Program-made: the position numbers and the translations under genes
Notes under the pieces: generated by a model
Database searches by the model: none
What the model was told of the DNA's origin: nothing
Seen by the model: the letters and a program-made list of their open reading frames with translations, nothing else
Shown here: piece by piece, positions 1 through 64,000 of the stretch
Layout: the number at the start of each line of letters is the position of its first letter
How positions within the stretch are numbered: the first letter of the stretch is position 1
NCBI GenBank assembly: GCA_965637545.1
Contig: OZ281500.1
Coordinates: 12,586,001-12,650,000, forward strand
Length of the DNA: 64,000 bases
Reading direction: 5' to 3'
From: Phallusia mammillata
Taxonomy: Eukaryota

Positions 1-2965
1 TAAATCGCCTCCTGGCCACCACAGAAATCGCAAGGCATCCCTGTCCTTAGGGGAAACACGAATCTGGTGGAACATCGATTCTATATCGGCCACTAAAGCG
101 TACCGCTCTTTGCGAAATCGAGTCAAAACACCCACCAAACTGTTTATGAGATCCGGGCCCTGCATCAGCACATCATTGAGGGAAACGCCCTTGTGCTTTG
201 CAGCGCAATCAAAAACTACACGAACCTTGTCTGGCTTAAGGGGATGAAGTACAGGATGATGTGGTAAATACCAGCAAACACCATCAACCGATTCGATGTC
301 TTCTCGAGGTATCTCTCTTGCGTGCCCTTTCTCGAGGTAGGACTGCATTGTGCTCACGTACTTTTCCTTCAGTGAGTGATCCTTCTCCAGGCGTCGCTTC
401 AAGTATGTCAGCCGTCTTTCGGCCATTCGCTTGTTATCCGGCAAACAAGCTGAGCTATCTCTCCACGGCAACGGCAGCTCATAGTGACCTTCCACCATTT
501 TCACGTCTTTTTGCATGATACCATACGTCTTTCTGTCTTCGCGCGACGTGGGGAAATGTAGAACAGCAGTTTCGTCCCCAAAATCCGTCTCCCACAGACT
601 AGAGATTTGCTTCTGTAGACAGCTGTCTCTAGACTTCACGAAGTTCACCTGGTACCTCGATGATGCACACGGAAGGAGTGACGGACCAAATAATGTCCAT
701 CCAAAAGGTGTCTTGACAGCAAACGGTTTCCCTTTTGGACCACGACGCATCTCCTCAATGAACAAGGCGTCTGGATTATCCAGACCAATCAGCAATGTTA
801 CAGTTCCTTTCTCGATTAAGGGGAAATCCAAGTCACGTAAATGTGGGGCACCCCTTAATGCTTCTTTGCTAAGAATCGGATTAGGACGAACGGGAATTTC
901 ACCAACGGTTATTACTTTAGGGAGAAATATATCATCTCCGCCACCTACTGGAGAAACAGAGAAACTCACTGCCGTATGCTGTTTGGCTTCATCTGTCAGT
1001 GTTTGTAAAACAATCTCCTTAGTTTCACCTTTCATGCCCAGGGCTTCAATCAACCTTTGGTTACAGAAGGTTCCGGTAGAGCCGATATCCAAAAATGCGT
1101 AAGTTAAAACCTTCGTATTTTACCTCGACCGGTACGACGCATTGATACACGTCGTCGTAACCACATTCGCCCGGCGTTGCCACTGAACATGAAGCGACCT
1201 TTTGCGGCCCAGTTGGTGTCGCTTTGCGGCTGGAGCAGGCCTATGCAGCAATGTGTGGTGGCAGTGACTCGAACAGTCGTTTTCTTCGCAGGCAGTTCTC
1301 GCCTTGCATCGTCTAACACGGTGACCTGGAGTAAGGCATCTGAAGCACAATCTCTTACGACTGACGAATTCCACACGTTCGGAGTACGTTTTTCGTTTGA
1401 ACTCAAAGCACTTAGGCAAATCGTGAGCCTTACCACAGAACAGACACGTAGCGGAAGTAGTCGGCCTCTCTGTCGGACGCTGTCGAACTTCAACTGGGTT
1501 CACAACGTAGGCAGACGCTCTCGGCTTTCTCATCGGTGGACCAGGATCCTTGTCGCGCCTAGATCCCATAATCCTACTTCCGTAAAGGGAATTTTCCACC
1601 TCAGCACGCTCCGAAACAAACTGAACAAAGTGGCTAAACCCGGCTTCACGATTAGTGTGATGAAGAACTTCCACTGATCGCTCTATCCATCTTTCCTGCA
1701 AGCGATATGGCAACTTGTCAATGAGCTGCAGCATGGTGTCAAGTGAATTAAGACCGGCATATTCATCAATATCCTCCAGTGTAGTGAGACATTTTTCCAG
1801 CAGATCTGCAAACTGCATTAGTCGTTCCGGTTGATCTCCTTTCAAGCGAGGACTCTTCTTCAAATGCTGCTCACAGGCATTTGCGATAATGTGCGGCTGT
1901 CCGTACTCATGAAAAAGCTTTTGACGTGCCTGTCGGTAACCCTCGACTGGCCTTTTCGTCAAGTGATCAATTTTAGGTCGCACTCTGTCGTCACAATGCT
2001 GCAGCAGATAAACCAACCGCAAATCGTCAGAGTGAACTTTAGTGGCAACGTGCGCTTCAAAGTTGCGAATGAACGTCCAATATTCCATCGGATCACCATT
2101 AAACGACATTATCTTCGGACGAGGTAAAAAAACGTTCATCTGAGTTGTAGCGTGGTTCCTGCGCTACAAGAGGACCTTCCCTATTTGGACAATTGTATTG
2201 CGGAGTAGCATAGATAGGAGGCTGATGACTTACTTTAGGCAGCTCCTGCCTATCACAACGCGGTACAGGTTTTGGACATTCGTTGACCGTTTGTACAAAA
2301 GGCCTCTCTACGGTTGGCGGACAAACGAATTCCGCTTCAAATTTACCTTCCCATCCGCGAGCTTCGATTTCGGCTAATTCGGCTTGACGTTGTATCTCGC
2401 GAATTTCGGCGTCGGCAGCCAACTGGCGCTCTGTCTCGCGCAAGTTCTGTTCTTCGTTACGCAAATTATGTTCTCCATCACGCAATTTCCTTCGTCGCTC
2501 ATTCTCTTCCTCTTGTCTCTCCTTGGCCTGACGAAGTTTTGCGCGAACCATCTCAAACTTAATTCGTGCTTCAGTTCTGCGGACGCTGGAACTCGTACTC
2601 GCAGAAGTAGGGCAACTAGAAGTGGAACCTTTTGCCGACTTTTTTGAACCAACTGGTGGCGGAAGGGACGTAGAATGCTAGGCCTTTTCAATCCATTCAG
2701 CAACCCTGGCATCGAACTCAGTCTTCTCCTCAGCGTATCGCTTTAACAAATCCTCATCAAGATCTTCATTTTCAGACAAATTTGAAGTTATATGCTCCAC
2801 AAGAAGTCGGTATCTTCCATCGACAATTCGCACCGACGAATGCACACAAACCAAGTTTTTGGGACTGACCATTAATCGTTCCGTTCGGGTGTAGGCTTCT
2901 TGCAATGAACGTTGCAGTTTGACGAGCTGTTCACCCTTATCCTCTTCAGTCGTGTCGGAATTCAT
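1..2965 (-). pseudogene. BEL family 1 gag-pol, broken into several frames
   Basis: ORF pieces 2678-2965, 2099-2551 and 1120-2139, plus the minus frame under 515-1102 and 1-518, give a colinear gag-PR-RT with frame changes between pieces. Confidence 0.85.
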
Positions 2966-3075
2966 TTTTCTTCACCTAGCGGCAGTTTCTTTCCAACGAG
3001 CAAAGTAGAAAGCTTCTCTCGATCGGCGACAGTTGAAACTTTACTTTCAACGAGCAGTAGTTGAAAACTTCTTTA

Positions 3076-4462
3076 TGTAGACTCTGAACGGCCGACCTGC
3101 AAGGCTGAGCCTCACAAAGGGGTTTTTTCACGTTGAAACACGCCCCGCCCTTTCCCACACAAATCACACTTCCCGAATCTCGTGTAATAATCCACAGCGA
3201 CAACAGCGGCAACAACCACAACGTCGTACACAATCAGGAACGGACAGAAACAAGAATGAGAACGGAAACGGGAACGGAGACGGGAACGGTTTTCTAAACA
3301 AGAAAACGAAACACATTGACATATGTCAACGCACAAAAATGCCAATGTCTAACTTACAAACTATTTTGCGACACAGGTCAACAGGTACAGTTCACGTATC
3401 AACAGTTGCAAGACGATGAAACAATCGCTGCAATGACTATAGGAAAATACAGCATGCCATAAGTTACACATAAACGCCATGAATTAATTTAGGTCACAAG
3501 TCAAATTAAACACTCACCGACAATCACGGTAAACAGGCTTCACTTGAAGATTAATTAGTCAGTCGTCACAATATTTAATATAGCCTTAGTCGTCTCTAAA
3601 AATGTAACACAAACGAATTTACTTAATGCAGTTATAAATCACCTTGCTCGACCACGTTGTACAGTAAATGAATCAATCATTGCAACCAGGGTTGCCAGGT
3701 ACTGTCGGCTGGATTCGGACAGTATTTGTCTGAAAATCGGACATTTTAGGACAAAAAAAACGAGAGCGTAAAATTGCTAACAAGGTATCAATATCGAGGT
3801 GCCATCTGCCATTTTTTGTGCGTTTACGTTCCCCAAAGTGACGGACGTAAAATATGACGTCACTTATGCGTGCAACCACTAGAACTGAAATCCAAACTTG
3901 AAGCCCAACAAACGTCCTATGTTTGAAATAATATTTAGTTGGCAATTGCAACACGTTGCTGTAGTGTTTATCATTGGTTTCGCACCGTTTAAAAAATGTT
4001 TCGTCAACTTGTTGCTTCATATCACCTTAGATAACCATTTGTTACAATACAATTGCTTTGTACACAACAATGGTCATTCACTAGCAGACAATTATGTATT
4101 TAATGTCATAAACAAGGTACTAACCAAAACAAGTTGTACTTTTAAACCACGTTTTGTCGTAAAAAAGGGTTTGCAACCTTCAAAAAATAGGAAGGAGACA
4201 AAAAGTTATTCAATCAGCAAAATTCGGACATATTAGGACAAAAAACTAAACGTCCTAATGATTTTTACGCGTCGGACACAGCATGTGGAATTAGGCCAAT
4301 TTATCGTTTTTTGTCCGATTTTTAGGCCACCTGGCAACCCTGATTGCAACATACAGACAATAGCCTTCCAATTTTACTGTTACGCACATGGCGATTGTAA
4401 CGTCATAGCAGGGGAATAATGAGACAAGTTAATCATGCGTATCTGAACGTGGACATGTAACA
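3076..4462 (-). repeat. 5' LTR of BEL family 1 (about 720 bp without the MITE)
   Basis: TGTTACA start at 4462. The inner end is inferred at ...TCTACA (3076) because the following leader resembles that of family 2. The partner LTR is outside the window, so the inner boundary is unconfirmed. Confidence 0.6.
3687..4342. mobile_element. hAT-type MITE inserted in BEL1 LTR
   Basis: Perfect 14-bp TIR CAGGGTTGCCAGGT; 8-bp TSD ATTGCAAC (3679-3686, 4343-4350). Confidence 0.93.
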
Positions 4463-4467
4463 CTGCT

Positions 4468-5142
4468 TGTAACGTCAGGAATTTGCGCGCCTGGTACCGC
4501 GCTGGCGTCACACTAGAGAAGTCCAATTTCTGCAAACGCGTGAATTTATTTTACACTTCGACACGGTAATCACGTCACGTTCACCGTAGACACGACACGA
4601 CACGATAGACACGTTCAAGATAATCACGGTTTTCTGCAAAGAGAACATTCACTCAAAAATGCGAAACAGAAATTAAATTTATACAGGCAGAAATAAAGCT
4701 TACCAGAGTTTTGGACCAGGGTATCAAAGATAAACACAGTTTGATATCACCAGAAAGTGTTCTACACAGATAAAAAACGTAGACTTTTAATATACGGTTA
4801 ATTGCGATAAGACAACTTTAATGCAAATCAAGCTTACCTTGCAAAGGCAACATTAATCCTTTTCGTCAGAGTTTTTAAGTTTATAAAGCATTACCATCTA
4901 TTAATGACAAACAAATTATAATTAGTCACTTTCATTACTTTATCTAACGTTTGCAAATTAAAGTCAGCAACTAACAAACTACACGTGGTCCAAACTAAAC
5001 TCGATACTAAATGGCCAAAAGCACAGCATAGAGAAATAAACTACAATGATATTGTTACGTCATAGGGGATTCTGGCATTGTGGTGCAATCACACCATATA
5101 AGATGTGACGTAGGTTACGGTTGAGTGATTTACGATGTTACA
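4468..5142 (-). repeat. 3' LTR of BEL2 (675 bp)
   Basis: Matches 13020-13709 except for two substitutions and a 15-bp indel seen by eye; TGT...ACA termini. Confidence 0.97.
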
Positions 5143-5153
5143 TTCTCCCCCCT
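5143..5153 (-). other. Polypurine tract of BEL2
   Basis: AGGGGGGAGAA on the minus strand immediately before the 3' LTR. Confidence 0.9.
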
Positions 5154-5316
5154 AAATGTGTGCTTACATTTCAAACACATTTACAAACAAACCAAGAAAA
5201 CATCGAAACACGAAACAACGAAAACACACACGAAAGCTAAACAGTCGCGTCGCGAAACACCGTTGGTGAGCAAAGCTCCAACCTGGCGTATTTTAGAGTG
5301 CGGCATGTGAAATGCA

Positions 5317-8300
5317 CAGGGGCGGCTCGTGCTAGGGTGCTGCGGAGCTGCAGCACCCCCTAGATATTTTTACTTAATGGTCCTACCACAACAATACAGA
5401 TAACTTTCATTATACTGATTTTTTTATTCTTAAGTATAATTTTTACAAGTATAATTTCCGCCTTGATCGGCATTTTTTTCATTTAAAAAAAAAAATGCCA
5501 TTAATATGTTATCTATGGTGGAACTGCAGCTCCGGTTTCATGACGAATCGTGACGTTTCATGACGTTCTGCACTTGTGCGCATGCGCACTTCCTGTAGTT
5601 GTGTTGTCTGTTCCGGGTTTACTGTGCTCCAAAGCCAAACCCGTGTACTGTATTTTTAAGTTCGACAGTGAGTACAGTTACATGATTATTTTTGACGGTT
5701 AGTCGTGACTTTTTTAAGTGACTGTAAGTGGGCTTCAGTTTTTGCAGTTATCATTAACTCAAAAAGTGTATCTCACACCTTCAAAAAAAGGTCATCTAAC
5801 ACTTTGAAAAGTCACGATTAACCGTTATAATAAAAACCTGAATAAAAAGCTTAAGAAAAAATGGGATAAAACATCTGCTATTCCAAATATGTCATGCAGA
5901 AATAAGCAACAAGAAATACTCAGTTTTAGTTTTGAATGCTAACAAAGATAAAACAGCTTTGTGACTGTGGAGTTAAATGCCTCACTGAAATTCAGGCAAT
6001 ATTAAATGCAGAACAAGCAATTGCAGAAGCAACAGTAATTTTGAAACGCCTTAGTGATGGCAATTTCAAGTTTTGGTTTCTTAAAACACCATGTGGACAG
6101 CATTTGCAACCAAGTGCAATCTTGTGTATTGATATAATGGATGAACTGTTTGTCTAGTACAGGGGTGGGCAAACTACGGCCCGCGGGCCGCATGCGGCCC
6201 GCCAAATGTTTCCGAGTAACGCTGAATAGTAGTATGAGCACAGGCGCAGAGTTTTAAAAATACCGGGGGTGTGACTTGCCGATACCAATACCATGTACAG
6301 TATCTGTACCCGCACGATCAGGGTTTTTTTAAGGTTTGGTTTGGGTGACCGCTAAGTAGTTTTAAGAGACCGCAAGTGTTTCATTTAAATACCAAAAAAT
6401 AGCATTTCCAAATTTTGGGAAACCGCTGGAGAAATTTGGGGAAACACCTTAAAAAAAACACTGCCACGATACTTTGGAACTAAACACAGATACTTTTCAC
6501 GTGCTTTAGCCTGCCACGTTATTATGCAAATCATCACTTGACACAATTTCTTCGTTCGATAAAAGTAAAAGCGATTCACGTTTTCAGATACAGCCCACTT
6601 TGCACTGTTGACGCCCAAACTTTGGTACAAGGACTTCATTAACAAAAACGTGGTTCAGCCTTTGTTGCAACAAACACTTGTTTTTTTGAAACAATTACAA
6701 TTGTAGCGTTTCAACCAATGTTTGTACAATAATGAACAAGCGTATTTGCATAAAGCTGAAAATATACTACGTAATAATTTTGCGCAGGGGTGCATAACCT
6801 GCGGCCGCAATCTATTTTGCTAAATATTTTGATTTTCAAACTGCTAAAACAGATTTCGTGGGACTGGAAAAAAGATTACCAGTCTAGTAACCATATGCGC
6901 CAGGCTTTTTATCCGCTTATTATGTGCAAACAATGCGAAAAAACGGGGACTGCAATTGTCACAATACAGTTTATGACGTCATAAACCGTTAGCTCTGTTC
7001 AGCTAAACTTGTGCACAAGTTAGAAATTGTTAATCAGAGCATCTTAGGCGACTTTAAATGGTATATATATGATACAAACCTTATTCTTTACATCAATGTT
7101 TTACGAAACAACAAGCAAGCAATTGGCGACCGTTGGTGAAATACCATGCGGCCCGATAAGATTATAAAGTTTTGAATGCGGCCCTTGCACTGAAAAGTTT
7201 GCCCACCCCTGGTCTAGTAGCTGCTAAATTGCCGCACAGGAAATGTTTCTTAAGAATGGACATTCTACAGAGGAGATAGTAGTGACCAGCAAGCATATCT
7301 TATTGATAAAATAGTTACTGAAACTTTAAAAAAAAGAAACGCCAGTTAGCCAGCAATTTCTATGAGTCCCTCAAAGGCAAAACGATTCTTTTCAACACTG
7401 AAAAGGATGCAAACTTTTCTAGGGAACACCATTATTTTCAAAAGATTTGCACTTGCAGTGCTAGCTCTAAATAAAAAAAGTTTCTGAATTGTCATTTGGA
7501 AATCAAGGAAGAAGCTCAAATTTATTTTGATCAATTATTTTGCCCAAACTATAACTTTATGATTCATTTTGGTTGCAAAAAGGAAGCACAATGTTTAATG
7601 ATATGTTTTAAATTTAAGTGAGAGTGTTGTAAATTTCAAAGCTTGCAGAGTTTTGCACTTCAAAAAAAGGAATTATATGCTATTTACCACCAAGTAATGC
7701 AGCAAGTATAGCAATTAAGAAAGTTAAAAGCAATTAATGGTCTGTACACAAAAATTAAGAAAAGATGTTTCAATAAACAAGTTTTGACACAAATGTAATG
7801 TGGTTGTTAAATTTGCCAGTTATGATACTTTTGGCTCGTTTTTGTGTGTGGCAATAATCTGTGAAGTGTCATAGAATATGTTAAAAACGCTGATTGTGAC
7901 AATAAGTTACTAAAATGAAACATGGCCATATTAATGACTGAATAGCAAGTGTGTTAGTTAGTGATCATTGTTACAACCAGTTTTTCTTAAATGTTGTCCA
8001 ACTGAAATACTTCGACCTTTTTCGACTCATTTATTACTGACTTGTTTCTATGTATTGTTGTTGTGTTTTACCGTATGTACACCAGCGTCGTTTCGAGTGT
8101 CACGTGTGTTTTTTGTGCCACATTATTACTGCATGTTATTGAGTTTGGTCCGTCGCTGTGCAAGTAAACAAAATTCCCTAATGATGCCGTCTGCTGTTTA
8201 CACTCGTGTACATTATTGCGTAACAAAAATTACGTCACAATGGAGTTGCTAATTAACATTTGTATTACTTGTTTTTCTACACAAAACAATGGCTAGAAAA

Positions 8301-8398
8301 CTAGAAATGTGACTTTTCTATGTATTGCCAATATTTGTTTAATGAAGGCTAAAATTTGGAGCAGCACCCCCAGAAATTTTAGGCACGAGCCGCCACTG
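5317..8398 (+). mobile_element. Defective hAT DNA transposon inside the BEL2 3' region
   Basis: TIR CAG(G/T)GGCGGCTCGTGC; 8-bp TSD GAAATGCA (5309-5316, 8399-8406); decayed hAT C-terminal dimerisation motif at about 7362-7450 (KRFFSTLKRMQTFLGNT, cf. ERxFSxLKRIKTxLRNT). Confidence 0.9.
6160..7211. mobile_element. Charlie/Buster-type hAT MITE nested in the hAT element
   Basis: TIR CAGGGGTGGGCAAACT; TSD GTCTAGTA (6152-6159, 7212-7219). Confidence 0.93.
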
Positions 8399-8516
8399 GA
8401 AATGCAGCAAACAGCATAGCGTCCGTGATATTTCTTCTTCCATCAGCATCAGGGTCTTGTGCACCGCAATTCAGGGCCAGTTCGACGACTGCGTGGCCTA
8501 AATGCGTCGGATGCAC

Positions 8517-11500
8517 TTATTGGCATTTGGTGCTTGCCTCGCAGGGCAAGCACAATTTTGCAATCGGCCGTCTGTACGTGGAACCAGATTGCGTTTTAAC
8601 ATTGACTTGGCGGACAACACCGTGTTTGTCCGGAAACGCGTGCAGAATGCGTCCAATCTTCAGGTTATGAAGAGATGAATATCGATTCAGCAGACGATCG
8701 GTTGACCCTGACTGTGCAGAAACGTTTACAACAATCCTCTTCCGCTCAGCTGGCTGGAACTCTGGAGGAAGCTGAGTCTTTAACTCCGGCGGGGTTGGCC
8801 ATCGATCTTCTGTCTGCCAAAGAAACTTTGGACCAGTCAGCCATCGGGAGCGGATAAGCTTGCGCACGGACAAACCTCGCGAAGCATCATCGGCAGGGTT
8901 TAGCTGGGAATTCACGTGCCTCCATTGATCAGGACTTGTCTGCCGATGAATTTCGGCCAACCTGTTGGCAACAAATGTACCAAAGCGTTTACTTTGGTTA
9001 TAAATACTTTGTCGGACGGCACACGAGTCTGTCCAAAACACGGACTCGCAGTTATCAAATTTTAATTGGCGTCGAAGCCATTTGTCCGCTTTCACAGCTA
9101 AGACAGCAGCAGCAAGTTCAAGCCTCGGAATGCTTTCAGTTTTCGGGGGTGTCACCTTCGATTTGCCAAATAGAAACGAGCAGTGGACTTGTCCATCAAC
9201 ATCTTCCAGACGAAGGTAGGACACAATTCCATAGCCTTGAGTTGAAGCATCCGAAAAATGGTGCATCTCGCACTTCGCGACTGAGCCGAAAGTAGGAGGC
9301 TTGAAGCAGCGGGGAAGTGTTAACTTCTCGAGCTCCGGCAATTGAGAAAGCCAGCGTCGCCATTCTTCAATATCGTCTTTAGGCAGCTCGTCAACCCACC
9401 CCAGCTTCTGTCGGACTATTTCCTGTTGTAACACCTTAGCAATCAAAGTTACAGGTGCGGCAAAACCCAAAGGGTCATAAAGCGTGTTAACAGCACATAA
9501 AATATTGCGTCGGGTAAATTTCTTGCCTTGCATCGTGTCAGTTATGCTGAATCCAAATTCGTCACTCTGTACCCGCCAGTAAACACCTAGAACGCGCTCT
9601 TTAACGGAAGCGTCCAAGTTTACATCGGTCAGCGATTTTGCTCTCTCTGCCTCTGGGATTTGATCCAAGACACGTTGATTGTTAGATAACCATTTGGTCA
9701 GGCGAAATCCTCCTTTCTTCAGCAAGGCACGTAGTTGCGTGACCAACTCGGTGGCACGCTCGACTGTTTCGGCTGACGTCAAACAATCGTCTACGTAAAA
9801 ATCATTACGGACGATGTCGCCAACATCTTTATCAAACATTTTTCCAAACTGCTCGGCGGTTTCACGCAAGCAGAATGTGGCGCAGCTGGGCGATGACGTT
9901 GCGCCAAAAATGTGCACGAGCATACGATGAACGGTGGGCGTTCGGCATAGATCTCCCCCTGGCCACCACAAAAACCTTAAAGCATCAATGTCAGACTTGT
10001 GAACGCGGACCTGGTGGAACATTGCTTCCACGTCCGCTACCAGAGCAATACTGTTCATACGAAATCGTTCCAAGACACCGATTAAACTATTAACCAAATC
10101 GGGTCCCTGCAGCAAGGCGTCGTTAAGAGACAATCCTCTGTGCTGCGCTATCAAAAACGATGCGTACCTTGTCGGGTTTGCGCGGGTGGCAAACTGGATG
10201 ATGTGGCAAATACCATTGAATATTGTCCAAAGCGTCCTCGGCTTCTTCATTTGTAACTTCTTCTGCGTAGCCCTCATCAATGTAGTCCTGCATCTTCTGG
10301 ACGTACTTGTCTTTAAGAGAGACATCGCGCGAGAAGCGTTTCTTCAGCGACCAAAGCCGTCGTTCAGCCATGTGACGACTGTCTTTCGGTAAAGTGACAT
10401 CACTTCGCCACGGAAGAGGCAAATAAAAATGTCCGTCCGTATGTTTCACTAAGCTCTTCATCATGCGTAGCACCTTTCGGTCTTCAACTGACGTAGGAAA
10501 GGGCAAGTCGTTAGGGTCTTGCATAAATTCGTCCACCCAAGAATCACCGCTTAGTTCCTGGGTATTGCTTCTAAAGAAGTTCACCGAAATATTATCAACA
10601 GCAGGATAGCAGACGGATGGGCCAACAAGCGACCATCCAAGCGGGGTTCTCGCAGCAAAAGGTTGCTTGCGTTCACCTGTTCTCATTTCAAGTACTCTAT
10701 GTGCATATGGGACGTCAGTGCCGATAAGTAGTAGCACCTCTCCTTCGTCCAACTCAGGAAATTCCAAACCCTGGAGGTGTGGAAACCTGTTCACCTCCGA
10801 CTTCGTTGGCGTCGGATTTGGCTCAACCGGTATGGTGTCGATGGACAGAGCGTTGTCGACACTAATCTCTTCATTTTCATCTAGTGACAAAACGCTAAAA
10901 CTTGCGCTCATTCCGCTATGGTTCGCCGGTCTTCTTCCGACGCTAGACATCGTAACTTGTTTTGGTCTTCCTCTTATTGGAAGCAGATCTGCCAACCTTT
11001 TGTCATAGAAGCTTGTGTCAGACCCTTGGTCGAGGAACGCGTACGTTATGATCTCCTGACCGTTCGACCGAATTTTTACTGGAATAACAGAAAAGTACGA
11101 CGAATGACAGTTCTTTATCGCGTTGCACCTGGCTGTAGAACTCGATGTCTGTCCATTAGGAGGTTCGCTGCGCGGAGCACTGTTGTATCTCTCAGGAGCA
11201 TGTGCGTATGTCCTGGAACGCACGGAATTTTGCATATTTTCATGTAGCAACGGGTGGTGTGAAAGGTTGCAACCTCTGACAGTACAGGCACTGGGCTGGG
11301 TACACACCCTTGACGTATGTCGATAACCAAAACAGTTAAAGCACATAAACTTATCTCTTAGAAACTCTCTTCTCTGCACCGTGGATTTGCGTGGCGCTTC
11401 TTTTCTTCAGCCTTTCGGGAAACACACAATTGACCAGGTAAAGTATTTACAACGGCAGACTCTTCGACGAACTCAACGAGATCGGCAAAATCCGCTTCTC

Positions 11501-12903
11501 TACCAGTTTTCCTTACAGTCTGCGCGACTCGGCGGCGCCAGAGCTTTTGCGACTCGTACGGGAGCCTATTTGCAAGAGCCACTAAACGGTCAACTGTGTT
11601 AAGATCAGCAAAATTCCCTAGCTGGCGAAGTACCAGCAGACATTTCCTCATAGTCTGCGCATAAGTGCGCATAAGTGCGCATACCAGTAGCATCGTCCGG
11701 TTTTAAGTTCGGACCCTTAGTTAACTCTTCAACAAAAGCTCTAGCAACTATGTAGGGCTTACCGAAGTTCTCATAAAGAATGCTTCTTGCCTTGGTATAA
11801 CCTTCTTCCGTATCTAGAACAGAGCAATGTGCAATTAAAGACCTCGCTTTTCCTTTGCACTGGTTTATAAGCAGTGTTAGTCGCATAGCATCGCTTCGTG
11901 TTTTGCATTAGAGATTGGATTCAAAGTAGCGTACGAACATCCAATAATCTGTAGGATTGCCCGAGAACGTCATGTGATCGGGCTTCGGCATACTCATGCC
12001 CTCTCCAACTGCCTTCACTATGCATGGAAGCACAGCTGGGTTTTCTTCGTTCACTTTAACAACTGATTGAGCTTTCGTCACAGGTACACGTACATTGGGA
12101 CGCATGCTTTCCTGTGGTTCTTCTCTATCTCGGATAGGAAACGTACAGTTCCGAGTAGCAGAGGATGTCATTTGACCGTCATTGGAGGCTACATCGGGGA
12201 AAACCGATACTACATCTGGAATCTGTTCCTCGTCGGACCTCTTGTCCATTTGTGATAATCGTTCGTCGTCTTCATTTAGGATTCTAGCTCTTGCGTCGGC
12301 AGCTTGAAACTCGTATTTTGCCTGTAACTTTCGCTTTTCGTTTGCGAGATCGTTTTCTTCATCGACTTGTTTGAGGCGAAGTAATGCAAGTTCCCGCTCT
12401 ACCTTTGCCTCTCGGCGACTTCTCGCGGAAGCGGATGTGCTCGCGCTAGATGTACGTGAGCGGCCAGACCGTGATGTCCTACTAGAGACAACAGTAGGGG
12501 CCCTGAACTGCGGACTTAGCACAAGTTCTGGCAGTGAGTCAGGCATTTTGGAAGGCGGTAGCTCTGATACTCTATTTTCGAATTCAAGTTTGCTGTGTTC
12601 AAGAGATTTTAAATCTTCTTTGGAAGCAGCAAGTTTCTCTGGGTCGTTACATGAATTAATAAATGCATCGTACATACTGTGAAGTATCGTGTAGTTTTCG
12701 TCAATTTGTTTTTGAGCCACTCGCAATGTGGAGTGCTCTTTATTTAGAATGCCAGTTTCAGCCACAACATACCAGCTATTCAATTTATCTGCACATCGGC
12801 GTAGATCGTCGTAGGTTGGGACCGGTTGTGCAGCAAATGGTCTCAAACGTGTAGGCACCGGCGATTCCATCGGAGATAGTGTTTTTTTCAAATCTTCAGC
12901 CAT
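8517..12903 (-). pseudogene. BEL2 gag-PR-RT-RNaseH with integrase core deleted
   Basis: Gag from 12903; in-frame stop at 11908; 10-bp tandem duplication at 11656-11683; deletion of the first zinc knuckle near 11380; small frameshifting deletion near 10140. RT (FYVDDCL) and RNase H (HHFSDAS, IPRLELAAA, FWTDS, NPADDASRG) are present, then a jump YSSLHNLK to IGRILHAFPD skips integrase. Confidence 0.92.
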
Positions 12904-13019
12904 CGTGGCGAAAGTCGCTTTATAGATAACTCTGGAATCCTTGTATATAGTAGCCTCTGGAAACTTTATTTCCAGGTAACTCTGAAAACTTTATTTTCAG
13001 CAAACTCTGAAAACTTTAA

Positions 13020-13709
13020 TGTAACGTCAGGAATTTGCGCGCCTGGTACCGCGCTGGCGTCACACTAGAGAAGTCCAATTTCTGGAAACGCGTGAATTTA
13101 TTTTACACTTCGACGCGGTTCAATAGGACACGGTAATCACGTCACGTTCACCGTAGACACGACACGACACGATAGACACGTTCAAGATAATCACGGTTTT
13201 CTGCAAAGAGAACATTCACTCAAAAATGCGAAACAGAAATTAAATTTATACCGGCAGAAATAAAGCTTACCAGAGTTTTGGACCAGGGTATCAAAGATAA
13301 ACACAGTTTGATATCACCAGAAAGTGTTCTACACAGATAAAAAACGTAGACTTTTAATATACGGTTAATTGCGATAAGACAACTTTAATGCAAATCAAGC
13401 TTACCTTGCAAAGGCAACATTAATCCTTTTCGTCAGAGTTTTTAAGTTTATAAAGCATTACCATCTATTAATGACAAACAAATTATAATTAGTCACTTTC
13501 ATTACTTTATCTAACGTTTGCAAATTAAAGTCAGCAACTAACAAACTACACGTGGTCCAAACTAAACTCGATACTAAATGGCCAAAAGCACAGCATAGAG
13601 AAATAAACTACAATGATATTGTTACGTCATAGGGGATTCTGGCATTGTGGTGCAATCACACCATATAAGATGTGACGTAGGTTACGGTTGAGTGATTTAC
13701 GATGTTACA
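13020..13709 (-). repeat. 5' LTR of BEL2 (690 bp)
   Basis: Near-identical to 4468-5142; contains AATAAA on the sense strand; followed by the gag leader. Confidence 0.97.
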
Positions 13710-14214
13710 CTGCTACTGTTTTTACCAGTCAAGAATTACAAATAGTTTTTGTTGACTTATTTTGCAGTGTTTAAATAGACCTGTGTATTGGTGTATATGG
13801 CTTCATTGCATTAGACTAGGCTGAACAGTTTTTTAACGATATTCTTTTTTTTCCTGTTTCCTAAAAATTAACACAATGTTTTGTTGTGAGTCCCTTTCCT
13901 TAATAGCGACCACCAGAAAAAATACTTGCCCAGTTGTTGCATCGTTAAGTGTTTCAAAGCACTGTGTAACTTTTGGTTGGATTTACACATTTTCATTTTC
14001 ATCCTTTAACCCAAAAATATTCATTTATAGGTAATTTAGGTCAGTAAAATAACTTCTAATCCGCTGATTTTATAAATTTTATACAGTTGTTGATGTGATG
14101 ATCTTTGTTTAAGATTTTAGCTATGGCTTAGTAATTATGGGTCCCCTTCCCTGAAGTGGACACATATTGATTTTACTCGAATTGTTTTCTTTTTTTTTAC
14201 TTTCATTTTTCTTC

Positions 14215-15515
14215 TCCCCAAAGTTTGTCCGACTCGTTTTTCCATCAAATCCTTGATGGATTTGGATGAAACTTACACAGATGGTAGATGTAGTTATGTA
14301 GATGTGCATCCCACTTTGTTTTTGTTGATAACCCCAGTATTTACCCCGCTAGACCTCTAAAATAGGTATTTTTTCCCCGAAGTTTGTCCGACTCGTTTTT
14401 CCATCAAATGTTTGATGGATTTGGGTGAAATTTAAACAGATGGTAGATGTAGTTATGTAGATGTGCATCCCTCTTTGTTTTTGTTGATAACCCCAGCAAG
14501 GGCGTCCGCACATAGGGGCAAATGGGGTCAGCTGACCCCCCCTGGAAAATTTTTGGATGAAAAATGAAAAAGCGAGAACATGCAAAAATAGGCAATTTTC
14601 TGAAAGAGGGAGGAGTAAAGGTGATACGAGTGATGGCTGGCTGGTCAAGCTCTCCGATTGTGATCATCACCCTTTTCGGGAGTATCCCACCCTCTATTAA
14701 TTTACGAAGATACCTACAAGCTACCCGTAATCGCAAAATTTGACAACTTGAGCTCCTGTACCCTCAGAACCACATTACTAGTGTGGGCACTGGCTTTATC
14801 TCACATAAATCTGAAGAAGGATAATTCACAGTTTCAGATAAAATCTATAAAATCATTATCCAATAACCTATCAACGCGACGTTCCGGATATTTCACTTTG
14901 TTGATGAACTCGTTAGCGTCCTCCTGAGCATGACAATGCCAAGCACTACTAACATGGTTTCGAGCAGAGTTATGGAAATTTATACTTTATACATGGAGCA
15001 CTGGTGAATGCGCCAGTTGTGTCACGATGAATAGGCTGCCGAAAGAGCACACACAATTTGCACATGCGCCCTCTTAGGAGAGGAGAATACGCTGGCCACC
15101 GAAAGGGCAGAGTGAACCCTCCTTGACCCTCACTAACCGAAAACCTGCGGACGCCCTTGAACCCCAGTATTTACCCCGCTAGCCCCCTAAAATGGGTATT
15201 TTCCCCCGAAGTTTGTCCGACTCGTTTTTCTATCGAATGTTTGATGGATTTGGCTGAAATTTACGCAGGTGGTTGATGTAGTTATGTAGATGTGCATGCC
15301 ACTTTGTTTTTGTTGATAACCCCAGTATTTACCCCGCTAGCCCCCTAAAATGGTTTTTCCCCCCAAAGTTTGTCTGACTTGTTTTGCCATCAAATGATTG
15401 ATGGATGTGGCTGAAACTTATACAGATGGTAGATATAGTTATGTAGATGTGCATCCCAATTTGTTTGTCCGGATAACCTTAGTATTTACTCCGCTAGCCC
15501 CCTAAAAGGGGTGAG
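14215..15515. repeat. ~158-bp minisatellite, about 4 units, interrupted by a MITE
   Basis: Unit starts (CCCC(A/G)AAGTTTGTC) recur near 14216, 14375, 15204 and 15361. Confidence 0.9.
14497..15159. mobile_element. hAT-type MITE/deletion derivative
   Basis: Perfect TIR CAAGGGCGTCCGCA; TSD AACCCCAG (14489-14496, 15160-15167). Confidence 0.93.
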
Positions 15516-15571
15516 TTTGTAAACAATGTCAGAATTGGCTAAAATTTGGATAGCTTGTAAAGTATGCCAAG

Positions 15572-16023
15572 TAGTGATGGGACGATACCAGGTTTTGAAG
15601 CGAATACCGATACCGAGCACGAGTACCACATGTATATACCTTCGATACCGATTACCGAGTACGATTACCGAGTACTTAGTTGTAGTGTTGTACTTAGTTG
15701 TATATCACTGGCTAATTTATCTGCCATGGTCGGGGTACAGGCGTGCACACACACATGCCGAAAAATGTAATCTCCACGTGATAGCGAAAAAGATAATTAT
15801 ACGTAAACTGGCGGAACTTTTTTCCAATTTTGTGCTGTCCGAAGCAAATATTGGCATAAAGTTCCCCGTATTCCTATGGTGTAAATCGGCCTTTGGTACT
15901 CGCACGTTGGTATCGAAAGCTGAGGCAAAATATTTCGATACCGAGTACGAGTATCGATACCACTGAAATCGTTCGATACCATCGATACCGAGTACCGAGT
16001 ACCGGGTACCCGTCCCATCACTA
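15572..16023. mobile_element. hAT-type MITE (TAGTGATGGGACG family), copy 1
   Basis: TIR TAGTGATGGGACG, subterminal GTACCGA/ATACCGA repeats, imperfect TSD (TGCCAAG). Homologous to 54830-55214 in opposite orientation. Confidence 0.9.
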
Positions 16024-17593
16024 AATTGCCAAGTATAGGTGTCGATTGTTCTGTTCAACCCTGTAGCCCTAACATTTACCCCCACAAGCCCCCAAGTGTA
16101 AAACGTATTTGTATGTTACTGGGCAACACAAACAAAAGATTTCTGTGACACAATAGTCTTACAAGGGCAACCAGTTGTATGTTACTCGTTTGTGACTTTG
16201 TGGGTTGCTTGGTGGACATTATTGCGCCATGGCAGTTCGGGGGTTGTTAACAGCCCTTTGACGTCAGAAACATTAACGGTTGTTGCTCAAAACACCTCTA
16301 GTGGTTGAAATTTTAAACATTGGCAGATTGGACTGAAATTTTGCAGTACTATTGATTGAGTCATTGTGGTTTCCTACTTTTAAGTTTGTGTGTGTTGAAC
16401 CTCCATTAGTTATCCTACTAGCTCCCTAAAATGACTTTTTTAATTTAAATAGTTTGTACTCCATATAGCATATTAAATATGCACAGTACCAATCACTGTG
16501 TTTGTCTTCACAATACCAAACTTACTCATTGTTATCTATTGAAATGCATTATCTACAACTTTGCATGTGTGGGGACCCATGAGTTTTTGCTTGCAGAAAC
16601 CACTAAGGTTATAAAAGACAGTGGATGATGTGGGACCCAGTATAAAATATGTAAAGGAAGTATATTAATCTTTTAAAATAGGGTATAGTGTATAGGCAAG
16701 GACAATATGTGCTAAGCCACCCTTCTAGTTATCTTTCTCTTCCCAAAAATGTGTTAAAGCGCCGTTATGCCTTTTCTAGGCAATCTATTTCCACGGGAGC
16801 GATGAAAATGAGGGTTGGTTTGCGATCGAGAATCGCCACATGGGTTTGTAAATTTAAATTATTGTAAAAGGTCGAAAAAATCCTGCACCACAAGTAAATA
16901 TTTTTCAGGTTTAGGTATCAGAAAAATATACATCACAAGTTATCTCAAAACTACTACAAAAGGGCAGTCCAATAGTCACGAAATCACAGCAATTTATAAT
17001 ATACTACCCGCCAACGAAACAACAGTAATATTTCCTTGGCGCTTCGGCACATGTTGCAGTTACTCCAGTGAGTAACAAATACGAACGTACCACGAGGTAA
17101 CTTACAAACTGGTTGCAATAAGCACAGCAAATGTCACCAATGGAAGACTTGTTGTCTTATAGATAATTGCTGTTACGTTACATTTGTCAGGCCTATATGT
17201 CCTGACCAATTAAAATTCACATAGTCTTGTGCTCTTGTCACCAGCTGCAATGATAAGACCAGGTAGTCCAACCGCTTACCACCATGGGTTCAGGTTCAGG
17301 TTCGGTTCGAGTTCACTGTTTATTGTTTTTTCAGGTTCGGTTTATAAAAAATATGTATTTTCTGGTTTGGGTTTTGTTCCGGTAAACTGCCCAGTTTAAA
17401 CCGGTTTAAATTATCTTTCGTTATCTTTTTGTAATTATCTATTCTACTCATTACCTACACAGCTTCCAAAATAATTTTGACTGTGCATTACGCAACACCT
17501 TATAACTTTTATTATAGACAGGCCCTATAGCTTAGGGTTGCCATATTTGATGATACACAATCCCTGACAAAATTTATCTCAGTTGCGTTAACC

Positions 17594-18326
17594 CAGTAGT
17601 TCTCAAACTTTTTCGATATTTTCTCCAAACGGTCTCTTTGCCATTATTTCGAGGGCTTGTGGTCCTTAAGCCTGAATGTGTTTTTTAGAAAAAGGAAAAT
17701 TGATTGCAGGATTTTAGCTAGTTATGTAAAATTCTGCGTAACAATGATCGAAATCTGACTTTACAGACAAGACAAAAACATTACCATTGTGAGCGAACAA
17801 TTGCATTTTTGTTAGTTGGCATGCAATAAAGGAGACGGTCGATTCTCAATTTCACTTTGATTTAAACCAGGGGTGTCCAACTCGAACACACCGCCGTACC
17901 AAATTTTGTTTTAGAATATACTCGCGTGCCACTGTTTGGTACTTTTTCCATACCATTTCTTAAACGTCCTAACGTGACGGGCTCAATTTATGATACTCCA
18001 AAAACCTTTTATTATGTTTATGCGACACAAGATACAAATAGTTTGCCACGGGGGTTTTGTCAAAAAACGAACAATTTAATTAGTGGGTTGTGTAACTTTA
18101 CTGATTTTTTCTGAAGTGAGAATATAATCATCTGAATTTGCAAAAGCTTGTGTGCCATTTTCAAATCCCCTGCGTGCCACGTGTTGGACACCCCTGATTT
18201 AAACTTATTTAGTTGCACAAACTGACGCTAAATTAGAACATATAATTACTTCCAGCTTTTTGCGGTCCCCGCAAAATTGCCTCACGGAGCCCTAAAGGAC
18301 CACGGACCCCAGTTTGAGAACCGTTG
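17594..18326. mobile_element. Charlie-type MITE (nested, level 2)
   Basis: Imperfect TIR CA(GTA/ACG)GTTCTCAAACT; TSD (C/G)GTTAACC. Confidence 0.8.
17868..18196. mobile_element. Charlie-type MITE (nested, level 3)
   Basis: TIR CAGGGGTGTCCAAC; perfect TSD ATTTAAAC. Confidence 0.92.
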
Positions 18327-19941
18327 GGTTAACCTTTTTTGCGATCCAATTGCTTCTATTGCGGAATAAATTTAGAATATTCAGAAGTAACACGGACAGC
18401 GACACGAGAAAACATTAGATACGATACTCTGATCCTTGTTAATTAACTTTCTGTGTAGGCTTCTGTTAAGTTTATTATAGGCTTAGCTTACTACTCTCAC
18501 TATCCTTGAAACAATAAGCACATATATCACGGGTCGCCAACCTTTGTCACTCTAAAAACTATTTGGACCAATTTCAAATTGTCACAGAAAAAAACAACAC
18601 TGGGAGCCGCCCTTTTAAAGACCTTTTTTTGAATTTGAAAATAAAATGCCACTGTAAAAACGTTTTTATATCTCACGACATCCGACTTTTTGTTGTTGGT
18701 TAATTCCTTCCATATTAGGTACACAGTTAAAGCAAATGAAACTTCCCACGTGCCCACGTAGTATCGAACGCTGTGTTTTCTTGAGAGAGACGCGGATTTT
18801 TATTTCTGTATTTAACGCGTATTGTTAGACAACTAGTAACAAACAGGTATTGTTACGCGCGCACACACACTGCAAAACGAAACAGTAACCTTGTGCTTTA
18901 ACCTGCCCGCCGCCAGTTTACCTCTTTACGTTTCATGGTATAGACGCGGTTGTAGGTAACTACTAGAAATTGTCTCCGTTGGTACATCAGTTTCATAGTA
19001 TATCTATATTTTTTCCTAAATTCCTGACTTTTAAGTACATTTTAACATTTCTTCCTGACGCAGATTCAAACACTAAATTCCCTGACATGTCAGGGAAAAT
19101 CCTGACGTATGGCAACCCTACTATAGCTGTTATCTCGCGTATTTTTCACTACGTTGTTCCGTAATCAATGATTGTTGTGGTACCGATCACAAAAAGTAAT
19201 ACAGGGTGCATTTTTGCTGGTTCGAGTTCAAAAGCCAAAAATATGGGATTCAGCTTCGGCTCGGTATATAGCTATCAAAATAAGGGCAAATCTAAAAGTA
19301 AGGATAATTTGGCAACATTGGTGATGCTGAGACTGCTTTGTGGTATAGCACGTGCCCCCCCCCCTGCGTTTTTTCACCAAACCGTAAAACAACAAATGAT
19401 AGTTACACAATACAGTAACAAAATTTTCAAGGGTTTGAAAGCACTAAATTAAACCACGTCCACGTATGTATTCTGCCTTCTTAACGTGCACATTTTATTG
19501 CATATTTTGCAAAAAAAATTGCCACAACCCATATTGTCAGTTTGAACGGAATGACGATAAATACGTATTTCCGTTAAATTTTAGAAATAACACAACGTCA
19601 ATTCTTGTTGTTTTCTGTATAAATACTTTTTGAAATGTTTCAGCATTCGAAAAGCATTTCAAAATTTCTGTTCTGATCGGTTTGCGGGGTTCTAAACTTT
19701 CGAGTTTAGGTGTAAATTTTGGGCTTGCTCGCAGCTCTGCATGGTGGGACAGTGGGACTAATTGCTGCGCTAATTGCATTGTCCTGAAGACTGCAATGCT
19801 ATAGGAGCGCAACATTCGAAACTTTAAATTGTTTTCTTCAAACAAGTCCAGCATGTCAGTCGATGTATTTCATACTCTACATTTGATTTTTATTTGTACC
19901 AGAAACAAGCATTTTACACACCAGGTGCGCAAGCGACATAT

Positions 19942-21949
19942 TTACAGAGGATCATAGGAGTCGTTTTTATAGTAAGCAGGTCGGCCATTGTTTTGTTGAT
20001 AGTCCCCATTTGCTAAGCCGCGACGTTCATCTTCACTGGATCCGTTGAGGCAAGCGCAATTTCCATTTTTTCGAACACATCCCACAGTGATCATTAATCC
20101 AACGATAGCCAGTAGTATGACCATAACACCAGCTCTAGTATTTCGTTTCCACCAGCATTCAGGATCTTCAGGAACATGCGGGATAAAATCCATCGGTGGC
20201 TTGCTGTTGGTATTGTTGATGGCTGTTGTTTGATTATTATCGATGTCGGACGAAGTTTTGTTGTCAAGTGAAGGGGGTATTGGCGGTTTTGGTGTAGTTG
20301 TGAAATTTTTGGTAATGTCTTCAATAACCGGATTGTCATTGGTTGTTTTGTTGCTATCTGAACCATTGTTGCCCAATGGCACTGAAGGTTGAAGCAAATC
20401 TTCGGTCACAAATGTTTCATTTCCTCCAGTTCCTGTGTTATCGATTGGTGAAGATACATTTTGCGGTTCGTTTTGCGCTGTACTGGTGGTGTTTTCGAGA
20501 TCACCTACCATACAAAAGTACAAACAGACTGTTTTCTAGTTATGCGTACGTAGGCATATAATAGTTGTTGCAGTTAACTGTATGTTTTATGGCAGAGCTA
20601 CTAACACAGGAACTCACACTATGGGTTTAAAAATTTCCGGTAGGCGGCGCAACGGAGCACAGGCGTATACGATAACAATAAATGCTGAATCAGCAAATTG
20701 CTGCAAATAACTGATTCAGCAATTATTGCCATTGCAAACGCCTGTGTCACGTTGCGCCACCTACCGGAAATTTCCAAACCCATGGTGTGAGTTCCTGTGT
20801 TAGTAACTCTAACATGTTTTATACCACACCACATTGTTTTAAATTAGGTCTTAATTGTTTCAGCTTGTCTATAGTTCCCTTGGAAGTTATTGAAAAAAAT
20901 CCCCTGCAGAACTGTGCGAAAACGATTATGCTTCGTATATATTTGTGCCAAAACAAAATTTTTGCATGTCAGGAAGTACCTTAATTTAGCCTGGACATAA
21001 AACAAACAACAATGCAAAAATTGAATTTTTTTGGCTGGCTTATATACTGTGCAAGAGCGCAGCAACTTGGATTATTATTAAAACCAACATCTTAACAACC
21101 TGTTTGACCAAAACGCTTTATCATCATGGTTCATAAGGTTTCAAGAATCAACTCATTAATTAAGAGTTGGAGGTCTGTAGTACAGGCACAGCGCGGTTTC
21201 CAAACTTTTTCAGATGTTTTTGAAACGGTCCAATCGCTTGTAGCGGAATAGAAGTTAATTTAAACTGAACCTAATCTCACCAAATAAAATTGCAATAGTG
21301 GATAACAAGCATTTGGTGATCATCCCTAAAAACGAGTTAATTATGATGCACCAAACGTGACCAAAGTATCTTTACATTTGCGACGCCATGCGAACGCTAC
21401 GCCTTTGACTTAGGTTAAAGCATTCGAGCTGCTAAGCCAACAATGGTGCTTTACTAAAAGAAGATAAATTTGTTGCATTGTAATAATATCATCCAATTTG
21501 TTTTGCGCCTTGGATATAAACATCGCATTTAGTAATAATGACTTGTCTGTGATGTCACAAACTGCGCCCTAATCATATCTGGGATAGTCCAACATTTGGA
21601 ATTCATAAACCTGATTCCGGCCACTGCTTGCTGCTAGGTTCATTTTGAGATAACGACTACCATTCCATACATAAATAGGCAAGAGCAGACCCTTTGTCAC
21701 ATTCGGTAGCCTATACGCTGTCCGGTATGATTTATCGTCGCCATTTGCTCCAGGTATAAAATTAACACATTAAACTACAAAACGTCGAATTATTATACTC
21801 ATGTAACAAAGTTTACATTAGTTGTGTTACTTGTCATTGGAACTCATATACTGACGTTTAACGTATTGCACCTTACCTTGTTGATTTCCTTGTCCGTGTG
21901 TATTTGAATTGGTCAACAAAACAATAAAAACAATTACAAACGAAACCAT
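19942..21949 (-). CDS. Two-exon mucin-like type I membrane protein (~211 aa), orphan
   Basis: Exon 1 (21877-21949) encodes signal peptide MVSFVIVFIVLLTNSNTHG and ends at a phase-1 GTAAG donor. Exon 2 (19942-20504) starts at a phase-1 acceptor and encodes an S/T/N/P-rich ectodomain, TM AGVMVILLAIVGLMITVGCV and a tail ending YDPL. Confidence 0.8.
20594..20810. repeat. Fold-back (palindromic) MITE-like element in the intron of the mucin-like gene
   Basis: About 60-bp imperfect terminal inverted arms plus an internal inverted pair TGCTGAATCAG/CTGATTCAGCA. Confidence 0.85.
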
Positions 21950-22726
21950 TTCCTGTTTGAGAACTGTTACTTTTACCATCAAACTGTGTACGATGTGCGA
22001 TCAATACCGTAGTTGTGAATATATGACGTTTCTTTCAATGAAGAGAAGTGAAGTGTGCTTAAAGCGTACTTTAAACATATTTTTTTATTTTGACCTAAAG
22101 CATTATCATGTCTCGAACTGAATTGTTATGTTTAATCCCCGCAGTTGCATAAATAATGTTTAGGAAACGTAATTGTATGATATGTGATAACAATAAACCA
22201 CATTTTCATCAAGATGTTAGGCCTATGCGAGATCAGATGCAAAAACGTCTACAAACAGTTCGAAGATGCTAACAAACAGAGTGATCCCAATCACCTTACA
22301 TCGTTGGGACTTATTTATGTGTACTTTGTAATTTTGATAACCTATATGTTTCACGTTATTCTTTTAAACTAGGTGTTTTGCGTCACCCAGTGTCGCCATA
22401 AAATATTGAAAGTTGTTACCCGGGAATCACCCTAATTTTCCCCCAAACTAACGTTTTAATGTGATTCTTACCTGATATAATTTTCTCATTAATTGTCTCC
22501 AAAGATCCACTAATTGTTGCGTTATCGGGATGCATTATCTGAAACATATTTAGTAAGACATCGTCTTCTTCTGGTAGAAGAGCAGTGTCTGAAATAGCAT
22601 GATGTTAGAAAGGAAAAAAATCACGGTCAGCGCAAAAACTATATACAAGGGATATTGAAATCGACCATTTTTATTGCAGTTTTGCCCAACTTTCTCAGCA
22701 GCAGAAAAATTGTGAATTATATTAAA

Positions 22727-23538
22727 CAGTGCTCTTCAACCTTTTTAGTGGCATGAAACCCTCAAGGTGTTTTGTCAAACTTTGCGGAACTCCTATAAAA
22801 TAATTTCAACCAATGTAATAGGCTACACCAGTGGTTCCCAAACTATGCGCCGCTGATGTCAGAGATGTCATTAGGTGTGCCGCAAAAAATATTGAAATTA
22901 AAATCAATCAAGTAGAGTAGTAGTACCAGGTGTTTAGACTACTAGGCCAACATGCTCCACGTCTCTGAGATGTTCAACTAGGCTATTTAACTATGAGAGT
23001 GACCTGTACAGCGGCTTTATGACCTCATAGTTAGTGCCTTTGTCAGCTAATTTACTGTGCCATTTTAAACTGAAATAACAAAATTCAAATATATTTTTAT
23101 TCAAATGTTCGAAGTGCGCCAAATAATTTTTGTTTTTTCTAAAATGCGCCTTAAAAGAAAAAAGTTTGGGAACCACTGGGCTACACCAAAGAAAAACATG
23201 CATTTTAATTAACACACCCCAAGCACAAAATATAAGTTGACTTCAATCAAACGATTCACTGAAACGCATTGCCATGTTACTTGTAACCGTCGTTTCTACA
23301 TTTATCTCGCAATTTTGCCAGAGTGTATTAAGGCTTTGTTTATTACGTGACAATTGATCAATGGTGCAACGTGCAACCAAGGTTAACTACTAGATTGTAC
23401 GGGCGAGCATTGCTGTTCGCATCAATGATATTGTTATGATTCATATTTGTACAACTAACCGCTGCGAACCCCTGAGCAACCCTTAAAGATCACGGAACCC
23501 ATGTAAGGTTAGTACGGAACCCCGGTCGAAGAGCCCTG
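22727..23538. mobile_element. hAT-type MITE
   Basis: TIR CAG(T/G)GCTCTTC(A/G)ACC; perfect TSD ATATTAAA. Confidence 0.88.
22829..23178. mobile_element. Charlie-type MITE nested in the previous element
   Basis: TIR CAGTGGTTCCCAAACT; perfect TSD GGCTACAC. Confidence 0.92.
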
Positions 23539-25290
23539 ATATTAAAGATTAGGCTTGATAATTCTTCGCAGGTGTAAAAACAAAATCCTACCGTTTTGTC
23601 GATAAGTCTGAGAGACAAACAATAGTAAGCCGATTAAATATTCAATCATTTTACTGCCTATAATCCTGCCAGTCCGGTTGCAGACTCTCGTCAAGTGCTG
23701 GAAGCACACAATACTTATATGCATCACTTTCCATATTTGCGTTTTGTGAAGGGTGCTTCAGTTACGGAGCACCATACCCATGCAGCTTCTCCCCTTTGGG
23801 ACCATTATATACATTTTTGTTTTAGCATTTGTATGTAGTTACATTTAAGGTATTGGTTAAGGTATAGAGTTTAAACTAAAACTTATAATTATTTGCTTCG
23901 AGTACGTATCATTAAATATTTTCTTCATTTATTTTTTTAACGGTTTAGGATTTTAAGCTAAGTTACGTCGTCACCATAGACGTAAGGCGACCGATGACAC
24001 TATTAAAAGCAGAGAAAAATTCATTACACTGTGTTCGATCAAACAAAACGGACATTCGTGTCCGAATTTTCTGCGTGTCCGCCGACAATAGGGTGTTTTA
24101 TTTCTAAAATGTGTGTCCACTATCGTATGTGCGAAATACAAAACTAATGTGGACAAACAATTCTGGATATCATATACCTCGTTCAACAATTCCGAAGTAT
24201 AGGCCTACATCCAACTTTACGGATCCAAGGAAATCAACATTAAACGGGTCAACTGATACTTTTCTGATAAAAATTTGGTAGGATTGTGATAATTGTTATT
24301 TGTGCGACATATATAGATGTAATGCAGGATTTTTTTTAGCATACTCCCCACAGCTTCGACACCTATAAAATTGCCACTACACCAAGGGTCATAAATCGAA
24401 ATTGATTTACGATTTCCGTGTGCGATCCACAGAGAAAGGTGTGTAAACTCATTGATGCGCAACGACGAAACTTTCGTCGTTGGTGTCGCTGTTTAGCTTG
24501 TCATGTCATGTTGTTGTTTATTCTTTTTGAAGAAAAAATGTTGTACGATTGAGTGCACAAGTTTAATGTAACTTCAGCTGCAAGTATGGTCAACGCACGT
24601 TTGTTAAAATTTCAACAAATACAGAACAGTTTAAATGTATGTGTGAATTATTTACAAGTTTACAACCAAAACGAAATTTGCAAGTTTAAATCTCGAATAC
24701 GGTAAAACTGAGGAAAACACACTCCTCAAACGGTTTTACTGCTTAGTTACTAACAGTAAGGGAGATTGGTGTCAAGCCAGTATGGATAGTATGGCAGCTG
24801 CACACCCGAGACAATTATTTTCAAGTTTGATTGCACACTTGAGACATTTTTTAGGTTTGCGACACCTGGTGTGTTTGTTCTCTTTGAGAAAAAAATTTGC
24901 CTTTGAAATTTTCGTTTTACATTAGATAACCAGTGGCGCAATTGCATTTGACAGTTATTTTGAGATTTTGTTAAATATTTGTAAATCGGTTAGCTTTTTT
25001 TTGATGAGGTGCACACCTAACTGGTTCGTGCTATCATGCATACCTTAAAATTTCTTTGTGCACACTTGCACACCTGAAAATTCTTCGTGCACACCCGAGA
25101 TCTCGGCGAAACGTGCCATAAAATCCAATGTGGGTGTCAAGAAGTATGTGGTCGTTTTTTTTATCACAACATACAGAGTTCCTAAACATTTTGGATGATT
25201 AAGTTGGAAAAACTTTTATATAATTTTTTAAATTTGTACTTACAACATTGCACATTATAGATCACAGTTAAAATGCAATTGTAGGAAAAA

Positions 25291-28200
25291 ATGAGTTCAA
25301 TAAACGCTGATGATCTTGGACGGGTGGTTAAAGTTGAATACAGTTACAAATACAAAGCAAACGATGGACGGTACATAAGCATAGAGGAGGGTGAGGAGTT
25401 TATCTTGGTAAAGAAATCTAATGCTGATTGGTGGCAAGTAATCAGACTAGGTAAATAAACTTTCTTGTTTCAATGTTGTAGAAAATGAAGAACAATTTCT
25501 GTTTTTTTGTATACAACTACAAGTTGGTCTTGCAATATTTAAGGTTTAATATCATCTCACATACTTCTCACATATTGTTATAAGTTTTAAAATTTGGATA
25601 ACGATAACAATTGAACAGTGGTGTTTATGCGTTGTGGACACAATGATAAAAAAATCACTGTATTTGCTTGGCCAGTTCAATGTTACAACTAGAGATGCAC
25701 CGAACCCGCCTAAAAAGGTTTGGGCCGAAACCAAATATTTGTGCACGAGGCCGAATAATTTCAGCGGAACTAGATCGAACCTAAAATCTGCGTTTCTAGC
25801 TAAACCTTGTGTTGTTGATGTGAGTGAATTTAATTATGACAAGCCAAAATCCCTTTCACAATGCAGAAGCTTTACGAAACTTGTAATATTTTGCAGACAA
25901 TGTGGCTCGTATTTTATAGATACAACAATTAGTTAGAACTAGAGATGTACCGAATATTCGGTTTGCCGAATTTATTCGGCCGAATCGATCATTTTTGCAA
26001 AGATTCGGTTTCGGCCGAATAATTTGTTGCGATTCGGCCGAAACCGAATCTTTAACGAACACAAATTTAAAGCGTTAAACGTGTCTTTTCTGCTTATTAA
26101 GGTCCACACAATCTTTCAAAAGCCCAAACATAACGAAAATTGCGTCAATGTTTATCTTTTTCAACACATTATCGTTTTTCCCATGGTAGTCAAAAAAATT
26201 AGTAATTCATTGGCAGGTTGCCAATCATGCTTAAGGCAATTTTAAACCCCACAGAACTGAAATAAGGACGAAACACAACTATTTTGCACTGGCTGCCTGG
26301 TAGATAAACATTTTTTTCACGTCAAACGCGTAGCGTTCCGCCGAATATTCGGTTTCGGCCGAATCGAAATTTCGCCGATTCGGTACATCACTAGTTAGAA
26401 CCAATATACACAGACTTCCTGCCAGAGTACATAACGTGTATTCTATGTACACAAGTACTCTGGCAGTTATGATTAAACAATTAGTTAATTTATTATGTTT
26501 CATATTGGTAAAAATAAAAGTTTAGGCATTAATTCCATGAAATCATAAAGTTAGGTTTTGGCTGAATTTTCAAAAAAGTTCGGGCCGAAACCGAAAAATC
26601 GGAAAAAACTTCGGTGCGCCACTAGTTACAATCATTGGAAAGCATCAATCATATTTTTGCAAACATTTGGAATTGGCTACTGTTATGTAAAGTGCCACAT
26701 TTCTTAAAACTTGTGCATGTTTCAAACAAAATTTCCCCCTTTTTAATCAATGAAATTAACTCTCTACTGTGTGTTTAAATGTTAGCTTTGTGGATTTTTT
26801 TATAAAATTTACTTGTATTAACAAATATACTTACCATTGTTGTCCTGTTTTCATGTTCAGAAGAGAAAAAGCCAATTTACATTCCGGCTGCATATGTAAA
26901 AGAAACCACTTTACCGAAGAGATATCCTGAACATCCATACTTTAAGTAGGTACCCCAATCTGTACCACTATACAAGGTGGCTAAGTGTGGGAATTGATTC
27001 AGTTTTTTTGGTTTGGTATTTGAACATATATAACAATATAGATTTGGGTAAAGTTACCCTTGTGTTGTTTTTCTTTTATTGAGATTTCAGACATAACTAT
27101 GAAAGTTGTCTATACTTTTGTTTTTAAAGATTGACTGAAATCAGGTCAACAGTGTTATTGTGTAAGCATATGTCAATTACTGTTTCAATTTACCTCTTTT
27201 AACTTACATTGAGTCAAATGTGTTTCAGAAAAGCATATCAAGCTCTGCAGAAATCTAAAAAGAAGCAACGTTCTTTGGAGCCCATAAAAAAAGATCAAGA
27301 TAGACCTCTTTCCCGTGCCTTTCATTCTGGAAATGAAAGACTAATTGCAGTTAGTGGATCGAGAGAAGACCTTACGGTGGTGACAGCTCTTCCTGGAGAC
27401 AACAAATTGTAAGTAGAGATGATTCCAGTTAATTGCAAACTGATCAGTTGAGTATTCTATTATATTGCATTGCAGTTATGCGTTTTATATTGTTCACATA
27501 CATTTATCTTGTAATAGAGTTCTAATTAACCAAACACTGCGTAATCACATATTTAAACTTAATGACTTTTATACTACAGCCTAGTCATTAATCTTCAGCA
27601 TAGCTCTTCAACCTTTATTTTATCTTGTGCAGCATTCTGAACTAATGCTGTGATTCCATGAACCCCTGTAATTGATGTAACATTAGGCTTACTTTTTAGC
27701 CGTTTACAGACATAACAAAAATCTTTAATTAGAAAAACACAAATTTGAAGTGACATTTTTAAGGATAAAAGTCTATTGAGGTGGTGGTGTATTTGTAATC
27801 CTTGAGACATGCCACTCTTTGCAGCAAATGACTGCAACTCTTTCACTTACATTTTTGGTTGGTAAAACCATGTGTCTGCCATGCTTATAAAATAAAGTGC
27901 AAAAGAACTGAAAAAAAGCCACACCAACTATAGGGAAACCAGAACCAAAACCAAAAATTCAACACCTACTACAACATCAACTTGGTTGGGTGTATGATAT
28001 TTAAACTGATTTAACGAAGTCAATTTCCTGAATGTACGTACTGAGTTACTAAACTTGTTCAAAATCAACAAACTTGTTTCCAGATCTGAATTGCGAGCAA
28101 GCTGTGACTCTTTGGATCGATTTATTGAGAATGAAAATCCATATGATGAAGTGCCATATGAGCCATCCCATAAGTTTTCTAAACAGGTTGGGAATTACGC

Positions 28201-31200
28201 ATCGTGTGTTTTCTGTTCTTGTTGTAGATAAAATATCTTTAACATATCAGTTTGATATCAGATTTTATTCGGGCACTGCAATAACAAAAATGTACTTACG
28301 TGTTTGTTTGTCAAAGCTATGTTGGGGTATTTATAATTGAGTACACAAAATGGACCACAGCTGAAAAATAATCCAATTTTTTTATTGTGTTGCTTTGTCA
28401 ATAGGTAGTTGTAAAACTTTGTTTTTTGTTTTGTTTTAAATTTTGATTAACTTTGCAGGGAAAAACTAAAAAACATTCATTTGAAGAACCAGAATATGAG
28501 AACTTGGAGGTATATGTTACAGTTAAATATAAGACTTAAATGAACATATATACTAACTGTATTTGTTGGGAAGACTAAAATTAATATACTACTATGTAAC
28601 TTGCAACGTTTTGTTTTACAGACCATCCAAAAATCAGTGGATGACCAAACAAAGGCAAAAAGCAGTAGCTCACCACGCACTTCAGGTATCAGTGAAATTA
28701 GTGAAATGTGCTTATGTGTGAAGTGGTGGTTAAACAATTGTCTCTAAATCATTTAAGTAGGTAAATACAGGATCATTGTGTAATGGAATAAATATATATT
28801 TCTACAAAGTCGTTTTACCCAACACAAAAGATCGTTAGATTTAAAAATATTCTACCTGATACACATCATCTGTCAACAGAAAAAGATAGTAAAAGTCCAT
28901 CTCTAAAAAGTCAACAGGATAAATCTGAGCAGATTAGCTCCAAGGAAGATAAACCTCGGACCTCAACTGACCCATCACCAAGGAAAGCAGTAAGTGTCAA
29001 TGGTTCAATACTACTTGCACAGTTATGCTAAAGAAATGTTTAGTACAAATTAGTTGTGAGTATTGATTTTAAGATAACTACATTGATTAGGTCTTTTTAG
29101 CTAAAAATCAATTCAATCATTACCACAATGCAGTAAACAAACAAAGGTTTTGTACTCCACTTTGTTTACATGTTAGGGTAGAGAAAGGGTAGTCTAAATG
29201 TCTTTTTAAAAGGGTATATCTCAAAAATCGTTAATGACTCAAAAACTTTAAATAAAAAAAAATTACACAGAATGGCAATATAATGGTACTTTACAGAGAA
29301 AAGTGTTTGTAGTTTAAAACTTCACACTCAATACGCTGTACAAGCAATAAATACAAATTTTTGTGGCAGGGTTATGAAGAAAACTGGGAACTTCATTTGG
29401 ACAACCAGACTGGTAGCAAATACTACTACGAAACACACAGTGGAGCGATGAGAACAATGCCACCAAGAAAAAAAGTCCCACCACCTTCACCACCACAAAG
29501 CATTGAAGTAAGTAAAAAGTCATTATTGACTGGTTTTGGTAGTTTGTACAAAAATCAAACTAAACATTTTACTGTTATCAACAGCGAATTCATGGAAGTA
29601 TGCCAGTTCCTCCACCTGTACCTGATGTGTCAAAGAAGCCATCCTTTGATCGATCAAGACTTTCCCCACATTCTGATGAAGATATGTAAGTTACTTTTGT
29701 CATGTATTCTTGTAGTCTATATCTCATGTGGTAAAAGTATGTTACGATTTTCCCAATATAATTTTTGTCTAAAATGTGTACTACAATTTGTAGTTATTTA
29801 CCACAAACAAAAACTGCAAAAAAAAAACTTCATGAAAACACAAATTTAAATTATAGACAACCTGTTCCACTCCAACGTCGTCGAACATCCCCTGCTCGAT
29901 ACAAAAACAGTCACCGATCACCACTGATATCCCGTGCCAACCACACAAACACTCCTGTGCAGCTGTCCCCTAACAAGGATAACCAGGATCCATGGTCACC
30001 AATCCAAAACATGCCATCGCCAACCCAAAACACACTTGATGGTAGTTTGGAACTGCCCAACAATAACAACAGTAACAATCGGTCGAGTTTTACCTTTAGT
30101 CAGCTTTCTCCTGATGCTGAAAACAAAACATCAAAGCACAAAAAAGCATTGAGTGATTCAAATAAACAATACCCTGAACATCACACATCTCCACTAAGCT
30201 CCAAGCGTTCATCACAGAAGTCTCGATCCTCCTCATTTACAACTGAGGACTTGAGGCGACTTTCACCTTCATCCAGCAAGTGGAGGCGTGAGATGAGTCC
30301 AGATGGAGAAGTTGTTTTTATTCATGATTTAAATGGTGACAGGGTAAGATTTGTTTTATTTCCTGGTTTTAATTCATTATGACAGCATTGACAAGCTAGT
30401 TTTTAGTGAAATAACGAAACAAAATTGTGACAATTTTGTGCAATCAGAATATTCATAAATTTGTCTTTGCATTAAACAGGGTGTGTCTGACTTCATTGGC
30501 CATTGGGTCACCTATGATTAGCAGTTGATATCCTATAACAGCCGGTTTCAACAATGTCTAAATTGCAATAAATTTAGACAATTTTTTGACACATCTTACT
30601 TTATTCCCAGTGGTCGTCAAACTAGATTAGGTCCAACAAATAATCAAAGTCTAATAAATCAAACATATTACAGTATTTGCTTTTTGTAACATGACAATGC
30701 ACTAAATATAGTAATCCTTCAAGTTTTATGTCTTAATGTAAATTCATTTTATTCTAATGTAGTGGCACCAAATGGTTGATGACACTTCAGGAAACTACTA
30801 TTATTTTAATGAACTGACAAGGCAAACTTCTTGGCAGCTTCCAGAGGTAGATTTGGAGTAAATCAGTAGTTAAATGTATAAGTTGTATAAATAACATATT
30901 AATAATGTAAGTTGAATGTATTTTGTGTTATAATTGGAAAAAGAAGTAGATCTCTTTAACTTGGGAATTGCAAATAAATAAGTTTTTAAGAAAACATTTA
31001 AGTAGTGAAAAAGAATGCCATAAGGTCAACAGTTGTTTATTTGCTCTTTTGGCGTTTTCCTTTCTTCTCAATCTAACAAACTAAATGTTTGTTTTGCCTA
31101 ACCCTGCTTGGGTCTTCGTTTAATTGCATGTAAATTTTAGTTATTTGCTATCACTAATGTTTTGTGAAGTCTGATGCGCATGATGATGTTGAAAATGTGA

Positions 31201-34200
31201 AAGAAGTCGAGCATTTCACTGGTCAAGAAAGCGATGAAGAGCCTGAGATAATCACTAAGCAGGAGCGGTCTTCGAGTCGAAAGGCCAACACACTTGAGCG
31301 TGACACAGTTTTGCATGTAAAGCCCCTAAATGATTTGCAGCAGCATACTGCCTCATTGCCACCTAATGCGTCCCTGGCAGTTGCTTCCCCTGTGAACTTA
31401 AAACCAAGACATGGGCGGACATTCGCACGCCAGGTTGACCGGGTAATGCACGCTCGTTCAATGATTATGCTAAGTGGTACTTCTAACATGTCATCCCCTA
31501 CTGAAGAACACAGTCAGGTATTTACCTCACTAGGCTTAATAATAGTTGCATGTGACTTGACTTCTAATACACTTTTGTCTTCCTTTCACTTTACGTAACA
31601 AGGAATTTGTAATTACTATAGTTAAGGGTCAGGTAATTTGCTGACAAACTGTGCATGAAATCGCATGAATGCGAAATTAAAATGGGCATCATTGCATGTT
31701 GTTTCAGCACGACCACAATCCACTAAAGACTTCTTTATCAGAATGTGATTTGTTAAATGACTCGGTGAGTTTAACTAAAGTTATGAAACCCATTTTTAGG
31801 ATTGGCCAAAAAGTTACACCGACAAAACTTACTGTCAATTACACCTGTTCGTTGTAGTGAATATGGTTTGGGTTTAAATAGTAAACATGTGTTTTTAACA
31901 CAACAATTATATTTGAGCTCCAAGAGTTGCTGCAAAACCCTGAAATAGTTGTTCCTTTTGGCCAATCGTTAAGGTGACATTTAAAATTTCACCTAAAATT
32001 ACTGTCTATATGTTTAAGTTAATGCCTATTTAAGCTCAGTGGTAACCTTTTTGGCGTTGCCACAAGCATCAAGTTTATGGAGCTCTTTTGGCAATTGTAG
32101 TTTTATTCCGACACTTCGATGTCCTATACAGGTCGCCTTCATCAGGGTAAATAACACCCAATGCGCATAGTGAAGTGCACGATTCTTTTTTTTCCTTTGT
32201 TTATCGTGCACTGTATAAAACTGCAATTGCCAGAAGAGCTCTATAAACTTGATATCATGCCTGGCAGCCATAGCTTATACATGGCCACAAGTAATTAGTA
32301 TTTTAATTGCATGTTTATTTTGTGTTTACTTTGGTGTTGGGTTTTTACTGTGGTGAGTGTGGTTTTGTTAGGATGGCCTTTGCATGGTGTTTTACAATAT
32401 ACAATGATAATTTTTAACAGCCAGGAGCATCACGTTTTGGTCAGGAGGGAGATCACACAACTGTTCCTCCACCACATCCCGTGCGTTGTTATCTTTTTCA
32501 TTACTTGCTAATCATTTTTTTACCTTTTAAAAGTTATTCATAGAATTTGCAGGAACCAATTGGTGTGTATATAATTCTACCATGGATGTCTGCAGAATTG
32601 TTTAATGCTGGTGTCATTTAAACAATTACGTTTGGTTTATCTTTTGGTGCTCTCTTTACCTTTGTGTTGAAAAAATGCAGTTTTTCTAATTTGAAAAAAA
32701 AGTAGTCAAAAGTAATTTGTTCACATTTGGTATAATAGTTTTGTGGATGACTTTTGAATGGTGATTTAAGTTAAACCCCAGTTATGTAGTGCCGTTATTT
32801 ATTTTATAACATGGTACAAACAGCAAACCTTCAATGTATTAAAAGTGTAATTATTGCTTTTTTGCAGATGATTGAAAGACAAGGAAGACTTAATTGGACA
32901 AAGTTGATGGATGCTGGCAAAAAGCAAAGAAAAAATTGGGTCCAACAATGGGTTGTTTTGCTTGCAAATAACCTTCTCTTTTACAAAGACCAAAAACAGG
33001 CTATTATGGTAACTAGCTGCAATTTTAAATATGAATTTGAGTGAGGCTGTTTTAAATGAGAGTTGTTAACAGCAAAACTGCAAGAATACTTTGTTTCAGA
33101 AGATGTAACATAAAAATTGCTCTACTTTAACTTGTTTTACCAAACACTCTTTTAAATCCATTTGCTTTCATTAGAGCTGATTGTCTGCTCTTATTACTTT
33201 ATTTTTGTTCTGGTTGTCAAAGGCAGAGTTAAGTTTAGAATGTGTTATAGACAAAATCAACTCCACATGGCAAACCAGAAAGCAGTTGTGATCTGCGAGG
33301 AGCAACTATAGATTGGGCTAAGGACAAGAGCAGCAAGAAAAATGTGGTTGAGGTAAGTTGTCAGTTTTGCTTCAAAATATAATGTTAACAGCAAACAAAA
33401 TGCATTTTTTCTGTCCCACAAGGTGGCGTTACTGGTCCATAGTTGTGGTTTGTTAAACAATGTCTGTACGCCTCCAAAGCATTGTATTTGGCACTTGTAT
33501 TAATGACACTTCACAAATAAATTTGTTTAATTTGTCTTATTTAACTGCTGCTGTTGTTTATAAACTGCCCCATTTTGTTGTTTAGTTGCAAACCGTTCGG
33601 GGTTTGTCTCTCTTACTTCAGCATGACGACCAATCAACTATTAAGAAATGGCTTAATGCTGTCAAAGAAACCATTCAAAGAGCAGTAAGTTGTTTTACAA
33701 TTTAAAGCTGTTAGAGTTAGATCAATGCATATGTCTTTAGTCTTAGGTAGAAAACCACAAACAAAATGTTTTACAGGTTGCTTTGTGCTGAAAAGTGTCA
33801 GGTAGTTTTAAGTTACATTTTTGCTTTTACAAATGTTGCCTGATTATGATTTCTTTTCTTTTTGTTCAAGTTTTGTTTACTAATCTAAAACAAAGCAATG
33901 GTTAATGGTACAAAAATACACACACACAAACTCATAGCTAACTATCACAAGACAACAGATGCTTAGTGGAAACGAAGTTCAGATGATGCAGCAACGTTAG
34001 ATTTCCTTGTATACCTGCAAGGCGCGATCATCAGCACAGTAAGCGGCTACCATGCATAGGATGCACGACGTTATACACATGCATTGCTTTACTTCCGTGT
34101 ACGCCATGCGCATGTACCTATATATAAATATCTAAGCAGGAAGCAGCATAGTCTCCTCAATGGTACTGGCAGGTTGGTGTCTCTTTGTCTATGGCAACAT

Positions 34201-37200
34201 GGGGATGTTTTAGTTTCGTCTTGTAACTGATGAGGTGTGAAACTTTATGTTTGTTTGATGTTGAAGCAGGAAATTAGGAAGTAGCGTTACAAAATGGTTT
34301 AAAGCAGCAACTGTTAAAATACTGTGTGCTGTTGTTGTGAAGCTGCTCGGTCAACTTAAGGCAAAAGTATGTTTTTGAAACGAACTTCTTCACACTCGAA
34401 GAACCGCCATGCATACAAGGAGGTACGGTATATTTGTTTCTTTTTGATTTTAACAGGAAAACGATTTTAAAAGCTAGATTGTCTAATCTCATGTAACTGG
34501 AAGCACCGCTTAATGGATGTAAAGGTTTGCTTTCTGACGGTTTTGCATGTTTTTGTTAAACTGTTACTTCTCTACGATTTGTGGACTTGAATTTATTTTT
34601 GTAAAAACGTTTCTTTGTAAACTTTATCCAGGCTTGGTAGAGTATTGTTTGGCGTAGTTTATTAGGTGGTAAATTGTAAAAAGGTGAGGAGACAAAAACG
34701 CTGACTCAGCCAATCTTCCTTTGTGGCCTGTTTGACGCGATAATAAGTTTGTAAACGTAAAGTGGCTTTTGTTTACATCGACTCAAAGCACGCTCTGCAG
34801 TAGTGCGTTCTATTTCCGGTAGGTTGAGAAATATACCCGAGTTGTAATACCCTGTTGCTCTTATCGTACTCTTTGCCATCCGGCCCATTGCTGACGCTTG
34901 CGGTCAATACTTAACATCACACGTGTCTTCACACTAAGCATCTCTTCTGACCACCTGACTGCCGCGGGCTTAAATCCATGTTAAAACGTTCACTCTGGCA
35001 TACATTTGTTTGCTGAGGTCAGGATTGGTGTCTTTTAACGTCAACACTCTCTTGCTGTTACATTGCATGTCGCGTACGACTAATGAGCACCGCTCTTGAT
35101 GGCAAAGTTAATTACTGCCAGAGGGAAAATAATACATGTAAATGCCCCCTCTATTGCAGTTTCAATATTGTAATCCGTAATTTGCGTAGGGCTTAGATAT
35201 GGAGCTTCGTTGCAGGAACTACGTGTAGAACTTAGTTAGAGAGTTTTGCTGCTTTACTTGTTTGCAAGTTCAGACTTAATTTTCTGTAATTGGTTCTTCT
35301 TTAGCTGTGCTTTTTGCTGTGTTTAAGGTTGAATATTAACAACATGATAAAATTACGCTTGGAAAGGATTTGCTTAGGTAGCAAACTTGCTAGAAAACTC
35401 TACCGCAATCATTTGACGGTGTCAGGAAAAACTGTTTTCCTGTTTTTTGTTCTTGGCCTACTGATTGTTCTGCGGCGGAATTTTCGAGTGCCTCCGTCGC
35501 ATCGTAAACGTTTGGTTGTAACGTACAGAAGCTTGAAGTTACACGGTGATGAAACAACTAAAACTCTGAGCGGCATTCCTAAGCCTTGGCCACCAGAAAA
35601 ACTGAAGACCGTTTGTTCTCTCGATGACCTGCAAGATCAAAGAATCGGCAGAACACCTCAAGTACAACTGGACCGAAACAAATTTCTTTATCCAATATTG
35701 ACAAACGGTCCCAACAACCAAGTTATCGGACTACGAGACTCGATATACCTTGCAATGCGACTTAATCGAACACTAATTTTGCCAGACTTTCGCAAACACA
35801 AGACTGATTCTTCTGGTGCATTGGATGTTGTTCCCGTGGAGGTACGGATCGACTTAAGTCGTCTGTCAACATTTGTTTCTGTCGCTTCCAGTGCTGATTT
35901 GTCACAGATTTGTCGCGGCAAATTCGACGCAGTTTTTCTTACTGATCGTTCGCAATCAATGTACGAGTTTTTACCGAAAGCAAAACTTCGAAACGAAGCA
36001 CACCTTAACATCAGCAGTGACGTTGCGATTTTTCCACGTGACGTGAAAGATTGCACTCTTGCCCGCGACGATGACGGAAATGGCCGAAGGATTCGATTGC
36101 TTTATGAATCCAATGCCAGATGTGCGTTGTACGTCTATCCTTTTCGAAGTGTAGATGCAAGGGAGTCGGCTGCACAGATTCGAAATGCGCAAACCGCATT
36201 GAATACTGGCTCAGTTGACTTTAGCGTCCGGCCAGGAAAAACTTTGTACTCTTTGGCGTTTGCTGCCACCACCCGTCCGAAATACGTCACACACATTGCT
36301 CAGACGTTTTCAACTAAAATTTCTGCCGCAAAAATGATCGCTGTGCATTGGAGGTTTGATGTTGAAGATTGGATGGTGAGGTGCGGAAAGCAGACTGCCG
36401 AGTCGAACAACACACAAGTAGTTGATATGTGCTACAAGCTGCAGAGAATTAATGCGGTTGACATCGCTGAGGCGATTTTGTCCTTTGCTCGTGAACTGGA
36501 AAGCAGAACTTATGTAAAAGTCGATGCAGTTTACTTCGCCGCCCCTCTCACTCTTTCAACTCTTGCCAACGAAGTTCGTCGTCGTGTTCTCTCCATAGAC
36601 CGCTCGCGTCTTAGGCTGTACATTTACGCCGACCTGAAGGACCATTTAAGGAAATTCGGTGACTGCGAAATGATACACGACAACCGGGAAGAGGTTTTGT
36701 CCCTTGTGGAAATGGAAATCGCTTCAAAGGCCTTCGCTTTTCTTCGCTCCCCAACCTCATCGTGGTCTAACAATGTTGTTCGCGAACGAATTACAGCGAA
36801 AACAAATCGCCATGACGCAAATGTGCTGAAGCTGACGTGGGATGCTCACGCAAAAATTAACAGCAACAGTTGATGTATTTTTATCCATTTTGTTAGTTAT
36901 TGTCATACTAAGCAAGTTTTGTTGGTATGTTTAACATGAATTTGTTTGTGACCGAGGTAGTACGCGAGATGTTAAGCAGACATAATTCGTTGTGGTCGTG
37001 TTTCTTGTCAGGTTATAAAAGCCTTTAGCGTTAGGTTCTACAAATTGACGTTTATTGACAAAAATACCTTTACACTATAACACAATACAGACATACTCGT
37101 GAAAGAAATTTAAAGCACTTTTTATGCAAGAGTGGCTAAAATGTAATGCGTCTTTAGGACAAGCATTGGTTGCATCGACTTACAGTGTAGACGAATCTTT

Positions 37201-40200
37201 CCTGTGTCTTCAGCCTTGATGCTAGCAAACATGTGATTAGTAATCTGTTGTTTGGCGACGCTGTCATGTTGCTTCCTGCCAGTAAATTGCTTGCCGCAGA
37301 ATGTATCCATAGAAAAATATGTCAAACTCAAATAAGCGCAACAAACTAAAATGCGACAGGGTCAAATTGTCGTGTGGCAAATTGCGTTGACCACAAACGG
37401 ATAATTGTAACCTTTAATTTCCAAGCCCCGACCTGGTTTCAGTTGTATGAAATGTTTTGGTTTTAACGTTTCAATGTAAACCCGTTTTGTGCTTGCCTTG
37501 TGATAATTGGATGCAATAAATACCCATTTGCATTCTGGTGCCAGTACGTTCTTTTCTTGTCCAGTTCTTATGTTTTGAAAAGCGTTATTTGATTTAATAC
37601 AAGCATTGTGCAAACTTCCTACCATTCCATCTGCTTCTTAATTATTCTAGTTTCATGAAGAAAATACAAAGCGCTTCTTGTAAATGGCATACGTGGCTTC
37701 ACTGCTTTTACAACTTAAATCGAAATGCAGCGTTCTGTTGTTATTTGTTGTTGAAAAGAAAGATTCGAGTTGTATCGAAACTGGAACCTTTAACATGTCA
37801 TCGCGTAATTCACTTTACGACCAAATGCCAGTTAACGTAAAATTATCATAGGATAGTTTTTGTGTGAAGTAAACGTTTAAACACAATTAACATTTGAACG
37901 GACAAGGTAACCAAAGATTTTAGTATTGTATTGTTGTACATTTTTAGCGGCCTACTTTGTTCATATTAGCATGGAAGTATTTAATACAGGAAACAGTTTT
38001 GCCCCGTCGTCAGAAGCAAGCGTATACAAAAAATACAGTTCATGATTTTAAACATATCACACTGTTTGCGTGTTAAACTTGTTAAACACCATGTGAACCT
38101 GCAGCTCATACTTTGTTTTACCTACCGTGTAAGCTTACACAGTTTTTTTTTTAAATAAACTAAAAAATATACAATGGGTAGTGTGAAACCAATGCATGAC
38201 ATATGAAATTCTTTCAAAATCAAAACAGCTTAAACATTTTCGTTTCACTATGTATTTTCTGACGTCAATCGCTCAGAAAAAAAAACGTAAAAATTAAATC
38301 CCTCAGGATGGTGGCGTGGCCCTCCAACGGTGAAACCACGATGATTAAAGCACAACACATTTAGTGTGCAAATGAAACGTCAATTCACCTTACAATGTAT
38401 TTTGTAAATGATTTCGTCACCGCATAATTATCATTAGCAATATTCAGTGGCCATCACTTAATGTGTCATGTGATTTGATGTCGACGTAAAAAAATCATTG
38501 CCGATAAAAATATTGCTAATTAGGCTCGTGTACAGTGCAGTTTATGGAGATGATCAGAGAACAATGTAGCAATAACCGTAGTGTGTATGTTTCGCATAGT
38601 GGTTTAATTCATAAAACGCTTGGCCTAATTAAGTGTGATACAACGTTTGAAGTAGGTCCATGGCAATAGTGCAAACTTGAGTAGATGTATATGATTCAGG
38701 CCAACAAGTGGAAGTGTGCTTTATAATGAGGTTTTGCATTTACAGCAGATCACTATAGCTAATGTCAACGTGCCCGCGCTAACTAATTGCGGCTCGTTGT
38801 TGTTGATCTGTTTCCTGTGCGTCGTTTCCTTACATTTGTACCAAAAACATCATAGAGCAGCGTTCGGTCAGTTTGTTGGTTCGAAGCTTTAGTAATTGCT
38901 GCCGGAGTCCATAGCTTCAGCAAAAAAAGGATAACGAGATTTTGCCACTTTGCTGTTGGCAGAGCCAGCGTTAGGCAGGATCCCGTTGGCTGGCTGACTG
39001 GTTCGGTTTTGTGGCCTCTGGATCGTCTTTCTCTGCTTTTGATTGTTTCCTGCATTTCTTCGTTACCATTTTACTCATTTCAAGGCTCATTTCTCATTTG
39101 TGAAGAGATTTGGTTTGTCCTCCTGCGGTTCTGCCCAAGCAGGTATCCAGTTCTGCCCAAGCAGGTTGGCATTTGTTGTTAGGTACAGTTCCTTTCAGTA
39201 AGCAAAATGAGTAAAAGATCAAAACAGTTCAACTTGGCGAGCTTAATGAGCAAGGATGGACAGGCGGGGACCAAGTTTGTCCGTCCAGTGTCAGCAAATC
39301 ATAATCTACAAAAGGTTTCATCGTTTTCGGGTCGGAAAAATGCAACTATTGAGCGAATCCATTCTGAACGTGATTCGTTTAACTTGAAACATGGACGGAG
39401 GCCAAAGAAATCGAACAACCAAATTGTGTCATCGGAAGGTTTAGAACTTGGGACCCCGGGACAGTACCGGTCCCGCCAGGATCTGATCTATGAACCTGTC
39501 GGGACAGGAAAAGATAACCGACGTGCCAACCTGCTGCGCTGTCATTCTGAAATGATTAAAAAACTGAACACTAGCCATGCTGTAGATGAAAATCGAACAA
39601 GCGTAGCTCCTTCGCAGCTGAGCAAAAACTACTTGGACCTCAGTAGCACCAACAATAACGAACTTCCGATCAAAGAGTCAAAACCGCAGACCAACGACCA
39701 AATTGACGTTGAAGAGAAATCAACAAACTTAGGTACCACAAACGACGGTCAGTATTTCGAAAAAACTCCGAAACGCAGCAACAAGCCCTCAATGTTGCTC
39801 GACCTTGTGGTCAATGAGATCCCGACAAAAACTGAAGAAGGTAATTATTTTGAAACATCAAGATCTTCTTCAAGCAGAAGCCCTGAAAGTCCAAGCGCTG
39901 ATCGAACGATACAGATTTCATCTCCGATGTCTCCACGAAAGTTGACACCTGAGTTCGATCAATTTCCGTGGGATGGTCCAACTTCTTCCCTGGATAATGT
40001 CAGCAGCCCCAAGTCGATCAGTGCCCAGAAAACTTTCACTCTGCCTCCGCAAATGAGCCCAAAAGATTTTAAACCACATGAGACACAGTCTCGATTTAGC
40101 TTTCACAGAGGATTATTTAAAAGAATCGGGAGAAAATCTTCCAACGATTTTACGGTAGAAATATAAATCACATGTTCCTTTGCCTGAATTTTAGTTACAT

Positions 40201-43200
40201 ATATTTTTTATTTTATGTTACTTTTTGAGTATGCTTTTTTTATCAACAGTGTGTAGTTCATAAATAATATATTTAGCACGTAGATTAGATATTTGCTATG
40301 ATGTCTTTTACCGTTCATGACATTATACGAATTTTTCTAATACACTTTAAATACATTATAATGAAATAGTTTTACCCGATTTATATCAACGACGCAAAAT
40401 GTCCAAACATAGCTGATTCGACGTTGTGACGTTTCTTTGCAGAATCACGTAGATCCACTCGACCCGTACATACTCCACGATCGACTTGGTGTGGACGAGG
40501 GCGAAGAAGAAAATGATACTAAGAAGAACAAGAAGGACAAAAAGAAGAAGACCAAACCCCGTATGTGACCATCTAATGATAACAACAACTACTTGAAATC
40601 AACTTAGGTCACACGGTACTCGTTTATTTCCCTTTAGACGTGTCAAAATACACTCTTTTTGCCATTTAGAAATTATATAATATGGTTTATTTGTCGAGCT
40701 TGGTGCAGCGACATTTGCAGGTCAAACACCCTTTTTAGTGCCATGAGCTTTCAAAAAACAATAAGTATTGGGTTTTGACAACTTACGTCAAGGTTTGCCA
40801 TTGTTGTTTGGCTCCAGTTGCCTTATATACTGTCGCACGTCATTCCAACTTCCGGGATCAAGTTGCTCAAGTCCGATTAGTGAGGTCAATAAAAAGTGAA
40901 GCTGCAACGCGGCTGCAACTCGAATCAATAAACTGAATAAATAAGGGCGCTTATCAAATTTCCATCTTCTGTTTTCGGCGCCGTTGGGTGTTTGATCAGT
41001 TGTACAAGTGTTTCATATCTTGTTAAAATTGACAGTTTGACATTATATTGAAAAGTTGAAGTGGCACACATTCGTGGCGATGTATTATCATTTTGGTTTG
41101 CGAAAATTAAAATTTAGATAATCGTTTTTGATTTGCGTAAAGCATATGTGGTAAAAAAATATTGTGTTAAATTAATGTTGCAATTATGAACAGCTTCAAG
41201 ACATGGGTCAGACGCGAAGAACTCCGACAAAGTTCGAACCAAGTTAAAGAAATTCATAGGCCGACGTCCCACAATGGAGAGCCTTCAAGAAAGAGGCATC
41301 ATACAAGGTTCTTTTAGGATATTTTTAGTCCATTTACGGTTACGGCAATTTGCTGGTGTCTAAAATGTAAATAGTAACGTAAGTTAGCTGATCAGTTCAT
41401 TACATATATAGTCATTTTAATGACCTAATTCAGAAACTAACGACTGCTAATGCATTCTTGATGTTACAGATCGTTATGTCGCATTTATTTGCCCTGATAT
41501 GACACAATGCTTTTTTACTAGAGATCGTTAGAAATGTATTTTCACATTTGCCTTAGCGCTTGACGCAATTGTAAATACTTGCTTTATTTGTCAACGTTAC
41601 GTATTAAGCTTTATTGAACTTCGGTGTTACAGAAAACTTTTCACATGTGACGTTTATGTGCAGAATCCGTATTCGGTTGTCCTCTCGAGAAACTTTGCGA
41701 AAAAGAACAATCATTTGTCCCCAAGTTTATACAAATGTGCGTGGAAGAAGTGGAAAAAAGAGGTGTGATGTACTTTTCTTTTATAAATTATATTTATACA
41801 AATAGTCACTCAAAACTGCTTTGTTTCATATCGTGGTTGTCGAAAATATTGTGCAGCTTAAATTTGAACTTGTTCAGTTGTTAAAAATTATTGTTTTTCT
41901 AATTCCAATTGCGACTTTTGTTTTCCAGGTTTAGATGTGGACGGTATTTATCGTGTAAGTGGAAACCTGTCTCATGTACAGAAGCTCAGATACATGATCG
42001 ACAGAGGTCAGTTCAACTCTACATGCTGTATGTGCGAATGTGAATGGGTGACGATCTAACGCAACTGGCCGAGTCACTTGTCTTTTTTTAGAACCCAATG
42101 CGTATTTCACCACTGCCGTTAAACTGCTCTGTCGTGTCATGGAAATTTACTGTGGCCTGATAGGAGTCAAGCTAATCGACATTTTGCATAGGGACTGGGT
42201 ATTTTGCACAAATTTGCCTGTTGCTTCTCTGCCCTCCACCCTTGCAAAATTGGGTTAGACTTGCTGCGCTCCAGCGATAAAAACAATGCCTAATTTCAAT
42301 ATCTTAAAATTGTTACTGTCGTTTTTCAATAAAGCTTATACTACGCGCGTCAGAAGTTTAGCAGAAAACGGCCACAGCTACTTGACAAGCTATCAAAACA
42401 TTCGAATTTAATAACAGCATCTTGTTTTCTGACCTTAAATTCATTTTGCACACTAGCTTTGCTTAGAACCTTACCTTTATTGCTATTACATGATAAAGAA
42501 TAACTGTGGTCTGCATCATATATTCACAAAATAACATTTTTTTGATAAAATTGAAGAAAACTAAACTCTGTTAACTCAAATAAACGAAAGTGCAGCGTGA
42601 CGCCCTTGAAAAATTCAAAACACTCTGCAGATTAACGACCACAACTTTATTTGATTTTTTTATTGATTTTGAAGTTTTTTTTTCCTTCCGCAGGACAGCT
42701 CACTTTAGATCCCTATGGTAGTTTAGTAAAATTGGCTTTATCCCGTTTTTTTTTCAGACGAAAAAGTTGACCTGAGTGAACCTCAATGGGAGGATATTCA
42801 TCTCATCACTGGTGCTTTGAAAATGTTTCTGCGAGAATTACCCGAACCTGTAATACCTTTCAACTTTTTCGACAAGTTTATCGCTTCATGCAGTAAGTTT
42901 AATTAATTCATGTTTCTGAGTAAAATCATCAGGCACAGTGCTTCATTGATACATAAAATCGCTGGTTGGGGTTAAGCAATGGCGAAGAAAGTTTGTTGAC
43001 TGTTGCTGTGACAATTTTGTCAACTTTCGGTTTGAGGGACTTCCTGCTGTTCATCACACGCAAAACACCACAGCCTTTTCTCAAATAAGCTTGGGCCGCA
43101 AAAACCTGCCGACATGTTTTTTTGTAAATTGTAACAAATACACTGTTTAAAGTGAAGCATCACTAATCAACGAACTTTTTTATTTGTATGAATTTATTAT

Positions 43201-44882
43201 CACACCATTATTTAATAATGTGACAAGCACAAAACAGTCATCCGAAAGTAAGCTCTGACTAAGAATCATTTGATTAAAAATGGCTCTTGCAAAAGTTCAA
43301 GGTTATCAATGCAGTGTGTTATGTCAAAAACACGAAAAAACAAACAAACAGTTATTTAAGGCACACAACTGTTGTCCTACCACCGTGACCGCAAATAGTA
43401 GCATCGTGGAATCGTGTCAGTTATATACTGCTAAACTTATGCAAATTGGGCGTCAAGTCAAGAACTACCATGTATGGTTGAGGTGGAATATAGGATAGCT
43501 AACAGTACAATACGAGATCGGAACACCTATATTCATTTGTGACGTGTTTTTCTTCCACCATACAGGGACATACGAATGCATTTGCAGAAACCGATGTAGT
43601 TGTGTAGAGTTGTTGTCATAAACCAGATGCGTAATGCCCACAATCTGTACACATATGACTAATGTCTTGGTACATAGGAAACCACGCAATATATTGGTTG
43701 TGTAATATTAGATGTGTGGCTGGGTAACGCCTTGTGGACTACAACCATTAACTTCTCTGGGAAATACCCTATTGTGTAAGTTTGCCTCACTTTTCGGACA
43801 AGTATTTGACAATTTCCTGTTTTCAAAGTTGGGACAGCTGGTGTGGTAGGCTGTTGGCAGTTAATATATGCGTGATGGGGCGGTTACATGACAGTCACAT
43901 GATTCCTCATTGCTTGATGGTGAAACATTTTCGCTCCAAAGTGACCCCGAATTCAATACATCACATCAAATTTGCGCACAATCACGTGTAAATATATATA
44001 TATATATATTTTTAATGTAAAAACAGTTTGTTTTAGCATGAAAGGCATTTGCAACGAGCCTCAGAAAGAACGTTGTAAAAACCACTGGGTGTCTGCTGTA
44101 AAATGACGTTTAGGCGCCACATAAGTGTAACGAAGTAACGACAAATCGCTCCATGCGGCTGATATATTTCACTTCCATAACGCGAAACATTATCGTAGGT
44201 ATATTACAAGCTGAACATTAGCTCACTTATATGGATTGCTGGTGCACATTTTTATGGGTCCAAGCATTTGATTGCAGGTTTTAGGCCACACGGTTTGTTG
44301 ATGCACAAATGCCTGTGTGATGAATCGTGTGAATTCACCTCCGTGAACTTTTTTTCAGAAATTCAGGATGAGAGACAAAGAATAGCTTCGATGAAAAGCC
44401 TGGTCCGGGTTCTACCCAAAGCGAATGGAAAGACTTTAAAGTACCTCATGAAGCACTTTTGCAAGTAAGTTTCTCAAGTCAATAAATTTACCTTTATCTG
44501 AAATGACCAAAAAATGGGTTGCGCCGTGTGGTTCGTTCGTTTTACATTCACACCTCAGCGAAACCAATAGGTGCTTAGTACTTTTTGTCAATTTATTGTC
44601 GAAAGAATTTTATCGCAGACCAAAGCATTAACTTATTACTTTCTTTTGCTACAATATTTGTTATTTCATTCACGCGGTATTTGCAGAGTGGTTGAACACA
44701 GTTCGTCGAATCGAATGCAAGTACAGAACGTGGCGATCGTTTTTGGTCCGACCCTTCTGCTGAAACCTCCTGACGAGAGTCCCGGGGGAGGGGCGGCCGG
44801 TCACATGCATGTTTACATGGTGTATCAAAATCAGATTGTGGATTACATGTTAACCGAATATGAAGTAATCTTTGGCAATTAG
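25291..44882 (+). CDS. ARHGAP12-like: Rho GTPase-activating protein with SH3, WW, PH and RhoGAP domains (ARHGAP12/27/15/9 family), 23 coding exons
   Basis: Phase-consistent GT-AG exons: 25291-25450, 26861-26945 (SH3: VEYSYKY..DWWQV..PIYIPAAYVKE), 27229-27408, 28084-28186, 28459-28509, 28622-28685, 28880-28989, 29370-29507 (WW), 29585-29685, 29857-30343, 30763-30846 (WW), 31170-31517, 32421-32480, 32868-33008, 33251-33352, 33586-33684 (PH: GKKQRKNW), 40443-40560, 41194-41307 (KFIGRRPTMESL), 41664-41762, 41929-42006 (GLDVDGIYRVSG), 42758-42892 (GALKMFLRELPEP), 44359-44464, 44687-44882 (NRMQVQNVAIVFGPTLL). Confidence 0.95.
25690..26624. mobile_element. hAT-type MITE in RhoGAP intron 1
   Basis: Imperfect TIR TAG(A/T)G(AT/GC)GCACCGAA; TSD GTTACAA(C/T); CCGAA subterminal repeats. 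Confidence 0.8.
25940..26393. mobile_element. Related hAT MITE nested in the previous one
   Basis: TIR TAG(A/T)GATGTACCGAAT; perfect TSD GTTAGAAC; many CCGAA/TTCGG repeats. Confidence 0.92.
34090..34130 (+). promoter_or_regulatory. Possible intronic promoter (ETS-like ACTTCCG, ATGCGCAT, TATATAAA)
   Basis: Motif cluster about 1.2 kb upstream of the nested fucosyltransferase-like ORF. Motif-only evidence. Confidence 0.3.
35344..36873 (+). CDS. Intronless O-fucosyltransferase-like (POFUT1/2, PF10250-type) type II membrane protein nested in RhoGAP intron 16
   Basis: 509-aa ORF from ATG 35344. N-terminal TM (VFLFFVLGLLIVL); GPNNQ...AMRLNRTLILP; AVHWRFDVEDW; LSLVEMEIASKAFAFLRSPTSSWS, which I recognise as O-FucT family motifs. 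Confidence 0.8.
   Translation: MIKLRLERICLGSKLARKLYRNHLTVSGKTVFLFFVLGLLIVLRRNFRVPPSHRKRLVVTYRSLKLHGDETTKTLSGIPKPWPPEKLKTVCSLDDLQDQRIGRTPQVQLDRNKFLYPILTNGPNNQVIGLRDSIYLAMRLNRTLILPDFRKHKTDSSGALDVVPVEVRIDLSRLSTFVSVASSADLSQICRGKFDAVFLTDRSQSMYEFLPKAKLRNEAHLNISSDVAIFPRDVKDCTLARDDDGNGRRIRLLYESNARCALYVYPFRSVDARESAAQIRNAQTALNTGSVDFSVRPGKTLYSLAFAATTRPKYVTHIAQTFSTKISAAKMIAVHWRFDVEDWMVRCGKQTAESNNTQVVDMCYKLQRINAVDIAEAILSFARELESRTYVKVDAVYFAAPLTLSTLANEVRRRVLSIDRSRLRLYIYADLKDHLRKFGDCEMIHDNREEVLSLVEMEIASKAFAFLRSPTSSWSNNVVRERITAKTNRHDANVLKLTWDAHAKINSNS
39207..40154 (+). CDS. Probable alternative first coding exon of the RhoGAP gene (316 codons, S/K/N-rich)
   Basis: Long ORF with AAAATG start. Phase-0 donor ACG|GTAGAA at 40154 fits the phase-0 acceptor at 40443. 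Unspliced, it stops at 40166. Confidence 0.6.
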
Positions 44883-46375
44883 TTGATTGACGTCACGCAC
44901 CAAGCTCCACTGCCTACCTAATAAAAACTTGATCAGAACTGCTGGCTTTTTGCCCTCTGTGTATTGACGAGCAAACTGGACTGTTTTACAATGTGCAGAA
45001 AATTAGCATATCTAATCTTCTGCATCGTTATGTCAAAGTAAACACAAAAGTATTCACTAGAATCTTATTTTACTGACGCTTTTACCGCGAAGAGTTTCAG
45101 CCAGCTGCCATGTTACATCTGGAAGTAATATTGGCATTTATGGCCCGAACTTGTGACGAGTCAGTTTTGTGTTTTTGCCATTACGCATGCTGCAATCCAA
45201 AGTATTCGTTAAAGCACTTGTCGACGAACCTGTAAACGTTTTGTGGACAATCCTACACTTCCACCAACCAATTTCCAACTTTGCAATGCACATTTAGTAT
45301 TAACGCTATAAAAAATGTATTTGTTCTTCCAACGACTGCGCTAAAAAAACGATGCACTTCTGCCTACGCATAAGATTGTATGGGCCTGGTATGTTGCCGT
45401 GTACTATTTACTGCCGAGTGGGATAGAACATTGTTGAAATGCTTATATCACGTACAATTTAAGTTTCACCAAATCTTTAGTGCATCGTCATTAAATTGCA
45501 ACAATTTCAAATTTTGATGATCTGCCTGAATTATTTTTTCCCGTTTATGCATTCATATTGCAACAACTTGCCCGCGTATGCGAGTGCAGCACTTGTCATT
45601 TAATTTAACCGATAGTAAAAAATCGGTGCCAAGTATTCCTTTTTTGCTTGTTTAGGTGCAAAATAAGTCATGGGTCGTTGAAATTAGGGCGTGTATAAAA
45701 GCCTGCCCAAGCAGTCATGGTTTTGCTTCCATCATCTAAGTTTCCCTGTTGCGTTGCGAACATTTTGCGAAGTGCAAATAGATGACGTATTTTTTTTATT
45801 TGTGACGTTGTTTTGTGTGACGACAGTACTCGCCTCTTGGTTTTGTTGCTTGCACTTTTGTTGAACGTTGTCGGATTTTTTTTCTTTTCTCTTTCACACA
45901 CGATCCGTGCTGCGGCGTCTCTATAACTCCTAACATTGTTTGTACAGTAACAAAATTATAACAAGACCATTTAATGAAAATTCAAACCGGCAATTTGCAA
46001 GTTTCAGAAAGTTATGGTCCGATTCGGGGTAAAAAGTGAATACAATACTTGGTATTATGGGCGCAGGACTTTATGGATATTTATGGTCAATTTCTGCCAA
46101 CTCTGACAAACTTACCCACATACCAAACGTTGAGATAAAGATACAAACTATTTTACCAAAAGTTTAACAAAGTAAAAAAAACTAGTCAGTCACTGTTAAC
46201 TAATTTATCAAGGGGTATCCCAAATTTTCTACAATTTCACTCGACAATTTGAAATGAAATTTATTTCGGGCAGAGATTCCATGTTACAAAACGTAGATTT
46301 TTGTACAAATAGCAGCAACAACATGTTTCAAAACACATGTGTGAATTTGGTGAAGCAGTTAAATCTGCTTTCCCA

Positions 46376-56074
<9,699 letters not shown>

Positions 56075-57055
56075 GATTTTCTGTATTTAGGAACACTACA
56101 TGCAACTAAACATTACTACACACTCAAGTTGAAACCTGTAAATAAAAGTCAGGAGTCAACTTGAAGTCTAATAAGTTAAACTGTTTCTTCTATAAAAAAA
56201 TAGCAAACCATAGTAAAAAACAGTTTGTGATGGTCATTTGTCAAAGAATAAACATAATTATAAAATTAAAACGAATAAAAAAATTAAATTACCACATAGC
56301 ATACAATATTTAAAATTATGTCCTGAAAACTGCACTATATGAGAAAGTATTGGAAAAACACAGCCATTAGGCCCATTACAATACATTTTATGTGTTAATA
56401 GCTCTAAAATAAAGAACCTAATATTTTTACAAAGAAGGACTAACACACCTCGTCGTTAGGACAATTAGTGGTAAATTTACAACCTGATTTTGTTCGAACA
56501 TTTTAGAGATGTGAATTCTACAAGTTTTTGAAAAGTGATTCAACTTTGTACCTGTACAACAACCAAAAACCAACAAAAATTCCCTACAAATACATTCAAA
56601 CTAAACTAGCTGCACCGACAGCACCAATTATCCATAGGTGGACCTGTCCTAGACCATAATTGCACATGCACATTCACTGATATCCACCATCTTATCTTAT
56701 GTGTGCAAAGTACGACACGGTCTGTTGCACATAAATCAAATTTGTTTACGCTTGAGTGCACACTATAAAGTGGAGCAAATATTTTGTGCTCTATGCTTCC
56801 ATGTACTTGAAGGCTTACTAAACGTCAAATAATGTTTTAAATTTCGAAAAACCGATTTTTATACTATTTGAGATACCACCACTCAAATCTGCATGTTTTG
56901 CTTGCAAATAGTCGATGCCAAAAATGTTCAGACGGATTTACAATTATGGTAACTATTTTATTTAATACTTGAGGCTTTCAGTTAGCTAAATATTAATTTA
57001 ATAATATATTTAATTTGTATCCAAACAAAAAAATCATTTTGGACATCACTGTAGA

Positions 57056-57932
57056 TGTTACATCGCCTTGTACATATGTTTATGTTTTCTGTGTTTCCCG
57101 CCAGTAGCCTTGATTCGTGTGTATGACGCAGTGTTGTGCAACCTGATACATTGTCTGGCACACTATCGGTGATTGTGATGTCACAACTTTGACATTGTTT
57201 ATTGGTAACACGTCTTGTAAGCAAGACCGCCTCGTGTTTATTAGTGACTGGAACTTACAGCGTCTGCATGCGTTTTTTAACTGGTCATTTATGTTTGTTT
57301 TTTGTGTAACAAACAGGAAAATTATGCTGTTTAGAAACTGAATCGTCCAATGTGTGACTTGTATATTTAGTGATCGGTAAGCATATGTTTAAACCTTGTT
57401 GTGACCTTTTGGATTTGAATTTATATGAAACCTGTATTCAGACGTGAATTCCGCCGTCGTCCAACCCCGTGTTATTCTGAACCGAACTGTGTTATTCCGG
57501 TAAGATTATTGTTGCTTAAGTTTGCCGTCAGTCACTAGTGTGATTAAGTGATGTTTATATGTGATGTTATTAGATGCTGTGTTTACAGACCTTCTACTGA
57601 TCGCTTGCATTTAAACGACTCCAGTCCTTTAATAGTTTGGTAAGCGTAAATGTCATTGAAATTCTCCTTCTGTTGCCTTGTCTTAATTTGAACATTTTTT
57701 GTAGAAACCGCCTTTTGACCCCTTGTACTCGCCGTGCTGCCATACTCTCGAGCGCCATCTTTCGGCTATATTGTAAAATAAAAGAGTTCGTTATATAGCT
57801 GCTGGCGTCTTGGAGTTTGAGCGCAAGGAAAGGCGCGTTAAAGACAATTTTAGGAACACAAGCGATCGCCCCTGTTGTGCTGTCTGGAGGCGCATGGAGT
57901 CACGCCTTCCGATAATTAAAGACAGCGCAACA
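57056..57932 (+). repeat. 5' LTR of BEL3
   Basis: TGTTACA...CAACA; AATAAA near 57777. Confidence 0.97.
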
Positions 57933-57975
57933 TCGTTTGAAACTTCTGGACACTTGAACACCCACGGCTTGTTGA

Positions 57976-60267
57976 TTGACGTCAAGCATGGAAAACTTCA
58001 CAATGGAAACTGACAAAGGCGCCATTCCTGCGCCTGAGTCACATGACTCACTCTCCACTGTCGAAATCACTGACAAAGACAAAATTTCCAGTTATACATA
58101 CGCTTGGCAACAAGCTTGTTTGCGAGTTGAAGAATTAATGCTAAAAACCGAAAATGTCACCCTCGTAAGGGAGTTTGTTCTAGTGATTGAAAGAACCTTC
58201 AGCGATCTTGTCGCCGCGTATGCCCCCTTTGAGGAAGGTAACGAAGCCATGTCTCAAGCACGACGGGCATGCCAACAGGATAAACGTGAACTGGATTCCC
58301 GTGTACAGGAATGGTTCGTAAACGTCGAGAAATCCATGGGTCGCCACGAAACTCGATCGAGTTACATGTCCAGCTCCCATTTCGGTTCGGCAAGTACTCG
58401 CACGTCTGGTTCGACGGAAAGTTGCCGAAAAGCTGCCAGGGTACGGATGCGCGTAGCTCGCTTGTCGCGACAGCAACTCGATGAAGATGTCGCCTTAGAA
58501 ACCCAACAAGCTGACATGCAAGCCGCTTTCGCTAAGCAGCAAGCCGCTTTCGAAAAGCAGCAGGCCGCCATCGATGCCAAACGAAGAATAAAAAATAGGG
58601 ACAATGAAGTCGCGTTGGCCGAAGCCGAGTTCCTTGCTTGGGACGAAGAGTTGGAGAACGAAGGTAGACCGGTCGTGCACCAACCACAGATTAATGACTT
58701 GTCGCCACCGGTTGCATCACTTGGCAATTGTTCCAGGGAGCCCGTATATTCTCCACCACGTTCATCCGCTGGGGCCCAGACTCCGACAAATCCCGTAAAA
58801 ATGTCACGCCCGCAAATTTCGAAAATGGATATAAAGCCTATACTTGCTCCTGCTGTTGTTCCACCTGTCGAAGGGTCGCGTACCGATTCCGACTCCTATC
58901 CTCTATACATGTACAAACCGCGTGCTTCTTCCCCGCCTCGATGTGCTCCCAACACCGATTTCGTTCAACAACAAATAGTCCTGCCTCAGCCGGCCATCAA
59001 GAAGTTCGACGGCGACCCGTTGAACTACTGGTCGTTTGTTCGAGCCATTGAGTCGCATGTTCATCGCAGAACAAAATCCGAAGAATCGCGACTAGTTTGC
59101 TTGCTTCAATACTGTGAAGATTCTGTTGCTGACAAGCTCGAAATCTACAGCAAGGATGCAGTCTCTGGTTACTCAAAGGCGCGTTCCCGACTGTATTATG
59201 ATTACGGTCAACCACATATTGTTGCCAATGCTTGCGAACGCCGGTTAAAGCTTTTTCCGCCCGTTAGACAAGGTCGACCAAAGGAACTTAAGGATTTTTC
59301 TGACTTGCTTGAAAAATGCCGTAGTTCTCTGGAAGACAGCCAAGAGTTCGCAAGTTTAAACTCACTAGATACGTTGAAGCAACTCATCCGGAAACTTCCA
59401 TTTCAGCATCGAGAGAGATGGGTGGAACACTCTTTCCAGGTGCTTGAGGAAACCGGGAGACAAGCTGGATACCTTGCGTTTACAAGTTTCGTTGTGCGGT
59501 GCGCCCGTGTTGTCAATTCACTGTTTGGGTCCGAAGCGGTCTACGAAGTCGTGCGCGAAAAAACGCCAATCGAGCCAAAACGGAGTTCAAGAGCCGCTAC
59601 GTACAACGTCTCATCATCGAAGTTTAACAGGGCACGTTCTGACACACCGCCTGTTCCCGCTCCGTGTTGTGTCTGTTGTAAACTGTCACATGATTTGTCA
59701 ACGTGCCCGGACTTCGACAAAATGACCTTACAAAAACGTCGCGAGGTTGTAACCTCTAATGGCCTTTGTTTTAAATGTCTTTGTTCAGGGCATCGTTGCG
59801 GAAATTGTCCCTGTCGAGAATCGTGCTCCGTTGAGGGTTGCATTAGCACCTTTCATCATACGAAGCTGCATGGTGCATTTCAAAGGAAACAGGTCGTCGG
59901 AAATGATGAGAACCCTGTCATGGAAACGACTACCCAAACGGTTTCTAGTATGAAGGCGTCCACCAGTAACTGCGGAGTCTACCTCAACGTCGTGCCGGTG
60001 AAAGTCAGACATAACGGTATCGAGGTAAATACGTATGCCTTCCTGGATCAAGGCTCTACTTCGACATTTTGCGAACAACGACTAATTGACAAACTCGGCC
60101 TACAGTGTAAGGGTCGAAAAATATGCTTAAGCACGCTTACCGATCAATCTCGAGTGTATCAAGGTTCCACGATCTCTTTCACTGTTACTCCGCTTGGTGG
60201 AGGAAAGCCTCTGGTCCTTAACGAAGTCCTGTCTATTGATAAAATTCCTGTATCGCCCGCGACTTGA
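57976..60267 (+). CDS. BEL3 gag-protease ORF (763 aa), truncated by deletion of RT
   Basis: FDGDPLNYWSF, three CCHC-type knuckles, AFLDQGSTSTF; ends at the deletion junction near 60255. Confidence 0.9.
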   Translation: MTSSMENFTMETDKGAIPAPESHDSLSTVEITDKDKISSYTYAWQQACLRVEELMLKTENVTLVREFVLVIERTFSDLVAAYAPFEEGNEAMSQARRACQQDKRELDSRVQEWFVNVEKSMGRHETRSSYMSSSHFGSASTRTSGSTESCRKAARVRMRVARLSRQQLDEDVALETQQADMQAAFAKQQAAFEKQQAAIDAKRRIKNRDNEVALAEAEFLAWDEELENEGRPVVHQPQINDLSPPVASLGNCSREPVYSPPRSSAGAQTPTNPVKMSRPQISKMDIKPILAPAVVPPVEGSRTDSDSYPLYMYKPRASSPPRCAPNTDFVQQQIVLPQPAIKKFDGDPLNYWSFVRAIESHVHRRTKSEESRLVCLLQYCEDSVADKLEIYSKDAVSGYSKARSRLYYDYGQPHIVANACERRLKLFPPVRQGRPKELKDFSDLLEKCRSSLEDSQEFASLNSLDTLKQLIRKLPFQHRERWVEHSFQVLEETGRQAGYLAFTSFVVRCARVVNSLFGSEAVYEVVREKTPIEPKRSSRAATYNVSSSKFNRARSDTPPVPAPCCVCCKLSHDLSTCPDFDKMTLQKRREVVTSNGLCFKCLCSGHRCGNCPCRESCSVEGCISTFHHTKLHGAFQRKQVVGNDENPVMETTTQTVSSMKASTSNCGVYLNVVPVKVRHNGIEVNTYAFLDQGSTSTFCEQRLIDKLGLQCKGRKICLSTLTDQSRVYQGSTISFTVTPLGGGKPLVLNEVLSIDKIPVSPAT

Positions 60268-62095
60268 ATTGACCGCCGCTGTGCTTGCTGCAAAACTTGA
60301 TCGCTTGATGAGAAAGGAACTGGACTTGCCAATTACCCGTTCAACCTTCTGGAGTGATTCCACTGCTGTTTTACATAGCATCCGTAATGCTACGAAACGT
60401 TTTCCTGTGTTTATAGCCAACCGTTTGGCCGAGATAGAGAGGTTGACTGACGTTTCTCGCTGGAGGTACGTTCCAACTAAAGAAAACCCTGCAGACGATG
60501 CTTCCAGAGGATTACCTGCCACATCTTTCGTCGGGTCACGTCGCTGGTTAAAAGGGCCGTCGTTCCTTTTGGAGTCGGAAGAAAATTGGCCTGTGCAATC
60601 AGTGCCAACCCCTGAAGTTCCCGCAGAATTTAAGCCTCTTATCGAAAGGACTGCTGGGTCTTTTGCAGTCGATGTTTCAAGATCGACTTTTTCTGTTGAT
60701 CGCATTGTCGAGCATTACTCAAATCTGCATCGGCTAAAGAAAGCAGTGGCTTGGTTGATCAGATTTAAGACTTATCTGAGTCCTGGGATAAGACAGTCAA
60801 TCAAACGCACTGCTCTTGATGTGTGTGAACTTGAAAATGCTGAATTGGAACTTGTCAAGTATGTGCAACGGAAACACTTCGGCTCACTGCTATCGTCTTT
60901 GACTCAACGAGGCTGTCCGAAAAGGTCCGATTGCAGTTCCGCAGTGTACAAGCTAAACCCTATCCTCAAAGATCAACTCATCCTGGTTTAGCGCACACTT
61001 GGACATCTATTAGAAAAAAATACTGGATTGCAAAGGGGGGCGTTGCTGTTCGTCGCGTTCTCGGAAGATGTTTGCCCTGTCGTCGTCGCAGTGCTAGACC
61101 AGGACAGCAAATGATGGCTGATCTACCACCGGCCCGTCTTGGTGTTGCTGAACCTCCGTTTTCAAATGTCGGAATTGATTATTTTGGACCATTTGGTGAA
61201 ACAAGGGCGCAGTGAAATTAAACGGTACGACTGCATATTCACTTGTCTTACAATCCGTGCTGTACACTTGGAAGTCGCCCACAGTTTGTCTACCGATTCG
61301 TTTATTGCTGCTCTTCGTCGTTTCATCGGGCGCCGTGGAGCACCCGTTCACGTCTACAGCGATAACGGTACAAACTTTGTTGGCGCAGAGCGCATCCTGC
61401 GAGAGTCACTACGAGACTGGAACCAGTGTCAAATTACTGAATTTCTCCACCAGAAAGGAACGTCATGGATTTTCAATCCCCCTGCTGCGAGCCACATGGA
61501 TGGTGCATGGGAACGGATGATACGGTCTGTTCGCCGAATCCTGTCTTCAATTACGTCCTCCCAAGTGATGACCGACGAAGCTTTGGAGACATTGCTTGTG
61601 GAAGCTGAGGCTATAATCAATTCTAGACCCCTGATACCTGTTAGGTTTGATCACAGGGATGAAGAACCGCTGGACCCGAATCATCTGTTGCTGATGAGAG
61701 GTTCCCCGAATATGCCACCGACAATTACCGATGCGAAGGACTGCTACACAAGACGTCGTTGGCGGCAAGTACAGTTTCTAGCCGACCAGTTCTGGCGCCG
61801 ATTTGTGCAGGAGTACTTGCCCGCCGTTGCTACTCGTTCCAAATGGCACGAGAGCCAGCCGAACTTTGAGAAGGACGACATCGTTCTACTGGTTGACGAT
61901 TCAAAATGCCGTTCAAGGTGGTTGGTTGGACGCGTTGTCCGAACTTATCCCGACGAATCTCAAAAGGTACGCACTGTGCTCGTACGGACGAGCGGTGGTG
62001 TGCTCCAACGGCCGATCGCCAAGCTTTGCCGCATCGTTGATTCTGACGAGAGCTTAACACCGACCTCGCCGAGCATTCGCAGCTCGGACTGCTAG
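60255..62095 (+). pseudogene. BEL3 RNase H C-terminus and integrase, frameshifted
   Basis: RLELTAAV..FWSDS..NPADDASRG; truncated zinc-finger region (HPGLAHT..CLPC); GIDYFGP then a frameshift; SDNGTNFVG, WERMIRSV, EAEAIINSRPL, DUF5641-like C-terminus. Confidence 0.9.
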
Positions 62096-62228
62096 ATGGA
62101 AGCCAAATTGAGTTTTCATAACAATAACTGTCCGACAAGAAATCATCGCCTCATTGCGATGCACGCGCGATTGGCGATGTTGTGTTTGAAAAAAATGTGT
62201 CACGTTGCTCCCACATTTTGGGTGGGAG

Positions 62229-63105
62229 TGTTACATCGCCTTGTACATATGTTTATGTTTTCTGTGTTTCCCGCCAGTAGCCTTGATTCGTGTGTATGAC
62301 GCAGTGTTGTGCAACCTGATACATTGTCTGGCACACTATCGGTGATTGTGATGTCACAACTTTGACATTGTTTATTGGTAACACGTCTTGTAAGCAAGAC
62401 CGCCTCGTGTTTATTAGTGACTGGAACTTACAGCGTCTGCATGCGTTTTTTAACTGGTCATTTATGTTTGTTTTTTGTGTAACAAACAGGAAAATTATGC
62501 TGTTTAGAAACTGAATCGTCCAATGTGTGACTTGTATATTTAGTGATCGGTAAGCATATGTTTAAACCTTGTTGTGACCTTTTGGATTTGAATTTATATG
62601 AAACCTGTATTCAGACGTGAATTCCGCCGTCGTCCAACCCCGTGTTATTCTGAACCGAACTGTGTTATTCCGGTAAGATTATTGTTGCTTAAGTTTGCCG
62701 TCAGTCACTAGTGTGATTAAGTGATGTTTATATGTGATGTTATTAGATGCTGTGTTTACAGACCTTCTACTGATCGCTTGCATTTAAACGACTCCAGTCC
62801 TTTAATAGTTTGGTAAGCGTAAATGTCATTGAAATTCTCCTTCTGTTGCCTTGTCTTAATTTGAACATTTTTTGTAGAAACCGCCTTTTGACCCCTTGTA
62901 CTCGCCGTGCTGCCATACTCTCGAGCGCCATCTTTCGGCTATATTGTAAAATAAAAGAGTTCGTTATATAGCTGCTGGCGTCTTGGAGTTTGAGCGCAAG
63001 GAAAGGCGCGTTAAAGACAATTTTAGGAACACAAGCGATCGCCCCTGTTGTGCTGTCTGGAGGCGCATGGAGTCACGCCTTCCGATAATTAAAGACAGCG
63101 CAACA
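62229..63105 (+). repeat. 3' LTR of BEL3
   Basis: Apparently identical to 57056-57932. Confidence 0.97.
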
Positions 63106-63342
63106 GTAGATAACCATGATGTACCTTTCGAAAACAACAACAGCAAGGTGGTGCGCACGCAATTTTTCATCCAGACTGCAAGACTGCTTGCAATTTGCCA
63201 AACTAACAACATAGGGGCAGAGACGCATAGTGCAGACTGCACACAGCAGACTGGACACTTGCAGAATGCTTTATTGCCCAAGCGCTTAAATTTTTGTCCA
63301 TTGCTAGGATCACACGCATAAAATAATTTAGTTGGGCTACAG

Positions 63343-64000
63343 AATAATAATCGATATTTAAAATGCAATAAACAAATAATTGAAAAAATAATTACTACAT
63401 TTTGTATCAAATCTAGAAGACTTGTAAGTATTAAATATGATTTTGTTCCCAAAATATGTCTGTTTCCATTTTAGCTATCTAATAATCTTCACTTAATTTT
63501 ACAAAATAGCATATTTGCAAGAAAATGGAGTGTATCTATAATCCCACTGATGACAATGGATATGTTTTGATATCAAATCTAGACTACAGCAGCATTGTTG
63601 CAGGAGGTTTGTATTAAAAATTTAGTGTGTTATTTCACATTCTATTGGACTATTCAAAAATCATCAAATACTGTTGAGATTATTGTGATCACTATTGTTT
63701 CTAAATCTTTATTTGTTGCAGCATATGTCAATCCAGCTGTATGGTTTAAATACCTACACATAACAAGAAATTGGATATTCGAGGAAAAGCACCAGCTCAG
63801 AAGTGAAACAGAAAACTTGAGAACAAGAAATTTCAAAGTTGAATTTGGTCCTGCGGTTAGAAATCTTTTTCAGCTTTCTGATGATCACTATAAAGATTAC
63901 CTTGGGCTTATGAATCACTCCTTTAGATATGATTGTGTTGTTAAAAATGACAACGGGGAAAGTGCAGATTTTGATTTTGTGATCACAGAATTAAAAACTG
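63343..64000 (+). CDS. Putative unknown spliced gene, running off the right edge
   Basis: Three phase-compatible open exons: 63343-63423, 63510-63606 and 63722->64000 (92+ codons with no stop in AT-rich DNA). No recognised domain. Confidence 0.45.

Follow-up and report, generated by a model that had tools for sequence, protein, structure and literature searches.

LTR retrotransposons are known to start reverse transcription from tRNAs, from half-tRNAs or, in Tf1-like elements, from the 5′ end of their own RNA. Self-priming of the latter kind is an established property of Tf1, and the Tf1/sushi group, Tcn1 and the TAR elements are predicted to use it as well (PMC4600332, PMC7175516, PMC6317226, 10.1101/2022.12.06.519325, PMC5443660, PMC3601003, PMC8220671). 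In Tf1, the RNase H cut falls between bases 11 and 12 (PMC7175516, PMC4600332). As for BEL/Pao elements, term counts for PBS (primer-binding site) and tRNA are zero in the main text of PMC554778 and PMC3118150, and the portions of the full-text literature covered here, a scope outside which subscription journals, repeat-database reports and supplements fall, contain neither a self-priming BEL/Pao element nor a primer made by splicing. The sequence comparisons described below indicate that the BEL/Pao elements described here very probably prime themselves in a Tf1-like manner with a primer that would be made by splicing.

The window analysed is a 64-kb stretch (G000:C7:12586001-12650000) of a 240-Mb genome, and it contains the BEL/Pao retrotransposon BEL1, whose 5′ LTR and leader lie on the minus strand, together with two further elements, BEL2 and BEL3. 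The BEL1 gag-pol frame starts at an ATG at position 2965 and occupies 1..2965 of the minus strand, extending past the window edge and being broken into several frames in this copy. A domain search identified DUF1759 in the window copy of BEL1, and Peptidase_A17, rve and DUF5641 in neighbouring pieces of the window. The family open reading frame spans 1911 amino acids, and a protein record matching it at 99% carries PF05380, PF03564, PF00665 and PF18701. The closest protein record to the family reverse transcriptase (RT) region, with 99% identity, is ascidian, and the further named matches come from urchins, corals, a sea star and ascidians. Membership in BEL/Pao follows from Pao-type gag-pol domains with RT ahead of integrase, as well as from TG...CA LTR pairs, a target-site duplication (matching at 4 of 5 bases for BEL1 in the window) and a purine tract. 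No relatives of the elements were found among the viral contigs searched, no Rfam family reaches the gathering score within 2900-4500, and no tRNA genes were found within the 64-kb window. As to the surroundings, the BEL2 insertion abuts the edge of the BEL1 5′ LTR at 4463-4467, the 5-bp duplication of BEL2 being the five bases that flank BEL1. Elsewhere in the window, a 155-nt direct repeat is present four times at 14216-15515 (81-90% mutual likeness), and an open frame of 522 amino acids at 35305-36873 has a weak, below cut-off match to O-fucosyltransferase.

The BEL1 5′ LTR (3076..4462, minus strand) has TG...CA ends and matches its own 3′ LTR, located to the left of the window, at 94-97%. 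In other copies the LTR is about 716 nt long (length taken from L151); the window copy is interrupted by a 656-nt inverted-repeat insert (3687..4342) that lies within an 8-bp target duplication inside the LTR, is missing from the element's own 3′ LTR, is joined across by contigs, and has no part in the mechanism. Inserts of this type, which we take to be hAT-like, are abundant. The end of the LTR can be fixed at 3076, as the element's own 3′ LTR stops at the same base, and 30 loci diverge exactly there, 12 passing into unrelated flank and 18 into the leader. Read along the minus strand, the LTR contains a GT..AG intron of 81 nt in this copy (3437..3517), and then a second one of 64 nt, hereafter the primer intron (GTAAGT..TTTAG, 3294..3357), with the donor GT beginning at 3357 and the acceptor AG finishing at 3294. 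The latter separates the end of the upstream exon (3358..3363), the predicted 5′ half of a primer, from its predicted 3′ half, AAAAC (3289..3293).

The sequence-only reading of this stretch had proposed that the spliced joint TAGTTT/AAAAC pairs at 10 of 11 positions with GTTTTCAACTA in the leader, at 3068..3058 on the minus strand, with a weaker copy of the site at 3031-3039, and had made the proposal depend on where the LTR really ends and on whether the family sequence keeps the pairing. Both sites are indeed present in the window, and the LTR end at 3076 places the pairing site in the leader, after a spacer of 7 nt (3069..3075). A site at that distance downstream of the LTR occupies the position of a PBS, and it is best read as such rather than as a general structural pairing. 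The pairing is not lost in the family form, which pairs better than the window copy. Its single mismatch, at the final base of the upstream exon, is private to this 5′ LTR, the pairing base being found in the element's own 3′ LTR and in 28 of 30 loci; an exact search retrieved 63 BEL1 LTRs with the pairing form. Across the family the junction pairs over 10-13 bp. Under a perfect-match rule the window copy alone is at chance level (87/100 shuffles reach it), while the 13-bp family form in L002 is reached by none of 100. For L002 the predicted energy of the junction duplex is −15.0 kcal/mol, compared with −8.6 for the unspliced donor side, −5.7 for the acceptor side and −6.5 for a local hairpin. 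Bases 1-10 of the PBS are identical in 18/18 BEL1 copies and the next two are hypervariable, 9/18 copies departing from the majority at base 11 and 7/18 at base 12. Downstream, the predicted local hairpin arm that would compete for the PBS lies at 3045..3051, the degenerate second copy of the site at 3039..3031 and a third, more degenerate one at 3013..3004, for which only −2.6 kcal/mol is predicted with the window junction (all on the minus strand). The BEL1 PBS lies in a tandem leader unit of about 27 nt (window 2966-3075), present in one to four or more copies per element (L009-L016, L022, L028), and akin repeats are seen in families F2, F4 and F7; they possibly derive from repeated slips during plus-strand transfer.

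The other two elements of the window repeat the BEL1 layout with other letters. In BEL2 (13002..13278, minus strand), the exon ends at 13278..13271, the intron covers 13270..13201, the LTR ends at 13020 and the PBS at 13014..13002 matches over 13 bp, the site being intact in 12 of the 13 loci that have a leader. In BEL3 (57634..57944, plus strand), the end of the exon (57634..57639) is followed by the intron (57640..57704), the LTR end at 57932 and the PBS at 57935..57944, which pairs at 9 of 10 positions in the window copy and over the full 10 bp in 8/9 copies.

The generality of this arrangement was addressed with 60 stretches around BEL domain matches, 53 of them with an LTR-like repeat (some poorly bounded), from which one representative of each of 11 further families was taken, giving 14 families together with BEL1-BEL3. 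RT regions of the families are 42-66% identical pairwise, in a comparison of 23 rows that omits F6, F14 and one F4 copy, which have no long RT frame. In every one of the 14 the leader is complementary to its own LTR over 10-15 bp, the site beginning 2-7 nt past the LTR and its partner lying about 90-300 nt before the LTR end. In nine families a GT..AG intron (62-229 nt) splits the match at G/A-run-C, and in the other five the match is contiguous; shuffled leaders reach the observed length in only 0-3 of 100. A strict rule (donor GT[AG]AG, intron of at most 150 nt) misses F5, F7, F9 and F10, so the rule was widened and the shuffles were redone with it. Pairing ends sharply at the same position in 14/14 families, which in BEL1 is the predicted cut just past 3289. 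In F1, F2, F4 and F7 the PBS is constant over 10-11 nt and then becomes abruptly variable, as expected where the copy of a primer ends; F3, F5 and F9 have no such step. F8 has no primer intron and a 15-bp contiguous match, and it is placed among intron families in the RT comparison, which suggests that its contiguous match arose by intron loss. No TGG tRNA-type site is found after the BEL1 LTR or after the well-bounded LTRs of the 14 families, whose leaders start with T..GTT or with TCATT/TAATT. The short, 4.2-kb elements of F14 (L148-L150) share LTR ends with F13, and in L149, which has a contiguous self-match of 14 bp, no full RT region was found; they are likely non-autonomous partners.

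The survey was extended to 79 metagenome loci, 15 of which were non-duplicate with an LTR end fixed by two copies, the other 64 being duplicates or untestable. Twelve of these 15 elements have a split match, two a contiguous one, and one a TGG-type site without self-match; the BEL/Pao relative L220 has a TGG-type site. Ten of the 12 split cases follow the strict rule (10-15 bp, reached by 0-1 of 200 shuffles), and the other two were counted through an any-GT donor or a corrected LTR. Altogether, 28 of 29 elements have a PBS, adjacent to the LTR, that pairs with their own LTR transcript over at least 10 bp, in 21 cases across an intron, whereas leaders of foreign elements reach this length in 51 of 812 combinations. 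Pairing averages 11.6 with the own leader and 6.9 with foreign ones among these elements, whose RT identities are about 40-75%. The own leader is strictly the best in 17/29 rows and best or tied in 23/29; it is not always the best because A/T-rich sites cross-match. The earlier proposal that both partners differ together from one element to the next is therefore borne out. Its corollary, that such covariation is the signature of selected base-pairing, may stand only in part, since selection need not be the whole cause and copying of the primer may contribute.

A second, candidate helix would pair X (3374..3379) with Y (3094..3099, in a predicted U5 hairpin loop), both on the minus strand. It was spotted by eye in the 14 families of this genome, in which it is family-specific and passes a permutation test (1 and 7 per 100,000 permutations). 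In 12 held-out elements it was not confirmed (14,648 and 11,286 per 100,000).

The 64-nt primer intron is real, as DNA evidence demonstrates. In L159/L160, a whole BEL1 copy with identical LTRs of 578 nt and a 5-bp duplication, both the upstream intron and the primer intron are absent from both LTRs exactly at their GT..AG borders; the intron upstream of the primer is thus also spliced out in BEL1. In L161, a solo F4 LTR, three introns of 173, 64 and 60 nt are exactly gone, the last being the primer intron. Such LTRs are rare (2 intronless versus 63 in BEL1), and no intronless BEL2 joint was found in the search. Looking for exact matches to the BEL1 joint extended by two bases gave 0, a misleading blank, because the sole intronless element has a substitution there. 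At the RNA level the support is indirect: in runs guessed to be RNA, contigs from three studies stop at 3358 and 3387, and others stop at 3518, 3547 and 3408, positions at which an assembly graph built from a mixture of spliced and unspliced RNA would branch. One X1 contig exits the window at 3518 with 29 letters left over, the length to the predicted merge. The primer splice joint is not among the joints listed for four runs (guessed to be RNA, one probably DNA), a listing that leaves out 46 joints, and no run recorded as RNA was found to contain the stretch.

In the model that accounts best for these data, removal of the LTR intron creates the 10-15 nt match to the site just past the LTR, and the spliced joint would anneal at the PBS. 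A cut would then be made at the 3′ edge of the joint, after AAAAC, presumably by the RNase H of the element by analogy with Tf1 (PMC7175516). The RNA thus cut would prime minus-strand DNA in place of a tRNA. It is established for tRNA primers that the PBS is re-copied from the primer during plus-strand synthesis. The same would hold for the present elements, in which case copying may account for some of the match; either way, the match points to the junction as primer.

The length of the putative primer is suggested by L243, an aberrant F7 insertion (G000:C2:19392014-19395031, at 1229-2189). It begins with LTR positions 1-177 (100% identity), followed by the spliced leader (SL), which stands where the genomic acceptor would be, by exon 196-295 (100%) and by the spliced joint. 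The sequence then changes to the complementary strand, running from PBS and spacer through U5 and exon 2 into 84 nt of intron (99.7%), folds back at a short inverted repeat and finishes as a sense copy reaching the LTR end and the spacer (99.5%). The change to minus-strand sequence takes place at the base equivalent to 3289 at the latest, and the cDNA end keeps the F7 spacer. Read on the other strand, synthesis would have started at the spacer, copied U5 into the unspliced intron, folded back and copied itself, continued through an attached, spliced and SL-capped RNA, and finally jumped to U3. One continuous synthesis through an attached primer would thus explain L243, which resembles a copied primer-cDNA hybrid. 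It is a single event without a clean target duplication, and since the 11-nt joint necessarily reads as the PBS in reverse complement, a template switch at this homology could yield the same letters. Even so, the presence of the spliced leader shows that the exon part derives from a processed RNA 5′ end. The F7 primer would accordingly be a long 5′ RNA piece of about 120 nt, comprising the spliced leader, a 98-nt exon and the joint. A Tf1-like primer consisting of the capped 10-11 nt at the start of the RNA was also considered and was dropped for F7, where the donor lies 98 nt downstream of the point at which the spliced leader is attached.

The ascidian spliced leader of 16 nt (PMC1488885, Table 1) is also found in LTR DNA elsewhere, written exactly or in decayed form at an acceptor (L107, L133, L134, L136, L117, L142, L149): it occurs at 3/18 F7 sites, is exact in 4/6 F12 LTRs and is decayed in F9, F13 and F14. 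As it ends in AG, it could serve as the next trans-splice acceptor. L107 carries the 16-nt spliced leader in both LTRs and retains a 229-nt primer intron. L106 and L107 each have one LTR apparently broken near its 3′ end, with a poly(A) run ahead of the break in L107.

Copying through RNA should strip introns. The LTR intron would persist if the usual template of LTR DNA is unspliced RNA, be it the 3′ LTR of the molecule that supplies the primer or a partner RNA packaged with it; the few copies that have lost all their introns would have had spliced templates. The two options for an unspliced template differ in their demands. If priming takes place in trans, a spliced RNA would give the primer and a separate RNA, unspliced at its 5′ end, would act as template, and no difference in splicing between the 5′ and 3′ LTRs is needed; we give this variant of the self-priming model slightly less than an even chance. 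L107 speaks for it, as copying of an SL-capped, intron-retaining RNA seems to have reached its 5′ end, making an unspliced partner the likelier template, and the SL-like relics in F9, F12, F13 and F14 LTRs point in the same direction; L107 could nevertheless also come from a double template switch onto the primer tail. On the other hand, the substitution in L159/L160, which is present in both LTRs, represents one event and falls on the predicted last primer base, is what an untemplated base added at a cut template end would give, and we infer that it fits a template that was itself cut, that is, priming in cis. In the cis route, nonsense-mediated decay could be what eliminates molecules with a spliced 3′ LTR.

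A different possibility is that the duplex is real but acts as a structural or regulatory switch, e.g., in packaging, dimerisation, translation or the distinction between spliced and unspliced RNA, with priming by other means such as a tRNA fragment. A local hairpin can cover the PBS in F1, F2 and F4 (it is weak or absent in F3, F9 and F13), and several families carry the site in tandem copies, features that would suit a switch. We nevertheless consider this explanation improbable, given that the site lies exactly at the PBS position, that no TGG site follows any well-bounded LTR, that the letters vary among 28 elements while matching the own LTR in each, and that in L243 the exon passes into minus-strand sequence at the PBS. 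Finally, the reading of the match as functionless today, a product of chance or history in an A/T-rich LTR and leader or a side effect of the local hairpin, is highly improbable and already largely refuted: the non-significant window copy (87/100 shuffles) and the 51/812 foreign pairings at 10 bp would agree with it, but it is contradicted by own pairings in 28/29 elements at this length (mean 11.6 versus 6.9) at a fixed position and at RT identities of about 40-75%, and by the invariance of the first 10 PBS bases in 18/18 BEL1 copies.

Self-priming by a splice-made primer, if true, would represent a further priming route, in which the primer exists only after splicing; reverse transcription would be tied to host splicing, and the stable introns of a retroelement would be explained. 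A large BEL/Pao lineage would also gain the primer site that it seemed to lack. The broader scenario, in which the host spliceosome licenses reverse transcription in a widespread BEL/Pao lineage of marine animals, through a spliced, SL-capped primer and an unspliced LTR template that allow LTR introns to be kept indefinitely, is in our view somewhat favoured. The model predicts an RNA 3′ end 4-10 nt past the known acceptor and, at a base that can be specified in advance, a junction between RNA and DNA.

Compared with tRNA-primed BEL/Pao elements (Belpaoviridae), the elements described here share a single gag-pol, RT/RNase H before integrase, TG...CA LTRs, 5-bp target duplications and the purine tract, and differ in that the 14 families have no TGG site. 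A lack of tRNA priming has also been proposed in the TAR lineage of plant Ty1/copia (Houba, Osr-1), a second superfamily, and in Tcn1, where, as here, self-priming is predicted from LTR-PBS complementarity (PMC6317226). That survey relied on contiguous blastn matches of at least 10 bp and, unlike the present case, the elements involve no splicing (PMC6317226); a contiguous-match test misses a primer split by an intron. The closest parallel is provided by Tf1 and Tf2 of Schizosaccharomyces pombe, Tj1 and the Tf1/sushi group, which likewise lack a tRNA site and have a PBS past the 5′ LTR that pairs with about 11 nt of their own LTR-encoded RNA (PMC7175516, PMC4600332). In contrast to Tf1, 21/29 elements have a spliceosomal intron interrupting the pairing segment, and, while the Tf1 primer is the RNA 5′ end, the F7 segment lies about 110 nt inside an SL-capped RNA. 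Tf1 is described as forming a three-duplex 'pretzel' (10.1101/2022.12.06.519325); here, a U5 hairpin is predicted next to the PBS, together with a weak and variable stem on the 3′ side of the primer. The Tf1/sushi elements are Ty3/gypsy chromoviruses, whereas those described here, with Peptidase_A17, DUF1759 and DUF5641, are BEL/Pao: the feature works like Tf1 self-priming, in elements that are not members of the Tf1/sushi group.

What the first reader, a model, noticed from the sequence alone, without database searches (positions are those of the whole stretch)
3294..3642. BEL1 LTR contains three intron-like segments
On the sense (minus) strand: GCAAG|GTGATT..TTTTTAG (3596-3642, 47 nt), TCG|GTGAGT..CCTATAG (3437-3517, 81 nt) and TTT|GTAAGT..TGTTTAG (3294-3357, 64 nt), separated by 78-79-nt exons. 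Size and signals resemble the host introns in this window. Introns inside an LTR should be purged by reverse transcription of spliced RNA unless something selects the unspliced form (inference).
Basis: partly seen in the sequence, partly recalled or inferred. Interest (0 to 1): 0.8.

Follow-up and report, generated by a model that had tools for sequence, protein, structure and literature searches.

The report
Two real introns inside BEL LTR
Two of the three intron-like stretches in this retrotransposon's long terminal repeat are genuine introns that the host splices out, and a few genomic copies made from the spliced RNA have lost them. This shows how a mobile element that copies itself through RNA can keep introns.

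Summary
The three GT..AG segments are at the stated coordinates, on the minus strand, in the 5' LTR of a BEL/Pao retrotransposon. This family has about 65 LTR copies in the genome.

Segments 2 (3437-3517) and 3 (3294-3357) are real spliceosomal introns:
- RNA-like contigs from three studies carry the exact exon-exon joints.
- One full-length element (both LTRs, 5-bp target duplication) and one older 5' LTR lack exactly these two segments. The tally for intron 2 is 63 LTRs with it and 3 without.
- GTRAGT donors and YAG acceptors persist in LTR relatives only 73-85% identical.
- The 482-nt exonic leader has no ATG (7.1 expected from shuffles; 0 of 3000 shuffles reach zero), while the two introns hold six.

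Segment 1 (3596-3642) is not supported. No joint was seen, the processed copies keep it, and its donor is not conserved.

Best reading: these are 5'-leader introns. Spliced RNA is the translated messenger, and unspliced RNA is the usual template for reverse transcription.

The window's copy is old. Its two LTRs are 94.6% identical, its reading frames are broken, and a 656-bp TIR element splits its LTR.

The transcription start, the poly(A) site and the mechanism that favours unspliced RNA remain undetermined.

The parts
3076..3686 (-). BEL1 5' LTR, nt 113-721 of a ~721-nt LTR; ends ...GTCTACA at 3076
   Evidence: Own-genome search and LTR pair comparisons. 36 LTR copies aligned.
4343..4462 (-). 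BEL1 5' LTR, nt 1-120 (starts TGTTACA at 4462); separated from the rest by an insertion
3687..4342 (.). 656-bp non-autonomous TIR element inserted in the U3 part of the LTR. 14-bp terminal inverted repeats CAGGGTTGCCAGGT and 8-bp target duplication GTTGCAAT. Specific to this copy.
   Evidence: A contig in run X1 leaves the LTR at the same point into a near-identical (not identical) terminal sequence (loose end at L031 170).
3596..3642 (-). Segment 1 (47 nt, GTGATT..TTTTTAG): intron-like but not supported as an intron. Probably U3 or upstream of the transcription start.
   Evidence: No joint in 4 runs; contigs run through it unspliced. Retained in all three processed LTRs. Donor not conserved in diverged relatives.
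3518..3595 (-). 78-nt block upstream of intron 2. It holds an A/T-rich TATA-like / ATTAAA motif (about 3572-3582) and has no ATG. The transcription start is probably inside it (inference).
   Evidence: Homology breakpoints between subfamilies fall at LTR nt 193 and 255-273.
3437..3517 (-). Intron 2 (81 nt here, 80 nt in most copies; GTGAGT..CCTATAG); holds 4 ATGs
   Evidence: Exact joint L031 332|413 in X1 (2 contigs), X5 and X15. Absent precisely from 3 LTRs. Donor kept in 12 of 14 diverged relatives.
3358..3436 (-). 79-nt exon between the two introns; no ATG
3294..3357 (-). Intron 3 (64 nt; GTAAGT..TGTTTAG); holds 2 ATGs and a conserved 14-nt palindrome
   Evidence: X5 joint from L031 491 straight into AAAACCGTTCCCGT..., and an X14 loose end at 491 with the same letters. 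Absent precisely from 3 LTRs. Donor kept in 13 of 14 diverged relatives.
3316..3329 (-). Perfect palindrome TTGACATATGTCAA inside intron 3, conserved in diverged subfamilies. Candidate RNA dimerisation/packaging site or protein-binding site (speculative).
2966..3293 (-). Last leader exon: rest of the LTR (to 3076) plus the primer-binding/leader region up to the gag start codon. No ATG. Begins with a variable CGTTCC-type hexamer repeat.
2963..2965 (-). gag-pol start codon, the first ATG of the spliced leader
   Evidence: Pfam domains on the homologous ORF of copy L031.

Best explanation
The region is the R-U5 part of the LTR of a BEL/Pao retrotransposon. It contains two genuine U2-type spliceosomal introns (window 3517..3437 and 3357..3294) in the 5' leader of the element's full-length RNA.

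Shown:
- The host removes both introns at exactly the predicted GT..AG borders.
- Nearly all genomic copies keep them.
- A few integrated copies made from doubly spliced RNA lack both.
- The exonic leader is free of ATG, while the introns carry six.

Inferred:
- The spliced RNA, with a clean AUG-free leader, is the messenger for Gag-Pol.
- The unspliced RNA is poorly translatable because of six upstream AUGs opening 7-47-codon upstream ORFs. It is the form normally packaged and reverse transcribed, which is why the introns are inherited.
- Occasional reverse transcription of spliced RNA gives rare intron-less copies that hardly spread.
- What favours the unspliced form is unknown. Candidates are a packaging or dimerisation signal inside an intron (for example the conserved palindrome in intron 3) or a dependence of expression on splicing.

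Segment 1 (3642..3596) is not an intron.
For: RNA-like contigs:
- The joint L031 332|413 (80 nt skipped, GT..AG) appears in X1 (2 contigs, depth 105, against 50.7 for the unspliced contig that ends at the donor) and in X5.
- The intron 3 joint (491 followed directly by the letters after the AG at 556) appears in X5 and as a loose end in X14.
- These runs come from three studies. The DNA-like run X15 holds the intron 2 joint at only about 0.1% of depth.
- The RNA joints read AAAACCG. The genomic intron-less copies read AAAATCG, so the joints are not transcripts or contamination from those copies.

Genomic copies:
- Spacing of exon-end and exon-start 20-mers across the genome gives 63 LTRs with intron 2 and 3 without.
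- Alignment shows exact loss of LTR nt 283-362 and 442-505. This is seen in both identical LTRs of a 7107-bp element with a 5-bp target duplication and in an older 5' LTR.

Conservation:
- LTR relatives at 73-85% identity keep GTRAGT donors in 12/14 (intron 2) and 13/14 (intron 3), with G/A switches at donor position +3.
- The strict splice-pair scan gives P = 0.004.

ATG distribution:
- The 482-nt exonic leader has 0 ATG, against 7.1 +/- 2.0 in dinucleotide shuffles; 0 of 3000 shuffles reach zero. The 144 nt of intron hold 6 ATGs.
- The window copy shows the same pattern, and diverged relatives show it as a density difference.
- In BEL3 of this window all 7 ATGs of the leader zone lie in its three introns.
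Against: - The runs are labelled 'RNA?' by guess and are Logan contigs. They give no strand, level, start or end, and I could not lay a silent control stretch.
- The transcription start and poly(A) site were not determined. Placing the introns in the 5' leader (R-U5) rather than only in the 3' UTR rests on ATG depletion and on where homology between subfamilies breaks.
- No data show which RNA form is packaged or translated.
- The two intron-less lineages share a private C-to-T change 5 nt after the intron 3 junction, yet sit in different LTR clades. If they are one lineage, intron-less elements can still transpose, which weakens any claim that the introns are essential.
- A 63:3 ratio would also arise without active selection if only a small share of template RNA is spliced.
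Confidence: 0.7

Rival explanations
1. The sites are used by the spliceosome but have no role for the element. Splicing is host noise or host restriction, as for human L1. The intron-less copies are by-products, and the introns persist only because most template RNA happens to be unspliced.
For: Rare processed copies (3 of 66 LTRs) resemble L1 SpIREs, which are described as dead ends caused by splicing that inhibits retrotransposition (PMC5860796). No functional data exist here.
Against: ATG depletion is confined to the exons, with six ATGs tolerated in the introns. This is the signature of a leader translated after splicing. Splice signals persist in subfamilies at 73-85% identity. The same architecture occurs in BEL3, and probably BEL2, of this window.
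Confidence: 0.15
2. The intron sequences are kept for a DNA-level role, as downstream promoter or enhancer elements of the LTR (for example the palindrome). Intron-less copies are transcriptionally weak, and RNA splicing itself is incidental.
For: The introns are as conserved as the flanking exons in diverged relatives: 72-92% against 82-94%. A perfect 14-nt palindrome in intron 3 is conserved. L1 SpIREs lose promoter activity because transcription-factor sites are spliced out (PMC5860796).
Against: This does not explain why the ATGs sit only in the introns, or why consensus donors and acceptors are maintained. For Penelope, deleting a comparable intron left RNA levels intact but abolished reporter protein (PMC2377424).
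Confidence: 0.1
3. Artefact. The joints come from DNA of intron-less copies or from assembly errors in contigs, and those copies arose by DNA deletion rather than splicing.
For: The runs are only guessed to be RNA. The DNA-like run X15 also holds the intron 2 joint, along with several non-canonical skips.
Against: - The same three LTRs carry two separate deletions, each ending exactly at GT and AG. In the full-length element both LTRs are identical and flanked by a target duplication.
- The RNA joints carry C where all genomic intron-less copies carry T.
- The RNA-like runs show only the canonical joints, at depths comparable to the unspliced path. X15 shows the intron 2 joint at about 0.1% of depth.
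- An imprecise, microhomology-type deletion in a decayed copy (L047) looks different.
Confidence: 0.03

Closest known systems
Penelope (Penelope-like element of Drosophila virilis): 75-bp intron 46 bp downstream of the transcription start
   Same: - A short spliceosomal intron just downstream of the start site, inside the terminal regulatory repeat.
- Both spliced and unspliced RNAs are found.
- Genomic copies retain the intron.
- Splice sites are conserved in diverged relatives.
- The authors propose that intron-less copies are at a disadvantage because expression depends on splicing (PMC2377424).
   Different: Penelope-like elements are a separate retroelement class, with a GIY-YIG endonuclease and a different replication route. 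Here the element is a bona fide LTR retrotransposon that uses strand transfers and integrase, has two introns, and has documented integrated intron-less copies.
Human L1 spliced integrated retrotransposed elements (SpIREs)
   Same: Splicing within the 5' UTR, followed by retrotransposition, gives rare copies that lack the spliced-out part (PMC5860796). The C6 and C3 intron-less copies here are the LTR-element counterpart.
   Different: In L1 the sites are regarded as deleterious and splicing as inhibitory. Here the ATG pattern and the conservation argue that splicing is part of normal expression. L1 has no LTRs.
Retroviral major splice donor with the packaging signal in the intron
   Same: One primary transcript gives an unspliced genome and spliced messengers. 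The logic proposed here (signal in the intron, so only unspliced RNA is packaged) is the retroviral one.
   Different: In retroviruses the spliced RNAs lose gag-pol, and the acceptor lies far downstream, outside the LTR. Here both splice sites of both introns lie inside the LTR, and the spliced RNA keeps the whole gag-pol frame. Packaging was not tested.
Spliced LTR transcripts of maize LTR retrotransposons (2026 preprint)
   Same: Canonical introns lie within LTRs, and younger elements are spliced more. The authors call it the first evidence that LTRs themselves contain introns (PMC13192763).
   Different: The maize case concerns plant Ty1/Ty3 elements with long introns (mean 1303 bp) and mostly LTR-contained non-coding RNAs. 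Here the introns are two mini-introns of 64-81 nt in the leader of the coding RNA of an animal BEL/Pao element.
BEL3 LTR of the same window
   Same: Another BEL/Pao family in the same genome, with three mini-introns in its LTR reported as spliced. I found that all 7 ATGs of its leader zone lie in those introns.
   Different: A different family and LTR sequence. That note also mentions a spliced-leader acceptor, which I could not test for BEL1.

Membership tests
BEL/Pao LTR retrotransposon | Pao-type aspartic peptidase (Peptidase_A17) in pol | tested here: met
   PF05380, E = 5.7e-40, on the ORF of copy L031.
BEL/Pao LTR retrotransposon | Gag-like DUF1759, reverse transcriptase and integrase zinc-binding domain in one polyprotein | tested here: met
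   PF03564 (4.4e-08) and PF17921 (5e-09) pass their Pfam cut-offs. PF00078 (5.1e-06, 26.8 bits) falls just below its cut-off of 29.6. Domain order is gag-RT-A17-IN.
BEL/Pao LTR retrotransposon | Direct LTRs with TG..CA ends, and a short target-site duplication | tested here: met
   721-nt LTRs running TGTTACA...GTCTACA. 5-bp duplications: CTCAC and TTTAG.
U2-type spliceosomal intron (segments 2 and 3) | GT..AG borders with a consensus donor and a pyrimidine tract | tested here: met
   GTGAGT..CCTATAG and GTAAGT..TGTTTAG. Shuffle test P = 0.004.
U2-type spliceosomal intron (segments 2 and 3) | Exon-exon junction present in RNA | tested here: met
   Joints in X1, X5 and X14. Caveat: these are contigs, and 'RNA' is a guess.
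U2-type spliceosomal intron (segments 2 and 3) | Precise absence in retro-copied DNA | tested here: met
   Three LTRs lack exactly both segments.
U2-type spliceosomal intron (segments 2 and 3) | Branch point and lariat | not tested
   No host branch-site model or lariat reads were available.
U2-type spliceosomal intron (segment 1, 3596-3642) | Junction in RNA, or loss in processed copies | tested here: not met
   Contigs run through it unspliced. It is retained in all processed LTRs. Its donor is not conserved. Contigs cannot exclude rare splicing.
SpIRE-like processed copy | Integrated copy that lacks spliced-out 5' leader sequence and shows normal integration hallmarks | tested here: met
   The C6 element has identical 578-nt LTRs and the TTTAG duplication.
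SpIRE-like processed copy | Reduced promoter activity or mobility (dead end) | not testable with these tools
   Only the 63:3 tally is available. The shared T at LTR nt 510 leaves open whether this is a replicating intron-less lineage.

The most novel reading that the evidence does not exclude
BEL/Pao elements of this host use leader introns inside the LTR as a switch between two fates of one transcript. Splicing removes every upstream AUG and yields the Gag-Pol messenger. The unspliced RNA is translationally blocked by intronic AUGs and carries a packaging or dimerisation signal in an intron (the conserved palindrome is a candidate), so it is the genome. This would be a retrovirus-like 'signal in the intron' logic in which the spliced RNA still encodes everything. 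It would be shared by at least three BEL families, and the rare intron-less copies would measure how often the switch leaks.
Probability: 0.35. Interest if true: 0.85.

Novelty: new variant of a known kind. Interest (0 to 1): 0.72.

Why it matters
Retroelements copy themselves through RNA, so introns are expected to be lost. Documented exceptions are few (Penelope-like elements, and recently maize LTRs).

This case puts all the pieces in one genome:
- two mini-introns inside an LTR, with splice evidence
- the expected intron-less progeny caught as integrated copies
- a sequence signature (ATGs only in the introns) showing that the spliced leader is the one being translated

This makes a long-standing question directly testable: how an LTR element without subgenomic RNAs divides one transcript between translation and packaging. 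It also gives an internal measure of leakage, the share of intron-less copies.

For annotation, it warns that LTRs can carry real splice sites that will exonise into host transcripts.

Tried and rejected
- **Coding exons.** I considered that the segments border coding exons of a small LTR-encoded protein or a captured host gene. Rejected: the exons contain no ATG at all, and the frame from the only upstream ATG stops at once (read).
- **Segment 1 as an intron.** Rejected; see the membership test.
- **Transcription start and poly(A) site from contig ends.** The contig breaks coincide with variant bubbles, the splice branch and the LTR end, not with RNA ends, so no call was made.
- **Single or double origin of the intron-less copies.** The LTR tree separates the two lineages, but they share a private T. 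Unresolved.
- **L047.** It looked intron-3-less but is an imprecise 59-nt deletion between TTG repeats, not a splice product.
- **Intron-less copies of BEL2.** None among 16 LTRs with both markers. This says little, because the downstream marker matched few copies.
- **Joined exon-exon sequences.** The intron-less copies were found exon by exon, from the spacing of two 20-mers.
- **Literature.** I found nothing on LTR introns in ascidian or BEL/Pao elements.

Full report
**What is there**

The window is G000:C7:12586001-12650000 of a 240-Mb eukaryotic genome.

The finding lies on the minus strand in the 5' LTR of an LTR retrotransposon. Its gag-pol frame starts at 2965 and runs off the left edge of the window. 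A homologous copy (L031) encodes DUF1759, RVT_1, Peptidase_A17 and Integrase_H2C2 in one long frame, so this is a BEL/Pao element.

Comparing the 5' and 3' LTRs of several elements shows the LTR is about 721 nt. The pairs are 99.5-100% identical, so the family is young.

In the window the LTR is split:
- nt 1-120 are at 4462..4343.
- A 656-bp element follows at 3687-4342, with 14-bp inverted ends and an 8-bp target duplication.
- nt 113-721 are at 3686..3076.

The window's own copy is old. Its two LTRs are 94.6% identical and its reading frames are broken.

**The observation**

I scanned the LTR for a GTRAGT donor followed by a pyrimidine-rich YAG acceptor 40-110 nt downstream. The scan returns precisely segments 2 and 3 on the sense strand and nothing on the antisense strand. 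Dinucleotide shuffles give a mean of 0.086 such units, P = 0.004. Segment 1 has a weak donor (GTGATT) and fails the scan.

**RNA evidence**

Only Logan contigs were on offer, with coded run names and 'RNA?' as a guess. I laid four runs on a typical young copy, L031, whose LTR occupies L031 51-771.

- **Intron 2.** A joint that skips 80 nt with GT..AG ends, between L031 332 and 413, appears in X1 (two contigs) and X5. These borders are exactly those of segment 2.
- **Intron 3.** In X5 a contig leaves L031 491 and continues with the letters that follow the AG at 556. X14 has a loose end at 491 with the same letters. These borders are exactly those of segment 3.
- **Segment 1.** Contigs pass through it without a joint in all runs.
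- **Link to the internal region.** In all three RNA-like runs a contig links the internal region to the start of the 3' LTR.
- **X15.** This is a 716-Mb, DNA-like run. It holds the intron 2 joint at about 0.1% of summed depth, along with several non-canonical skips.

Contigs cannot give strand, level, starts or ends, and I had no call left to lay a silent control stretch. RNA origin is therefore likely but not proven by the run labels alone.

**Intron-less copies in the genome**

Instead I searched four 20-mers taken from exon ends and exon starts and compared their spacing.

The exon-2-end and exon-3-start markers lie 94-102 nt apart in 63 LTRs and directly adjacent in 3. Alignment confirms the following:
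- Both LTRs of an element on contig C6 lack exactly LTR nt 283-362 and 442-505. The element is 7107 bp, its 578-nt LTRs are identical, and it has the 5-bp duplication TTTAG.
- The 5' LTR of an older, truncated element on C3 lacks the same two stretches.
- All three LTRs keep segment 1.

They also account for the rare joints in X15: one X15 joint carries the letters of the C3 copy.

The genomic intron-less copies read AAAATCG after the intron 3 junction, and no intron-bearing copy has that T. The RNA-like joints read AAAACCG. The RNA-like joints are therefore not derived from these DNA copies.

**Conservation**

I aligned LTR relatives at 73-85% identity, fetched from marker hits with mismatches.
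- The intron 2 donor stays GTRAGT in 12 of 14 and the intron 3 donor in 13 of 14, with A/G switches at donor position +3.
- Most acceptors stay YAG, and intron lengths stay at 75-82 and 63-71 nt.
- Breakage is seen only in decayed copies.
- The donor of segment 1 is lost wherever the upstream part diverges.
- Homology between subfamilies begins at LTR nt 193, or at nt 255-273, just upstream of intron 2.

I read these breakpoints as the variable U3 giving way to R-U5. That would place the transcription start shortly before intron 2. This is an inference.

**ATG signature**

From L031 255 to the gag start, the exonic leader (482 nt) contains no ATG. Dinucleotide shuffles give 7.1 +/- 2.0, and none of 3000 reaches zero. 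The two introns (144 nt) contain six ATGs, which open upstream frames of 7-47 codons.

- Every young copy shows the same pattern, including the window copy.
- In the diverged relatives the ATG density is 4.2 and 2.2 per 100 nt in the introns, against 0.6 in the exon between them and in the downstream LTR.
- In BEL2 the only ATG of a 514-nt zone lies in a candidate intron.

Depletion of ATG in exons but not in introns is the normal signature of a 5' UTR that is scanned after splicing. It indicates that the spliced RNA is the one translated.

**How it most likely works**

*Shown:* two real introns in the LTR; their inheritance by nearly all copies; occasional retrotransposition of spliced RNA.

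*Inferred:*
- The spliced RNA serves as the Gag-Pol messenger.
- The unspliced RNA is burdened with upstream AUGs and is the usual template for reverse transcription.
- The bias towards unspliced RNA may come from a signal inside an intron. A perfect 14-nt palindrome in intron 3 is conserved. Alternatively it may come from splicing-dependent expression, as proposed for Penelope (PMC2377424).

A purely neutral reading is not excluded, but it explains the ATG pattern and the site conservation poorly. In that reading little of the template RNA is spliced, and the processed copies are dead ends like L1 SpIREs (PMC5860796).

**Open point**

The two intron-less lineages sit in different LTR clades yet share the private T at LTR nt 510. 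Possible explanations are a single intron-less lineage reshaped by recombination, convergence, or an unsampled parent. If it is one lineage, intron-less elements can still move.

**Comparison and novelty**

The closest precedents are:
- the Penelope intron, in a different retroelement class;
- L1 SpIREs, where splicing is harmful;
- the retroviral splice-donor and packaging arrangement, where the acceptor lies outside the LTR and the spliced RNA loses gag-pol;
- a 2026 maize preprint that calls LTR introns a first, with long introns and non-coding RNAs (PMC13192763).

Two mini-introns wholly inside the LTR of an animal BEL/Pao element, with processed progeny and an ATG partition, make this a new variant of a known kind. 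The scan has already noted the same kind of thing for BEL3 in this window (s1-368990).

**Method notes**

For local comparison only, I made three joins inside scripts:
- two adjacent loci of one natural copy, as they lie in the genome;
- the two parts of the window's LTR on either side of the insertion;
- the leader exons, concatenated to count ATGs.

None of these was printed or sent to a search tool.

Noticed in passing
window 3687-4342: A 656-bp non-autonomous TIR element (14-bp ends CAGGGTTGCCAGGT, 8-bp duplication GTTGCAAT, hAT-like by duplication length) is inserted in the U3 part of this copy's LTR. A contig in run X1 leaves the LTR at the same point into a near-identical, but not identical, terminal sequence.
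   Followed up: partly
window 13329-13404 and 13201-13270 (minus strand; BEL2 5' LTR 13020-13709): The neighbouring, different BEL family has two candidate leader introns: AAG|GTAAGC..TGTGTAG (76 nt) and CTG|GTAAGC..TTTGCAG (70 nt). The only ATG in its 514-nt pre-gag zone lies in the second one. The exon after it begins AAAACCG, as in BEL1. No intron-less BEL2 copy was found among 16 LTRs with both markers, and there is no RNA test.
   Followed up: partly
window 57377-57704 (BEL3 LTR): All seven ATGs between 57351 and 57893 lie inside the three GTAAG..AG mini-introns (57377-57441, 57500-57587, 57640-57704). The 325 nt of exon have none. This is the same rule as in BEL1.
   Followed up: partly
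L034 (G000:C6:18376001-18386000) and L035 (G000:C3:5800001-5805000), LTR nt 510: Both intron-less lineages carry T (AAAATCG) 5 nt after the intron 3 junction. No intron-bearing copy in the genome does, and AAAACCG/AAACCG is conserved after the last intron in BEL1, BEL2 and BEL3. Unexplained.
   Followed up: partly
G000:C8:17409000-17425400 (L046 covers part): A tandem array of at least eight LTR-derived units, at alternating spacings of about 1.39 and 2.3 kb. Each unit still carries the two introns of a diverged BEL1-like LTR.
   Followed up: no
window 3240-3293 (minus strand) and the same place in other copies: A CGTTCC-type hexamer repeat directly after intron 3 varies in length between copies by 6-48 nt. 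It varies even between the two LTRs of one element: by 12 nt in the window's own element.
   Followed up: no
window 4463-4467: The end of BEL2's LTR (4468) and the start of BEL1's LTR (4462) are separated by only 5 bp (AGCAG on the minus strand), as another first-reader note says.
   Followed up: no
L047 (G000:C1:8325801-8327500): A decayed LTR relative has a 59-nt deletion that nearly matches intron 3. It lies between two TTG repeats and leaves 5 nt of the intron, so it is a DNA-level deletion, not a splice product.
   Followed up: yes

Follow-up and report, generated by a model that had tools for sequence, protein, structure and literature searches.

Self-primed reverse transcription is documented for Tf1/Tf2 of Schizosaccharomyces pombe and their relatives in the Tf1/sushi group of Ty3/gypsy elements. 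In Tf1 the first 11 nt of the RNA pair with the primer-binding site (PBS) and RNase H cuts at the end of the duplex (PMC7175516). BEL/Pao elements, in contrast, are assumed to be tRNA-primed: the ICTV profile of Belpaoviridae describes an 18-nt PBS complementary to the 3' end region of tRNA-Arg or tRNA-Gly, and describes their replication as poorly understood (PMC8742986). The copia-type elements use an internal tRNA-iMet fragment and have a PBS that does not start with TGG. In retroviruses, LTR (U5/R) sequences pair with the leader around the PBS and influence initiation, as in the U5-leader and U5-IR stems and the HIV-1 primer activation signal, and the placement of the splice donor separates genomic from subgenomic RNA. 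Here we describe BEL/Pao families of Phallusia mammillata whose PBS position is the exact complement of a site in the element's own LTR. In seven of the ten families sampled that site is split by GT...AG intron-like segments and would exist in one piece only after their removal, which points to self-priming rather than tRNA priming.

The window analyzed is a stretch of 64,000 nt (GCA_965637545.1, contig OZ281500.1, positions 12,586,001 to 12,650,000), and all coordinates below are counted from its first letter. The element in question, BEL2, lies on the minus strand. Its 5' LTR is 13709..13020 (690 nt, TGTAAC...GTTACA), a boundary at which LTR-only matches elsewhere in the genome also end, and its 3' LTR is 5142..4468 (675 nt); the two are 97.5% identical with one 15-nt indel. 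The target-site duplication is AGCAG and a polypurine tract, AGGGGGGAGAA, sits at 5153..5143. The ORF at 8517-10325(-) carries RVT_1, the Pao-type PF05380 Peptidase_A17 domain (E = 1.6e-44) and DUF5641, which makes this a BEL/Pao element by Pfam and not a member of the Tf1/sushi clade of Ty3/gypsy. This copy is damaged, since a contig from another copy joins position 8399 to the 3' LTR through 166 nt, which shows that 5154-8398 is mostly foreign insertion.

In element sense, the 5' LTR contains a TATA-like box, TATAAAC (13452..13446), 48 nt upstream of the first donor, from which the transcription start is inferred, on sequence alone, to lie near 13422. A short first exon is followed by a predicted 76-nt intron 1 (13404..13329, GTAAGC...TGTGTAG), a 58-nt exon 2 (13328..13271) whose last 8 nt are AAACTCTG (13278..13271), and a predicted 70-nt intron 2 (13270..13201, GTAAGC...TTGCAG). 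Exon 3 starts with AAAAC (13200..13196), followed by the conserved, non-complementary CG. An AATAAA poly(A) signal at 13102..13097, about 80 nt before the LTR end and downstream of both introns, implies that the introns lie in R. The 3' LTR carries the same intron 2 (4703..4634), flanked by AAACTCTG (4711..4704) and AAAAC (4633..4629). Joining the exons around intron 2 gives AAACTCTG/AAAAC, where the slash marks the junction. The joined 13-mer, AAACTCTGAAAAC, is the exact reverse complement of GTTTTCAGAGTTT at 13014..13002, which begins 5 nt (TTAAA) after the LTR end. A 12-nt copy of the motif lies at 12989..12978, in the next 24-nt repeat of the leader. The leader (13019..12904) is made of tandem units of about 24 nt, each of which holds the motif plus a partial sense-like copy (CTGAAAAT) that can form a local hairpin; the number of units varies from 1 to 5 among copies, and the gag ATG is at 12903..12901. 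The original prediction, which claimed that splicing creates this 13-nt complement, that a 12-nt copy recurs and that the unspliced halves are 70 nt apart, was correct in every sequence statement.

The match is far beyond chance. We aligned 13 genomic copies of BEL2 that are 79-100% identical. The splice-site consensus of intron 1 and the boundaries of intron 2 are conserved in all 13, the left half of the complement is invariant in 12 of 13, and 12 of 13 keep 11-13 nt of the complement at the PBS position. A shuffled BEL2 leader reached 13 nt in 0 of 500 trials, even when any GT..AG deletion of 40-300 nt in the LTR was allowed, and across families shuffled leaders reached the observed length in 0-14 of 500 trials per family.

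Whether the relation recurs in other BEL families had been named in advance as a test, and it does. The genome holds at least 150 PF05380 hits, many in uninterrupted frames of about 1900-2137 codons. We retrieved the 5' LTR end and leader of representatives and then of further copies of each family, with every LTR end fixed from matches that stop at the LTR boundary. All ten families sampled, comprising about 108 copies, carry a perfect complement of 10-15 nt between an LTR-internal site and the PBS position 2-7 nt after the LTR, the LTR site being 100-310 nt upstream, and about 100 of the 108 copies keep at least 10 nt. In seven families the LTR site is split by GT...AG segment(s). Besides BEL2 (13 nt, gap 70 nt), these are BEL1, (AA)TAGTTG/AAAAC with leader motif GTTTTCAACTA(TT), 10-13 nt and a gap of 63-65 nt; the MVESQ family, AGTTG/AAAAAC with GTTTTTCAACT, 11-12 nt and a gap of 220-229 nt (about 227 nt); the MSQSNV family, (A)CAGTTG/AAAC with GTTTCAACTG(T), 10-12 nt and a gap of 62 nt; the MAADDPE family, CAGTCG/AAAAAC with GTTTTTCGACTG, 12 nt and a gap of 64-67 nt; BEL3, AGTTTG/AAAC with GTTTCAAACT, 10 nt and a gap of 62-69 nt; and a family found later, family x, AAGTTG/AGAAC with GTTCTCAACTT, 11 nt and a gap of 168-171 nt. 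In the six families whose exon 3 starts with a run of three to five A, this run is followed by CCG, whereas exon 3 of family x starts AGAACC. In three further families the complement is unsplit, at an offset of 2-3 nt: 15 nt, TCACAGTTAAAAAAC, in 5 of 5 copies; 10 nt, CTTCAGAAAT, in 4 of 5 copies; and 10-11 nt, CCGTTTTAAA(T), in 8 of 10 copies. The LTR ends of these three families are confirmed by LTR-only matches.

Two of the other split families are present in the same window. The BEL1 5' LTR (4462..3076, minus strand) has its last intron at 3357..3294 (64 nt), with the exon end TAGTTT (3363..3358) and the exon start AAAAC (3293..3289). Other copies end in TAGTTG, so that this copy has a G>T change at the last exon base. 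The BEL1 motif at the PBS position, GTTTTCAACTA (3068..3058), lies 7 nt after the LTR end and complements TAGTTG/AAAAC over 10-13 nt in 18 of 19 family copies, while the window copy has one mismatch. The BEL3 5' LTR (57056..57932, plus strand, 877 nt) is 100% identical to 62229-63105, and its last intron, 57640-57704 (65 nt), is flanked by AGTTTG (57634-57639) and AAAC (57705-57708). The BEL3 motif at 57935..57944 begins 2 nt after the LTR and reads GTTTGAAACT here and GTTTCAAACT in the eight other family copies; this window copy therefore carries a central C>G mismatch to the junction in spite of its identical LTRs, which counts against the self-priming reading given below.

The two sides of the complement covary between families. 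In the left half CTCTG occurs with CAGAG, AGTTG with CAACT, AGTCG with CGACT and AGTTTG with CAAACT, and in the right half AAAC occurs with GTTT, AAAAC with GTTTT, AAAAAC with GTTTTT and AGAAC with GTTCT. In a matrix of the six split families compared, which did not include family x, own-family pairs of junction and leader score 10-13 nt and cross-family pairs 0-10 nt. Within one unsplit family, a single copy carries a compensatory pair, LTR C>T with leader G>A, which keeps 10 of 10 pairs. No within-family covariation was found in the split families because the junctions are invariant inside each family, and old decayed copies simply lose pairs.

The segments have the features of spliceosomal introns in all seven split families: the donor is GTAAG, GTATG or GTACG, the acceptor is a pyrimidine-rich tract plus YAG, and lengths are mostly 62-70 nt. 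Evidence of their removal comes from the MSQSNV family, a sister family with a 62-nt intron homologous to intron 2 of BEL2. Its predicted spliced junction (23 nt, up to 2 mismatches) occurs ten times in the genome, against zero for the reversed control. The alignment shows ten LTRs in which the 62-nt last intron is missing exactly at GT..AG and in most of which the 62-nt first intron is missing as well. These include both LTRs of one element that surrounds an uninterrupted 1978-codon frame, a third LTR of the same type, a diverged intron-less sublineage at four or more loci, two of them with the leader attached, and one LTR that lost only the second intron. The LTR introns of this family are thus spliced in vivo at the predicted sites, spliced RNA has been copied into new LTRs several times, and elements with a permanently contiguous complement went on to multiply. 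For BEL2 itself, however, a 22-mer spanning the junction, with up to 2 mismatches, found no intron-less copy in the genome. Contigs from four sequencing runs, which are only guessed to be RNA, retained both BEL2 introns and showed no joint at either, including 13200/13271, although contigs cannot show absence. These intron-retaining contigs also extend into U3 and so come from the 3' LTR context.

No TGG lies within 13 nt of the LTR end in any of the ten families, a test that rests on the invariant CCA end of tRNAs rather than on the host tRNA-Arg and tRNA-Gly sequences themselves. Room for another PBS is scarce, since one family's whole leader is only 25 nt. ARAGORN found no tRNA-like fold in any LTR or leader, a search against Rfam found nothing in the window, and the only two host tRNAs compared, which were found by chance beside a BEL2 copy, gave a background complement of 4-8 nt. 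RNA folding predicted the junction:PBS helix for spliced BEL2 alone, with 13 of 13 pairs (probability 0.75, plus 0.24 with the second copy of the motif), and not for the unspliced leader. In the other five families tested the motif prefers a local hairpin partner and the helix costs +0.9 to +7.1 kcal/mol. Because primer annealing usually needs a chaperone, we treat this result as neutral for priming, and did not use it as positive evidence, but it is negative for spontaneous masking.

We read these results as Tf1-like self-priming of minus-strand synthesis, with a probability of about 0.55. In this view the 5' part of the element's own transcript folds back, or pairs in trans within the RNA dimer, onto the PBS, is cut at the end of the duplex, after ...AAAAC and before the conserved CG, and its 3'-OH is extended through U5. 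The only support for this putative RNase H cut is the conserved end of the duplex, which is always ...A(3-5)C followed by the two conserved, non-complementary bases CG, a natural place for the cut. If the TATA-like boxes are the promoters, the released RNA would be about 65-90 nt, roughly tRNA-sized. Under the standard scheme of reverse transcription the plus strand would re-copy the PBS from the primer in each cycle, so that a change in the LTR site would be carried into the PBS, which would explain indel-exact covariation without double mutations. The same scheme would explain why introns persist, because everything upstream of the cut would be rebuilt from the 3' LTR copy of the RNA as long as that copy stays unspliced, and intron-less progeny would arise only when it too is spliced. 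The partly spliced LTR that lost only its second intron fits this scheme, as do the intron-retaining contigs that reach into U3. What the sequences themselves establish is the complementarity, its position, its covariation, the absence of a TGG-type PBS and the reality of splicing in a sister family; that the pairing primes DNA synthesis, where the RNA is cut, that splicing is required and that the 3' copy stays unspliced are inferences. The original prediction's interpretation is partly supported: of its two hypotheses, the comparative data favor the one in which the spliced R region primes in place of a tRNA. A stronger reading, which the evidence does not exclude but which we regard as tentative and somewhat less likely than not, is that initiation of reverse transcription is gated by the spliceosome in the seven split families, with splicing and replication coupled without loss of the introns. 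If so, this would be the first self-priming system outside Ty3/gypsy and the first primer encoded across a splice junction.

The alternative that remains possible, although unlikely, is that the pairing is a long-range structural helix of the 5' untranslated region, analogous to the retroviral stems and serving dimerisation, packaging or translation control, while an unidentified host RNA, such as a tRNA fragment or a bipartite tRNA contact, does the priming. LTR-to-leader stems flank the PBS in retroviruses, the leader motif also pairs with local partners in the tandem hairpin units, and the exon/intron boundary CAGTYG/GTA resembles a tRNA D-loop. However, the complement covers the PBS position itself, the motif differs between families in step with the family's own LTR, which a shared tRNA would not produce, and exact indel-level covariation is explained more simply by copying of the primer than by two independent mutations under selection. 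It is less likely still that the leader pairs with the two exon flanks of the unspliced 5' LTR intron and so controls splicing, either hiding the donor and acceptor or bridging them, so that the 5' and 3' LTR copies behave differently. The pairing does abut both splice sites exactly in seven families and only the 5' LTR has the leader nearby, but three families have the same complement with no intron at that place, intron-less lineages keep it, the halves are 168-229 nt apart in two families, and their predicted pairing probability in unspliced RNA is about 0.00-0.01.

The original prediction's second hypothesis, that spliced RNA masks the PBS or packaging region so that only intron-retaining RNA is copied, is comparably improbable and is not supported. 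The folding of spliced BEL2 and the retention of introns in all BEL2 LTRs are in its favor, but the three unsplit families, which have 100%-identical copies, and the intron-less lineages have multiplied, some of them very recently, the helix is not predicted in the other five families tested, and the hypothesis leaves the primer unexplained. The variant of the first hypothesis in which the free 3'-OH of the 5' exon, the splicing intermediate after step 1, is the primer is disfavored and very unlikely. The 5' exon end alone gives 5-8 nt of complement that ends at a natural 3'-OH, yet the exon-3 half covaries with the leader, so that the ligated junction is what pairs, and unsplit and intron-less elements have no such intermediate. 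A chance match in A/T-rich, low-complexity sequence can be set aside: the motifs are A/T-rich, and loosely defined split matches reach 12-14 nt for one very A/T-rich leader in cross-family tests, but the recurrence in ten of ten families at a fixed position, with compensatory differences and splice-consensus boundaries, refutes it.

In the literature searched, which was incomplete, we found no description of BEL/Pao self-priming, of introns inside LTRs serving replication, or of a PBS complement encoded across a splice junction. A whole genome's worth of BEL/Pao families whose PBS tracks their own LTR would extend self-priming to a second LTR-retroelement superfamily. The split version adds a replication signal that would exist only across an exon-exon junction inside the LTR, and so offers a concrete reason for the otherwise puzzling persistence of introns in LTRs. 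Intron-containing, partly spliced and intron-less lineages coexist in one genome and constitute a natural experiment. In practical terms, LTR annotation tools that look for tRNA PBSs will mis-score such elements.

As in Tf1, the PBS here is complementary to the element's own transcript rather than to a tRNA, the duplex is of similar length (10-15 nt here), it has a sharply defined end where a cut would leave the priming 3'-OH, and the LTR part upstream of the cut would be restored from the 3' copy. The differences are that these elements belong to another superfamily, that the complement probably lies about 60-90 nt from the RNA 5' end, judging from the TATA-like boxes, rather than at nucleotides 1-11, that it is interrupted by predicted spliceosomal intron(s) in seven families, that the leader carries tandem copies of the PBS motif with local decoy partners, and that cleavage and priming are inferred by analogy. 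With canonical Belpaoviridae the elements share TG...CA LTR ends, a 5-bp target-site duplication, a polypurine tract, gag-pol with the Pao RT/RNase H region and a putative priming site a few nucleotides after the 5' LTR, but none of the ten families has a TGG-type site next to the LTR. The retroviral U5-leader and U5-IR helices and the HIV-1 primer activation signal flank or assist a tRNA-occupied PBS, whereas here the helix would occupy the PBS position itself and no tRNA site is evident. The copia PBS matches a host tRNA half, whereas here the motif differs by family and tracks the family's own LTR. Finally, as with the retroviral splice donor, splicing in the 5' leader would change what the RNA can do in replication, but in retroviruses splicing removes the packaging signal, whereas here splicing would create the primer sequence and the intron lies inside the LTR.

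The BEL2 copy was found to carry about 3.2 kb with no long ORF between the pol end and the PPT (5154-8398), whereas in another copy position 8399 is joined to the 3′ LTR by only 166 nt. The stretch 7900-8400 is an extremely high-copy repeat in the DNA-like sequencing run, and a Pfam search found no integrase core in the 602-aa pol ORF. The BEL2 3′ LTR abuts the 5′ LTR of BEL1 with only the 5-nt AGCAG between them (4455-4475), and BEL2 sits immediately upstream of BEL1, head to tail. Just outside the BEL2 5′ LTR, at 14216-15515, lie four copies of a 155-nt repeat in two tandem pairs that are 81-90% identical. In sequencing run X5, the part of the LTR from exon 3 to the LTR end (13020-13191) has 10-20 times the depth of the rest of the element and a contig runs from the LTR end into unrelated sequence, which may represent a solo or 3′ LTR read through into a host transcript. 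Elsewhere in the genome, in contig C8 at about 13.59-13.60 Mb (retrieved sequences L002, 33-921, and L016, 1802-3091, of genome G000), one BEL2 copy is inserted in a tandem array of alternating tRNA-Thr(UGU) and tRNA-Trp(CCA) genes with a period of about 400 nt.

The BEL3 copy at 57056-63105 has 877-nt LTRs that are 100% identical, yet it is only about 6.05 kb long and its pol is broken into several frames. It also has a C>G change in the PBS motif that the eight other family copies lack. A compensatory pair was observed in copy L112 (G000:C4:25564398-25564843) of the L031-type family, one of those in which the LTR site is unsplit: the LTR site changed from CTTCAGAAAT to TTTCAGAAAT and the leader from ATTTCTGAAG to ATTTCTGAAA, keeping 10 of 10 pairs. 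About 3.9-kb elements with LTRs of another BEL family, the L040-type, were found at G000:C1:6568183-6572326 and four similar places. These keep the first 16 nt of the leader, that is, the spacer plus the self-complementary motif, and then diverge, and are likely to be non-autonomous derivatives that retain the putative priming site.

LTRs of the MSQSNV BEL family at G000:C1:7163491 and 7170303 (copies L122 and L123), and also those designated L124-L131, lack one or both 62-nt introns exactly at GT..AG. One pair flanks an uninterrupted 1978-codon frame, a diverged intron-less sublineage sits at four or more loci, and one LTR, L127, lost only the second intron. Although it may be a coincidence with the donor consensus, the exon/intron boundary of the last LTR intron in several families (for example those represented by L037 and L034) reads CAGTCG/GTA or CAGTTG/GTA, where the slash marks the boundary, and in this it resembles the D-loop/box A of many tRNAs.

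Follow-up and report, generated by a model that had tools for sequence, protein, structure and literature searches.

LTR retrotransposons that prime reverse transcription without a tRNA include the Tf1/Tf2 type (fission yeast; Tf1/sushi group), in which the sequence just after the 5' LTR is complementary to the element's own transcribed LTR and covaries with it between families, the primer being the first 11 nt of the transcript. Hairpin priming in chromoviruses is also mentioned in the literature (PMC3601003). Belpaoviridae, by contrast, are profiled as tRNA-primed elements with an 18-nt primer site for tRNA-Arg or tRNA-Gly, and the ICTV profile mentions no splicing (PMC8742986). Introns lying wholly inside LTRs, with canonical junctions, were claimed as a first in a 2026 preprint on maize, where introns of about 1.3 kb in plant Ty1/Ty3 elements were read as belonging to non-coding LTR transcripts, with no proposed link to priming (PMC13192763). 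Internal introns of LTR retrotransposons (Ogre, EVADE, BARE1, Cer1) have been reviewed (PMC12786077), and in Echinococcus the LTRs of ta-TRIM elements are spliced in cis to a trans-splice acceptor of a host gene (PMC4558846). Splice donors also lie in the R region of HTLV-1 and foamy viruses. Our literature searches found no report of LTR introns or of self-priming in BEL/Pao elements.

The element analyzed here compares differently with each of these systems. It shares with textbook Belpaoviridae the LTRs, the Pao peptidase/RT, DUF5641, a polypurine tract and a 5-bp target duplication, with a DUF1759 gag found in its neighbors BEL1 and BEL3, but no tRNA-type primer site is visible and the LTRs of these three families carry 2-3 predicted introns. 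As in the Tf1 type, the sequence after the 5' LTR is complementary to the element's own LTR. However, the complementary stretch is split by a predicted intron in the DNA and would exist only after splicing, it would lie about 70-80 nt into the spliced RNA and not at its first 11 nt, and the elements are BEL/Pao, not Ty3/gypsy. Compared with the maize case, the candidate introns are short (47-90 nt in the three families of the window) and, as we infer, sit in the leader of the coding RNA of animal elements. In Ogre, EVADE, BARE1, Cer1 and the viral examples splicing likewise separates RNA pools with different roles, and a 5' splice site can lie in R, but those introns span coding sequence or end far downstream, whereas here whole introns lie inside the LTR and therefore occur twice per RNA. 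In Echinococcus the donor may be fortuitous; here it is a conserved donor of a predicted LTR intron.

The BEL2 element and its neighbors

The window is a 64,000-nt stretch of the Phallusia mammillata genome (GCA_965637545.1, contig OZ281500.1, positions 12,586,001 to 12,650,000), and all positions without a prefix refer to it. It holds a 9.2-kb BEL/Pao element on the minus strand, BEL2, with the following features.

13020-13709, minus strand: 5' LTR (690 nt, TG...CA), with the target duplication AGCAG at 13714-13710
13447-13452, minus strand: TATAAA, candidate promoter element, not conserved in BEL1 or BEL3
13405-13425, minus strand: putative exon 1, ending GCAAG, its 5' end placed only by its position relative to TATAAA; the last upstream ATG is at 13420
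13329-13404, minus strand: predicted intron 1 (76 nt, GTAAGC...TGTGTAG)
13271-13328, minus strand: predicted exon 2 (58 nt)
13201-13270, minus strand: predicted intron 2 (70 nt, preceded by CTCTG, GTAAGC...TTTGCAG), holding the only ATG between 13419 and the gag start
13020-13200, minus strand: exon 3 part of the LTR (starts AAAACCG; AATAAA at 13102-13097; U5 end)
13002-13014, minus strand: GTTTTCAGAGTTT, 5 nt after the LTR, perfect complement of the predicted spliced exon 2/exon 3 junction AAACTCTG|AAAAC, standing where a primer-binding site would be
12904-13019, minus strand: leader with 25-nt repeats, ATG-free, without a tRNA-type primer-binding site
11908-12903, minus strand: first ORF after the leader (331 aa, gag position; no Pfam match)
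8517-11379, minus strand: pol ORF pieces (RVT_1, Peptidase_A17, DUF5641)
5317-8400: 3.08-kb foreign insert inside this copy
4468-5142, minus strand: 3' LTR (675 nt) with the same segments at 4837-4762 and 4703-4634, the polypurine tract GGGGGGAGAA at 5152-5143 and the target duplication at 4467-4463
3294-3642, minus strand: BEL1 LTR with three candidate introns (3642-3596, 3517-3437, 3357-3294); all six downstream ATGs lie inside them
3058-3068, minus strand: BEL1 leader GTTTTCAACTA, complement of that family's last exon junction TAGTTG|AAAAC
57377-57704, plus strand: BEL3 LTR with three candidate introns (57377-57441, 57500-57588, 57640-57704)

The two LTRs of BEL2 differ by 2 substitutions and one 15-nt indel, and thus the insertion is young. 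The indel falls in the CGTGT-rich start of exon 3 (13130-13195), which is an indel hot spot among copies. The Pfam match to Peptidase_A17 has an E value of 1.6e-44. This copy is broken: no integrase domain and no Pfam hit for gag were detected, and it is about 1.5 kb shorter than the 6.9-7.0-kb copies elsewhere. BEL1 and BEL3 have DUF1759, and BEL3 also has rve. Part of the foreign insert (about 8000-8400) is an extremely abundant repeat, with a contig depth about 100 times that of the element in the DNA-like run X10. The downstream target duplication (4463-4467) abuts the first base of the BEL1 5' LTR (4462), so BEL2 inserted directly at the outer edge of BEL1. The BEL3 LTRs (57056-57932 and 62229-63105) are 100% identical over 877 nt, indicating a very recent insertion. 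Just outside the BEL2 5' LTR, at 14216-15515, lie four copies of a 155-nt repeat in two tandem pairs (81-90% identical).

An earlier note, made from the sequence alone, had described the 76- and 70-nt GTAAGC...YAG segments in both BEL2 LTRs, separated by a 58-nt exon and lying between a TATAAA and the AATAAA, and had read them as canonical mini-introns, probably in R. The observation holds in every particular, including the remark that the first exon ends GCAAG as in BEL1 although the LTRs are otherwise unrelated: the three BEL LTRs of the window share no BLASTN similarity. The interpretation is supported by our analysis, insofar that nothing contradicts it and five independent lines of evidence favor it, namely conserved splice signals in propagated lineages, one LTR copy without intron 1, one contig that uses donor 2, confinement of ATGs to the predicted introns, and covariation of the exon 2/exon 3 junction with the primer-binding-site position across species. 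The architecture shared with BEL1 extends to BEL3, to at least 6 further LTR families of this genome, and to Styela clava and a sea star.

Evidence bearing on the two candidate introns

The motifs alone are only mildly unusual. With a loose definition (GTRAG, 45-100 nt, pyrimidine-rich tract, YAG) the sense strand of the LTR has exactly these two candidates and the antisense strand none, a density about 10 times that of the rest of the window, but two or more candidates occur in 2.9% of shuffles. Both segments have the GT...AG ends, GTRAG donor, pyrimidine tract and YAG of U2-type spliceosomal introns, and their lengths (70 and 76 nt) compare with 66 nt for the first intron of the host H-NOX gene, the single host example considered. 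The case therefore rests on further evidence.

The 240-Mb genome holds at least 59 copies of exon 2 with donor 2. In an alignment of 39 distinct LTR copies (79-100% identical), GT and AG are kept in all but three single copies. At the 8 core positions there are 3 private variants, corresponding to the neutral decay rate, and 0 shared variants. Of 26 splice-signal positions only 2 carry a variant shared by two or more copies, and both stay within consensus (GTAAG to GTGAG, and a G to T in the pyrimidine tract), whereas intron interiors have 36 such positions of 120 (Fisher P 0.012). Lineages that went on copying never had a broken site. Substitution rates were less informative: the interior of intron 1 shows 1.05 events per site against 0.6-0.7 in the exons, but intron 2 shows 0.65, and we do not rely on this comparison.

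One old copy, L035 (G000:C2:20731529-20731873, where G000:C2 designates a sequence of this genome), lacks intron 1 to within 1 nt and keeps intron 2. Every other copy examined has intron 1. L035 groups with an intron-bearing copy in the tree, and BEL1 and BEL3 also have a first intron by prediction, so this is a loss. However, its junction reads GCAAG-GATAC where exact splicing predicts GCAAG-AAT.C, and one or two substitutions are needed to reconcile the two; in a copy about 14% diverged this is compatible with exact splicing but is not proof of it. No copy lacking intron 2 was found within 3 mismatches of the junction 30-mer.

Exon-exon junctions, which had been named beforehand as a test, were sought in three small runs only guessed to be RNA (X1, X3, X4) and one DNA-like run (X10), all as contigs. 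No contig joined 13405 to 13328 or 13271 to 13200, which says little given the size of these sets. Contigs of X3 (13161-13581) and X4 (13286-13569) keep the introns, but both extend into U3, more than 110 nt upstream of the TATA box, and may represent 3' LTR, read-through or DNA. One X1 contig matches the LTR exactly up to 13271, the last base of exon 2, and then continues for at least 255 letters in unrelated sequence. The adjacent 30-mer occurs once in the genome, at G000:C2:25446187-25446216, where it is preceded by TTTTTTAAG and followed after 44 nt by the start codon of an H-NOX gene, in an exon matching the first 39 positions of the HNOB domain. The join therefore has GT on one side and AG on the other, and donor 2 is taken to work in vivo on the strength of this one chimeric contig. 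No LTR lies within 30 kb upstream of that gene, and no same-strand copy lies between it and one 800 kb upstream in the reference. The likeliest source is an insertion absent from the reference that is spliced in cis onto an acceptor made for the spliced leader, as shown for Echinococcus ta-TRIM (PMC4558846). In X1 the only coverage above 13431 comes from one 3'-LTR contig, and the abundant contigs in the bin 13238-13431 therefore start below the TATA box. An exact look-up of the gag ORF and a homologue search in a collection of RNA contigs searched through their proteins, from which this species seems to be left out, found nothing.

A scanned leader should be poor in ATG, whereas removed introns need not be. 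We counted ATGs from 20 nt before donor 1 to the gag ATG in BEL1, BEL2 and BEL3, whose proteins are 30-70% identical. Predicted exons (1292 nt) hold 2 ATG where composition predicts 22.3 (P 5.5e-8), while predicted introns (557 nt) hold 14 where 11.7 are expected; 14 of 16 ATGs thus lie in introns (P 3e-6). This supports both the removal of the introns from translated RNA and a start upstream of them. There are exceptions: older BEL2 subfamilies carry 1-4 ATG in exon 2, and in elements of other species the contrast is weak (P 0.015), some of their leaders being ATG-rich, perhaps because the gag start is mis-set. The architecture is widespread in this genome. The pattern GGTRAG, 45-75 nt, YAG, AAAACCG occurs 154 times against 4 for the control, and at least 6 families have unalignable intron interiors but the same borders.

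The exon 2/exon 3 junction and the primer-binding-site position

Removal of intron 2 would join AAACTCTG to AAAAC, and thereby create a 13-nt stretch whose exact complement, GTTTTCAGAGTTT (13014-13002), begins 5 nt after the 5' LTR. This complement is kept in the 5' LTR copies of the family, apart from a single-base difference in one copy. The sequence after the LTR is TTAAAGTTTTCAGAGTTT, in which no TGG-type site is visible; the absence of a tRNA-type site is judged from this motif, and no tRNA gene was found in the window. The minimum-energy fold of the spliced leader pairs the junction with the leader motif, with a duplex energy of -15.4 against -9.7 kcal/mol unspliced. The leader itself consists of 2-5 copies of a 25-nt unit (CTGAAAATAAAGTTTTCAGAGTTT-like), the copy number varying between elements, and each unit can form a 7-bp hairpin.

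We tested the pairing without presupposing the introns. For each LTR, every GT..AG pair 40-320 nt apart was scored for a junction-spanning perfect complement of the first 30 nt after the LTR, and relatives of pol, at most 54% identical, were included. The top pair in BEL2 is intron 2 of the earlier note (13 nt). In three Styela clava families (A, B and C) the top pairs are canonical introns with the junctions ACAGTCG|AAAAC, ACGTTTG|AAAAC and AAATTCG|ATAAC and the matching leaders GTTTTCGACTGT, GTTTTCAAACGT and GTTATCGAATTT (12 nt each, with different letters; in C both halves differ). An element from ENA gives TATTT|TCGAAC (11 nt), also at a canonical intron. In the sea star Patiria a canonical 258-nt intron (GTAAGC...TTACAG) gives AATCG|TGAAC (10 nt), but it ranks second, behind a 12-nt pair with poor splice signals that merely extends a contiguous 9-nt match and that we take to be spurious. 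Shuffling the leader gives P 0.002-0.014 per element for the top-ranked pair; for Patiria this refers to the spurious pair, and the 10-nt canonical pair alone would not be significant.

Of 60 BEL1 copies, 59 read ...TAGTTG before the last donor, which gives a perfect 11-nt match to GTTTTCAACTA. Only the 5' LTR copy of the window differs, at position 3358, the last base of the exon before the third intron; the other copies include the element's own 3' LTR just outside the window. BEL3 pairs only 9 of 10, its leader holding the same 9-mer as the last exon junction (GTTTGAAAC), a near-palindrome. Intron-less LTRs of Ciona intestinalis and a fish hold the complement unbroken (9 and 11 nt), whereas one ENA element (L072) shows no complement; the fish element L070 has no intron candidate. 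In the Ciona locus (L073) a 65-nt piece next to the LTR, at 4087-4153, recurs four times downstream at spacings of about 1.1-1.4 kb. In total there are seven perfect split cases, counting the second-ranked Patiria pair, and two unbroken ones. In every case the complement starts 2-7 nt after the LTR and ends at ..AC followed by C. Compensating changes on both sides of a junction that exists only after splicing are, in our view, the strongest evidence that intron 2 is spliced and that the spliced form matters.

Probable splicing, a proposed priming role, and the alternatives

We consider it likely that both segments are genuine GT-AG spliceosomal introns in the transcribed part of the LTR (R, the 5' untranslated region), and as introns they are very probably real. 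What the analysis establishes is the sequence architecture, its conservation and covariation, one intron-less copy, and the use of donor 2 in one presumed RNA contig, whereas the transcription start (and hence placement in R), the efficiency of splicing, and the priming role, including cleavage of the transcript and its extension as a primer, are inferred. In the model that we regard as most likely, transcription starts about 20 nt before donor 1, shortly before 13405, and the RNA that is translated has both introns removed, leaving a leader almost free of ATG. Every new copy must nevertheless be templated from LTR sequence that still holds the introns, because the copies keep them. The spliced junction would pair with the primer-site position, and the transcript would be cut after ..AAC to prime minus-strand synthesis in a Tf1-like manner, which would place the RNA-DNA joint directly after ...CTCTGAAAAC. 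Strong-stop DNA would then cover only exon 3 and U5, and after the first strand transfer everything upstream, introns included, would be copied from the 3' LTR copy of the RNA if that copy is unspliced. This would explain why nearly every copy examined keeps the introns, and why a copy such as L035 arises now and then. However, a primer of about 80 nt would differ from the 11-nt Tf1 primer, no cDNA intermediate was seen, and the TATA box is absent from BEL1 and BEL3 and cannot serve as a general marker of the start.

The main rival is that the introns are real and the pairing functional, but in a role other than priming, such as marking spliced RNA for translation, blocking reverse transcription of spliced RNA, or serving in dimerisation or packaging, with an unidentified primer starting DNA synthesis. 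The pairing closes a long-range helix around the rest of R and U5 in the predicted fold, the leader repeats can form hairpins of their own, and the inferred primer would be unusually long. We regard this alternative as unlikely, though by a smaller margin than the others, since the complement always begins exactly where a primer-binding site lies, has the geometry a primer needs, and differs between families while covarying with the element's own LTR, as in self-priming elements and unlike tRNA-primed ones; nor is a TGG-type site visible.

It is less likely still that the splice sites are real but the start lies downstream of them, so that the segments sit in U3 and matter only in 3' LTR or read-through RNA, or as donors that capture host exons. 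The only spliced contig is indeed an LTR-host chimera, contigs that include U3 keep both introns, and older subfamilies have ATGs in exon 2, but the ATG-free state of the internal exons in BEL1, BEL2 and BEL3, the X1 coverage limit just below TATAAA, and a junction whose pairing needs exon 2 and exon 3 on the same RNA as the leader argue against it. That the motifs arose by chance and are never used is very improbable: shuffles yield two candidates at the rate given above and no cis junction was seen, but all the evidence presented counts against this reading, above all the cross-species covariation and the ATG distribution. Equally improbable is that the short first exons with their donors act like spliced-leader RNAs. 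The host uses spliced-leader trans-splicing, exon 1 is leader-sized, and no LTR lies near the H-NOX gene in the reference. An intron of that gene (locus L031, positions 420-660, in G000:C2) holds, antisense to the gene, four tandem, partly degenerate copies of the ascidian spliced-leader exon (ATTCTATTTGAATAAG) followed by GT, each in a unit of about 60 nt. But the BEL2 LTR does not hold this sequence and shows no similarity to the spliced leader, no convincing Sm site is present, there is only one chimeric contig, and cis-splicing from a non-reference insertion explains it more simply.

LTRs are taught as promoter, repeat and poly(A) modules without introns, and BEL/Pao elements as tRNA-primed (PMC8742986). 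Here a whole lineage carries 2-3 predicted host-sized introns in the LTR, and the exon junction made by the last one matches the place where DNA synthesis should start, with compensating changes from ascidians to a sea star. The junction scan and the ATG test offer a simple rule for annotating LTR introns in other genomes. We advance only tentatively the further possibility that in a clade of BEL/Pao retrotransposons of deuterostomes (ascidians, a sea star) the primer for reverse transcription is made by splicing, removal of the last intron from the 5' copy of R creating the pairing sequence and the introns being restored in the progeny from the unspliced 3' copy. Splicing would then be an obligatory step of replication and not only of expression, and this would be a new mechanism. 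If confirmed, our results would give a concrete, testable answer to how these elements prime reverse transcription and separate RNA for translation from RNA for copying, would show how an intron can persist in a sequence that is rebuilt from RNA in every cycle, and would supply conserved donors that can wire host genes to LTR promoters in a trans-splicing animal.

Follow-up and report, generated by a model that had tools for sequence, protein, structure and literature searches.

A trans-splice acceptor and three small introns inside the LTR of a BEL/Pao retrotransposon in Phallusia mammillata

Retroelements are copied through RNA and are expected to lose their introns. The locus described here lies in a 64,000-nucleotide stretch of the ascidian Phallusia mammillata genome (contig OZ281500.1, positions 12,586,001 to 12,650,000, forward strand; the window). 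It raises the question of whether introns apparently contained in the long terminal repeat (LTR) of a retrotransposon are removed from its RNA, and how such introns could persist in an element that copies itself in this way.

The element and its LTR introns

BEL3 is an LTR retrotransposon of BEL/Pao type that occupies 57056-63105 on the plus strand. Its main parts are given below; X1 is one of the sequencing runs introduced in the next section, and BEL2 is a related element elsewhere in the window.

57051..57055, plus strand: target-site duplication GTAGA, 5' copy, read from the sequence (3' copy at 63106-63110)
57056..57932, plus strand: 5' LTR, 877 bp, TGTTACA...GCAACA, 100% identical to 62229-63105
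57933..57987, plus strand: leader past the LTR (primer-binding-site position), up to the gag ATG at 57988, read from the sequence
57988..62095, plus strand: internal region with gag (DUF1759), a Pao protease remnant and an integrase (rve and DUF5641), from a Pfam scan and tblastx against BEL2
62220..62228, plus strand: polypurine tract GGGTGGGAG, directly 5' of the 3' LTR and read by an X1 loose end before 57056
62229..63105, plus strand: 3' LTR, with introns at 62550-62614, 62673-62761 and 62813-62877 and AATAAA at 62950-62955

We placed BEL3 in BEL/Pao because its internal ORFs match DUF1759, weakly (E 3.6e-4), a remnant of the Pao-type protease Peptidase_A17 (22.2 bits against a cut-off of 22.3), and an integrase with rve and DUF5641 domains. 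The criterion of a BEL-specific integrase tail was met by DUF5641, with an E value of 1.3e-26 in the Pfam scan of the ORFs, while the rve match was weaker (E 1e-5, below the Pfam cut-off); the LTR criterion was met by direct LTRs with TG..CA ends and the 5-bp GTAGA on both sides. The criterion of a reverse transcriptase (RT) and RNase H was not met by the window copy, from which that region is deleted (~1.7-1.8 kb, by tblastx against BEL2 and by Pfam). Sister BEL3 copies have an LTR spacing of ~6995 bp, against 5173 in the window copy, and this difference, together with the RT/RNase H deletion, leads us to regard the window copy as a non-autonomous deletion derivative of a BEL/Pao family, and a very young one. 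Criteria for a Penelope-like element (GIY-YIG endonuclease, telomerase-like RT and pLTRs) were not met, the Pfam scan giving integrase and Pao-type domains, and the resemblance of BEL3 to that group is only functional.

Within the 5' LTR, the exons and introns of the processed leader, downstream of a spliced-leader (SL) acceptor, are arranged as follows.

57297..57316, plus strand: SL trans-splicing acceptor, a T-rich tract and AG (57315-57316), from one X5 contig
57317..57376, plus strand: exon 1 of the processed leader, 60 nt, from the SL junction (X5) to donor 1 (X1 joint), with two short uORF ATGs
57377..57441, plus strand: intron 1, 65 nt, GTAAGC..TTCAG, from X1 and X8 joints
57442..57499, plus strand: exon 2, 58 nt, ATG-free, from X1 junctions
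57500..57588, plus strand: intron 2, 89 nt, GTAAGA..TACAG, from X1 joints; an alternative acceptor after 57573 gives a 74-nt form
57589..57639, plus strand: exon 3, 51 nt, ATG-free, from X1 junctions
57640..57704, plus strand: intron 3, 65 nt, GTAAGC..TGTAG, from reciprocal X1 loose ends
57705..57932, plus strand: last LTR exon, starting AAACCG, with AATAAA at 57777-57782 and one conserved uATG at 57894

An earlier note had claimed these three introns and the two exons between them, with the same coordinates and lengths, upstream of AATAAA and repeated in the 3' LTR at an offset of +5173; all of this held exactly, the two identical LTRs being separated by that distance. The criterion for U2-type introns was met, with three G|GTAAG donors and pyrimidine-rich YAG acceptors (TTCAG, TACAG and TGTAG). 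Three sense-strand GGTAAG motifs in an 877-nt LTR are not a chance outcome, because a count of three never arose in 5000 dinucleotide shuffles and the motif is missing from the antisense strand of the LTR. The introns are also of host size, because the gaps between successive exon matches of host chaperonin genes are ~52-113 nt. From the last acceptor to AATAAA the distance is 73 nt in BEL3 and 98 nt in BEL2. Farther downstream, the U5 ATG at 57894, kept in 34 of 35 BEL3 LTR copies, opens a uORF of ~41 codons (57894-58019) that is out of frame with gag and overlaps its start.

Cis- and trans-splicing in RNA

The RNA evidence consists of assembled contigs of four public runs (X1, X5, X8 and X15), for which the run type ('RNA?') was guessed. 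From such contigs neither the start nor the end of a transcript can be read, nor the linkage of features within single molecules; and because the LTR sequence also appears in transcripts as 3' UTR, junctions cannot be assigned to the 5' rather than the 3' LTR. The X1 contigs that contain LTR sequence link to the BEL3 internal region and not to genomic flanks, and one of them (record 7, spanning 57816-58129) crosses the LTR end.

We detected junctions for all three introns in X1. One contig joins 57376 to 57442 (listed as 57375 to 57441; 65 nt skipped, GT..AG, depth 16.3, shorter side 59 nt), and depth inside intron 1 is zero in this run with both flanks covered; the same joint occurs at low depth in X8, which comes from a separate study. 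For intron 2, a contig joins 57499 to 57589 (listed as 57498 to 57588; 89 nt skipped, GT..AG, depth 17.2), and a second joint, 57498 to 57573 (74 nt skipped, GT..AG, depth 9.25), marks the alternative acceptor. The intron 3 join, 57639 to 57705, is not a listed joint and rests on two reciprocal loose ends, one behind 57639 that continues with AAACCGCCTTTTGACCC, equal to 57705-57721, and one before 57704 that carries CTTTAATAGTTT, equal to 57627-57638. Junction reads, the first check that the earlier note had proposed, are positive in this contig form for every intron. Splicing of introns 2 and 3 is only partial, since further X1 contigs still contain intron 2 and a portion of intron 3.

We searched the 240 Mb genome for copies and junctions and found no DNA joining exon 2 to exon 3, exon 3 to exon 4 or exon 2 to exon 4; the alternative-acceptor join of intron 2 (57573) was likewise nowhere in the genome's DNA. 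The joins for introns 2 and 3 thus arise in RNA. Some DNA copies do lack intron 1, and all of these differ from the window copy at 4-16 positions within 57236-57375, whereas the X1 contig that spans this junction matches the window copy over the same interval without a single mismatch; the intron 1 junction is therefore also an RNA-level event. We conclude that the host spliceosome removes all three BEL3 introns, intron 2 with an alternative acceptor, on the evidence of contigs whose run type was guessed.

A rival explanation is that the junction contigs are DNA deletion variants carried by the sequenced animals. In its favour, the run types were guessed and LTRs without intron 1 do exist as DNA. 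Against it, four separate deletions would be needed, all ending at GT..AG and two with a common donor; no intron 2 or intron 3 form exists in the assembly; the intron 1 junction contig matches a young intron-bearing subfamily rather than the intron-less copies; X1 lacks any intron 1 sequence though most DNA copies have that intron; and X15, a deep and probably DNA run, has no GT..AG joint. Adding that a template-switch tail and a spliced leader mark X5 as cDNA, we consider this explanation very unlikely. An X5 variant that skips 87 nt at 57643-57731 has GC..TC ends and is an LTR deletion allele, not a splice.

The SL acceptor rests on a single contig of X5, of 261 nt, which starts with TACGGG and ATTCTATTTGAATA and then follows the window from 57315 (AG GAAAATTATGC...). 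Its 5' end reads as the end of a template-switch oligo followed by a 16-nt SL, joined as acaaacAG|G (57316|57317), 60 nt upstream of donor 1. Because it carries both the template-switch tail and the SL, X5 is taken as cDNA. The 16-mer is this genome's own SL and is equal to the 16-nt spliced leader of the ascidian Ciona, ATTCTATTTGAATAAG (PMC1488885); followed by GT, it has 3179 exact genomic matches, against 0 for the control, partly in arrays with a 553-bp period. Tandem arrays of this period at C3:11108338-11147465 presumably represent an SL RNA gene cluster. The junction of SL and exon 1 was not found in genome DNA, and the acceptor AG with its T-rich tract is kept in 34 of 35 BEL3 LTR copies. 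The criterion for an SL trans-splicing acceptor in the BEL3 LTR, a junction with the host's leader at an acceptor AG, is met, on one contig in one run. That contig continues without splicing across intron 1 and into intron 2, so there is also leader-capped RNA with introns still in place. BEL3 shares with host mRNA trans-splicing the identical 16-nt leader (PMC1488885) and an AG after a T-rich tract, and differs in that its acceptor sits in a retrotransposon LTR, a location for which we found no report in the literature searched (an incomplete search, and weak evidence of novelty). The motif GGAAAATTATGC, first taken as a TATA-like box, was dropped as such, as the SL junction makes it the first bases of exon 1.

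Intron retention, related families and ATG avoidance

At least 46 BEL3 LTR matches were found in the genome, with 87-100% identity, and over 90% of the copies keep all introns. Intron 1 is precisely missing from five LTR copies; the boundary is ambiguous by one G, in agreement with GT..AG. Four of these copies have both flanks in common and go back to a single solo LTR, with target duplication ACAGT, which afterwards underwent segmental duplication on C5, and the fifth, on C3, is a separate solo LTR with target duplication GTTGT. The four occurrences of the former, with flanks, lie within 170 kb (C5:1274150, 1341934, 1428768 and 1439731), which looks like segmental duplication. Midpoint rooting alone cannot separate loss of intron 1 from gain; we prefer loss because the RNA junction has identical boundaries. 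As the two integrations are independent, RNA without intron 1 has been reverse-transcribed and integrated at least twice. No BEL3 DNA copy in the genome lacks intron 2, intron 3 or both.

A parsimony test over BEL3 copies showed no excess conservation of GT/AG (P 0.44) or of extended splice sites (P 0.42), with low power owing to post-insertion decay and few sites. Changes per site were about twofold higher in the interiors of introns 2 and 3 (0.59-0.61) than in exons 2 and 3 (0.24-0.31). In the largest BEL3 subfamily the main intron 2 acceptor is AC and the alternative AG at 57572-57573 is kept; in the basal subfamily the alternative is lost and the main acceptor kept. All BEL3 copies but one hold at least one of the two.

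Two further BEL families in the window, BEL1 and BEL2, have the same kind of LTR.

13709-13020, minus strand: BEL2 LTR, with introns at 13404-13329 (76 nt) and 13270-13201 (70 nt) and a 58-nt exon between them
13200, minus strand: start of the BEL2 last exon, AAAACCG, with AATAAA near 13102
4463-3076, minus strand: BEL1 LTR, with GT..AG segments at 3642-3596, 3517-3437 and 3357-3294
3293, minus strand: start of the BEL1 last exon, AAAACCG

The introns of these two families rest on sequence evidence only, with no RNA evidence, and no intron is missing from any of the top 40 BEL1 and top 40 BEL2 matches. The earlier note had claimed that three independent families share the layout and that the last exon starts AAA(A)CCG in each, which held (AAAACCG in BEL1 and BEL2, AAACCG at 57705 in BEL3). 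No alignment among the LTRs of the three families was possible, and their proteins are only 30-55% identical. Candidate SL acceptors, known from sequence alone, lie 70 nt before the first donor in BEL1 (GTAACAG|TAAAATT) and 60 nt before it in BEL2 (ATTAATAG|A). Between BEL2 subfamilies, 23-25 of 64 interior positions of intron 1 differ (23/64 is 36%), compared with 0 of 32 splice-site positions, 4-15 of 299 positions in U3 and 3-10 of 54 in exon 2, and GT/AG is kept in 30-31 of 31 copies.

From the shared layout the earlier note had inferred a conserved, clade-level design, for which it predicted that copies would keep splice sites fixed while intron interiors drift. This held in part. BEL2 shows the predicted pattern, with invariant splice sites and a drifting interior, and ATG-free exons occur in all three families; the part that did not hold concerns BEL3, where the GT/AG dinucleotides show no measurable excess of conservation over other LTR positions (P about 0.44) and the pattern is not significant.

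Some observations on these LTRs stand apart. The window BEL1 LTR is broken by a 656-bp insertion at 3686-4342 with inverted ends GGTTGCCAGG / CCTGGCAACC; it is missing from ~39 other BEL1 LTR copies, raised 1194 first-look candidates when included in the query, and is probably a high-copy MITE. An 11-mer around the poly(A) signal, TGTAAAATAAA, is common to BEL3 (57772-57782) and BEL2 (13108-13098, minus strand).

These comparisons bear on a second rival, that splicing does occur but without serving any function for the element, the sites being tolerated or cryptic and splicing a host by-product that is perhaps costly. Three points speak for it: BEL3 GT/AG is no more conserved than other LTR positions, the main intron 2 acceptor has been lost in the most numerous subfamily, and a lineage that lacks intron 1 was nonetheless able to integrate on at least two occasions. 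Against it, three LTRs that cannot be aligned share their layout, last-exon start and ATG-free exons; BEL2 keeps all four splice sites while the interior of its intron has diverged by 36%; and the loss of the main intron 2 acceptor is matched by a kept alternative. We regard an absence of function as unlikely.

The exons themselves suggest what the introns may be for. We counted ATGs over 711 nt of internal LTR exon sequence in BEL1, BEL2 and BEL3, starting at exon 2 and stopping at the poly(A) signal or LTR end, and detected none, against 11.2 expected; a count of zero did not arise in any of 20000 shuffles. Every other one of the 64 trinucleotides is present in these exons, which hold AT 37 times and TG 73 times. 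The introns of the same families have 14 ATGs in 557 nt (Fisher P 9e-6 against the internal exons). In BEL3, splicing reduces the ATGs between 57317 and the gag ATG at 57988 from 10 to 3; its leader is not fully AUG-free, in that exon 1 has two ATGs and the alternative intron 2 acceptor adds one. AUG avoidance characterises 5' leaders that are scanned; promoters and 3' UTRs do not show it. From the ATG-free internal exons together with the SL acceptor, we infer a transcription start upstream of 57316 and a long R region that contains the introns.

A third rival accepts the introns as real and has them act only in the 3' LTR (U3 and 3' UTR), with transcription from the 5' LTR starting downstream of intron 3, for example at the TATATTGTAAAATAAAAG or TTATATAGC motifs. 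On this view, the 3' splice site that precedes AATAAA by 73 nt would mark out a terminal exon, and only polyadenylation in the 3' LTR would be favoured by it. In support, one contig of X1 passes without a break from the internal region through the polypurine tract into U3, and coverage of exon 1 extends from 57236, so that the 3' LTR may be the source of much of the signal; BEL3 and BEL2, which both have TGTAAAATAAA, place AATAAA at similar distances from the last acceptor (73 and 98 nt, respectively); and the transcription start is unmapped. Against it, a 3' UTR has no reason to shun ATG, yet there are 0 in 711 nt across three families; the SL acceptor, which precedes donor 1, puts a capped 5' end ahead of the introns; and X1 contigs (records 6 and 7) read from exon 4 past AATAAA through U5 into gag. 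This reading is less likely but remains possible.

A processed-leader model and known systems

We lean, by a modest margin, towards a model in which the LTR encodes a multi-exon 5' leader and the processed RNA serves as mRNA while the unprocessed RNA is the replication template; this functional split is inferred, as no start has been mapped and there are no packaging or translation data. Past the promoter, the BEL3 LTR would supply the SL acceptor (57316|57317), four short exons and three U2-type GT-AG introns, followed by the poly(A) signal. RNA that is both trans- and cis-spliced would be the mRNA translated into Gag and the downstream proteins. Splicing would serve to cut the upstream AUGs before gag, from 10 to 3, with the internal exons held AUG-free. 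The unprocessed, intron-retaining transcript would be the template for reverse transcription, and the retention of all introns by over 90% of copies would follow from that choice of template, which is also an inference. SL-capped RNA would give minus-strand strong-stop DNA with a 3' end unable to pair with the 3' LTR; this fits with the absence of an SL-exon 1 junction in DNA. The same layout is found in related BEL/Pao families of this genome.

The nearest analogue is HIV-2/SIV, in which a 140-nt 5' UTR intron lies in the R-U5 leader and its removal raises Gag translation ~5-fold (PMC3315320, citing Lodmell and colleagues). There too a complete intron in the repeated leader can be removed from Gag-encoding RNA, and the unspliced RNA is the genome. 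HIV-2/SIV differs in being a vertebrate lentivirus with one intron that acts by destabilising TAR, whereas the BEL families are found in a tunicate and have two or three tandem mini-introns plus an SL acceptor, with an effect, the removal of upstream AUGs, that is proposed and untested. Penelope-like elements (PLEs) are the next-nearest analogue, with a 5' UTR intron in the terminal repeat that is retained through retrotransposition. The Penelope pLTR contains the transcription start and a 75-bp 5' UTR intron that is kept in genomic copies (PMC8557442, citing Arkhipova et al. 2003 and Schostak et al. 2008), and PLEs have been called highly unusual among retroelements for retaining introns through retrotransposition (PMC8557442). 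PLEs differ in their telomerase-like RT, GIY-YIG nuclease, target-primed copying and pseudo-LTRs; BEL3, in contrast, is a true LTR element with an integrase (rve and DUF5641), TG..CA ends and a 5-bp target duplication, and must therefore keep its introns by reverse-transcribing unspliced RNA.

Host splicing also makes distinct RNA pools from one provirus in the case of env mRNAs, the gag RNAs of copia, BARE and EVD, and the Ogre intron. In those cases the donor or the whole intron is internal and splicing alters coding content, whereas every BEL3 intron is complete within the LTR and its removal changes only the untranslated leader. In the literature searched, which was incomplete and gives only weak evidence of novelty, we saw no LTR retrotransposon described as having tandem introns within its LTRs. 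True LTR retrotransposons of several diverged families appear to keep two or three introns and a trans-splice acceptor in the LTR, with working introns shown in BEL3, and the rare intron-less copies are a record of the expected failures. These families offer a natural system for studying how an LTR element sorts its RNA into translated and copied pools, and both the annotation of tunicate LTRs (U3, R and U5) and expression counts of transposable elements must allow for splicing within the LTR.

A bolder reading, which we hold to be less likely than not, is that ascidian BEL/Pao elements as a group have built a host-type processed leader into the LTR. The SL acceptor and the two or three mini-introns would form a molecular switch, such that fully processed RNA, with most upstream AUGs gone, would be translated and unprocessed RNA would be the sole efficient replication template, and the junction at the last exon would belong to the signals for replication. 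Just past the BEL2 5' LTR (13019-12950, minus strand), the leader contains the 12-mer GTTTTCAGAGTT twice, at the primer-binding-site position, and this 12-mer is the exact complement (12 of 12 nt) of the spliced junction of the last BEL2 intron, AACTCTG|AAAAC (13278-13195), a match equalled by ~0.15% of shuffles. The sequence that it pairs with exists only after the last intron has been spliced. Pairing of the last junction with the leader was not above background in BEL3 or BEL1. Elsewhere in the window, a 155-nt repeat occurs four times at 14216-15515, in two adjacent pairs, with 81-90% identity.

Follow-up and report, generated by a model that had tools for sequence, protein, structure and literature searches.

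Complementarity between an LTR splice junction and the primer-site position suggests self-priming in BEL/Pao retrotransposons of a sea squirt

In tRNA-primed LTR retroelements, about 10-18 nt (TGG...) at the LTR border are complementary to the 3' end of a host tRNA, but a few lineages dispense with such a primer. Self-priming is established for the Ty3/gypsy retrotransposons Tf1/Tf2 and Tj1, is implied for the sushi group, and is predicted from sequence alone for the Ty1/copia TAR lineage (Houba, Osr-1) and the Tcn1 chromoviruses of plants. In Tf1, the primer corresponds to the first 11 nt of the transcript, which pair with a site just after the 5' LTR and are cut by RNase H, and a hairpin next to the primer site is required both in retroviruses and in Tf1 (works cited in PMC4600332). 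BEL/Pao elements (Pao, BEL, Sinbad, Cer7-12) form the least studied LTR superfamily, and its main survey treats neither primer sites nor introns. Here, we describe BEL/Pao elements of the ascidian Phallusia mammillata (assembly GCA_965637545.1, 240 Mb) in which the primer-site position is complementary to the element's own LTR RNA, in several lineages only once an intron of the LTR has been removed. The window analysed is a 64,000-nt stretch of contig OZ281500.1 (positions 12,586,001 to 12,650,000, forward strand), and contains three such elements, hereafter BEL1, BEL2 and BEL3 (Table 1).

Table 1. Positions of the features discussed, numbered within the window; a slash within a sequence marks the exon-exon junction.
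Feature	Position	Strand	Observation
BEL3 target-site duplication GTAGA	57051-57055; second copy 63106-63110	+	Flanks both LTRs
BEL3 element	57056-63105	+	Deletion derivative lacking the RT region
BEL3 5' LTR, 877 bp, TGT..ACA	57056-57932	+	100% identical to the 3' LTR (local alignment without mismatch)
LTR intron 1, 65 nt, GT..AG	57377-57441	+	Joint 57375>57441 (cut +1) in run X1 only; X1 depth is 0 inside it
LTR intron 2, 89 nt	57500-57588	+	Alternative acceptor makes it 74 nt, ending at 57573; two GT..AG joints in X1
End of LTR exon 3, AATAGTTTG	57631-57639	+
5' half of the proposed primer sequence, AGTTTG	57634-57639	+	Last 6 nt of exon 3; invariant in 30/30 LTR copies
LTR intron 3, 65 nt, GTAAG..TGTAG	57640-57704	+	Removal creates the junction; donor invariant in 30 LTR copies
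Start of LTR exon 4, AAACCG	57705-57710	+
3' half of the proposed primer sequence, AAAC	57705-57708	+	First 4 nt of exon 4; invariant in 30/30 copies; predicted primer 3' end at 57708
AATAAA poly(A) signal of the LTR (inferred)	57777-57782	+
U5 inverted-repeat hairpin	57873-57932	+	Ends at the last LTR base; MFE -29.4 kcal/mol, z -3.4, 0 of 200 shuffles as good
Primer-site position, GTTTGAAACT	57935-57944	+	2 nt (TC) after the LTR; G at 57939 private
gag-containing ORF (Pfam DUF1759)	57988-60267	+	ATG at 57988
Deletion junctions	60256/60257 and 60981/60983	+	Loose ends of full-length copies
Polypurine tract GGGTGGGAG	62220-62228	+
BEL3 3' LTR	62229-63105	+	Second copy of intron 3 at 62813-62877
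BEL1 last LTR intron, 64 nt	3294-3357	-	Junction AATAGTTT (3365-3358) / AAAACCG (3293-3287)
BEL1 primer-site position, GTTTTCAACT	3059-3068	-	7 nt after the LTR end at 3076
BEL1 leader with repeated site motif	2990-3075	-
MITE-like insertion in the BEL1 5' LTR, 656 bp	3687-4342	-	14-bp terminal inverted repeats (CAGGGTTGCCAGGT), 8-bp target duplication GTTGCAAT
AGCAG between BEL2 and BEL1	4463-4467		Separates the BEL2 3' LTR end (4468) from the BEL1 5' LTR start (4462); also BEL2's target duplication
BEL2 last LTR intron, 70 nt	13201-13270	-	Junction AAACTCTG / AAAAC
BEL2 primer-site position, GTTTTCAGAGTTT	13002-13014	-	13/13 complement of its junction; 5 nt after the LTR end at 13020
BEL2 leader with repeated site motif	12930-13019	-
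155-nt direct repeat, four copies in two pairs (81-90% identity)	14216-15515		Just outside BEL2

The BEL3 junction and its leader

BEL3 is a young deletion derivative, in which Pfam profiles identify a DUF1759 gag, only the tail of Peptidase_A17, and rve plus DUF5641, whereas full-length relatives in the genome have LTRs about 7 kb apart. The first-pass annotation had noted that removal of a candidate LTR intron creates a junction nearly identical to that of BEL1, and that this junction pairs 9 of 10, with one G-G mismatch, with the leader following the LTR. Each of these sequence statements holds: in the window copy, AGTTTG/AAAC pairs 9/10 with GTTTGAAACT, the mismatch being central, and the BEL1 and BEL3 LTRs are otherwise dissimilar, their best blastn hit being 44 nt at 75% (E 0.02). 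Two corrections are nevertheless needed, as both the G at 57939 in BEL3 and the final T of the BEL1 junction (3358) are private to the window copies. All eight other BEL3 copies with a leader (LTR loci L002-L009) read C and carry GTTTCAAACT, a perfect 10/10 complement of the junction; the annotation had suggested looking for such a perfect pair in autonomous family members. Similarly, the 11 other BEL1 copies read G, so that AGTTG/AAAAC forms 10 perfect pairs with GTTTTCAACT, and up to 13 in some copies. The motif shared by BEL1 and BEL3 is real, and explained by compensatory change on both partners.

Splicing of these introns was examined by comparing contigs of four public runs (X1, X2, X3 and X15) with positions 56950-62228. 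In the RNA-like run X1, GT..AG joints remove introns 1 and 2, while intron 3 is seen as two contig ends that continue into the other exon: a contig ending at 57639 runs on with the first 17 letters of the next exon, and another, starting at 57704, is preceded by the last 12 letters of the previous exon. None of these joints occurs in the deep, DNA-like run X15, and the genome contains no intron-less BEL3 LTR. X1 also carries intron-3-containing sequence, so both forms exist, and its contigs run straight across both deletion junctions, showing that this non-autonomous type of copy is transcribed; X1 also reads G at 57939, where X2, X3 and X15 read C. Among 30 LTR copies, the donor and the junction 10-mer never vary, while the intron interior varies at 35% of columns, against 8% in the preceding exon.

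Could such a short, quasi-palindromic and AT-rich pairing arise by chance? For the window copy alone it is not significant, as its duplex energy (-9.8 kcal/mol) is reached by 8% of shuffled junctions, and it therefore fails the shuffling test proposed in the first-pass annotation. With the C carried by the eight other copies, the energy is -13.6 kcal/mol and is reached by 0.3% of shuffles. A perfect run of that length across a plausible intron junction has P=0.0025, although P is only 0.036 if any GT..AG pair is accepted as an intron. The 10-mer does not exist as contiguous DNA anywhere in the window.

Other BEL/Pao lineages of the genome

Ten more full BEL/Pao elements (E01 to E10) were retrieved from the genome, giving nine lineages together with those of the window. 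In 8 of these 9 lineages, the segment starting 2-7 nt after the LTR is a perfect complement, over 10-15 nt, of the element's own LTR. It spans the last LTR intron junction in BEL1 (10-13 nt), BEL2 (13 nt), BEL3 (10 nt), E06-E08 (11 nt) and E09 (11 nt), and matches contiguous LTR sequence in E01, E02, E03 and E10 (10 nt) and in E05 (15 nt), E10 belonging to the E09 lineage but having LTRs that lack the introns. Dependence on splicing is therefore not general, since E01-E03 need none and E05 pairs better unspliced (15 nt) than spliced (10 nt), and no complement was found in E04, whose LTR ends look atypical. Per-lineage shuffle P values range from 0.0005 to 0.06, and Fisher's combination over the nine lineages gives p=2.8e-9 under the loosest null. 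Although the LTRs cannot be aligned with one another, both partners change together: the exon after the junction opens with three to five A's followed by C, and the site opens with G followed by the same number of T's, in 5 of 5 junction lineages, while E01 and E02 differ by a compensatory pair. The concern that the motif is quasi-palindromic does not apply to BEL2 or the E09 family, whose pairs are not palindromic.

Two natural controls indicate that the predicted junctions are correct, and that spliced LTR RNA is reverse transcribed now and then. The two LTRs of the intact-looking E10 (L049/L050, genome coordinates G000:C1:7163340-7170544) are the exact intron-less version of the E09-family LTR, with three GT..AG introns of 165, 63 and 62 nt missing, and only one further locus (G000:C5:3511801-3512189) has this form, while 35 or more LTRs keep the introns. 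Likewise, a BEL1-family element (L063/L064, G000:C6:18377735-18384291, minus strand) lacks two introns (79 and 63 nt) in both LTRs and keeps its leader site, its contiguous junction reading AAAAT where the other copies read AAAAC. In BEL1 itself, the MITE-like insertion is absent from other LTRs of the family, which are 721 bp long, and BEL2 inserted right at the edge of BEL1.

The structural context of the segment was then considered. No TGG lies within 7 nt of the LTR end in any of the nine lineages, and the 17-mer and 13-mer complements of the BEL3 leader occur in the genome only in BEL3 leaders or at control level, leading us to reject a tRNA primer. An Rfam scan of the window gave nothing at gathering threshold. 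The BEL3 hairpin directly before the site has analogues built from other sequences in most surveyed families (E01, E02, E03, E06-E10 and BEL2). The junction window, always 199-243 nt from the LTR end, is the best duplex partner of the leader in the whole spliced LTR in six of seven junction-type elements tested (five lineages). In BEL3 it ranks second, as a U5 segment (57806-57822) pairs with the leader with slightly better energy (-19.3 against -17.5 kcal/mol, with G-U pairs and a bulge). The long-range helix is part of the minimum-energy fold of the spliced RNA in BEL2 and E06, whereas forcing it costs 4.6, 5.6 and 8.6 kcal/mol in BEL1, E09 and BEL3, respectively, with a pair probability of 0 in the unconstrained BEL3 fold. 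In the leaders of BEL1, BEL2, E06 (L041/L042) and E09 (L047/L048), the site motif is repeated two to four times and interleaved with internal complements of 7-10 nt that could mask it in local hairpins, while BEL3, E01, E03 and E05 have none.

A further clue comes from 28 BEL3 LTRs compared at 36 diagnostic sites. The block 57719-57917 is always inherited whole and reassorts with three different upstream haplotypes, the switch lying in the interval 57667-57718. This is the pattern expected when U3 comes from one packaged RNA and R-U5 from another, and places the effective 5' end of the strong-stop template around the predicted primer 3' end, at 57708/57709, but it equally fits a transcription start at that place. 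Since a four-gamete test finds nine recombination intervals in the LTR, the boundary is not unique and represents a hint rather than a proof; the same analysis in BEL1 had too few informative sites.

Possible roles of the complementary segment

The window copy is a slightly damaged example of a general and very probably functional feature. The first-pass annotation had named no function, but the position, the lack of a tRNA site and the U5 hairpin point to a primer-binding site, and we favor, with moderate confidence only, a Tf1-like self-priming in which the primer is split by an intron. In this proposed mechanism, spliced LTR RNA anneals with ...AGUUUG/AAAC to the site, is cut just 3' of AAAC (57708/57709), and the new 3' end primes minus-strand strong-stop DNA through U5, the hairpin lying next to the initiation helix. 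The strong-stop template would then end at 57709, so that everything upstream in a new LTR, introns included, is copied from the 3' LTR part of an RNA that was not spliced there, which would explain why genomic copies keep their introns. The primer could act in cis, from the 5' LTR copy, or in trans, from another spliced RNA. However, no priming, cleavage or cDNA intermediate was observed, and as the transcription start is unknown, the spliced contigs may all come from the 3' LTR part of the RNA, in which case the junction would not be in the 5' end of the template. In addition, the site starts 5-7 nt after the LTR in four lineages, further than usual, a long 5' primer fragment would complicate plus-strand transfer, and intron-less LTR copies are rare, although they should work under this model. 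A still more tentative extension is that reverse transcription is licensed by splicing, and could start only with RNA processed by the host spliceosome, while the 3' LTR of the template must stay unspliced to pass the introns on. This would tie the start of reverse transcription to the spliceosome, and also account for the host-sized introns and the two LTR modules.

Alternatively, although this seems unlikely, the helix may be a long-range RNA structure sensing the splicing state of the LTR RNA, for packaging, dimerisation, translation control or for bringing the 3' LTR acceptor next to the leader for first-strand transfer, priming being done by something else. The possible origin of the spliced contigs from the 3' LTR only, the competing U5-leader pairing of BEL3, the leader-internal complements that could form switches, and the U5-leader and 5'-3' interactions that seem to exist in retroviruses are compatible with this view. 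In contrast, every LTR element needs a primer, no tRNA-type or other candidate site is present in any of the families, the helix sits exactly where a primer site sits, after a U5 hairpin, and its 3' end coincides with the LTR module boundary.

A less likely variant of self-priming places the transcription start at about 57705, so that the three introns are U3-only, the junction exists only in the 3' UTR, and a cleaved, spliced RNA primes a second RNA in trans. The module boundary is equally what a U3/R boundary would give, the rarity of intron-less LTRs is expected if the core promoter lies in intron 3, and, as weak evidence, X1 exon depth is not clearly double the internal depth. Nonetheless, CRE-like motifs lie about 500 nt upstream of 57705, and three conserved consensus introns in a 3' UTR would be inferred to expose the RNA to nonsense-mediated decay. 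In E03 (L035/L036), a TATA box lies about 70 nt upstream of the complement, which would put the complement within the 5' region of the RNA; between them, about 40 nt downstream of this box and 12 nt upstream of the pairing segment, LTR positions 257-272 hold a 16-mer that differs by one base from the ascidian spliced leader and is followed by GT. Trans-splicing of that leader (PMC1488885) as the source of the BEL3 junction was rejected by inspection, as joining it to exon 4 would give only 5 paired bases.

Priming by a host RNA, such as an internal tRNA fragment or another small RNA that the junction only resembles, is very unlikely: half-tRNA priming exists in copia-type elements, and a 10-nt complement to a host RNA cannot be excluded by genome pattern searches, but the sites differ between families and each matches its own LTR, so that no single host RNA could fit them all, and the extended complements have no multi-copy genomic source. 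Chance is the least likely explanation, despite the weak values obtained for the window copy alone and under the null allowing any GT..AG pair, given the perfect pair in all other copies, the non-palindromic pairs of BEL2 and E09, the covariation and the combined probability across lineages.

Comparison with described systems

With canonical BEL/Pao elements, these elements share the domain set (DUF1759 gag, Peptidase_A17, rve plus DUF5641), TG..CA LTRs and a 5-bp target duplication. In the literature searched, no paper links BEL/Pao with self-priming or describes a primer split by an intron, and finding the mechanism in this superfamily would show that it arose or spread more widely. With the plant TAR and Tcn1 lineages, the present case shares a self-priming inferred from sequence alone outside fission yeast, but these are elements of other superfamilies, for which no intron is reported to split the primer. 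As in retroviruses, LTR-leader complementarity and a U5 hairpin flank the initiation site, but the retroviral structures assist a tRNA primer, while here no tRNA site exists and the complement occupies the primer-site position itself. The closest resemblance is to Tf1/Tf2/Tj1 and the Tf1/sushi group: no tRNA primer site, a site of about 10-13 nt just after the 5' LTR complementary to the element's own upstream LTR RNA, a U5 inverted-repeat hairpin beside it, and a cut, here only inferred, at the 3' end of the complement. The pol lineage is however BEL/Pao and not Ty3/gypsy, the site can start up to 7 nt after the LTR, and in junction-type families the complement cannot be the first nucleotides of the primary transcript, because it needs an upstream exon and donor. 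These elements would therefore work like Tf1 without belonging to its lineage.
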